Origin: a virus
Taxonomy: Duplodnaviria > Heunggongvirae > Uroviricota > Caudoviricetes
IMG/VR virus record: IMGVR_UViG_2671181111_000009
Length of the DNA stretch: 7,997 nt
Strand: one strand, 5' to 3'
Below the pieces are notes generated by a model. The model saw nothing but the letters and a program-made list of their open reading frames with translations. It was not told the origin of the DNA and made no database searches. This document shows, in pieces, positions 1-7,997 of the stretch. Numbering within the stretch: position 1 is the first letter of the stretch; the number at the start of each line of letters is the position of its first letter. Both the position numbers and the translations under genes were made by a program.

Positions 1-41
1 CACCTGTGTTGTTCTGAGGTGAGCATATCACCTCTGTTCAG

Positions 42-383
42 GTGGCCAAATTCAGTGTGCCACTTCATGTTCAGGCTTATGCAAACGCTGAATTTATTGC
101 TGCTTTTAATCCAAATGTTGCGCTGGCACTACTGGATGAACGGGAAAGAAACCTGCAATACATCAAAAGCCGCGATCAGGAGAACGAGGAAATTGCGCTA
201 ACGGTAGGGAAGTTGCGTGTTGAGCTGGAAGCAGCAGAGAACAACCTTATTGATAGTGAATGCCATGTTGCTGAACTGGAAGAAGCGCTACGCGATAAGC
301 AGGCGTTACTTGAAGCCTCAGAAAAGCGCATAGCAGAACTGGAGGCACAGACAGTTACCGTTAAAGAGGTTGGAGATGCTTGA
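42..383 (+). CDS. Ea22-like coiled-coil phage protein (113 aa from GTG; initiation context unclear, possibly 5'-disrupted)
   Basis: Translation contains LLDERERNLQYIKSRDQENEEIALTVGKLRVELE, matching the central segment of phage lambda Ea22 as I recall it; heptad-like coiled-coil C-terminus; no ATG anywhere in frame; in-frame TGA at 15-17. Confidence 0.45.
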   Translation: MAKFSVPLHVQAYANAEFIAAFNPNVALALLDERERNLQYIKSRDQENEEIALTVGKLRVELEAAENNLIDSECHVAELEEALRDKQALLEASEKRIAELEAQTVTVKEVGDA

Positions 384-459
384 TAGTTTTGCGCTCGTTG
401 CACTGGTTGGCATTGTAGCGTTGATTTGGGTGACATCCGGGAATCGGAGGCATAAGTGA
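376..459 (+). CDS. Small hydrophobic peptide, 27 aa (MLDSFALVALVGIVALIWVTSGNRRHK), single predicted TM helix with basic tail
   Basis: ATG at 376 preceded by AGAGG (365-369) with 6-nt spacer; ATG overlaps the upstream stop (GATGCTTGA); its TGA (457-459) overlaps the GTG start of the next ORF (GTGA). Fills the 73-bp intergenic gap exactly. Below the 60-aa cutoff of the ORF track. Confidence 0.3.
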   Translation: MLDSFALVALVGIVALIWVTSGNRRHK

Positions 460-890
460 ACGACAAAGAACTGATTAAAGAAATCAAAGAGCGTATCAGC
501 AGTTTGGATGTGCGAGACAATGTTGAACGCCGTGCTTATGAAATTGCTCTGGCATCGCTGACAGCAGAGCCGGTGGCGTGGAAGGTAACCTTCACGCAAA
601 TTGACCGTGAATATAACACGTTCACTGGTATGTATTCTGACAAAGCAGAAGTCGAACGGTGGGTGCGGCTGCATAAAGCATGTAATTTTCGGGCAGATAT
701 AACACCGCTTTATACCGCCCAGCCAGTGCCGGTAACTCCGGATGCCTGGATAAGCTGTAGTGAGCGAATGCCAGAAATGGGAGAGCGACAATGCTATGTG
801 TTAGCAGCTGACTTTAAAAACAACTACCCACCAAACATTGGCGCAGTTGTACGGAACGGATGTTGTGCGCATCCGGCAAAACCATCATGA
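456..890 (+). CDS. Phage hypothetical protein with DUF551-like C-terminal region (appears to lack the end of that domain)
   Basis: GTG start at 456 with strong SD GGAGG (446-450, 5-nt spacer); 144-aa ORF; C-terminal stretch PDAWISCSERMPEMGERQCYVLAADF resembles the start of the DUF551 family found next to Ea22-like genes in enterobacterial prophages (from memory). Confidence 0.5.
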   Translation: MNDKELIKEIKERISSLDVRDNVERRAYEIALASLTAEPVAWKVTFTQIDREYNTFTGMYSDKAEVERWVRLHKACNFRADITPLYTAQPVPVTPDAWISCSERMPEMGERQCYVLAADFKNNYPPNIGAVVRNGCCAHPAKPS

Positions 891-1545
891 AAACAAGTCG
901 CGCTTTGTTGAGGGGGTACACTTCTACAAGGTCGTTGGTGACGAGCTGCGCGCGCTAAAACACAAAGTAGCTTTAAACTACTTTGTGAAAAGTGCCCCAA
1001 ATGCACGCCACCTCATCCTCTGGACAGAGCGCGGAGCCGCCCGTCACGCGAAGATGCTCGAAACGGATCAGGCATGGGACGTGTTCGAAAAACTGGAGGA
1101 CGGCTACTTCAATCAGCGCGAAAAGGTTGCCAACCATCCTCAACCAGTACCGCAACCAGAAAGTAGCCTAGACCGTGCGCGAGCCATGGAAATAGCTTTG
1201 AACGTGGCGGATCGACTGGTGAATATGTTCCTGAATCTGTCCTCAGAATCAAAGCAGGCAGCAGTAGCTGGAGTGTTCAACCCGATTGTTGGTCGCGATG
1301 TTGTACCTCTGCCAGCTATCTCAGAGCACTACTACTCTGCTACGGAAGTCGGCCAGCGCTACGGTATTTCAGCCAACAAGGTAGGACGCATAGCCAACAC
1401 CTACATGCTCAAAACAGAAAAGTACGGGAAGTGGTTCATCGACAAATCGGCGCACAATGACAAGCAGGTTGAAACATTTCGGTACAACGAGGCTGGAGTG
1501 CACAAAATAGAGGAACTCATCGAAGGAGAGCGAAAGGCTGCATGA
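838..1545 (+). CDS. Phage antirepressor-like protein: ORF6N/Rha-like N-region plus KilAC/ANT-like HTH C-region; start codon uncertain (TTG 838 or GTG 865)
   Basis: 235-aa ORF; N-terminal LAQLYGTDVVRIRQNHHENKSRFVEGVHFYKV resembles the ORF6N domain motif (LAELYGV..LNQAVKRNIERFPEDFMFQL); C-terminal YYSATEVGQRYGISANKVGRIAN is HTH-like as in KilAC/ANT domains. No ATG and no SD near the ORF start; overlaps upstream ORF by 53 bp. Confidence 0.5.
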   Translation: MAQLYGTDVVRIRQNHHENKSRFVEGVHFYKVVGDELRALKHKVALNYFVKSAPNARHLILWTERGAARHAKMLETDQAWDVFEKLEDGYFNQREKVANHPQPVPQPESSLDRARAMEIALNVADRLVNMFLNLSSESKQAAVAGVFNPIVGRDVVPLPAISEHYYSATEVGQRYGISANKVGRIANTYMLKTEKYGKWFIDKSAHNDKQVETFRYNEAGVHKIEELIEGERKAA

Positions 1546-1559
1546 TTTTGACAAGATAG

Positions 1560-1581
1560 TTTTCCCCAAATGTGGGGAAAA
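1560..1581. other. Perfect 9-bp inverted repeat TTTTCCCCA-aatg-TGGGGAAAA (possible operator or RNA hairpin)
   Basis: Read directly: arms 1560-1568 and 1573-1581 are exact reverse complements; no downstream U-tract on either strand. Confidence 0.4.
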
Positions 1582-1623
1582 GCACGAATGGCGCGGCTTA
1601 CAGCAAGATAAGGCCTACATGAT

Positions 1624-1653
1624 TTGACAACACCGCATTAACGGGGCTATATT
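1624..1653 (+). promoter_or_regulatory. Candidate sigma70 promoter (TTGACA -35 at 1624-1629; TATATT -10 at 1648-1653; 18-bp spacer)
   Basis: Consensus -35 hexamer and 5/6 -10 hexamer in an intergenic region; predicted TSS near 1660. Confidence 0.35.
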
Positions 1654-1662
1654 CCGCTTCAT

Positions 1663-1677
1663 GGTGCTGAACACACC
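1663..1677 (+). other. Hairpin GGTG-CTGAACA-CACC (7-nt loop CTGAACA)
   Basis: Inverted repeat read directly; lies just downstream of the candidate promoter. Confidence 0.35.
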
Positions 1678-1691
1678 TTGCAAAGCGGAAA

Positions 1692-1720
1692 CCGCACCCG
1701 TCAGTCATGCGGATTTTTTA
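1692..1720 (+). terminator. Weak intrinsic-terminator-like hairpin CCGCA...TGCGG followed by ATTTTTTA
   Basis: 5-bp GC-rich stem (1692-1696 / 1708-1712) with 11-nt loop, then T-tract 1714-1719. Confidence 0.3.
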
Positions 1721-1819
1721 TGTCCATTTTTCAGATATGGTCGGGTAGCGCGTATACCGAAAAACAGCCGAAAGGTTAAGGATACGGGCCGACTTTGCAC
1801 GGTGTTCAAGTACCTGACC

Positions 1820-1838
1820 GCCCTGCTGAACACAGGGC
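1820..1838 (+). other. Hairpin GCCCTG-CTGAACA-CAGGGC (same 7-nt loop as hairpin at 1663-1677), about 30 nt upstream of the AntA-like start
   Basis: Perfect 6-bp inverted repeat with loop CTGAACA; the 10-mer GCTGAACACA is exactly repeated at 1666-1675 and 1825-1834; a third CTGAACA at 1842-1848. Confidence 0.4.
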
Positions 1839-1866
1839 TATCTGAACAAATGCAAAGGACATAAAA

Positions 1867-2490
1867 ATGACCAGTCAACTCATCCCCGTATTCAACGGCA
1901 CTATATCCAACGAAACAACTCTTCTCGTTAATGCCCGTGATTTACACGAATTTTTGGAAGTACGTCGTGACTTCTCTACATGGATTAAAAATCGCATAAC
2001 AGAATACGGCTTTGCCGTTGATGTCGATTACATTTTGGTTCACCAAAACAGGGGGATCAAAGGACGTGGAGGCGATCGCCGTAGCAAAGACTATCACCTC
2101 ACCCTCGATACAGCCAAAGAAACGGCGATGGTCGAGCGTAACGAAAAAGGCCGCCAGATACGCCGATACTTCATCGAGTGCGAAAAGAAACTTCGCAGCA
2201 TGCAACCAGCGCAGCAATTCACAGACGAAGAAATCATCCTCCTTTGCTATATGCAGGTACAGATGGAGAATGCGCAGGACATCTGCAAACGTCTGTACCC
2301 GATATTGAAGGAACTGAACTCATCATACACGAGCAAGCTGTATGACATCGCGTTTGAAACTTTTTACACGGTGACGAAAAACAGAGATGTACTGCTAAGG
2401 GAGGCGACACGACTTGACCAAGCAAGCGCCCTTTTCGAACGGGCAAAACCAATGCTGAAAAGCCTTCGGGCGAGACAATTCGAATTTTAA
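1867..2490 (+). CDS. AntA/AntB-domain antirepressor-like protein (N-terminal AntA domain about residues 1-110; C-terminal about 95 aa of unknown function)
   Basis: ATG 1867 with SD AAGGA (1855-1859, 7-nt spacer); N-terminus LIPVFNGT...LVNARDLHEFLEV..DFSTWIKNRITEYGF...DYHLTLDTAKE.AMVE...GRQIRRYFI matches the AntA-domain pattern of phage antirepressors as I recall it. Confidence 0.65.
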   Translation: MTSQLIPVFNGTISNETTLLVNARDLHEFLEVRRDFSTWIKNRITEYGFAVDVDYILVHQNRGIKGRGGDRRSKDYHLTLDTAKETAMVERNEKGRQIRRYFIECEKKLRSMQPAQQFTDEEIILLCYMQVQMENAQDICKRLYPILKELNSSYTSKLYDIAFETFYTVTKNRDVLLREATRLDQASALFERAKPMLKSLRARQFEF

Positions 2491-2495
2491 TCATC

Positions 2496-2521
2496 AAAGG
2501 AGCTTCGGCTCCTTTTTTGTT
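2496..2521 (+). terminator. Rho-independent terminator (AAAGGAGC-TTCG-GCTCCTTT stem-loop plus T6 run)
   Basis: 8-bp stem with UUCG tetraloop followed by TTTTTTGTT, 6 bp after the AntA-like stop; the A-tract upstream makes it potentially bidirectional. Confidence 0.6.
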
Positions 2522-2548
2522 GGAGAAAATAAACCAATACTCGCTCCC

Positions 2549-2590
2549 TTGCGAGTAATTGCGGAGACTTTGCGATGTACTTGACACTTC
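2549..2590 (+). promoter_or_regulatory. pI-like cII-dependent promoter (TTGC-N6-TTGC at 2549-2562; predicted TSS just inside xis)
   Basis: Direct repeat TTGC gagtaa TTGC read in sequence; geometry relative to the xis ATG (2575) matches the known lambda pI arrangement in which the transcript begins inside xis. Confidence 0.5.
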
Positions 2591-2793
2591 AGGAGTGGAA
2601 CGCACGCCAGCGACGCCCAAGGAGCCTTGAAACAGTTCGTCGATGGGTACGCGAGTGCAGGATATTCCCTCCTCCGGTTAAGGATGGAAGAGAGTATTTG
2701 TTCCACGAATCAGCGGTAAAGGTTGACTTAAATCGACCAGTAACAGGTAGCCTTTTGAAGAGGATCAGAAATGGGAAGAAGGCGAAGTCATGA
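2575..2793 (+). CDS. xis: Excisionase Xis (lambda type), 72 aa
   Basis: Translation MYLTLQEWNARQRRPRSLETVRRWVRECRIFPPPVKDGREYLFHESAVKVDLNRPVTGSLLKRIRNGKKAKS recognised as lambda Xis; SD GGAG 8 nt upstream; overlaps int by 23 bp. Confidence 0.95.
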   Translation: MYLTLQEWNARQRRPRSLETVRRWVRECRIFPPPVKDGREYLFHESAVKVDLNRPVTGSLLKRIRNGKKAKS

Positions 2794-3841
2794 GCGCCGG
2801 GATTTACCCCCTAACCTTTATATAAGAAACAATGGATATTACTGCTACAGGGACCCAAGGACGGGTAAAGAGTTTGGATTAGGCCGAGACAGGCGAATCG
2901 CAATCACTGAAGCTATACAGGCCAACATTGAGTTATTTTCAGGACACAAACACAAGCCTCTGACAGCGAGAATCAACAGTGATAATTCTGTTACGTTACA
3001 TTCATGGCTTGATCGCTACGAAAAAATCTTCGCCAGCAGAGGAATCAAGCAGAAGACACTCATAAATTACATGAGCAAAATTAAAGCAATAAGGAGGGGG
3101 CTGCCTGATGCTCCACTTGAAGACATCACCACAAAAGAAATTGCGGCAATGCTCAATGGATACATAGACGAGGGCAAGGCGGCATCAGCCAAGTTAATCA
3201 GATCAACACTGAGCGATGCATTCCGAGAGGCAATAGCTGAAGGCCATATAACAACAAACCCGGTCGCTGCCACTCGCGCAGCAAAATCAGAGGTAAGGAG
3301 ATCAAGACTTACGGCTGACGAATACCTGAAAATTTATCAAGCAGCAGAATCATCACCATGTTGGCTCAGACTTGCAATGGAACTGGCTGTTGTTACCGGG
3401 CAACGAGTTGGTGATTTATGCGAAATGAAGTGGTCTGATATCGTAGATGGATATCTTTATGTCGAGCAAAGCAAAACAGGCGTAAAAATTGCCATCCCTA
3501 CAACATTGCATGTTGATGCTCTCGGGATATCAATGAAGGAAACACTTGATAAATGCAAAGAGATTCTTGGCGGAGAAACCATAATTGCATCTACTCGTCG
3601 TGAACCGCTTTCATCCGGCACAGTATCAAGGTATTTTATGCGCGCACGAAAAGCATCAGGTCTTTCCTTCGAAGGGGATCCACCTACCTTTCACGAGTTG
3701 CGCAGTTTGTCTGCAAGACTCTATGAGAAGCAGATAAGCGATAAGTTTGCTCAACATCTTCTCGGGCACAAGTCGGACACCATGGCATCACAGTATCGTG
3801 ATGACAGAGGCAGGGAGTGGGACAAAATTGAAATCAAATAA
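2771..3841 (+). CDS. int: Tyrosine integrase Int (lambda type), 356 aa
   Basis: Translation MGRRRSHERRDLPPNLYIRNNGYYCYRDPRTGKEFGLGRDRRIAITEAIQ... through ...HLLGHKSDTMASQYRDDRGREWDKIEIK recognised as lambda Int, including the catalytic R..HxxR..Y region. Confidence 0.97.
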   Translation: MGRRRSHERRDLPPNLYIRNNGYYCYRDPRTGKEFGLGRDRRIAITEAIQANIELFSGHKHKPLTARINSDNSVTLHSWLDRYEKIFASRGIKQKTLINYMSKIKAIRRGLPDAPLEDITTKEIAAMLNGYIDEGKAASAKLIRSTLSDAFREAIAEGHITTNPVAATRAAKSEVRRSRLTADEYLKIYQAAESSPCWLRLAMELAVVTGQRVGDLCEMKWSDIVDGYLYVEQSKTGVKIAIPTTLHVDALGISMKETLDKCKEILGGETIIASTRREPLSSGTVSRYFMRARKASGLSFEGDPPTFHELRSLSARLYEKQISDKFAQHLLGHKSDTMASQYRDDRGREWDKIEIK

Positions 3842-3940
3842 TGATTTTATTTTGACTGATAATGACCTGTTCGTTGCAACAAATTGATAAGCAATGCTTT
3901 TTTATAATGCCAACTTAGTATAAAAAAGCAGGCTTCAACG
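3841..3940 (-). other. attL (B-O-P'): P' arm with arm-type Int sites, 15-bp core (3915-3929), short B arm
   Basis: Reverse complement reads ...TGAAGCCTGCTTTTTTATACTAAGTTGGCATTATAAAAAAGCATTGCTTATCAATTTGTTGCAACGAACAGGTCATTATCAGTCAAAATAAAATCATTATT, i.e. chromosomal B arm, lambda core and lambda P' arm; arm sites overlap the int stop as in lambda. Confidence 0.88.
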
Positions 3941-3975
3941 GATTCATTTTTCTATTTCATAGCCCGGAGCAACCT

Positions 3976-5259
3976 GTGAACACATTTTCAGTTTCCCGTC
4001 TGGCGCTGGCATTGGCTTTTGGCGTGACGCTGACCGCCTGTAGCTCAACACCACCCGATCAACGTCCTTCTGATCAAACTGCGCCTGGTACCTCTTCTCG
4101 CCCGATTCTGTCGGCAAAAGAAGCGCTGAATTTCGATGCGCAACACTATTTTGCATCCCTGACACCAGGTGCTGCAGCGTGGAATCCGTCCCCGATAACC
4201 CTGCCTGCGCAACCTGACTTTGTTGTCGGCCCGGCGGGTACTCAAGGTGTAACGCATACCACGATTCAGGCGGCGGTAGATGCGGCAATTATCAAGCGCA
4301 CCAACAAGCGCCAGTATATTGCCGTGATGCCTGGTGAGTATCAGGGAACGGTGTATGTCCCTGCTGCTCCAGGTGGAATCACTCTGTACGGTACAGGTGA
4401 AAAACCGATTGATGTGAAGATTGGGCTTTCCCTTGATGGGGGCATGAGCCCTGCCGACTGGCGTCACGACGTCAACCCGCGCGGCAAATATATGCCAGGT
4501 AAACCAGCGTGGTATATGTACGATAGCTGCCAGAGCAAACGCAGCGACAGTATCGGTGTTCTGTGTTCTGCGGTCTTCTGGTCACAAAACAATGGACTGC
4601 AACTGCAAAATCTGACCATCGAAAACACGCTGGGCGATAGTGTAGATGCAGGTAACCATCCGGCGGTAGCACTGCGTACTGACGGTGACCAGGTACAGAT
4701 TAACAACGTTAACATTCTCGGTCGTCAGAACACCTTCTTTGTCACCAACAGCGGTGTGCAGAACCGTCTGGAAACCAACCGTCAGCCGCGTACGCTGGTG
4801 ACCAACAGCTATATTGAAGGGGATGTGGATATCGTTTCTGGTCGCGGCGCAGTGGTGTTCGATAACACCGAATTCCGCGTGGTGAACTCACGTACCCAGC
4901 AAGAAGCATATGTGTTTGCACCGGCTACGCTGTCTAACATCTATTACGGTTTCCTCGCCGTAAACAGCCGTTTCAATGCTTCCGGTGATGGCGTGGCGCA
5001 ACTGGGCCGCTCGCTGGATGTTGATGCTAATACCAACGGTCAGGTGGTGATCCGTGATAGCGCCATCAACGAAGGTTTTAACACGGCTAAACCGTGGGCC
5101 GATGCGGTGATCTCTAATCGTCCGTTTGCGGGTAATACCGGCAGCGTAGATGATAACGACGAAATACAGCGCAATCTGAATGACACTAACTACAACCGCA
5201 TGTGGGAATACAATAACCGCGGCGTGGGCAGCAAAGTGGTTGCAGAGGCGAAGAAGTAA
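3976..5259 (+). CDS. ybhC: Pectinesterase-like outer-membrane lipoprotein / putative acyl-CoA thioesterase YbhC, 427 aa
   Basis: GTG start with SD GGAGC; signal peptide with lipobox LTAC; translation recognised as E. coli YbhC; position next to att-lambda agrees with K-12 synteny. Confidence 0.92.
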   Translation: MNTFSVSRLALALAFGVTLTACSSTPPDQRPSDQTAPGTSSRPILSAKEALNFDAQHYFASLTPGAAAWNPSPITLPAQPDFVVGPAGTQGVTHTTIQAAVDAAIIKRTNKRQYIAVMPGEYQGTVYVPAAPGGITLYGTGEKPIDVKIGLSLDGGMSPADWRHDVNPRGKYMPGKPAWYMYDSCQSKRSDSIGVLCSAVFWSQNNGLQLQNLTIENTLGDSVDAGNHPAVALRTDGDQVQINNVNILGRQNTFFVTNSGVQNRLETNRQPRTLVTNSYIEGDVDIVSGRGAVVFDNTEFRVVNSRTQQEAYVFAPATLSNIYYGFLAVNSRFNASGDGVAQLGRSLDVDANTNGQVVIRDSAINEGFNTAKPWADAVISNRPFAGNTGSVDDNDEIQRNLNDTNYNRMWEYNNRGVGSKVVAEAKK

Positions 5260-5275
5260 GAGCTATTAACTATTT

Positions 5276-5385
<110 letters not shown>

Positions 5386-5399
5386 TCACATGGCGCTTT

Positions 5400-7580
5400 T
5401 TACATCTGATGGTTTTTATTGAAGTTAATCAAACTACCCGCCTTGATAATCTCGCGCTCTTCAGCCGTCAGGCTTTCCATGTAAAGCGTAATTTCCGTTA
5501 CCGGCGCATCTTCATGGATCACATAACCTTTAAACGTCGTACCCGGATTATCCAGCGCCGCTTTAATGCCAGGGATGTAAATGTAATCCCCCACTTCAAA
5601 GGTTGGCACTTCCGCCATCTGCAGCGGTAACATCCCCCAGTTGATGACGTTAGAACGGTAGCGTTTAGTCGCGTACTCCTCGGCAATATTCGCCAGACCG
5701 CCAATCACACGCTGGCAGCTCGCCGCCTGTTCACGCGCAGAACCATCGCCTGGTTTCACCGCATAGACCATGCTGCCAATTTCAGTTTGCAGCGGATCAA
5801 TATGCTCCTGACCAGCAATCTGCTTAATGCGCGCAAACACCTCTGTCAGCTCGCTGACATTCCCCGCCAGACCAATCGGATTTGAACGATAAGAAGAGGT
5901 TTCACCGGAAGGAATCAGTTCGTCGGTGGTGGTGACTTCGTCGAGGATCTTCGAGCACACTTTCAGGACGATATTGTCAGTCAGCGCACCCAATTCCGGC
6001 CAGTCTTTAATGTTCGGTCCGTAAATCAGCGGTTGCTGAGTTGCCCCTTTCACAAAGCCCTGATAAACACGGTTTTTATACGGCGTTACATCGAAGGCGT
6101 ACTCCGGCACGTTGTCCCAGCAATCAAGTTCGCTGGCAGAGGTTAAATAGCCACCGTTTGCCGCAGTCGCAGCGATAGAACGAGCGTCCATCAGCGCCAC
6201 CGCTGACATCTGCCCATTGGCTGGCTTAGAGCCTTCGCGGTTCGGGAAGTTACGCGTGGTGTGGCGAATACTCAAACCGTTGTTGATTGGCGTATCGCCC
6301 GCGCCAAAGCATGGGCCACAGAATGCGGTTCTGATGATTGCGCCTGCGCCAATCAAATCTGCTACCACACCTTTTTTGGCTAGATCCATAAACACCGGCT
6401 GTGATGACGGGTAAACCGCCAGCGAGAAGGTGTCATTGCCACAGGATTGACCGCGCAGTGCATTCGCCGCCGCGATGACGTTTTCGTAGTTACCGCCAGA
6501 ACAGCCCGCGATAATCCCCTGCTGCACTTTCAGGCGACCATTTTCCACTTTATCCAGCAGCGAGAGTTTGGCTTTACCGTGCGCCACGCGTTCGGACTCA
6601 ATTTCAATCTCACGCAGAATGTCGGTCAGGTTCTGGTTCAGTGTGTCGATTTCATACACGTTGCTCGGGTGGAACGGCAGCGCAATCATTGGTTTGATGG
6701 CGCTTAAATCAACGCTGATGCAGCCATCGTAGTACGCCATCGGTTGAGGGTTAAGCTGGCAGTAATCCTGGCCGCGACCGTGCAGCGCCAGCCAGTTATG
6801 CACTTCTTCATCAGTTTGCCAGACGGAGCTTAAACAGGTGGTTTCCGTGGTCATCACGTCAACGCTGTTACGGAAATCGGTAGAGAGCGCGCTAACGCCC
6901 GGTCCAACGAACTCCATGACTTTGTTTTTGACGTAACCGTTTTTGAACACCGCGCCAATGATAGCCAGCGCCACATCCTGTGGCCCCACATACGGCGCAG
7001 GTTTTCCGGTCAGATGCACCGCAACCACGCCCGGATAGTCGATATCCCAGGTGTCATTAAGCAGCTGTTTTACCAACTCACCGCCACCCTCACCGACTGC
7101 CATTGTCCCTAATGCACCGTAACGGGTGTGGCTGTCTGACCCGAGGATCATTTTGCCCCCGCCAGCCATCATCTCACGCATATATTGATGGATGACCGCA
7201 ATATGCGGAGGCACAAAAATACCGCCATAACGCTGAGCTGCCGATAAACCAAAAACATGGTCATCACCGTTAATGGTGCCGCCGACGGCGCAGAGTGAGT
7301 TATGGCAGTTGGTCAGCACATACGGCAGCGGGAAACGTTCCATTCCGGACGCTTTAGCGGTCTGTACAATACCAACAAAGGTAATATCGTGAGAGGCTAA
7401 TGAATCAAACTTAATTTTAAGTTTATCCATATTTCCGGACGTATTATGAGAAGAGAGAATAGACCAGGCAATAGTGCCTTTTTTTGCTTCTTCTTTTTTA
7501 ATTTCGCCGGTGAAATGTTCTTCGGCAATTATTTCGTTATTACTGGCGAGAAACACGCCTTTTTCAGATAACTTGATCAT
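5400..7580 (-). CDS. ybhJ: Aconitase-family protein YbhJ (ATG at 7580 with GGAG SD preferred; alternative GTG at 7604)
   Basis: Long ORF with aconitase-like motifs (GSDSHT, CGPCFG-like); ATG (rc of 7578-7580) has GGAG 6 nt upstream, whereas the longer GTG start at 7604 lies inside a palindrome. Confidence 0.9.
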
Positions 7581-7633
7581 CAAATGCTCCAGATATCTGC
7601 GCACCGTGAAGTGCGCAGAAAGATAATAAATGG

Positions 7634-7762
7634 ATATACTCTAAATAATTCGAGTTGCAGGAAGGCGACAAGTGAGTGAATCCCCAGGAGCTTACATAAG
7701 TAAGTGACTGGGGTGAGCGAACGCAGACGCAGCACATGCAACTTGAAGTATGACGAGTATAT
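7634..7762. repeat. ERIC (enterobacterial repetitive intergenic consensus / IRU) element
   Basis: Contains GTGAATCCCCAGGAGCTTACAT and AAGTAAGTGACTGGGGTGAGCG, exact matches to the ERIC1R (reverse complement) and ERIC2 primer sequences, with the characteristic central inverted repeat. Confidence 0.85.
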
Positions 7763-7931
7763 TTACAGCATGTTCCAGCCGATCAGCATATTCCACCACC
7801 ACACGCCGAGGGTGATATGCACCAAGAAGGTTAATATCGTCAGTACCGCACCGACCAACCACCAGGATTTAATATCGTTGTAACCCACGCCAAAGATGAC
7901 CGGACCTGCCGCGCCGCCATAGTGAGTAACC
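7763..7931 (-). pseudogene. ybhI: 3'-terminal fragment (about 55 codons) of a ybhI-like DASS-family anion transporter gene, separated from the rest of the gene by IS1
   Basis: Hydrophobic C-terminal peptide ...THYGGAAGPVIFGVGYNDIKSWWLVGAVLTILTFLVHITLGVWWWNMLIGWNML; reading frame runs directly into the IS1 inverted repeat and hits a stop inside IS1; K-12 synteny places ybhI upstream of ybhJ. Confidence 0.6.
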
Positions 7932-7997
7932 GGTAATGACTCCAACTTACTGATAGTGTTTTATGTTCAGATAATGCCCGATGACCTTGTCATGCAG
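7932..7997 (-). mobile_element. IS1 element, right end (IRR) only; continues beyond window end
   Basis: Minus strand reads CTGCATGACAAGGTCATCGGGCATTATCTGAACATAAAACACTATCAGTAAGTTGGAGTCATTACC, matching the IS1 right end including the 23-bp terminal inverted repeat (two differences from the isoform I recall). Confidence 0.88.
7947..7997 (-). CDS. insB: IS1 transposase InsB, C-terminal 16 codons (partial at window edge)
   Basis: Minus-strand frame translates ...LHDKVIGHYLNIKHYQ followed by a stop, matching the InsB C-terminus as I recall it. Confidence 0.6.
   Translation of the reverse strand: MHDKVIGHYLNIKHYQ

Follow-up and report, generated by a model that had tools for sequence, protein, structure and literature searches.

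A probable 27-codon mini-gene for a single-pass membrane peptide between the Ea22-like and DUF551-family genes of a lambda-like prophage

The stretch of 7,997 nucleotides analysed here (the window; IMG/VR record IMGVR_UViG_2671181111_000009) probably contains a genuine mini-gene, known from two alleles, that would encode a single-pass membrane peptide. We consider the mini-ORF a probable gene because a diverged second copy keeps its frame with mostly silent changes. At the level of the sequence, the frame, the length, the start and both overlaps with the flanking genes are conserved across alleles that differ at 12% of their bases, and the substitutions between them follow a coding-type pattern. 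The mini-ORF is intact in the window copy, which lies within a decaying prophage. The coordinates of the features are listed in Table 1, where numbers preceded by ‘L’ denote the loci used for comparison.

Table 1. Features in and around the mini-ORF, and related small ORFs. Positions are those of the window unless a locus is named.
Feature	Position	Strand	Remarks
Mini-ORF	376..459	+	ATG 376-378, 27 sense codons, TGA 457-459; predicted peptide MLDSFALVALVGIVALIWVTSGNRRHK
Shine-Dalgarno-like AGAGGT of the mini-ORF	365..370	+	Within the last K-E-V codons of the upstream Ea22-like ORF
Overlap of mini-ORF start and Ea22-like stop, 8 nt, ATGCTTGA	376..383	+	Ea22-like TGA = 381-383; identical in L039
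Predicted transmembrane core, codons 5-19, FALVALVGIVALIWV	388..432	+	Kyte-Doolittle 15-residue mean
Polar, basic C-terminal tail, codons 20-27, TSGNRRHK	433..456	+	From the sequence; TSGNWRHK in L039
GGAGG Shine-Dalgarno of the downstream GTG-start gene	445..449	+	Embedded in mini-ORF codons 24-25 (CGG AGG)
GTGA, 4-nt overlap of mini-ORF stop and DUF551-family GTG start	456..459	+	Overlap kept in L039
Module common to window and L039	351..582	+	~87% identity, gap-free; short Ea22-like tail, mini-ORF, N-terminal 42 codons of the downstream gene
Ea22-like gene, 3' fragment (Ead_Ea22)	67..383	+	Short-tailed, without the usual C-terminal domain, ending ...RIAELEAQTVTVKEVGDA before the stop; phrog_34708 matches end to end
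IS911 copy, terminal 66 bp, inserted in the Ea22-like gene	1..66	-	99% identity to annotated IS911
DUF551-family gene	456..890	+	Truncated, frame-fused by a 337-bp deletion at ~838 relative to L001
‘WPEAF’ ORFs	L014 1999-2082; L013 2592-2675; L004 5122-5205; L005 4618-4701; L039 12742-12828	+	After DUF551, eaa or hypothetical genes

The original prediction had placed a 27-codon ORF with its own Shine-Dalgarno sequence between the two flanking genes. This ORF is indeed present, running from the ATG at 376 to the TGA at 457-459 and specifying MLDSFALVALVGIVALIWVTSGNRRHK, and it is preceded by AGAGG at 365-369 with a spacer of 6 nt before the ATG. The GTGA junction, in which the mini-ORF stop is joined to the GTG of the DUF551-family gene, was likewise found at 456-459. 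Two details had to be corrected. The gap, given as 73 bp, measures 72 nt from the upstream stop (TGA, 381-383) to the GTG at 456, and the ATG, which was thought to overlap the upstream stop codon, lies off that codon, the overlap being one of 8 nt between the two ORFs (ATGCTTGA). The duplex formed by the mini-ORF Shine-Dalgarno sequence with the 3' end of the 16S rRNA was calculated at -6.5 kcal/mol both in the window and in L039. This pairing ranks in the top ~7% of window positions and is close to the values for xis (-6.6) and int (-5.8). Both alleles therefore have a recognizable ribosome-binding site, namely AGAGGT at 5-6 nt before the ATG.

The second allele was recovered by a degenerate scan for the N-terminal residues of the mini-ORF product, which retrieved a seventh viral contig, L039. 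The L039 allele, MLDSFALVALVGILALFLVTSGNWRHK, is located at positions 12238-12321 and has 27 codons, the same ATG, TGA and Shine-Dalgarno sequence, and no indels, while both junction overlaps, ATGCTTGA and GTGA, are identical to those of the window. The neighbours of the mini-ORF in L039 are intact, and each gene in this run abuts or overlaps the next. The upstream gene encodes a short Ea22-like protein of 85 amino acids (WP_001289357.1; Pfam Ead_Ea22) that ends in ...IVTIKEVTNA before the stop, and the downstream gene, which starts with GTG-AAC-GAC, encodes a protein of 140 amino acids.

In the 81 nt at positions 376-456, the two alleles differ at 10 sites. Six of these differences are synonymous and all six are located at codon position 3. 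The remaining four lead to the replacements V14L, I17F and W18L in the predicted helix, which exchange hydrophobic for hydrophobic or aromatic residues, and R24W in the tail. For the mini-ORF this amounts to a pS of 0.305, a pN of 0.065 and a dN/dS of 0.17, and very similar values were obtained for the adjacent coding segment at 456-581 (16 differences in 126 nt; pS 0.339, pN 0.062, dN/dS 0.14). The other five frames either are interrupted by stops in at least one of the alleles, or have dN/dS values of at least 0.41. Upon permutation of the same ten changes, six or more were synonymous in 0.45% of cases (P = 0.0045), and in 0.23% of cases when the ORF was also to remain intact (P = 0.0023); ten random substitutions left the ORF intact only 40% of the time. 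Fisher tests, which overall gave P values from 0.002 to 0.02, yielded a P value of 0.012 when non-synonymous sites of the mini-ORF were compared with its own synonymous sites, and of 0.0017 when they were compared with the synonymous sites of the neighbouring gene. It should be noted that all of these values concern one allele pair with 10 substitutions. For this one pair, the check on frame conservation that had been proposed with the original prediction turned out in favour of coding, since L039 keeps the frame with six synonymous and four conservative changes and with neither a frameshift nor a stop.

The product had been described as a single hydrophobic helix followed by a basic tail, and this architecture is predicted from the sequences of both alleles, the tails ending in RRHK and WRHK, respectively. 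The strength of the hydrophobic core was scored as the Kyte-Doolittle mean over 15 residues, with a cut-off of 2.5. For residues 5-19 this mean is 2.94 in the window allele and 3.11 in the L039 allele. A survey of 95 kb of related loci, with 640 small ATG-ORFs, revealed a single further distinct ORF that attains 2.94. Both alleles would thus combine a membrane-length hydrophobic segment with a charged flank, as expected for small single-pass membrane proteins. A toxin or membrane-modulator activity, at which the original prediction hinted, would be putative.

We also considered whether the gap might contain an RNA element, a terminator or a promoter. This idea was dropped, as 339-460 showed no terminator-like, promoter-like or Rfam matches. 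Likewise, there is no stable RNA structure within 339-485, the RNA of 355-485 folding no better than its shuffled versions (z = +1.3).

The window corresponds to the left arm of a prophage that is lambda-like and integrated at the attachment site of lambda. The order of its genes is Ea22-like (Ead_Ea22), mini-ORF, DUF551, ORF6N anti-repressor-like, AntA/AntB, xis, int, att core, and the host genes ybhC and ybhJ. Since an exact copy of the 15-bp lambda att core, GCTTTTTTATACTAA, is located between int and ybhC (3915-3929, minus strand), the prophage occupies the classical lambda attB site. Lambda Ea22 normally comprises an N-terminal domain followed by a coiled coil and then a C-terminal domain (PMC10834534); the Ea22-like variant of the window ends after the coiled coil, and PGAP labels its gene as a pseudogene missing the C-terminus. 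The IS911 copy that interrupts the Ea22-like gene has its transposase gene on the minus strand, beyond the left edge of the window, and in L009 the other half of the Ea22-like gene is found ~1.25 kb upstream. On the other side of the mini-ORF, the comparison with the otherwise identical L001 reveals a deletion of 337 bp (L001 8640-8975; junction at 828-838 of the window) through which the DUF551 gene has lost its 3' end and the ORF6N gene its 5' end, along with the spacer, and the BLAST pieces that flank this deletion overlap by 11 nt of the query. The predicted location of the mini-ORF between an Ea22-like and a DUF551-like gene therefore holds for L001, L005 and L039, but not for the window itself, in which the upstream gene is an IS911-truncated fragment and the downstream gene has lost its 3' end. 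The start of the DUF551-family gene as annotated by PGAP in L004 and L005 is the GTG at window position 456. In L001, PGAP splits a continuous DUF551 ORF of 176 codons into an N-terminal ‘pseudogene’ (8257-8383, window 456-582) and an internally started CDS (8359-8787, window 558 onward), and this split is likely due to a mosaic junction at ~582.

The patch that contains the mini-ORF has two mosaic junctions. One is the Ea22 ‘KRIAELE’ motif, at which different Ea22 C-termini are joined, and the other is codon 3 of the DUF551 gene. Indeed, the same DUF551 protein body carries either MNDKELIK/MNNKELIK or MSTFTDKELIK as its N-terminus, and in other prophages the DUF551 gene begins with ATG..TFTDKELIK and is preceded by other small genes. 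An early leading reading of the patch was that of a recombination scar. This was abandoned, because 351-582 is homologous to the intact module of L039 and the patch is therefore a native module. As a separate observation, the coiled-coil motif (E/S)KRIA(E/K)LE, present at 324-350 of the window and in the Ea22-like genes of L012, L015 and L016, is a recurrent join to unrelated Ea22 C-terminal domains and has the appearance of a recombination hot spot within the Ea22 family.

The window-type allele is represented by ~14 copies from E. coli, six IMG/VR contigs and two metagenome contigs. All of these are 100% identical over 214-541 and they are therefore uninformative with respect to selection. 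In a BLASTN search of complete E. coli genomes with 335-465, six identical places were found in 5 of 5426 genomes and no others, which corresponds to a frequency of ~0.1%. The Ea22-like protein of 85 amino acids encoded next to the L039 allele occurs on roughly 130 draft contigs. Besides L039, no relative of 351-460 was detected in any collection searched. Specifically, phages gave no matches in BLASTN with the region or in TBLASTN with the peptide, and only N-terminal matches to long Ea22 proteins in TBLASTN with the 85-aa protein; plasmids gave no matches in BLASTN with L039 12190-12330. In a library of 5.8 billion protein clusters, none of the six frames of the patch revealed a relative: the mini-ORF frame had no match, the Ea22 frame read through its stops matched only two Shigella Ea22 fragments, and with the three antisense frames the sole match was a spurious antisense prediction at this very locus. 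Zero matches were obtained with phmmer against 1.84 billion representatives, and neither allele is present in a collection of 15 billion proteins. No family match was found in Pfam and PHROGs at E-values up to 1 (0.01 for the L039 allele in Pfam), nor in NCBIfam, PADLOC and PDB sequences at E-values up to 10, and none of the papers searched contains the peptide string. Degenerate scans returned at least 14 matches in genomes, all unrelated and of high or low GC content, and at least two near-identical copies in metagenomes. These scans used the core ALVGIVALIW, which is unable to match the L039 allele, and further alleles may therefore exist. RefSeq PGAP did not call the mini-ORF on the identical sequence in five complete genomes, and the expectation that annotation would miss it is borne out by its absence from both RefSeq annotation and the protein catalogues. 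If the gene is real, this absence would be explained by its length of less than 30 codons.

It could be argued that the mini-ORF is a fortuitous and non-functional frame in A-poor, G+T-rich junction or spacer DNA, and that the apparent selection reflects chance over 10 substitutions together with overlapping constraints, which are imposed by the last codons of the upstream gene at 376-383 and by the downstream Shine-Dalgarno sequence at 445-449. Indeed, a spanning ORF was kept in 84% of dinucleotide shuffles of the gap (ATG fixed, A-poor composition), so that the openness of the frame is by itself uninformative. Also compatible with this view are the rarity of the element, the finding of no homologue past one allele pair, the P values of 0.002-0.02, which are not overwhelming, and the Ea22-like partner, which is truncated relative to its family and carries the PGAP pseudogene label. 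However, a hydrophobic core as strong as that of the mini-ORF product was seen in only 0.28% of the same shuffles, and it is retained in both alleles. Moreover, all six changes at position 3 are silent, no indels have occurred across the 72 nt, and the divergence of 12.3% is the same as that of the adjacent coding sequence and well below the value of 0.34 for the synonymous sites of the neighbour. The central stretch at 384-444, which is clear of the overlapping constraints, contains five synonymous versus three conservative changes. A fortuitous ORF is thus a reading that deserves to be kept in mind, but that we consider unlikely.

Alternatively, the mini-ORF might be a coupling device only, the translation of which relays ribosomes from the Ea22-like gene to a weak downstream GTG, with a peptide that has no role of its own. 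Such a relay would fit with the preservation of the 8-nt and 4-nt overlaps in both alleles and with the GTG of the downstream gene directly following an in-frame stop. On the other hand, the downstream gene has a strong Shine-Dalgarno sequence itself (GGAGG, -9.5 kcal/mol in the window; GGAG, -6.4 kcal/mol in L039), the local RNA is unstructured so that there is no hairpin to open, and a pure relay would need neither the conserved amino acids nor the kept hydrophobic helix. These properties make a pure relay less likely, and in other prophages this downstream gene is expressed from an ATG and without such an ORF; we therefore regard this reading as improbable. Type I toxins such as TisB, Ibs and those of the Hok type are short and hydrophobic with a basic end, and by analogy the mini-ORF product could be taken for a toxin. 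It might also be the 3' remnant of a larger membrane-protein gene that was left by recombination, as the mosaic junctions on either side of the patch could suggest. Yet the position of the mini-ORF inside an operon, with neighbours that overlap it, fits neither of these origins. The arrangement of a type I toxin is not supported, because the mini-ORF has no promoter of its own and no antisense RNA candidate: a crude consensus scan returned no promoter-like sites on either strand in 1-1600, the sole site being at 1624-1653, and a structured leader was not detected. A remnant of a larger gene, or a frameshift fusion to Ea22, was ruled out by L039, in which an in-frame TAA lies four codons 5' of the mini-ORF ATG. 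There was consequently no longer ancestral ORF, and together with the intact genes on both sides this TAA marks a complete ORF, the sequence of which is common to no longer protein. Taken together, a toxin or remnant origin appears very improbable.

We thus favour the interpretation of the mini-ORF as a mini-gene, which would be part of the early-left (exo-xis / b-region) accessory operon of lambda-like E. coli/Shigella prophages. It would travel as a cassette consisting of the last ~10 codons of a short Ea22-like gene, the mini-gene, and the beginning of a DUF551-family gene with its GTG start and N-terminal segment; the boundary of this cassette is codon 3 of the downstream gene. Translation would take place from the mRNA of the pL operon and would be coupled to that of both neighbours. 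Initiation could involve the Shine-Dalgarno sequence of the mini-gene, or ribosomes that terminate 5 nt downstream at the Ea22-like stop, and ribosomes finishing at the mini-ORF TGA may be able to restart on the overlapping GTG. Because 27 residues stay in the ribosome tunnel until termination, the product would have to be inserted post-translationally into the inner membrane, presumably as one helix. According to the positive-inside rule, the N-terminus would then face outside and the basic tail would be cytoplasmic. Like other very small membrane proteins, the peptide may act by binding or perturbing a membrane component of the host or the phage. Tentatively, and as a possibility for which we would not claim much confidence, the mini-gene could be the founder of a new phage family of 27-residue membrane effectors that are expressed from pL at an early stage, along with the Ea22-like and DUF551-family proteins, and that alter a function of the host inner membrane (a protease, a transporter, division or the membrane potential), thereby biasing the lysis-lysogeny decision or excluding other phages. 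If this were true, the related tiny hydrophobic ORFs of the same operons would constitute a set of lambdoid accessory genes that has been overlooked. For now the impact is modest, as the element is rare and any function of its product would be putative.

The mini-gene probably represents a new family, with no annotated or catalogued counterpart, of a known kind, namely the small membrane proteins. E. coli has several very small inner-membrane proteins, such as YohP (27 aa), KdpF (29 aa), MgtS (31 aa) and AcrZ (49 aa) (PMC12648545), and unannotated transmembrane small ORFs were found by Ribo-seq to be common in pathogenic E. coli (bioRxiv 10.64898/2026.09.28.754932). The predicted peptide is similar to YohP, KdpF, MgtS and AcrZ in its size and in having one helix of ~15-19 residues that fills most of the chain; as in that class, a basic tail would set the orientation, and such proteins are often missed by annotation. 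It differs from them in that it has no sequence similarity to them, is prophage-borne, and is encoded within an operon by an ORF that overlaps both neighbours. With TisB, IbsC, ShoB and Hok/Gef it shares a short and hydrophobic chain with a charged end. Unlike these toxins, for which prophage-borne type I systems have been reviewed (PMC12648545), the mini-ORF has no detected antisense RNA, promoter of its own or structured leader, and would be co-translated within its operon. A Hok/Gef gene is annotated in the related prophage region L013. The DUF4014 family protein of L014 and L015 (72 aa) occupies the same slot between Ea22-like and DUF551 genes and is, like the mini-ORF product, tightly packed among its neighbours and hydrophobic, but no homology could be detected (a Pfam scan with the peptide returned nothing) and DUF4014 is 2.7 times longer. 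Lastly, the exo-xis region of lambda also contains small ORFs. These are accessory genes that are expressed early and bias the choice between lysis and lysogeny (PMC7093339, PMC10834534). The genes orf60a, orf61, orf63, orf73, ea8.5 and ea22 belong to the same genomic region and operon as the mini-ORF, whereas their products are soluble, none of them is a 27-residue membrane peptide, and they show no homology to the mini-ORF product.

The same operons contain further tiny ORFs that have a hydrophobic product and a conserved frame. One of these specifies a ‘WPEAF’ mini-protein of 27-28 amino acids, MTWPEAFTTVGIAMAVALVVYSICRWG, with the pattern M[TSN]WPEAF..VG.A.AVA...YS..RWG. It was found as four diverged copies among ~12 loci, plus one in L039. 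The ATG of the WPEAF ORFs overlaps the upstream stop and is preceded by GGAGG or GGGAGG; the WPEAF-like ORF of L039 has 28 codons and a GTG start. Leaving out the L039 copy, the four copies show 67-93% amino acid identity, an open frame and synonymous changes. The WPEAF protein resembles the mini-ORF product in its size, its single hydrophobic helix, its occurrence in the same operons and its start over the upstream stop, but it is unrelated in sequence and more widespread. None of the four loci examined has a PGAP annotation of WPEAF. In the NCBI protein collection, the exact sequence of 27 amino acids is listed on 79 contigs as a ‘bacteriophage protein’, and it clusters with DUF551 proteins of 121 amino acids from Shigella, so that WPEAF may be fused to DUF551 in some genomes. 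A further hydrophobic ORF of 27 amino acids, MTTTECIFLAAGFIFCVLMLADMGLVQ, is located in L003 (1069-1152, plus strand) between the DUF1382 gene and the next gene; it overlaps both neighbours and is unannotated. If the mini-gene is real, then, with two or more further tiny hydrophobic ORFs in these operons, the accessory regions of prophages are likely to be systematically under-annotated for membrane mini-proteins.

Two observations were made elsewhere in the window. At 1739-1827 on the plus strand, there is a match to the Rfam family sRNA-Xcc1 with a score of 68.3 bits (gathering threshold 53; E = 4e-11). The gap between the ORF6N and AntA genes in which it is located is unannotated. The match falls within an ORF of 67 amino acids that has no family match, and is preceded by a sequence at 1624-1653 that agrees with the sigma-70 consensus in 11 of 12 positions (TTGACA-18-TATATT). 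At 5262-5397, REP-like repeats are located between ybhC and ybhJ, with sub-threshold matches to naRNA4 of 41.7 and 34.6 bits.

What the first reader, a model, noticed from the sequence alone, without database searches (positions are those of the whole stretch)
798..890. 53-bp out-of-frame overlap with no canonical start: likely mosaic junction or frameshift between DUF551-like and ORF6N-like coding segments
The downstream 235-aa ORF has no ATG and no SD near its beginning (earliest starts are TTG 838 or GTG 865). Its recognisable ORF6N-like motif (LAQLYGTDVV...) begins essentially at the first residue, so the usual N-terminal 15-20 residues of the domain are missing. The upstream ORF, in another frame, ends at 890 before completing the DUF551-like region it seems to start. 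The overlap contains the run GACTTTAAAAACAAC. This looks like either an illegitimate recombination joint fusing two gene fragments, a frameshift mutation in a formerly single gene, or recoding.
Basis: partly seen in the sequence, partly recalled or inferred. Interest (0 to 1): 0.5.

Follow-up and report, generated by a model that had tools for sequence, protein, structure and literature searches.

The report
Deletion scar fusing two prophage genes
The odd out-of-frame overlap is the scar of a 348-base deletion in a decaying Shigella flexneri prophage; it cut off the end of one gene and the start of the next, which is ordinary prophage decay and not recoding.

Summary
The cause is a simple 348-bp deletion with its joint at window 837/838.

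- **Intact comparison.** An E. coli prophage (FDAARGOS_944, locus L001) matches the window 100% up to base 838 and 99.3% from base 837 onward. It carries 348 extra bases between those points.
- **What was lost.** The last 49 codons plus stop of a 176-aa DUF551 gene, a 124-nt intergenic spacer (terminator-like hairpin, Shine-Dalgarno, ATG), and the first 25 codons of a 260-aa ORF6N-domain anti-repressor-like gene.
- **Polarity.** The same 348 bases sit between the same flanks in five further loci. Four of these are prophages at the same chromosomal site, next to the integrase and pectinesterase genes. The window therefore holds the derived, deleted state.
- **The joint.** The two breakpoints share only 2 bp (AT), and no insertion sequence lies there.
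- **Not an artefact.** The exact junction is in 8 independent S. flexneri assemblies, including the complete genome SFL1520. The 144-aa fusion product is recorded on 156 contigs.
- **Products.** One is a DUF551 protein of 128 native residues plus a 16-residue out-of-frame tail. The other is a 5'-truncated ORF6N remnant with no Shine-Dalgarno and no ATG before position 1054. Annotators start it at three different codons.

Frameshift mutation and programmed recoding are not supported. Interest is low.

The parts
456..890 (+). Truncated DUF551 gene read through the deletion joint: 128 native residues (codon 128 is Ile both before and after the deletion, ATC to ATT) plus a 16-residue tail, GAVVRNGCCAHPAKPS, read from ORF6N DNA in the wrong frame. 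Stop is TGA 888-890. Strong Shine-Dalgarno GGAGG at 446-450.
   Evidence: Identical to L001 1557-1939 up to base 838. Pfam DUF551 positions 1-34 of 68 here, against 1-68 of 68 in the intact 176-aa protein.
837..838 (.). Deletion joint. The dinucleotide AT is the only sequence shared by the two breakpoints (2-bp microhomology). 348 bp present in relatives (L001 1940-2287) are missing here.
   Evidence: the left arm matches L001 through 838 and the right arm matches back to 837, with offsets differing by 348; the 348-bp segment lies between the same flanks in L001, L004 and L013-L016.
805..837 (+). DUF551 coding DUF551 DNA that happens to be open in the ORF6N frame (after TAG 802-804). It contains CTG 808, which some public annotations use as the start of a 245-aa product.
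838..1545 (+). 5'-truncated ORF6N-domain (anti-repressor-like) gene remnant: codons 26-260 of a 260-codon gene. It has lost its ATG, its Shine-Dalgarno GAGGA and its upstream spacer.
   Evidence: Pfam ORF6N 17-86 of 86 here, against 3-86 of 86 in the intact protein. The intact protein matches PHROG 1726 'anti-repressor' over residues 10-258 (E 4e-91).

Best explanation
A lambdoid prophage remnant at the lambda attachment site of Shigella flexneri lost 348 bp by illegitimate recombination between two sites that share only the dinucleotide AT.

The deletion ran from codon 129 of a DUF551 gene to codon 26 of the next gene, an ORF6N-domain anti-repressor-like gene. It removed half of the DUF551 domain, the whole intergenic spacer (terminator-like hairpin, Shine-Dalgarno, ATG) and the first strand-forming residues of the ORF6N domain.

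348 is a multiple of three, but the two genes were in different frames. Ribosomes that start at the intact DUF551 start therefore run 16 codons into ORF6N DNA in the wrong frame and stop at 890. That produces the apparent 53-nt overlap. The ORF6N remainder has no proper translation start and is most likely a silent gene remnant.

Shown: the deletion, its exact ends, its polarity, and its presence in many independent assemblies. Inferred: the mechanism (slippage or microhomology end joining) and the lack of expression of the downstream remnant.
For: - **Flanks.** L001 (E. coli FDAARGOS_944) matches window 67-838 at 100% and window 837-1600 with 5 mismatches, with exactly 348 extra bases between.
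- **Intact genes.** In L001 both genes are complete: the 176-aa DUF551 protein covers Pfam 1-68 of 68 (70.8 bits) and the 260-aa ORF6N protein covers 3-86 of 86 (71.5 bits). The window gives 1-34 and 17-86.
- **Polarity.** The 348-bp segment is also present between the same flanks in L004 and in L013-L016. L013-L016 are prophages beside the same integrase and pectinesterase genes in assemblies labelled S. flexneri. The ORF6N 5' end plus about 100 nt of upstream spacer also occurs behind different upstream genes in L002 and L003.
- **Absence in E. coli.** No single uninterrupted match spans the joint in 5,426 complete E. coli genomes. Only two records span it, both with the 348-bp insert.
- **Real junction.** The exact 121-nt junction sequence is in L005-L012, eight independent assemblies, including the Nanopore plus Illumina complete genome CP032513.1 of S. 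flexneri SFL1520. The exact 144-aa product is on 156 contigs named S. flexneri.
- **No proper start.** There is no Shine-Dalgarno before any candidate start. Public annotations disagree: 226, 235 and 245 aa.
- **Decay context.** Insertion sequences interrupt ea22 just upstream in L005-L007. [quoted passage not shown]
Against: Nothing found contradicts it. The downstream remnant keeps 235 open codons in all eight deletion-bearing loci examined, which could mean retained use. With at most 3 substitutions in 3.9 kb among those loci, recency explains it equally well. Expression was not measured.
Confidence: 0.95

Rival explanations
1. Programmed or fortuitous +1 ribosomal frameshifting (or transcriptional slippage) within 805-890, for example on the A5 run at 816-820, joins the DUF551 N-terminal part to the ORF6N remnant as one chimeric protein.
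For: The downstream frame is +1 and is open from 805. An AAA-A context (816-819) would let tRNA-Lys re-pair in the +1 frame (sequence). The remnant has no start of its own.
Against: The same A5 run and surrounding sequence are present unchanged in the intact DUF551 gene of L001, where they are plain coding sequence. The overlap exists only because of a deletion that is absent from relatives. No slippery heptamer is in phase, and no stimulator was identified. Five A's are too few for efficient slippage (established knowledge).
Confidence: 0.02
2. The truncated ORF6N gene is still a working gene, translated from TTG 838, GTG 865 or CTG 808, and makes an N-terminally shortened anti-repressor-like protein.
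For: The 235 codons remain open in all deletion-bearing loci seen. Public annotation pipelines call it a CDS.
Against: There is no Shine-Dalgarno (pairing energies +2.4 to -4.1 against -5.9 to -9.5 kcal/mol for real starts nearby). Pfam model positions 3-16 of the domain are missing. Both lineage-specific substitutions in the remnant change the amino acid: I77S in all deletion-bearing loci and P157L in the window and L010. The element is a cryptic remnant riddled with insertion sequences.
Confidence: 0.05
3. The joint is a mosaic boundary made by recombination between two different phages, or an assembly artefact.
For: This part of lambdoid genomes is highly mosaic. The ORF6N module lies behind three different upstream genes in L001-L004, and L004 carries a different Ea22-DUF551 fusion.
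Against: Both flanks match one single parental arrangement at 100% and 99.3%, differing only by a clean 348-bp loss, so two parents are not needed. An artefact is excluded by the identical junction in eight independent assemblies, including a hybrid long-read complete genome, and by 156 contigs carrying the exact product.
Confidence: 0.03

Closest known systems
Intact DUF551 / ORF6N gene pair of the att-lambda prophage of E. coli FDAARGOS_944 (NZ_CP065613.1; WP_244461931.1 and WP_038341319.1)
   Same: Same DNA: 100% identity over window 67-838 and 99.3% over 837-1600. Same neighbours: ea22, antA, xis, int.
   Different: The window lacks 348 bp: the DUF551 3' end, the 124-nt spacer and the ORF6N 5' end.
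Cryptic-prophage decay by deletion and insertion sequences in Shigella genomes (e.g. SFL1520, PMC6424224)
   Same: A lineage-fixed internal deletion leaves gene fragments. Insertion sequences interrupt neighbouring genes.
   Different: This joint itself carries no insertion sequence, only a 2-bp microhomology.
Programmed frameshift sites with overlapping out-of-frame ORFs (IS3-family transposases, prfB, lambda G/GT)
   Same: Two overlapping ORFs in different frames, with the second lacking its own start.
   Different: The arrangement is not conserved, arose by deletion, has no in-phase slippery motif and does not reconstitute any known protein architecture.
Phage anti-repressors with KilA-N-like, ORF6N or AntA N-terminal domains (PHROG 1726; P22 Ant-type)
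   Same: The intact 260-aa relative matches PHROG 1726 'anti-repressor' end to end and Pfam ORF6N.
   Different: The window copy lacks the first 25 residues and all translation signals. Anti-repressor function is an annotation label and was not tested.

Membership tests
Pfam DUF551 (PF04448) | Score above the gathering threshold (22 bits) | tested here: met
   29 bits, E 2.1e-6.
Pfam DUF551 (PF04448) | Complete domain (model 1-68) | tested here: not met
   The window ORF covers only 1-34 of 68. The intact relative covers 1-68 at 70.8 bits.
Pfam ORF6N (PF10543) | Score above the gathering threshold (27.8 bits) | tested here: met
   57.9 bits, E 1.3e-15.
Pfam ORF6N (PF10543) | Complete domain with its own start codon and ribosome binding site | tested here: not met
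   Model positions 17-86 only, and the match starts at residue 1. The intact relative covers 3-86 with an ATG and GAGGA. No Shine-Dalgarno is present here.
Deletion-derived gene remnants (pseudogenes) in a cryptic prophage | Relatives carry the missing segment between identical flanks | tested here: met
   348 bp are present in L001, L004 and L013-L016 between flanks that match the window.
Deletion-derived gene remnants (pseudogenes) in a cryptic prophage | The junction is reproducible in independent assemblies (not an artefact) | tested here: met
   Exact 121-nt junction in 8 loci. The product is on 156 contigs and in the complete genome CP032513.1.
Deletion-derived gene remnants (pseudogenes) in a cryptic prophage | Loss of expression or function of the remnants | not testable with these tools
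   Inferred only, from the missing start, Shine-Dalgarno and domain parts.
Programmed ribosomal frameshift / recoding site | Overlap architecture conserved among relatives | tested here: not met
   Relatives have two separate genes 124 nt apart. No uninterrupted match to the junction exists in 5,426 E. coli genomes.
Programmed ribosomal frameshift / recoding site | Slippery motif in the correct phase for the required shift | tested here: not met
   The zero frame reads GAC TTT AAA AAC, so T TTA AAA is out of phase for a -1 shift, and the required shift is +1. Only a generic A5 run is available (sequence).
Programmed ribosomal frameshift / recoding site | Frameshift product detectable | not testable with these tools
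   Needs proteomics or Ribo-seq.
Mosaic joint between different phage genomes | The two flanks derive from different parental sequences | tested here: not met
   Both flanks are contiguous, apart from the 348 bp, in one relative at 99.3-100% identity.

The most novel reading that the evidence does not exclude
The deletion accidentally created a new expressed product in S. flexneri. This would be either the 144-aa DUF551 N-terminal fragment with a 16-residue cysteine-containing tail, or a low-level +1-shifted DUF551-ORF6N chimera. In this reading the product has acquired a function, for example interference with incoming lambdoid phages, that keeps the remnant open in the lineage.
Probability: 0.03. 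Interest if true: 0.35.

Novelty: already known. Interest (0 to 1): 0.08.

Why it matters
The biological interest is small. It is one more example of gene decay in a Shigella cryptic prophage, and it shows that an out-of-frame overlap with no start codon can be explained by one comparison with an intact relative.

The practical value is for annotation. Public pipelines call both remnants as ordinary CDSs ('DUF551 domain-containing protein', 'ORF6N domain-containing protein'), with three different starts for the second. Both should be flagged as truncated pseudogenes. The exact joint could also serve as a lineage marker within S. flexneri.

Tried and rejected
- **Phage collection search.** No phage record covers more than 22% of the region, so it gave no intact comparator. 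The E. coli genome collection did.
- **Junction scan of GTDB species-representative genomes.** An exact 33-nt junction pattern gave 0 hits. This is uninformative, because there is one genome per species.
- **MAFFT alignment.** It misplaced the gap, so I recomputed the breakpoints by direct base-by-base extension.
- **Frameshift in a single gene.** Rejected, because the ancestral state is two genes.
- **Recoding.** Rejected as unsupported.
- **Deletion mediated by an insertion sequence.** Rejected, because no such sequence lies at the joint.
- **Assembly artefact.** Rejected, because eight independent assemblies carry the junction.
- **ATG 887-889 overlapping the TGA 888-890 (ATGA).** Considered as a coupling restart. 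It lies in the third frame, not the ORF6N frame, and by my reading of the sequence it opens only a short ORF.
- **Small inverted repeat across the joint (829-843).** One search flagged it as terminator-like on the minus strand. It has 6 pairs including a G-T and lies within chance expectation (3 found against 1.6 ± 1.2 in shuffles).

Full report
**Setting**

The window is a Shigella flexneri contig.
- The exact 144-aa and 235-aa products are recorded under that species name.
- The first 3.9 kb are 99.9-100% identical to S. flexneri assemblies, including the complete genome of strain SFL1520, CP032513.1.

The + strand carries the left-arm end of a lambdoid prophage:
- an Ead/Ea22 C-terminal fragment (42-383)
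- a DUF551 ORF (456-890)
- an ORF6N ORF (838-1545)
- an AntA/P22AR anti-repressor gene (1867-2490)
- an ORF at 2575-2793 and an ORF at 2771-3841, which correspond to the products that carry the excisionase (Exc) and phage-integrase Pfam families in related loci

The lambda att core GCTTTTTTATACTAA lies at 3915-3929 on the minus strand. Host genes follow; the 427-aa product carries a pectinesterase domain in related loci.

**Checking the observation**

- The two ORFs overlap by 53 nt (838-890), and the second is in the +1 frame.
- That frame opens at 805 after a TAG. It offers only CTG 808, TTG 838, TTG 847 and GTG 865 as starts, and the first in-frame ATG is at 1054.
- None of these starts has a usable Shine-Dalgarno. 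Anti-SD pairing is +0.8 to -4.1 kcal/mol, against -9.5 for the DUF551 start and -5.9 for the native ORF6N start in a relative.
- Pfam places the first ORF on positions 1-34 of the 68-position DUF551 model. It places the second on positions 17-86 of the 86-position ORF6N model, starting at its very first residue.

**What it is**

A megablast of window 400-1600 against 5,426 complete E. coli genomes found one record covering the whole query. It did so in two pieces spread over 1,549 bases instead of 1,201. That record is E. coli FDAARGOS_944, locus L001. It has a complete DUF551 gene, a 124-nt spacer and a complete 260-codon ORF6N gene, followed by the same antA, xis and int.

Base-by-base extension fixed the breakpoints.
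- The left arm (window up to 838) is identical to L001 up to 1939.
- The right arm (window 837-1600) equals L001 2286-3049 with 5 mismatches.
- The window therefore lacks L001 1940-2287, 348 bp, and the two breakpoints share only the dinucleotide AT.

The lost segment consists of three parts:
- 148 nt: the last 49 codons and the stop of DUF551
- 124 nt: the intergenic spacer
- 76 nt: the first 25 codons plus one base of ORF6N

The spacer contains a terminator-like hairpin followed by TCTTTTAT. It folds more stably than every one of 200 shuffles (z = -3.8). It ends in GAGGA-N6-ATG.

In L001 both proteins give full-length Pfam matches: DUF551 1-68 of 68 at 70.8 bits, and ORF6N 3-86 of 86 at 71.5 bits. 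The intact ORF6N protein matches PHROG 1726, labelled 'anti-repressor', from residue 10 to 258.

**Polarity (deletion here, not insertion there)**

- The same 348 bp lie between the same flanks in L004 (E. coli FDAARGOS_943) and in L013-L016.
- L013-L016 are four assemblies labelled S. flexneri. Their prophage sits beside the same integrase and pectinesterase genes, that is, at the same chromosomal site.
- The ORF6N 5' end with about 100 nt of its spacer also occurs behind unrelated upstream genes (DUF4222) in L002 and L003.
- Completeness of both Pfam domains in the long form points the same way.

**Is the joint real?**

- The exact 121-nt sequence across it is present in eight independently assembled loci, L005-L012: four NCBI assemblies and four Logan assemblies of separate sequencing runs.
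- One of these is the Nanopore plus Illumina complete genome SFL1520.
- The index lists the exact 144-aa product in 300 blocks of the collection, and the cluster table gives 156 contigs.
- A 161-nt query centred on the joint finds no uninterrupted match in any of the 5,426 complete E. coli genomes.
- The deletion is therefore a fixed character of a S. flexneri lineage.

**Consequences**

The two genes lay in different frames and 348 is a multiple of three, so the frames stay offset.
- Translation from the intact DUF551 start gives 128 native residues. Codon 128 remains Ile (ATC to ATT).
- It then reads 16 codons of ORF6N DNA out of frame (GAVVRNGCCAHPAKPS) to TGA 888-890.
- The ORF6N remainder (codons 26-260) has lost its start, its Shine-Dalgarno and 14 residues of its N-terminal domain.

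Public annotations give it 226, 235 or 245 residues, which shows that no start is convincing.

Two substitutions in the remnant are specific to the deletion-bearing lineage, and both change the amino acid. I77S is in all such loci, and P157L is in the window and L010 only. This fits relaxed constraint, but the numbers are far too small to prove it.

The surroundings are decaying too. In L005-L007 insertion sequences interrupt ea22 and flank the remnant. The SFL1520 paper notes that its phage regions are mostly cryptic through deletions (PMC6424224).

**Rivals**

- **Frameshift mutation in one former gene.** Excluded by the two-gene ancestor.
- **Recoding.** It lacks every defining feature I could test.
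  - The architecture is not conserved.
  - The TTTAAAA run is out of phase for a -1 shift, and the shift needed is +1.
  - The sequence is unchanged from the intact gene, where it is simply D-F-K-N-N.
  - A rare spontaneous +1 slip on the A5 run cannot be excluded without protein data, so I give it about 2%.
- **Joint between two different phages.** Unnecessary, because one parent explains both flanks.
- **Assembly artefact.** Excluded by replication across independent assemblies.

**Mechanism (inferred)**

The joint has 2-bp microhomology, no insertion sequence and no duplication. This is the signature of illegitimate recombination, either replication slippage or RecA-independent microhomology end joining. 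These are the generic routes to small deletions in enterobacteria (established knowledge; not testable here).

**Verdict**

This is an ordinary deletion scar in a cryptic prophage. Interest is low, and the main value is in correcting annotation.

Noticed in passing
window 1739-1827 (+): Rfam match to sRNA-Xcc1 (RF02221) at 68.3 bits (gathering score 53, E 3.7e-11, full model 1-87). It lies in the 320-nt non-coding gap between the ORF6N remnant and antA.
   Followed up: no
window 1560-1581 and 1624-1653: A near-consensus sigma-70-like promoter (TTGACA-18-TATATT, 11 of 12 matches, + strand) sits just downstream of a perfect TTTTCCCC-ACAT-GGGGAAAA hairpin. Both are conserved in L001 (3009-3030 and 3073-3102). 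They may drive a short transcript or antA.
   Followed up: partly
window 376-459 (+): An unannotated 27-codon hydrophobic ORF (MLDSFALVALVGIVALIWVTSGNRRHK) with AAGAGG upstream. Its ATG overlaps the end of ea22, and its TGA overlaps the GTG start of DUF551 (GTGA). No PHROG match. Identical in L001.
   Followed up: partly
window 1-66; L005-L007 1372-2540: Homology to the intact prophage starts at window 67. In related S. flexneri loci an IS3-family element (HTH_Tnp_1 plus rve) lies immediately upstream, splitting the Ead/Ea22 gene. Several short-read contigs end at window 38-48. The window start therefore appears to be the end of an insertion sequence.
   Followed up: partly
window 3915-3929 (-): The exact lambda att core GCTTTTTTATACTAA lies between the integrase gene and the host pectinesterase-domain gene. 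This places the prophage remnant at the lambda attachment site.
   Followed up: partly
L004 985-1758 (E. coli FDAARGOS_943): A different rearrangement in the same region. Window 67-343 (ea22) and window 729-838 (DUF551) lie about 52 nt apart, and the whole stretch is annotated as one 'ead/Ea22-like' protein. This indicates an independent Ea22-DUF551 fusion by deletion.
   Followed up: no
L001 1557-2087: RefSeq annotates this single uninterrupted 176-codon DUF551 ORF as two overlapping in-frame features: a 'partial' pseudogene at 1557-1683 and a CDS at 1659-2087, whose first codon corresponds to CTG at window 558. The start with the strong GGAGG is 1557. In S. flexneri the same gene is also called as 86- to 144-aa products.
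   Followed up: partly
L011 2733-3804: In one S. flexneri run (ERR230542) the integrase gene is called as two pieces (259 and 67 aa), and the alignment to the window over 39-3889 has a single gap. This may be a 1-nt frameshift and further decay, or a sequencing error.
   Followed up: no

Follow-up and report, generated by a model that had tools for sequence, protein, structure and literature searches.

A probable self-contained antisense-RNA cassette, with an RNA of the sRNA-Xcc1 family, upstream of a phage AntA-like gene

Between an ORF6N-domain gene and an AntA-like gene, the phage DNA analysed here (a stretch of 7,997 nt, called the window throughout) has a region of 321 nt (1546-1866), in which a promoter, a leader, a structured RNA and several short complementary sequences follow one another. 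These features are listed below in order along the window.

838-1545, gene with a match to the ORF6N domain, on the other flank of the region
1624-1653, plus strand, sigma-70 promoter (-35 TTGACA at 1624-1629, 18-nt spacer, -10 TATATT at 1648-1653; predicted start at about 1660/1661)
1663-1677, plus strand, leader hairpin 1 (GGUG/CACC), whose loop holds target site a1 (CUGAACAC at 1667-1674), complementary to a'
1679-1685, plus strand, target site b1 of the leader (UGCAAAG), which can pair with b' (1793-1799) and belongs to one of 13 covarying b'/b1/b2 triples
1685-1695, plus strand, small hairpin GCGG-AAA-CCGC, a predicted antiterminator that competes with the terminator 5' arm
1692-1719, plus strand, intrinsic-terminator-like hairpin (CCGCA at 1692-1696, 11-nt loop CCCGUCAGUCA, UGCGG at 1708-1712, U6 at 1714-1719)
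1739-1827, plus strand, sRNA-Xcc1-family RNA of about 85 nt (Rfam RF02221; P1 1739-1747/1811-1819, P2 about 1751-1786, P3 1788-1791/1800-1803, 3' tail GCCC)
1793-1799, plus strand, antisense element b', the CUUUGCA of the P3 loop, which the centroid fold leaves without a partner; complementary to b1 and b2
1802-1808, plus strand, antisense element a' (GUGUUCA), which covers the two final pairs of P3 and the P3-P1 junction
1820-1838, plus strand, hairpin 2 (GCCCUG/CAGGGC; -9.3 kcal/mol, z -3.2), whose loop holds target site a2 (CUGAACAC at 1826-1833)
1842-1848, plus strand, single-stranded target site a3 (CUGAACA), 6 bp with a'
1851-1859, plus strand, target site b2 (UGCAAAG at 1851-1857), which shares bases with the AntA-like gene's Shine-Dalgarno, AAGGA (1855-1859)
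1867-2490, plus strand, AntA-like gene, the putatively regulated gene (207 aa; AntA/AntB N-terminal domain, PF08346, 2e-26; P22 antirepressor C-terminal domain, PF10548, 1.2e-9)

Through its AntA and P22_AR_C domains, the downstream gene belongs with the antirepressor, lytic or toxic functions that mark the genes under control of C4/IsrK-type systems.

The promoter, which the first-pass annotation had already described as a near-consensus sigma70 promoter, matches the consensus at 11 of 12 positions and is the sole promoter match in 1300-2100. Its TTGACA and its -10 hexamer (TATATT or CATACT) are kept in all related variants compared, and one 14-mer of it, CGGGGCTATATTCC, is common to the isrK promoter in a related locus, L076. 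The GGTG-CTGAACA-CACC hairpin noticed in the same reading is present as well, with weak folding (-2.7 kcal/mol, z -1.2), and the leader taken whole is not unusually stable (z -0.3). As for the terminator-like hairpin and U-tract, which had been placed at 1692-1720, its stem is just 5 bp long with an 11-nt loop (-4.7 kcal/mol), and it was missed by the hairpin scan because this loop is longer than 8 nt. This hairpin is nevertheless kept in all relatives compared, a run of at least five T is found within 90 nt upstream in 90 of 103 sRNA-Xcc1 family members, and its position is that of the experimentally shown IsrK terminator (PMC4825925). It would close a leader RNA of about 60 nt, and the predicted elements support the earlier proposal of a regulatory leader of the AntA-like gene, in which a promoter is followed by a short terminated leader. 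Between b1 and the terminator, G1685 is both the last base of b1 and the first base of GCGG (1685-1688). The GCGG-AAA-CCGC hairpin, which would act as an antiterminator, has a probability of 0.93 in the free leader by computed folding, and the b1-GCGG-N3-4-CCGC arrangement is kept across the E. coli variants.

The RNA that follows belongs to Rfam family RF02221: it scores 68.3 bits over the full length of the model (positions 1-87 of 87), the gathering score being 53 and the whole-window E-value 3.7e-11, and it has the three-way junction of the family, made of P1, a long P2 and the P3 hairpin. P1 and P2 are recovered by folding the single sequence, P1 covaries among 92 relatives (44 combinations, each keeping no fewer than 6 consecutive pairs), and P3 has 4 bp here, two non-canonical pairs being flagged in the model alignment. 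Of 103 family members, 92 have a CC in the first 4 nt that follow P1. The C4 (RF01695) and isrK (RF01394) covariance models give no match in 1600-1900 at E<=10, and membership of the core or leader in either was rejected; both models do score well in L076, L001 and L002. What the locus shares with these families is a common architecture and promoter sequence, and it would work like C4/isrK systems without belonging to either family. No tRNA or tmRNA was found in the region, and a reading as an N/nut boxA-boxB site was also rejected, the UGAAAA loops and the boxA (C)GCTCTTT of Stx2a_WGPS6 being missing from the cassette. The sRNA-Xcc1 core, the TGCAAAG repeat and the internal reverse complements of both repeats had been overlooked in the first-pass annotation.

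What ties these elements together is complementarity. The element a' can form 7 bp each with a1 and a2 and 6 bp with a3, and b' can form 7 bp each with b1 and b2, i.e. elements exposed on the RNA are complementary to sites both upstream and downstream of it, as in C4/IsrK systems, and as in these systems the downstream target (b2) lies over the ribosome-binding site (AAGGA, 1855-1859). The repeats on which this rests had in part been recognised: the 10-mer GCTGAACACA does occur exactly twice (at 1666 and 1825), the GCCCUG-CUGAACA-CAGGGC hairpin is found at 1820-1838 and a third CTGAACA at 1842-1848. These three CTGAACA copies (1667, 1826 and 1842) are the only ones on the plus strand of the window, where about 0.57 would be expected by chance (0.023 per 321 nt), and all lie in the region.

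In related cassettes, these sites change together. Among 40 distinct cassettes upstream of AntA homologues there are 13 different b' loops, and for all 13 a match is present in the leader; 12 of them also have a match of at least 6 Watson-Crick pairs by the Shine-Dalgarno, the 13th requiring one G-U pair. In a cross-matrix of the variants, every row has its cognate partner as the top match, alone or in a tie. The a sites covary in the same way, a CUCAAAA loop being paired with a UUUUGAG a' in the Nil2 type, and CUCGAAA with UUUCGAG in the L065 type. For 73 distinct P3 loops from Proteobacteria, complementarity of at least 6 nt to b1 is found in 89% of cognate versus 7% of non-cognate pairs, complementarity to b2 in 55% versus 5%, and both together in 47% versus 0.9%. 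RNAduplex energies run in the same direction, with means of -27.7 (cognate) versus -20.0 kcal/mol (non-cognate) for leader-core pairs and -19.8 versus -14.4 kcal/mol for UTR-core pairs, but they are noisy because GC-rich stems cross-pair, and are of supporting use only. The evidence for covariation thus consists of exact-complement searches and cognate/non-cognate matrices, as MAFFT alignments of cores or of whole cassettes did not yield a structural register (RNAalifold on one core alignment gave only 8 pairs).

The same comparison shows how far the layout is kept. A hairpin follows P1 in all variants compared, with differing stems. In some variants an a site lies outside any hairpin loop, and in L065-type cassettes a2 is single-stranded and the loop of hairpin 2 is UUUU. 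In the related cassettes in which b2 can be located, 8-11 nt separate its end from the start codon, and it abuts or overlaps the Shine-Dalgarno. In Xanthomonadaceae-type members, a1/b1 and a terminator/T-tract are present in the leader and no b2 is detectable within 90 nt downstream, which means that blocking of the ribosome site is not universal in the family.

An sRNA-Xcc1 core lies upstream of the AntA homologue in 76 of 79 homologous loci, and an isrK-C4 cassette occupies the identical position in three of the 79, so the two cassette types are positionally equivalent. The family at large is consistently found about 40-60 nt upstream of Ant-, Rha-, Bro-N-, ORF6N- and SymE-type genes. Of 5426 complete E. 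coli genomes, 127 contain the exact variant of the window, with no annotation of the RNA; E. coli FDAARGOS_943 is one strain whose region is identical, and the Stx2a_WGPS6 copy is 99% identical in the RNA and downstream sites (96% over the whole 321-bp region). In E. coli EDL933, the sole sRNA-Xcc1 listed, upstream of the Ant gene EDL933_RS07045, is very abundant in published data (RPKM 25609) and almost free of ribosome footprints (coverage value 0.02); the published coordinate and the locus lie about 86 nt apart after correction for a 2.5-kb assembly offset.

We consider it probable that the region is a self-contained antisense-RNA cassette of the type of P1 c4, P4 CI and Gifsy-1 IsrK, in which the antisense RNA is of the sRNA-Xcc1 family, because its layout is the same as that of isrK-C4 cassettes and because addresses and targets covary. 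The strong, constitutive promoter (1624-1653) would give a leader with the decoy or sensor sites a1 and b1, closed by a weak terminator, and read-through transcripts would hold the RNA of about 85 nt (1739-1827) followed by the 5' UTR of the AntA-like gene. The RNA would present two short addresses, one (b') in the loop of P3 and the other (a') in the junction beside the closing stem, which would pair with a2/a3 and with the Shine-Dalgarno-overlapping b2, and thereby block translation of the antirepressor, in cis on its own transcript and probably in trans once excised. Binding of the same addresses to a1/b1 of the nascent leader is predicted to break the antiterminator hairpin and let the terminator form, by which the RNA would curb both its own synthesis and antirepressor transcription. 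The transcript ends, an RNase P-type excision, repression as the direction of control and this terminator switch are all what we infer. In silico, blocking b1 including G1685 raises the terminator probability from 0.06 to 0.92, and across 14 variants blocking b1 raises the mean from 0.05 to 0.56, the predicted switch hinging on a difference of 1-2 kcal/mol and on one shared nucleotide. Points that speak against this model are that the duplexes are just 6-7 bp each, that two a' bases sit in the P3 stem, and that the trans effect demonstrated for IsrK, the one relative studied by experiment, is activation by the short leader, not repression by the core.

The closest known counterpart is isrK-STnc1160 (C4-like)-anrP of Salmonella Gifsy-1 (Hershko-Shalev et al. 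2016, PMC4825925), in which the isrK promoter gives a short terminated RNA and a translationally silent read-through mRNA, with a stable processed RNA, STnc1160, between the two. Its strong promoter shares CGGGGCTATATTCC with the window, and the cassettes of Gifsy-1 and Stx phages (RF01394 plus RF01695) have the same succession of (i) a leader whose a-site occupies a hairpin loop, with a b-site and an intrinsic terminator (a terminator-like hairpin in the window), (ii) read-through, predicted for the window, to an RNA of about 85 nt with b' in a loop, a' in a junction and a CCC tail, and (iii) a 5' UTR with a2 and with b2 over the Shine-Dalgarno, ahead of an antirepressor-like gene. The L076 cassette illustrates this well: a1, in the loop of an isrK hairpin, b1 and a terminator come first, followed by a C4 RNA that has b' in the loop of its second hairpin and a' in the junction ahead of the closing stem, and then by a CCC tail, a2, and b2 on top of the Shine-Dalgarno. 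Its promoter and its distance from the AntA homologue are the same as in the window. The IsrK analogy drawn in the first-pass annotation fits: isrK and C4 cassettes are found at exactly this position in L076 and L077, and the two types substitute for one another there. Unlike C4, the core in the window is of another Rfam family, its closing stem measuring 9 bp where that of C4 has 17, its J1/2 junction 3 nt, and its long P2 containing an internal loop, AAUACAAYACCC...GGGRAAUA, that is conserved; unlike IsrK, which has two leader hairpins, the window has one; and unlike Gifsy-1, it has no orf45-type upstream ORF and its b2 lies directly on the antirepressor Shine-Dalgarno.

Of the older systems, P4 seqA-CI RNA (seqB)-seqC likewise has a processed leader RNA complementary to sequences up- and downstream of itself, IsrK being described as a structural homologue of P4 seqA (PMC4825925), and C4 and CI RNAs are both RNase P substrates (PMC5499578). 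Pairing of P4 CI RNA leads to premature transcription termination (PMC4825925; PMC3632133), which matches the terminator switch predicted, on thermodynamic grounds only, for the window. P4 differs in that it controls replication genes, with no antirepressor, and in that its mechanism as described is not a Shine-Dalgarno translation block. P1 c4 blocks ant translation at the ribosome-binding site and is the basis of P1/P7 heteroimmunity (PMC12197685). In P1/P7 immI c4-icd-ant (Citron & Schuster 1990, as summarised in PMC12197685), a co-transcribed antisense RNA sets a'/b' against a1/b1 and a2/b2, and the block at the ribosome-binding site prevents antirepressor synthesis, as predicted for the window. 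The RNA family of the core is a different one, and heteroimmunity through address differences is comparable to the 13 b specificities of window-type cassettes. The block in P1 falls on the icd ribosome site and affects ant indirectly, whereas in the window the blocked site would be the antirepressor's own; to our knowledge, no terminator has been described between a1/b1 and c4 of P1.

A reading that overlaps with the cassette proposed above, the main difference being the RNA to which the signal is assigned, makes the terminated leader of about 60 nt (about 1661-1719), with a1 and b1, the main regulator. As an IsrK-like activator in trans, this leader would be an anti-antisense RNA that binds a' and b' in the read-through mRNA, frees a2, b2 and the Shine-Dalgarno and turns AntA translation on, the core RNA being merely a cis-acting silencer. 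This is possible, although we doubt it. Short IsrK in trans does raise anrP translation more than 100-fold at isrK-orf45(STnc1160)-anrP (PMC4825925), a1/b1 are the most widely conserved targets (89% versus 55% for b2), and the pairing of leader and core is on average the stronger one (-27.7 kcal/mol, versus -19.8 kcal/mol for UTR and core). However, the trans-acting repressor in P1 and P4 is the processed core RNA (PMC4825925; PMC12197685), no short leader transcript is separately listed near the EDL933 copy in the main text of PMC5331693, and the free leader is predicted to favour read-through over termination, so that short leader RNA would not necessarily be plentiful. It is unlikely that the RNA is instead a trans-acting sRNA against host (or plant) mRNAs, to whose function the flanking repeats are irrelevant. 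Such a role is what Chen et al. (2011), as cited in later literature, give for sRNA-Xcc1, as a trans-acting sRNA controlled by HrpG/HrpX, and it fits with the abundance of Xylella homologues, which are present in vesicles, and of the EDL933 copy. Yet the variable addresses always match sequences of their own cassette, and at least 13 specificities among near-identical E. coli cassettes are not what would be expected of an RNA that tracks a conserved host target; the consistent position of the family upstream of Ant-like and SymE-type genes argues in the same direction. The RNA may have additional trans targets besides its own cassette.

The first-pass annotation had taken the identical loops for paired recognition sites of an RNA- or DNA-binding factor, a view that did not survive the comparison, because the loops are complementary to GUGUUCA of the intervening RNA and change together with it. 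A protein reading, for example an N-type antiterminator on boxB-like hairpins, could appeal to the order of promoter, hairpin and terminator, which is the classical nut-site arrangement, and to the GCCCUG stem of hairpin 2, which we take to resemble lambda boxB. We nonetheless rate it very improbable. The boxB hairpins of Stx2a_WGPS6 are GGC-UGAAAA-GCC (nutL) and UCGC-UGAAAA-GCGA (nutR), with boxA upstream and no CTGAACA near either; moreover, the loops covary with a segment of the RNA encoded between the hairpins, a2 is single-stranded in the L065 type, where hairpin 2 has a UUUU loop, and the b-site repeat and its complement in the P3 loop would be left unexplained. The CUGAACA motifs are most likely docking sites for the encoded RNA, not protein sites. 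It is even harder to believe that the region codes for a protein and that the repeats are coding features. There is an ATG-initiated frame of 67 codons (1661-1864), which ends 2 nt before the AntA start, but it has no Pfam match, crosses the terminator and the conserved structured RNA, and is kept in the nearest variants only: in the Nil2 and L079 types the same ATG opens a frame that ends after 6-8 codons, other variants have no such frame, and the ribosome coverage value of the EDL933 homologue is 0.02. Owing to this restricted and broken frame, we regard the region as non-coding, and the original description of a non-coding stretch between two antirepressor-type genes, here with ORF6N and AntA/P22_AR_C domains, is borne out.

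The suggestion that the module is undescribed has to be given up in part, since its type has been known since P1 c4, P4 CI and IsrK; for the sRNA-Xcc1 family in a C4 role, no description was found in the literature searched. The Xanthomonas campestris sRNA-Xcc1 is of the same Rfam family as the RNA in the window, and Xanthomonadaceae leaders have a1/b1 and a T-tract, but the literature (Chen et al. 2011) describes it as a trans-acting, HrpG/HrpX-controlled sRNA. The family has also been found upstream of symE in integron cassettes (bioRxiv 10.1101/2025.06.18.660453). The chances seem to us evenly balanced that the members of the whole sRNA-Xcc1 family are self-targeting C4-like riboregulators with a leader-terminator switch, a third such class and a widespread one, and not trans-acting virulence sRNAs.

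If this is true, each member would have an address in two parts (P3 loop and junction) that can be re-programmed freely and that recurs in the member's own leader and, as a rule, at the ribosome site of the toxic or antirepressor gene that follows, and binding to the leader would be an RNA-triggered terminator switch that works through the one-nucleotide overlap of b1 and antiterminator. Address variants would then be orthogonal immunity channels in bacteria with several prophages, and the cassette would explain how antirepressors of co-resident prophages are controlled separately. This matters because antirepressors decide the lytic switch of prophages, those of Shiga-toxin phages included. 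As a functional counterpart of C4 and CI, sRNA-Xcc1 would provide a concrete and testable mechanism for a widely annotated family, very abundant in EHEC EDL933, whose members in plant pathogens are at present taken for trans-acting virulence sRNAs, and its address variants on one scaffold (at least 13 in E. coli and at least 73 family-wide) are potentially a set of orthogonal riboregulators. The family-wide reading takes in copies from Stx/lambdoid prophages, Pasteurellaceae, Neisseria, Desulfovibrionaceae, alphaproteobacteria, the Xylella islands and the symE cassettes of Xanthomonas integrons.

Between the terminator and the second hairpin of the intergenic region 1546-1866 lies an RNA that the first-pass annotation had missed, together with its complementary segments and a second repeat (UGCAAAG). 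In the Rfam scan, sRNA-Xcc1 (RF02221) matches over its full length at 1739-1827, scoring 68.3 bits where the gathering score is 53. The segments of this core and the sites complementary to them are named after P1 c4: a' and b' belong to the RNA, a1 and b1 to the leader, and a2, a3 and b2 to the 5' UTR of the AntA-like gene.

Core segments and complementary sites (window positions, + strand)
1679-1685: b1, UGCAAAG, between hairpin 1 and the terminator
1793-1799: b', CUUUGCA, in the P3 loop; reverse complement of the repeat UGCAAAG
1802-1808: a', GUGUUCA, at the junction of hairpin P3 and closing stem P1
1851-1857: b2, UGCAAAG, overlapping the Shine-Dalgarno AAGGA of the AntA-like gene

The features reported earlier around this core are present. 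The sigma70 promoter (TTGACA-18-TATATT at 1624-1653, an 11/12 match) is the sole promoter-like match in 1300-2100, both hairpins are found (GGTG-CTGAACA-CACC at 1663-1677 and GCCCTG-CTGAACA-CAGGGC at 1820-1838), the duplicated 10-mer GCTGAACACA occurs exactly twice and the third CTGAACA completes a set of three copies in the entire window, all inside 182 nt, with 0.57 expected. The terminator-like hairpin (CCGCA, an 11-nt loop and TGCGG, then T6) is weak, and is absent from the scan listing because of its loop size. What is not supported is the idea that the CUGAACA loops are factor-binding sites: a' of the core is the reverse complement of UGAACAC, found in each hairpin loop, and also matches the third CUGAACA over 6 nt, and loops and RNA change together. 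A protein (boxB) reading is contradicted, the nutL and nutR boxB loops of phage Stx2a_WGPS6, whose copy of the RNA and downstream sites is 99% identical to the window, being UGAAAA. A 67-codon ORF filling the region is not conserved; in relatives of the Nil2 and L079 types, the frame stays open for only 6-8 codons.

The analogy with IsrK proposed at first reading turned out to be apt. A combined isrK and C4 cassette (RF01394 and RF01695) fills the same position at three AntA loci and, judging from the L076 locus, its architecture is the same, point by point, as that of the window cassette: (i) the promoter has CGGGGCTATATTCC in common with the window, (ii) the IsrK hairpin loop holds a1 (UUGAGAC), followed by b1 (CUAAGAGA) and the terminator, (iii) in C4, the second hairpin loop holds b', the junction that precedes the closing stem holds a', and CCC comes next, and (iv) a2 and b2 come after C4, b2 covering the Shine-Dalgarno. 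The C4 and isrK models find no match on the window at E<=10, and the locus is therefore classed as working like those systems rather than as a member of either Rfam family. In Gifsy-1, it was found by experiment that the isrK promoter yields a short terminated IsrK and a translationally silent read-through isrK-orf45-anrP mRNA, from which the stable RNA STnc1160 is processed, and that short IsrK is a trans activator of translation; the same study regards IsrK as structurally homologous to P4 seqA (PMC4825925). For Barquist et al., IsrK corresponds to seqA and C4 to CI RNA (PMC3632133); the c4 and c4-a1b1 motifs were defined by Weinberg et al. In P1, c4 prevents translation of ant by acting around the ribosome-binding site, and it is the basis of P1/P7 heteroimmunity (PMC12197685). 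RNase P substrates include C4 and CI (PMC5499578). Phage Nil2 has the two cassette types back to back, isrK+C4 before antA and sRNA-Xcc1 before antB (1493-1678 and 2501-2745 of its locus), and so does P13374 (L002). In a 2001 GenBank note, the antA/antB split is read as an ant gene that a 'putative bacterial retrotransposon' has disrupted. In one prophage (L066, 3246-4976), the D1-D4 and domain V/VI models mark a group II intron just downstream of the AntA homologue.

Relatives show covariation consistent with this pairing. Some 30 Stx2a phages match the full 321 bp at 94-96% identity. In Nil2, 2851, phi191 and P13374, only the promoter-hairpin-terminator part (1623-1732) is recognisable (82-83%), between antA and antB, and the core is also present at these loci (79 bits). 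Nil2 has CUCAAAA in both loops facing UUUUGAG in the junction, and CAAGUAG b sites facing a CUACUUG P3 loop, and therefore RNA and targets changed together. Among 79 viral-contig loci with AntA homologues, 76 have the core, whose end is ~40 nt from the gene in most cases; a tandem pair is present in 13. These 93 cores reduce to 40 distinct cassettes with 13 different b' loops, each of which (13/13) has an exact complement in its own leader; a Watson-Crick complement of at least 6 nt abuts the Shine-Dalgarno for 12, the 13th needing one G-U pair, and b2, where placeable, ends 8-11 nt before the start codon. When the longest complements are cross-compared, the cognate partner is best or tied-best in every row, with means of 7.7 nt for cognate vs 5.2 nt for other leaders, and 7.3 vs 4.8 for UTRs. 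The a sites likewise covary (GUGUUCA, UUUUGAG, UUUCGAG), their pairing being shorter (5-6 bp, some with G-U) in a CATACT-promoter subgroup.

In tandem cassettes, the upstream of which precedes an AntA-like start, cores are 537 nt apart in L050, L052 and L065 and 883 nt apart in L055; Xylella Temecula1 has five copies ~381 nt apart within a genomic island (PMC12189769). Such arrays suggest that cassettes duplicate and recombine as units. Stx2a_WGPS6 (AP012539) has, besides its window-type cassette near int, a second one (~13330-13560) upstream of a nin-region antirepressor (Ant) gene with different addresses (a sites UCAGAA, b sites CUAAAG), so that one genome has two apparently orthogonal channels.

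The same relationship was tested across the family. Scanning for the pattern in a single genome of each species gave 120 loci, from which 112 cores were obtained, with hosts among Xanthomonadaceae, Pasteurellaceae, Neisseriaceae, Enterobacterales, Desulfovibrionaceae, Azospirillum, Sphingomonadales and others. P1 shows extensive covariation (44 combinations, median of 9 consecutive pairs), a T-tract lies upstream of the core in 90/103 members and CC follows P1 within 4 nt in 92/103. For 73 distinct P3 loops, a complement of at least 6 nt was found in 89% of cognate vs 7% of non-cognate leaders, in 55% vs 5% of 5' UTRs, and in both in 47% vs 0.9%. Downstream products sampled include Rha with P22_AR_C/ORF6C, ORF6N, Bro-N, SymE toxin and HTH proteins. 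Most members lacking b2 are of a 75-nt Xanthomonadaceae type, which has been described upstream of symE in integron cassettes (2025 preprint, bioRxiv 10.1101/2025.06.18.660453). At such loci (L084, L086, L092 and others), the cores retain a1/b1 and the leader T-tract, no b2 complement was detected within 90 nt downstream and several downstream ORFs are SymE toxins; control there may be transcriptional only, or the target may be elsewhere. Conservation of the leader-terminator loop (window 1697-1707; CACCCGUCAG / CACCCGAUAG), seen in the leaders of L097, L153, L041 and others, reaches from E. coli to Aggregatibacter and Thiospirillum, which is unusual for a terminator loop; the loop resembles the P1 3' strand (CACCCGACC), and its complementarity to the P1 5' strand amounts to 7 bp in L041-type cassettes.

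What is established here is the complementarity, its covariation at three places, membership of the sRNA-Xcc1 family and the equivalence of position with isrK-C4. By analogy with the precedents, pairing of b' to b2 and of a' to a2/a3 would cover the Shine-Dalgarno and leave the antirepressor untranslated, in cis on transcripts that read through, and probably also in trans once the RNA has been released by RNase P-type excision. A purely trans-acting RNA aimed at host targets, in line with the searchable literature where sRNA-Xcc1 is a trans-acting, virulence-associated sRNA (or is simply noted upstream of ORF6N or symE genes), would leave the match between address and own cassette unexplained. 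A possible, if less likely, alternative is an IsrK-like variant whose active signal would be the short leader RNA; it fits most of the evidence and is compatible with occlusion by the core.

Folding raises an additional feature of the occlusion model. Transcripts from the predicted start (~1660) lack the upstream CCGC (1654-1657), and in their leader GCGG(1685-1688):CCGC(1692-1695) has a predicted probability of 0.93 vs 0.06 for the terminator. Blocking b1, including its last base G1685, takes the terminator to 0.92 (on average, from 0.05 to 0.56 over 14 variants); blocking a1 alone, or b1 without G1685, has no effect on the fold. In transcripts from upstream, which contain CCGC 1654-1657, the terminator is predicted to form directly. 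The RNA could thereby trigger P4-CI-like attenuation, feeding back on synthesis of itself and of the antirepressor mRNA, a step that we regard as tentative, and somewhat doubtful, because the energy differences are small.

Evidence of expression is indirect and comes from a relative. The only sRNA-Xcc1 listed by Neuhaus et al. in EHEC EDL933 has 40,293 reads and an RPKM of 25,609, exceeding CsrB and RNase P RNA in their table, with a ribosome coverage value of 0.02. Once a 2.5-kb assembly offset is corrected, the family member near the published coordinate, an L041-type cassette, is directly upstream of the antirepressor gene EDL933_RS07045, with ~86 nt of residual discrepancy. As for the suggestion of an undescribed module, the mechanism class has been known since 1990; what is new is the link of sRNA-Xcc1 to the c4/CI/IsrK mechanism, which was not found in the searchable literature. 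The family has no clan assigned in Rfam, and RefSeq annotation of the RNA is lacking in the 127 E. coli genomes carrying the window variant.

The window itself covers the integrase-proximal arm of a lambdoid prophage, inserted in a chromosome of the E. coli type.

Genes and att site around the cassette region (1546-1866)
838-1545, + strand: ORF6N-domain gene, upstream neighbour
1867-2490, + strand: AntA + P22_AR_C gene, downstream neighbour (ATG at 1867)
2575-2793: excisionase gene
2771-3841: lambda-type integrase gene
3915-3929: lambda att core TTAGTATAAAAAAGC, between the integrase gene and a pectinesterase-family (ybhC-like) gene

Owing to this position of the att core, the window spans the prophage-chromosome junction at att-lambda. 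Beyond it come the pectinesterase-family gene and then an aconitase-family gene, an order like that of ybhC and ybhJ beside att-lambda in E. coli K-12. Sub-threshold Rfam matches at 5262-5397 / 7634-7757 comprise naRNA4/REP-like palindromes that separate the two host genes and, close to where the aconitase-family gene ends, a V_AS5-like element (46 bits vs a gathering score of 96). Finally, the promoter-proximal CATGATTTGACAA (1618-1630) is repeated further upstream as CATGATTTTGACAA (1543-1556), which overlaps the stop codon of the ORF6N gene and is followed 3' by a 9-bp hairpin, TTTTCCCCAAATGTGGGGAAAA (1560-1581), without a T-tract on the + strand; together they may be a remnant of another cassette's promoter or a 3' stabiliser of the upstream gene.

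What the first reader, a model, noticed from the sequence alone, without database searches (positions are those of the whole stretch)
1867..2521. AntA-domain protein with an unassigned C-terminal half, embedded in a moron-like unit (own promoter region upstream, strong terminator downstream)
The 207-aa protein has a clear AntA-type N-terminal domain, but the C-terminal 95 residues (EEIILLCYMQVQMENAQDICKRLYPILKELNSSYTSKLYDIAFETFYTVTKNRDVLLREATRLDQASALFERAKPMLKSLRARQFEF) do not match the KilAC domain that usually follows AntA. Together with the upstream ORF6N/KilAC-like gene this gives two antirepressor-type genes in tandem next to xis/int. The unit is bracketed by the structured promoter region and a strong UUCG-loop terminator, typical of independently expressed lysogenic-conversion or anti-defence morons.
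Basis: partly seen in the sequence, partly recalled or inferred. Interest (0 to 1): 0.5.

Follow-up and report, generated by a model that had tools for sequence, protein, structure and literature searches.

The report
RNA-gated phage antirepressor cassette
The gene is an ordinary, already catalogued prophage antirepressor whose "unassigned" half is the C-terminal domain of phage P22 Ant, and its "structured promoter region" is a phage-P1-style antisense-RNA switch that most likely keeps the gene's ribosome-binding site blocked in the lysogen.

Summary
The ORF (1867-2490, 207 aa), its AntA domain, an upstream near-consensus promoter and a strong downstream terminator are all real. The central claim is wrong. 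Residues 115-178 match Pfam P22_AR_C above its cutoff and align with P22 Ant residues 186-272. The whole protein matches PHROG 377 "anti-repressor Ant" end to end, and all 120 listed relatives (of 4,352 hits) have the same AntA+P22_AR_C architecture.

The more interesting part lies upstream. Positions 1739-1827 are a full-length Rfam sRNA-Xcc1 element. Two of its unpaired segments, b' (CTTTGCA) and a' (GTGTTCA), are exactly complementary to sites upstream of it (a1, b1) and downstream of it (a2, b2), and b2 overlaps the ant Shine-Dalgarno. This is the layout of the P1 c4-icd-ant immunity region and of the Gifsy-1 isrK-anrP locus.

Across 12 specificity variants the loop and both targets change together (0 of 20,000 shuffles reach the observed match). 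In phage contigs found through the RNA alone, about 86 of 99 downstream proteins carry antirepressor-type domains.

Verdict: a new member of a known kind, an RNA-controlled antirepressor cassette. It is not a novel-domain or anti-defence moron. No expression or function was measured here.

The parts
1624..1653 (+). Cassette promoter: -35 TTGACA (1624-1629), 18-nt spacer, -10 TATATT (1648-1653). The transcript would start at about 1660.
   Evidence: 11 of 12 matches. A promoter at the equivalent position is present in every leader class. There is no LexA-box-like site nearby.
1663..1685 (+). a1 and b1 sites. a1 (TGAACAC, 1668-1674) lies in the 7-nt loop of hairpin GGTG/CACC (1663-1677). b1 (TGCAAAG, 1679-1685) is single-stranded. 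They are exact copies of a2 and b2 and complementary to a' and b'.
   Evidence: This matches the annotated a1/b1 sites of P1 and the Rfam c4-a1b1/isrK region in L074.
1685..1722 (+). End of the leader: small hairpin GCGG-AAA-CCGC (1685-1695), competing with CCGCA...TGCGG (1692-1712), followed by U6 (1714-1719) and a conserved ATG (1720-1722). This is the position of the IsrK terminator in Gifsy-1-type leaders.
   Evidence: The sequence is conserved in all classes and in P1. The fold is weak (z = 0.02), so termination here is inferred, not shown.
1739..1827 (+). c4-type antisense RNA of the Rfam sRNA-Xcc1 family. Closing stem 1739-1747/1811-1819, hairpin 1 with a GAAA loop, hairpin 2, and a 3' tail GCCCUGCU.
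   Evidence: RF02221, 68.3 bits (gathering score 53), E = 3.7e-11, model positions 1-87 of 87. The helices covary in 103 distinct elements. An element of this kind occupies the same position in 77 of 80 Ant-homolog loci.
1793..1808 (+). Recognition segments of the RNA: b' (CTTTGCA, 1793-1799, loop of hairpin 2) and a' (GTGTTCA, 1802-1808, 3' junction).
   Evidence: The order b' then a' is the same as in P1 c4. These are the hypervariable segments of the family.
1820..1859 (+). Target region on the ant mRNA. a2 (TGAACAC, 1827-1833) lies in the loop of hairpin GCCCTG/CAGGGC (1820-1838). There is a second a2-like TGAACA (1843-1848). b2 (TGCAAAG, 1851-1857) overlaps the Shine-Dalgarno AAGGA (1855-1859), 10 nt before the ATG.
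   Evidence: hairpin z = -2.2. In P1, b2 ends 11 nt before the icd ATG.
1867..2490 (+). ant: a 207-aa antirepressor-family protein with an AntA domain (residues 21-92, nt 1927-2142) and a P22_AR_C domain (residues 115-178, nt 2209-2400).
2496..2521 (+). Intrinsic terminator of the cassette: 8-bp stem, UUCG loop, U-run.
   Evidence: Conserved in 73 of 80 loci. Homology to lambda-type xis-int starts at 2548.

Best explanation
Positions 1624-2521 form a self-contained immunity cassette: an antirepressor gene (ant) gated by an antisense RNA, inserted just upstream of xis-int in a lambdoid prophage sitting next to host genes I recognise as ybhC and ybhJ.

Proposed mechanism:
1. The promoter (1624-1653) transcribes a leader carrying the a1 and b1 sites, then a c4-type structured RNA (1739-1827), then the ant mRNA.
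2. The RNA, acting within the same transcript or after processing, pairs through its hairpin-2 loop (b') and its 3' junction (a') with a2 and b2 on the ant mRNA. b2 covers the Shine-Dalgarno, so Ant is not translated in the lysogen. Incoming phages with the same RNA specificity are blocked in the same way.
3. The upstream a1/b1 copies are exact mimics of a2/b2. By analogy with IsrK of Gifsy-1, a short leader RNA carrying them would compete for the antisense RNA and switch ant translation on when it is in excess.
4. Ant, by homology with P22 Ant, would bind and inactivate a CI-type repressor and so favour induction.

Shown here: the anatomy, the family memberships, the complementarity and its covariation, and the general link between this RNA family and antirepressor-type genes.

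Inferred: that the pairing blocks translation, that the RNA is processed, the decoy role of a1/b1, and the antirepressor activity and target of the protein.
For: (1) Rfam sRNA-Xcc1 hit, full length and above the gathering score, ending 40 nt before the ant ATG.
(2) Exact 7-nt complementarity of b' to b1 and b2, and of a' to a1 and a2, with b2 overlapping the SD.
(3) Same order and nearly the same spacing as the curated P1 region: promoters, a1, b1, c4, a2, b2, then the start codon 11 nt on. P1's leader also has the GCGG...CCGCA...TGCGG plus U-run segment after b1.
(4) Covariation. Among 12 distinct specificities, the cognate RNA carries the complement of its anchored b2 for 6-8 nt in 11 of 12 and of its b1 in 12 of 12. 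108 of 132 non-cognate pairs have no match. 0 of 20,000 shuffles reach the observed sum.
(5) 77 of 80 Ant-homolog loci have this RNA in the same position. The other 3 were missed by the nhmmer profile; two of them were scanned with Rfam and carry isrK plus C4 there.
(6) RNA-first sampling. In 122 elements found by the RNA core alone, three-way matches of at least 7 nt occur in 53% against 4% of controls. 99 distinct downstream proteins gave 86 matches to antirepressor-type N-terminal families (P22_AR_N 21, Bro-N 17, AntA 16, KilA-N 16, pRha 8, ORF6N 8) and 31 matches to P22_AR_C.
(7) The Rfam isrK hit overlaps c4-a1b1 in L074, so IsrK is the a1/b1 leader RNA. In Gifsy-1 the read-through isrK-anrP transcript is translationally silent, short IsrK in trans raises anrP translation 139-fold, a stable processed RNA lies downstream of IsrK, and the locus is needed for spontaneous induction (PMC4825925).
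(8) EHEC EDL933 has the same module. A published RNA-seq/Ribo-seq table lists an 89-nt minus-strand sRNA-Xcc1 with tens of thousands of RNA reads and a ribosome-coverage value of 0.02 (PMC5331693).
(9) Protein: AntA plus P22_AR_C, PHROG 377 'anti-repressor Ant' at E = 4e-90, and alignment with the C-terminal part of P22 Ant. Deleting the ant gene of Stx phage Phi24B, whose Ant has a P22-like C-terminus, lowers late-promoter activity after induction to 27-56% of wild type (PMC3064807).
Against: Nothing was measured for this cassette: no transcript ends, no processing, no translation data, no Ant-repressor interaction.

The Rfam C4, c4-a1b1 and isrK models do not hit the window at E <= 1, so kinship with c4 rests on topology, leader similarity and position rather than on a shared model.

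The leader hairpin before the U-run is thermodynamically weak and competes with another small hairpin, so a discrete IsrK-like short RNA is uncertain here.

There is no icd/orf45-type coupled leader ORF. P1 Ant1 (KilAC) shows no similarity to this protein.

In one variant (L060/L048b) b2 matches only 4 nt, although a2 matches 7.

The identity of the EDL933 transcript with this locus is inferred from length, strand and proximity, because the paper used a different assembly.

Published work on sRNA-Xcc1 in Xanthomonas describes it as a trans-acting, virulence-linked sRNA (as cited).
Confidence: 0.75

Rival explanations
1. One reading: an independently expressed lysogenic-conversion or anti-defence moron whose protein carries a new, uncharacterised C-terminal domain.
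For: The unit has a promoter, one gene and a terminator, and it varies in presence among related phages. The biochemical role of P22_AR_C is not established, and the last ~25 residues have no Pfam model.
Against: The C-terminal half is P22_AR_C and aligns with P22 Ant. The architecture is shared by all 120 listed relatives already named antirepressor. The leader is a c4-type control region that specifically accompanies antirepressor-type genes. A constitutively expressed conversion gene would not need its RBS masked by a cognate RNA. The PADLOC defence-protein library was not searched.
Confidence: 0.05
2. The RNA control is as described, but the protein is not a repressor-binding antirepressor. 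It could be a DNA-binding regulator or a toxic effector with another target, since its N-terminal domain belongs to the shuffled KilA-N/Bro-N/ORF6N/AntA set.
For: Extensive domain shuffling. P22_AR_C occurs behind four different N-terminal domains, and AntA occurs in front of at least four other C-terminal halves that have no Pfam assignment. 'Antirepressor' names in the databases come from homology, not from tests. The AF2 model was unusable and no solved relative was found.
Against: The shared C-terminal domain comes from the one protein in this set with classical genetic and biochemical antirepressor evidence, P22 Ant. A Phi24B Ant with a P22-like C-terminus assists induction. AnrP, behind an IsrK/C4 leader, induces Gifsy-1.
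Confidence: 0.13
3. The sRNA-Xcc1 element is mainly a trans-acting sRNA aimed at host genes, as described for Xanthomonas, and its position next to ant is incidental.
For: Published descriptions of sRNA-Xcc1 as an integron-borne, HrpG/HrpX-controlled trans-acting sRNA, and target predictions in Xylella. The transcript is abundant in EHEC.
Against: The variable loop covaries with two flanking sites in cis across 12 specificities in one set and 68 distinct matched words in another. The downstream gene is of antirepressor type in most cases, about 86 of 99. Host targets cannot explain that. An additional trans role is not excluded.
Confidence: 0.04
4. The cassette is an inactive relic in a decaying prophage.
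For: The neighbouring ORF6N and DUF551 genes look truncated at a deletion junction at about 835-845. In the closest genome the adjacent int is frameshifted and IS elements interrupt the prophage.
Against: The ant ORF, promoter, RNA, all six pairing sites, the SD and the terminator are intact. The identical protein is on record in hundreds of contigs. int and xis are intact in the window.
Confidence: 0.03

Closest known systems
Phage P1/P7 immI region (c4 antisense RNA - icd - ant1/ant2)
   Same: Promoter, a1, b1, structured RNA with b' then a', a2, and b2 over the ribosome-binding site, on one strand and with almost identical spacing. The same GCGG...CCGCA...TGCGG plus U-run segment follows b1. 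The same RNA topology: closing stem, two hairpins, b' in the loop of hairpin 2, a' in the 3' junction, and an ACC-rich tail.
   Different: The RNA scores with Rfam sRNA-Xcc1 and not with C4 or c4-a1b1. There is no icd-type leader ORF, so b2 masks the SD of ant itself. The protein is AntA+P22_AR_C, whereas P1 Ant1 is KilAC only and shows no similarity. No C1-type operator is evident. The cassette sits in a lambdoid prophage next to xis-int.
Gifsy-1 isrK - orf45 (STnc1160) - anrP locus of Salmonella (PMC4825925)
   Same: A prophage cassette in which an a1/b1-bearing leader RNA and a downstream processed RNA control translation of an antirepressor-like gene. The Rfam isrK+C4 pair occupies the identical slot in front of AntA-domain genes in L074 and L075.
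   Different: The isrK model does not hit the window. The leader terminator here is weak. The short ORF that starts after the U-run stops after 19 codons, 85 nt before ant, so translational coupling as for orf45-anrP is unlikely. No antQ-like gene is seen in the window.
Phage P22 Ant (immI: mnt, arc, sar, ant)
   Same: The C-terminal P22_AR_C domain. An antirepressor kept silent in the lysogen, partly by a small antisense RNA.
   Different: The N-terminal domain is AntA, not P22_AR_N. There are no Mnt or Arc repressor genes here. The P22 sar RNA is transcribed from the opposite strand across the ant start, while the RNA here is encoded on the same strand upstream.
sRNA-Xcc1 (Rfam RF02221) as described in Xanthomonas
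   Same: Sequence and structure family membership above the curated threshold.
   Different: It is described there as an integron-borne, virulence-linked trans-acting sRNA. Here, and in the phage contigs sampled, it is a cis-linked leader of antirepressor-type genes with a matched target at the SD.

Membership tests
Pfam AntA (PF08346) | Profile match above the gathering score | tested here: met
   92.8 bits against 27, residues 21-92, profile positions 1-68 of 68.
Pfam P22_AR_C (PF10548) | Profile match above the gathering score; homology to the C-terminal part of P22 Ant | tested here: met
   38.6 bits against 22.4, residues 115-178. BLASTP against P22 Ant residues 186-272, E = 2e-8.
Pfam KilAC / ANT (PF03374) | Profile match in the C-terminal half | tested here: not met
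   No hit at E <= 1 for either the ant protein or the upstream ORF6N protein. P1 Ant1 and KilA do hit this model.
Rfam sRNA-Xcc1 (RF02221) | Covariance-model score at or above the gathering score | tested here: met
   68.3 bits against 53, full length, 1739-1827 on the + strand.
Rfam C4 / c4-a1b1 (clan CL00128) and isrK | Covariance-model match | tested here: not met
   No C4, c4-a1b1 or isrK match in the window at E <= 1. The same models do hit P1 and L074.
P1-type immI (c4-controlled ant) | Structured RNA encoded on the same strand upstream of ant | tested here: met
P1-type immI (c4-controlled ant) | Two RNA segments (a', b') complementary both to a1/b1 upstream and to a2/b2 downstream | tested here: met
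   Exact 7-nt matches at 1668-1674, 1679-1685, 1827-1833 and 1851-1857. The matches covary across 12 variants; 0 of 20,000 shuffles reach the observed sum.
P1-type immI (c4-controlled ant) | b2 overlaps the ribosome-binding site of the first downstream ORF | tested here: met
   b2 at 1851-1857 against the SD at 1855-1859, with the ATG at 1867.
P1-type immI (c4-controlled ant) | An icd-type leader ORF translationally coupled to ant | tested here: not met
   ant follows b2 directly. The only ORF in the leader (ATG at 1720) ends at 1779. The 67-aa ORF at 1661-1864 is not conserved: the same frame stops after 8 codons in L077.
P1-type immI (c4-controlled ant) | The RNA is matured from the leader transcript (by RNase P in P1; my own background knowledge) and represses translation | not testable with these tools
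   Indirect only: an ACC-rich tail after the closing stem, and an abundant untranslated transcript in EHEC.
Gifsy-1 isrK-type control | A short leader RNA ending at an intrinsic terminator between b1 and the c4-type RNA | tested here: inconclusive
   The hairpin plus U6 is conserved at the right place, but it is weak, with z = 0.02 and a competing hairpin.
Moron (autonomous promoter-gene-terminator insertion in a phage operon) | Own promoter, own terminator, and presence or absence between otherwise related phages | tested here: met
   Met by sequence only; transcription was not measured. Benefit to the host was not tested, and the control logic argues for a phage regulatory role.

The most novel reading that the evidence does not exclude
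The whole Rfam sRNA-Xcc1 family, so far described as a virulence-linked trans-acting sRNA and placed in no Rfam clan, would be a structural variant of the P1 c4 immunity RNA. It would have a conserved scaffold and a programmable 6-8-nt loop that gates translation of shuffled antirepressor genes, with a matching upstream decoy (an IsrK-like leader).

The many specificities (68 distinct matched words in 122 elements), and the fact that leaders are exchanged independently of the gene (L005 encodes the identical Ant behind a different loop), would make it an RNA 'barcode' by which co-resident prophages tell their own antirepressor from a foreign one.
Probability: 0.4. Interest if true: 0.5.

Novelty: new member of a known kind. 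Interest (0 to 1): 0.33.

Why it matters
For the finding as it was written, little: the protein is an annotated antirepressor with a known two-domain architecture.

The surroundings are worth a note. They show that a widely annotated "sRNA-Xcc1" element in E. coli, Shigella and Salmonella prophages is the c4/IsrK-type switch of an antirepressor gene, with a readable specificity code. This gives a direct way to predict which co-resident or superinfecting lambdoid phages, including Stx phages, share secondary immunity, and to test RNA-level control of prophage induction. It also suggests that Rfam should link RF02221 with the C4 clan.

Tried and rejected
- AlphaFold2 on the only alignment the tool would accept (17 sequences, 83-100% identical) gave mean pLDDT 47, with the whole C-terminal half below 50. 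I therefore ran no fold search.
- Sequence and profile searches of the PDB found no relative.
- NCBIfam had no model for the protein.
- My first position-wise b'/b2 test used MFE-predicted loop ends as the anchor and failed, because predicted stems run into the loop by varying amounts. A second version had a regex bug that moved the b2 anchor by one base. The corrected version is.
- RNAalifold on the 18-sequence MAFFT alignment was uninformative because hairpin 2 was misaligned between classes. The 103-sequence set worked for hairpin 1 and hairpin 2 but still did not recover the closing stem.
- An attenuator model, in which b1 pairing shifts the balance between GCGG/CCGC and the CCGCA/TGCGG terminator, was considered. 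I dropped it as a claim because the alternative pairing is not conserved in the L060 class.
- The 67-aa ORF at 1661-1864, which ends 2 nt before the ant ATG, was considered as an icd/orf45 analogue and rejected because it is not conserved.
- A LexA box at the promoter: none found.
- The original sRNA-Xcc1 paper (Chen et al. 2011) was not available. One paper I opened was irrelevant.
- The PADLOC library was not searched.
Full report
**1. What is at the coordinates**

The window holds an ORF at 1867-2490 on the + strand, 207 aa, exactly as described. It lies at the left end of a lambdoid prophage. Upstream are an Ead/Ea22-like gene, a DUF551 gene and an ORF6N gene. Downstream are a lambda-type excisionase (2575-2793) and integrase (2771-3841). 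Beyond them are two host genes that match NCBIfam PRK10531 and PRK11413. I recognise these as ybhC and ybhJ at the lambda attachment site; that identification is from my own knowledge.

The same cassette is 99.9% identical in E. coli FDAARGOS_944, where NCBI annotates the gene as "antA/AntB antirepressor family protein". Other genomes call it "phage antirepressor Ant".

**2. The protein**

Pfam finds AntA at residues 21-92 (92.8 bits) and also P22_AR_C at residues 115-178 (38.6 bits, cutoff 22.4). PHROG 377 "anti-repressor Ant" matches end to end (E = 4e-90), and the C-terminal 100 residues alone still match it (E = 1e-33).

P22 Ant itself consists of P22_AR_N plus P22_AR_C. BLASTP aligns residues 98-184 of the window protein with P22 Ant residues 186-272 (E = 2e-8). 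A search of 5.8 billion proteins gave 4,352 hits, and all 120 listed have the precomputed architecture PF08346+PF10548.

So the C-terminal half is not unassigned. P1 Ant1 is KilAC only and shows no similarity to this protein.

The family is a product of domain shuffling. P22_AR_C follows AntA (window, L072), ORF6N (L077), Bro-N (second gene of L053) or P22_AR_N (P22). AntA precedes at least four other C-terminal halves that have no Pfam match (L071, L074, L075, L080).

Structure prediction failed for lack of a deep alignment (mean pLDDT 47), and no solved relative was found.

**3. The region upstream is an RNA gene, not just a promoter**

An Rfam scan gives a full-length sRNA-Xcc1 match at 1739-1827 on the coding strand (68.3 bits, gathering score 53, E = 3.7e-11). 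It ends 40 nt before the ant ATG. A near-consensus promoter lies at 1624-1653.

Two unpaired segments of the RNA are exactly complementary to two pairs of sites:
- b' = CTTTGCA (1793-1799, loop of hairpin 2).
- a' = GTGTTCA (1802-1808, 3' junction).
- Upstream sites: a1 (TGAACAC, 1668-1674) and b1 (TGCAAAG, 1679-1685).
- Downstream sites: a2 (TGAACAC, 1827-1833) and b2 (TGCAAAG, 1851-1857).

b2 overlaps the Shine-Dalgarno AAGGA (1855-1859). a1 and a2 each sit in the 7-nt loop of a small hairpin, and b2 is single-stranded.

**4. This is the P1 c4 layout**

The curated P1 record lists, in order: two c4 promoters, a1, b1, the 77-nt c4 RNA, a2, b2, then icd 11 nt later and ant1. In c4, b' precedes a', as it does here.

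P1's leader also has, right after b1, the segment CGGACAACCGCAGATTTCCGATATTGCGGTATTTTTGTGTCC. The window has GCGGAAACCGCACCCGTCAGTCATGCGGATTTTTTATGTCC at the same place. The leaders are therefore homologous, not just analogous.

The Rfam consensus structures of C4 and sRNA-Xcc1 have the same topology: closing stem, hairpin 1 with a tetraloop, hairpin 2 with a large loop, a 6-7-nt junction and an ACC-rich tail. However, the C4, c4-a1b1 and isrK models themselves do not hit the window, and Rfam places sRNA-Xcc1 in no clan.

**5. Comparative test, starting from the protein**

Of 80 sequences searched (79 phage contigs encoding relatives of the protein, plus the window itself), 77 have this RNA on the same strand just upstream. 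The other three were missed by the nhmmer profile. L074 and L075 carry an isrK+C4 pair in the same slot; L076 was not scanned with Rfam.

The scaffold is conserved, while the hairpin-2 loop and the junction are hypervariable. I extracted b1 and b2 by anchors that do not depend on complementarity: the 8 nt before the conserved CGG, and the 8 nt ending at the first G of the SD GGA. Results for 12 distinct specificities:
- b1 and b2 are identical at 7-8 of 8 positions in 10 of 12.
- The cognate RNA contains the complement of b2 for 6-8 nt in 11 of 12, and of b1 in 12 of 12.
- 108 of 132 non-cognate pairs have no match.
- None of 20,000 shuffles reaches the observed sum.

L005 encodes a protein 100% identical to the window's but has a different loop (CTTTGAAG), so leaders are exchanged independently of the gene.

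**6. Comparative test, starting from the RNA**

I scanned phage contigs for the conserved RNA core alone. In 122 elements with enough flank, a three-way match of at least 7 nt occurs in 53% against 4.1% of non-cognate controls, and of at least 6 nt in 89% against 20%. There are 68 distinct matched words.

Pfam matches among 99 distinct proteins encoded just downstream:

| Domain | Members |
|---|---|
| P22_AR_C | 31 |
| P22_AR_N | 21 |
| Bro-N | 17 |
| AntA | 16 |
| KilA-N | 16 |
| Phage_pRha | 8 |
| ORF6N | 8 |
| ORF6C | 8 |

The six N-terminal families in this table (P22_AR_N, Bro-N, AntA, KilA-N, Phage_pRha, ORF6N) add up to 86 matches, so about 86 of the 99 proteins are of antirepressor type, provided no protein carries two of them.

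RNAalifold on 103 distinct elements predicts the hairpin-1 and hairpin-2 stems, and 8 of 10 predicted pairs show compensatory changes (for example column pair 23:53 is AU in 46 and GC in 43; 59:75 is CG in 41, GC in 34 and UA in 14). The closing stem was not recovered because of alignment gaps, although compensating sequences are visible by eye in that alignment.

**7. Link to experiments**

In L074 the Rfam isrK hit (2266-2340) overlaps c4-a1b1 (2253-2305). It ends in a hairpin plus U-run, followed by C4, then a2, then b2 at the SD. IsrK is therefore the a1/b1 leader RNA.

For Gifsy-1, Hershko-Shalev et al. (PMC4825925) showed the following:
- PisrK makes a short terminated IsrK RNA and a read-through isrK-orf45-anrP transcript that is transcribed but not translated.
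- Short IsrK in trans raises anrP translation 139-fold.
- A stable processed RNA (STnc1160) lies downstream of IsrK.
- AnrP induces Gifsy-1, and deleting PisrK abolishes spontaneous phage production.

The authors compare this locus with P4 seqA/CI/seqC.

EHEC EDL933 has an 89-nt sRNA-Xcc1 element directly upstream of a "phage antirepressor Ant" gene, with b1 = b2 = CAAATAAG. A published RNA-seq/Ribo-seq table for that strain lists an 89-nt minus-strand sRNA-Xcc1 with very many RNA reads and a ribosome-coverage value of 0.02 (PMC5331693). The paper used another assembly, so I infer rather than show that it is the same locus.

For the protein side, the Stx phage Phi24B has an Ant with a P22-like C-terminus. 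Deleting it lowers late-promoter activity after norfloxacin to 27-56% of wild type and has no effect on superinfection (PMC3064807).

**8. Most likely mechanism**

The cassette promoter transcribes leader, RNA and ant. The RNA's b' and a' pair with b2 and a2 and mask the SD, so Ant is not made in the lysogen. A phage carrying the same specificity would also be silenced. The a1/b1 copies mimic the target and, as a short leader RNA, could titrate the antisense RNA and switch ant on. Ant would then inactivate a CI-type repressor.

The anatomy, the covariation and the family links are shown. The repression itself, the processing, the decoy role and the protein's target are inferred.

Points against or left open:
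- The leader hairpin before the U-run is weak.
- There is no coupled leader ORF.
- One variant has a poor b2 match.
- There is no LexA box.

**9. Verdict**

The interpretation as a novel-domain, anti-defence or conversion moron is not supported, although the moron-like anatomy holds: own promoter, own terminator, and presence or absence against HK106, HK97 and 434.

The thing is a new member of a known kind, a c4/IsrK-type RNA-gated antirepressor cassette. Its RNA belongs to a family (sRNA-Xcc1) that the literature I could search does not connect with c4 or antirepressors. The only near-miss is a remark that APSE phages have it upstream of an ORF6N gene.

Noticed in passing
window 456-1545 (junction at about 835-845): The DUF551 ORF matches only the first half of its profile (positions 1-34 of 68), and the ORF6N ORF starts at profile position 17, in another frame. 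Homology to an intact ORF6N protein (L077) begins at the very first residues. This looks like a deletion that fused two truncated genes. The closest genome (L001) has a gene there that shares only the C-terminal half (62% identity).
   Followed up: partly
window 1714-1722, and the same place in L039, L074 and P1 (L081 at about 8301-8312): The U-run that ends the leader is followed directly by ATG (GTG in P1) in all classes. In Gifsy-1 this would be the first AUG of orf45. Here the ORF has only 19 codons (1720-1779), but in the EDL933/L039 class it appears to run through the whole RNA; I did not count the codons. I cannot explain why this start codon is conserved.
   Followed up: partly
L048 (1838-1926 and 2375-2460), L053 (2377-2461 and 3260-3349), L187, L192: Some phage contigs carry two RNA-plus-ant cassettes in tandem, each with its own specificity loop. 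In L053 the second gene is Bro-N+P22_AR_C.
   Followed up: partly
L071, L074, L075, L080 (genes starting at 2501): These AntA-domain proteins have C-terminal halves with no Pfam match at all. They, rather than the window protein, fit the description 'AntA with an unassigned C-terminal half'.
   Followed up: no
window 5262-5397: Three sub-threshold naRNA4 (REP-type repeat) matches lie between the two host genes.
   Followed up: no
window 7625-7763: Sub-threshold Rfam matches to V_AS5 (46 bits, gathering score 96) and isrH lie upstream of the ybhJ-like gene. No explanation was sought.
   Followed up: no
L001 (E. coli FDAARGOS_944, NZ_CP065613 3,544,917-3,564,217): The near-identical ant-xis-int segment there lies next to lpdA/aceEF, not next to the ybhC-like gene. 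Its int is frameshifted, and IS4 and IS600 copies sit in the prophage's early-left region.
   Followed up: no
L064 3246-3532 and 4904-4976; L041, L055 and L084 (EDL933): A group II intron lies just downstream of the ant cassette in L064. hok/sok toxin-antitoxin loci lie close to the cassette in several contigs and in EDL933.
   Followed up: no
window 2538-2557: A second inverted repeat (TACTCGCTCCCTTGCGAGTA), scored as terminator-like on the minus strand, lies between the ant terminator and xis. It straddles the point (2548) where homology to lambda-type phages resumes.
   Followed up: no

Follow-up and report, generated by a model that had tools for sequence, protein, structure and literature searches.

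An IS1 insertion in the ybhI transporter gene of Shigella flexneri and the chimeric reading frame at its edge

Results

The right end of the window

The window, by which we mean the whole 7,997-nucleotide stretch of DNA analysed here, holds at its right end the gene ybhJ, a palindromic spacer, the 3' end of the transporter gene ybhI and one end of an IS1 element:

5400-7580, minus strand: ybhJ, encoding an aconitase-family hydratase of 726 aa; the gene downstream of the insertion
7634-7762: ERIC-like imperfect palindrome of 129 bp between ybhI and ybhJ, part of the native spacer and found at this position in K-12 too
7763-7931, minus strand: ybhI 3' remnant of 169 nt, residues V423-L477, stop codon at 7763-7765
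7763-7945, minus strand: 60-aa chimeric ORF, with a TTG start and 14 nt from the IS1 repeat followed by 55 ybhI codons
7923-7931: one copy of a 9-bp target-site duplication, TGAGTAACC on the plus strand and GGTTACTCA in the gene sense
7932-7997, minus strand: IS1 right end, comprising the terminal inverted repeat and the insB 3' end
7932-7954, minus strand: IS1 terminal inverted repeat, 23 bp, reading GGTAATGACTCCAACTTACTGAT
7947-7997, minus strand: last 16 codons and stop of insB, with a translation ending in ...LHDKVIGHYLNIKHYQ

When positions 7400-7997 are read through, the character of the sequence shifts at 7932, from where it runs to the window end as GGTAATGACTCCAACTTACTGATAGTG... A first-pass annotation of this DNA had placed an IS1 terminal inverted repeat at that point, and the assignment was borne out by matches both to annotated IS1 elements and to S. 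flexneri loci. When 7600-7997 was compared by megablast with 5426 complete E. coli genomes, the segment 7932-7997 matched annotated IS1 copies by the thousand, with many places in each genome, and the segment 7600-7931 aligned, with identities of up to 99.4%, to ybhI (annotated as 'anion permease') and to the spacer between ybhI and ybhJ. The final 66 bases of the window are thus IS1, with the remaining 702 bp of the element past the window edge, and four S. flexneri loci carry a complete IS1 of 768 bp whose right end matches them with 100% identity. The C-terminus of insB reads ...HYQ on the minus strand and ends in a stop codon at 7947-7949, so that insB reads toward the ybhI 3' end and ybhJ, as the first-pass annotation had it.

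On the minus strand the ybhI frame runs on into IS1 (...II, stop, T, stop, NTISKLESLPVTHYGGAAGPVIFGVGYNDIKSWWLVGAVLTILTFLVHITLGVWWWNMLIGWNML, stop), and its first upstream in-frame stop lies at 7961-7963, inside the element. The 60-aa ORF had been described as a chimera of IS1 and ybhI, and this description is correct: its TTG lies in the inverted repeat of IS1. Gene calls in S. flexneri assemblies include the same ORF, and it stands in public databases under the name 'inner membrane ybhI domain protein [Shigella flexneri K-1770 / VA-6]'. Translational coupling to insB might be considered, as the TTG lies one base after the insB stop, but no Shine-Dalgarno sequence accompanies it. Most likely, this ORF is a gene-calling artefact and not a gene.

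The complete element and its target duplication

The part of IS1 beyond 7997 was read from S. flexneri records that match the window, the window's own sequence being limited to the 66 bp above. The window's exact 726-aa YbhJ was looked up in an assembly collection, yielding 436 blocks, and ten places were examined. One of these, here called L010, is CP032513 from S. flexneri 3b strain SFL1520; its identity to the window is 100% in both stretches compared, 7560-7997 and 1-300. The SFL1520 genome carries 355 IS elements, with IS1 as the commonest family (PMC6424224). The deposited names of the 726-aa YbhJ, of the 60-aa chimera and of a 447-aa product of the ybhI 5' part are all from Shigella flexneri. 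The check past the window edge that the first-pass annotation had proposed gave, in these records, a full IS1 body and then the 5' part of ybhI, with the features:

L010 8882-9649: complete IS1 in ybhI, 768 bp
L010 8873-8881 and 9650-9658: the two copies of GGTTACTCA, directly outside both IS1 ends

The left end of this element reads GGTAATGCTGCCAACTTACTGAT, and 20 of the first 23 bases agree between the left and right repeats (IRL and IRR). It carries insA with the Pfam domains Zn_ribbon_InsA and HTH_Tnp_IS1 (PF03811, PF12759), the insA/insB' frameshift motif TTAAAAAAC (A6C, for a -1 frameshift; also given as TTAAAAAACTC) and a 232-aa InsAB' fusion call bearing DDE_Tnp_IS1 (PF03400). Over 768 bp the element is 99.7% identical to elements annotated as IS1 family transposase, and a full-length match to it occurs in 4951 of the 5426 E. 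coli genomes.

The nonamer at 7923-7931 had been predicted to recur at the other IS1 end, and in the S. flexneri records it does flank the element on both sides. It corresponds to ybhI nt 1266-1274 (codons M422-H425), and GGTTACTCA is single-copy in intact E. coli and K-12 ybhI. Compared with intact ybhI of E. coli and of K-12, the two gene halves overlap by exactly the nine duplicated bases and nothing is missing. The left junction is identical in all ten S. flexneri records examined, CP066809 among them. In these records the event is a simple insertion of IS1 at ybhI nt 1266-1274. Since the element, the gene and both junctions were each matched independently, chance resemblance can be ruled out.

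In CP066809 the IS1 at the same ybhI site measures 535 bp (L015 2480-3014); 233 bp are missing internally, between early insA and the A6C frameshift motif. Either the copy is a defective derivative, or the long-read assembly is in error here.

A 40-nt exact junction query gave no match in species-representative genomes, a collection in which Shigella probably has no separate entry. The exact junction was also absent from all 5426 complete E. coli genomes, where matches of full coverage consisted of two pieces, with the IS1 elsewhere.

The two parts of ybhI

Intact ybhI is a gene of 1434 nt (477 aa) between ybhH and ybhJ, as in E. coli strain 120899 and K-12, and the gene order ybhD / ybhH-ybhI-ybhJ / ybhC is conserved at the locus. 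The remnant in the window comprises 55 codons and the stop, 99.4% identical to E. coli ybhI, and homology to the K-12 gene (b0770) starts exactly at GGTTACTCA. The earlier estimate that the insertion lies about 55 codons from the 3' end of ybhI is in fact an exact count (V423-L477). That the C-terminal peptide belongs to YbhI, as had been supposed, is likewise supported by its alignment to K-12 YbhI, to solved homologues and to the Pfam profile Na_sulph_symp (PF00939), of which it covers positions 421-472 of 472 (E 2e-16). The remnant is cut off from the ybhI start codon and promoter.

Translation of the 5' part now yields residues 1-424 and then seven residues contributed by IS1 (QVMLPTY), ending at a stop in the left repeat of the element. 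This agrees with the 447-aa gene call in strains that have seven copies of an octanucleotide repeat described below; the 447-aa product spans positions 2-424 of the Pfam profile. Intact YbhI aligns over nearly its whole length to solved transporters of the DASS family, the chloroplast DiT1 (9mcr) and LaINDY (6wtw), and the alignment includes the lost segment and the conserved ...THYG... stretch where the break falls. The segment missing from the 5' product amounts to 53 residues, starting inside the conserved ...GGMVTHYGG... and including the final hydrophobic segment of the DASS fold. Given that family-conserved residues and the last hydrophobic stretch are lost, the place of the break suggests that the split YbhI transporter is most likely dead. 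A putative tricarboxylate/malate-related role has been proposed for the transporter, and deletion of ybhD has a malate-related effect on growth (PMC9068703).

The spacer and the left part of the window

The ERIC-like palindrome between the ybhI remnant and ybhJ has arms at 7634-7659/7737-7762 and 7682-7695/7700-7713, and is left unchanged by the insertion. We assume that it matches the core of the ERIC consensus, and use the ERIC label in that sense; ERIC units are imperfect palindromes of about 127 bp that lie in transcribed intergenic DNA and occur several times in a genome. A query containing the palindrome found about four more places per genome than queries of IS1 and single-copy DNA. Just before the ybhJ ribosome-binding region lies a perfect 8-bp GC-rich hairpin (7600-7621, CTGCGCAC TTCACG GTGCGCAG), which is also unchanged in K-12.

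In the left part of the window (1-3929), the remnant of a lambdoid prophage is integrated beside ybhC, at the attachment site of lambda, with the following features:

1739-1827, plus strand: match to sRNA-Xcc1 (RF02221), full model length, 68 bits against a gathering score of 53
1867-2490: antA-like ORF
2575-2793: excisionase
2771-3841: integrase
3915-3929: exact lambda att core, GCTTTTTTATACTAA

The sRNA-Xcc1 match, a short distance upstream of the antA-like ORF of the prophage, is the sole Rfam match; it is unrelated to the insertion, and Rfam gave nothing in the IS1/ybhI region. Positions 1-66 form the end of a different insertion sequence, which lies on the minus strand and starts TGAAGTGGCACACTGAATTTGG at base 66, so that the window is bracketed by 66 bp of IS sequence at both ends. 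In L010, an IS3-family transposase ORF beginning MKKRNFSAEFKRES lies just outside the window's left edge. This element, which we take to be IS911-like, interrupts an ead/Ea22-like gene of the prophage.

Other lesions in the ybhD-ybhHIJ cluster

The insertion is accompanied by damage to the neighbouring genes, located as follows:

L010 4534-5487: ybhD, a regulator gene, with the in-frame stop Q181*
L010 5645-6412: second complete IS1, in the opposite orientation, with duplications at 5636-5644 and 6413-6421
L010 ~8248-8287, L003 ~8230-8287 and L015 1836-1890: tandem GCCGGATT repeats in ybhI, outside the window

The ybhJ allele of the window has an in-frame deletion of 81 bp, or 27 codons, corresponding to residues 571-597 in the E. 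coli protein of 753 aa. Two copies of CCGCCAGAC, of which one survives at 5864-5872, flank the deleted segment, which falls between the aconitase and swivel domains. The exact 726-aa protein is named 'hydratase [Shigella flexneri]' on 383 contigs, and is named only from this species. Upstream, the second IS1 sits 35 bp before the ybhH ATG in S. flexneri, with the duplication GCAATAAGT.

The 5' part of ybhI itself carries the octanucleotide GCCGGATT, present in 4-7 tandem copies in S. flexneri and in one copy in E. coli. There are five copies in SFL1520, six in CP066809 and seven in L003; four in L004 are inferred from a gene call shorter by 24 nt. The repeat shifts the ybhI frame unless three or six copies are added, and the gene is frameshifted in SFL1520 and CP066809. 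Taken together, the ybhD-ybhHIJ cluster is decaying as a whole in this IS1-rich lineage.

E. coli FDAARGOS_943 (L002), which carries ipaH, shares the prophage and the ybhC-ybhJ region, and its lesions differ: ybhJ is split by an IS5-family element and ybhD by IS1, the prophage contains IS600, and ybhI has remained intact. In this Shigella-like, EIEC-like strain, decay of the cluster has taken its own, independent course.

IS1 in ybhI across E. coli

Synthetic queries, in which 332 nt of chromosome were joined to either IS1 end, were run against the 5426 complete E. coli genomes. IS1 was found in or just upstream of ybhI, at other positions than in S. flexneri, in 56 of them, distributed as follows:

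ybhI 3' half: same orientation, 19 genomes; opposite orientation, 18 genomes
ybhI 5' half and upstream spacer: same orientation, 6 genomes; opposite orientation, 13 genomes
ybhJ control of equal size: 0 genomes with the same-orientation query
ybhC control of equal size: 0 genomes with the same-orientation query
Example sites: L013 2040-2070; L022 1740-1760; L023/L024 1650-1660

Estimated from the match spans, these hits represent about 25 or more combinations of site and orientation. One site has IS1 in both orientations at the identical nucleotide; at a second, the positions for the two orientations are 1 nt apart. The inferred positions cluster at ybhI nt 925-1189 and at -75 to +336. GC content falls to 0.32 over nt 1-60 of ybhI and again over nt 1021-1080, both within the cluster regions, and AT-rich 30-mers make up 19-24% of the ybhI targets versus 2% of the controls. 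The S. flexneri insertion site lies outside the E. coli clusters, in a stretch of 60% GC.

In E. coli PCN061 (L022 1750-2831) and 2018-11-3CC (L023 1654-2918), IS1 in ybhI is followed not by the remainder of ybhI but by a fragment of ybhH or ybhD. These two are IS1-adjacent deletions that started from an insertion in ybhI.

Discussion

It is very likely that the right end of the window records the insertion of a full-length IS1 into ybhI in an S. flexneri ancestor, which split the gene and was followed by neutral pseudogenisation. According to this model, the element would have transposed into ybhI in the ancestor of the sampled S. flexneri strains, where a 9-bp staggered cut at ybhI nt 1266-1274 would have duplicated GGTTACTCA. 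The gene would thereby have been divided into a promoter-proximal part, encoding residues 1-424 and QVMLPTY, and the last 55 codons, stranded downstream of IS1. The insertion would be one of several lesions in a decaying ybhD-ybhHIJ cluster, and would represent neutral pseudogenisation rather than a regulatory device. Neutrality is suggested by the other lesions that have accumulated in the cluster.

Two other histories of the junction were weighed. An IS1 end next to a truncated gene could also arise by IS1-mediated deletion or inversion, or by recombination between IS1 copies, in which case the 5' part of ybhI would be missing or lie elsewhere. Such events have a precedent at this very gene in E. 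coli PCN061 and 2018-11-3CC, and two more IS1 copies are found within 7 kb in S. flexneri. However, the ten S. flexneri records all have the ybhI 5' part and the 9-bp duplication at the other IS1 end; with both junctions and the duplication intact and no gene sequence lost, a rearrangement junction was rejected as extremely improbable. A different possibility is that loss of YbhI was advantageous, so that the insertion became fixed in S. flexneri and ybhI was hit repeatedly in E. coli. The insertion is indeed present in every S. flexneri record examined, and independent IS1 copies in or near ybhI in 56 E. coli genomes contrast with none in the matched ybhJ and ybhC stretches. Yet the E. coli sites cluster in AT-rich patches of ybhI, the use of identical or 1-nt-apart positions in both orientations is a mark of target preference, AT-rich 30-mers are scarce in the control stretches (2%, against 19-24% in the ybhI targets), and in a clonal, IS-laden pathogen fixation by drift is to be expected. 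We know of no phenotype of ybhI loss, and the malate-related growth effect of deleting ybhD was the one hint of function that we found. Selected loss thus appears improbable, if less so than a rearrangement.

The first-pass annotation had further suggested that outward read-through or a hybrid promoter could affect the ERIC element and ybhJ, a suggestion that found no support in the sequence. Hybrid promoters of IS1 combine an outward -35 box in the IS1 repeat with a -10 at the right distance (PMC8764528, PMC9330008). The candidate outward -35 in the element is TTGGAG (window 7945-7940), which at 16, 17 and 18 nt faces ACTATG, CTATGG and TATGGC, with 2, 0 and 3 of 6 matches to the -10 consensus. 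The best candidate at the junction, TTGGAG/TATGGC, agrees at 6 of 12 consensus positions, and TATGGC lacks the final T. A consensus scan of the minus strand between IS1 and ybhJ found no promoter-like site, and a relaxed scan of the same interval by hand found no credible hybrid or outward promoter. The proposal that the outward -35, or read-through from insAB', switches on or increases transcription across the ERIC element and ybhJ has to contend not only with this poor -10 pairing and empty scan but also with the 351 bp, holding the ERIC palindrome and the GC hairpin, that separate IS1 from the ybhJ start. In addition, ybhJ carries its 27-codon deletion and its regulator gene ybhD a stop codon. 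We regard activation of ybhJ as very unlikely. The known IS1 fusion promoters (e.g. upstream of afaA, acrEF and blaTEM) resemble the present case in having an IS1 end properly oriented toward the downstream gene. They differ in that here the needed -10 hexamer is lacking 16-18 nt from the IS1 -35, and in that the element has landed within coding sequence, with 351 bp to the next start codon, and not in a promoter region. If the insertion has any effect on ybhJ, it is more likely to be polar than activating. Polarity is a classical property of IS1, and would lower ybhJ transcription coming from upstream, not raise it.

With neutral insertion of IS1 into ybhI as the preferred reading, the individual components are all familiar. 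The element resembles the IS1 family in its length of 768 bp, its imperfect repeats of about 23 bp beginning GGTAATG and its 9-bp duplication, as well as in the order insA then insB', with the A6C -1 frameshift site and the DDE_Tnp_IS1 domain. The ybhI copy belongs to a variant group about 90-95% identical to the IS1A-type copies of K-12, and otherwise differs in nothing of substance. We presume this variant group to be IS1N or IS1X in ISfinder. Relative to YbhI of K-12 (b0770), the DNA is near-identical and the synteny ybhH-ybhI-ERIC-ybhJ-ybhC is shared, whereas the S. flexneri gene is split and has 4-7 octanucleotide copies versus one in E. coli. The formation of pseudogenes by IS1 is a textbook property of Shigella. 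The present case is like other IS-mediated pseudogenes of Shigella in that a transport gene is split by a simple IS1 in an IS-rich genome (PMC6424224), with damaged neighbours. The insertion is thus ordinary and already represented in public genome records. We found no published account of this particular insertion, which is visible in deposited annotations; its ordinariness would explain why no paper was devoted to it.

The recurrence of IS1 in ybhI goes beyond S. flexneri. On balance, we tend to the view that ybhI is a preferred landing site of IS1 across E. coli and Shigella, and that the S. flexneri insertion is one of dozens of independent ones. A regional AT preference of IS1 was reportedly described by Zerbib et al. 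in 1985, a study listed in PMC9330008. The recurrent hits are most likely caused by such a preference for AT-rich regions. That inactivation of the transporter was selected for is less likely, because the sites follow the AT-rich patches and insertions in the two orientations share the same or neighbouring positions. The recurrent IS1 insertions in the AT-rich patches of ybhI agree with the known target choice of IS1 and may be of interest to those who map IS hot spots.

For the annotation of these genomes, the 60-aa 'gene' can be relabelled as an artefact of the IS1/ybhI junction, which warns annotators against calling the chimeric ORF. As a lineage marker in S. flexneri, one could use the junction along with the variable (GCCGGATT)n that closely precedes it in ybhI. 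For the biology of the organism, the split ybhI adds one more pseudogene to the well-known IS-driven genome decay of S. flexneri.
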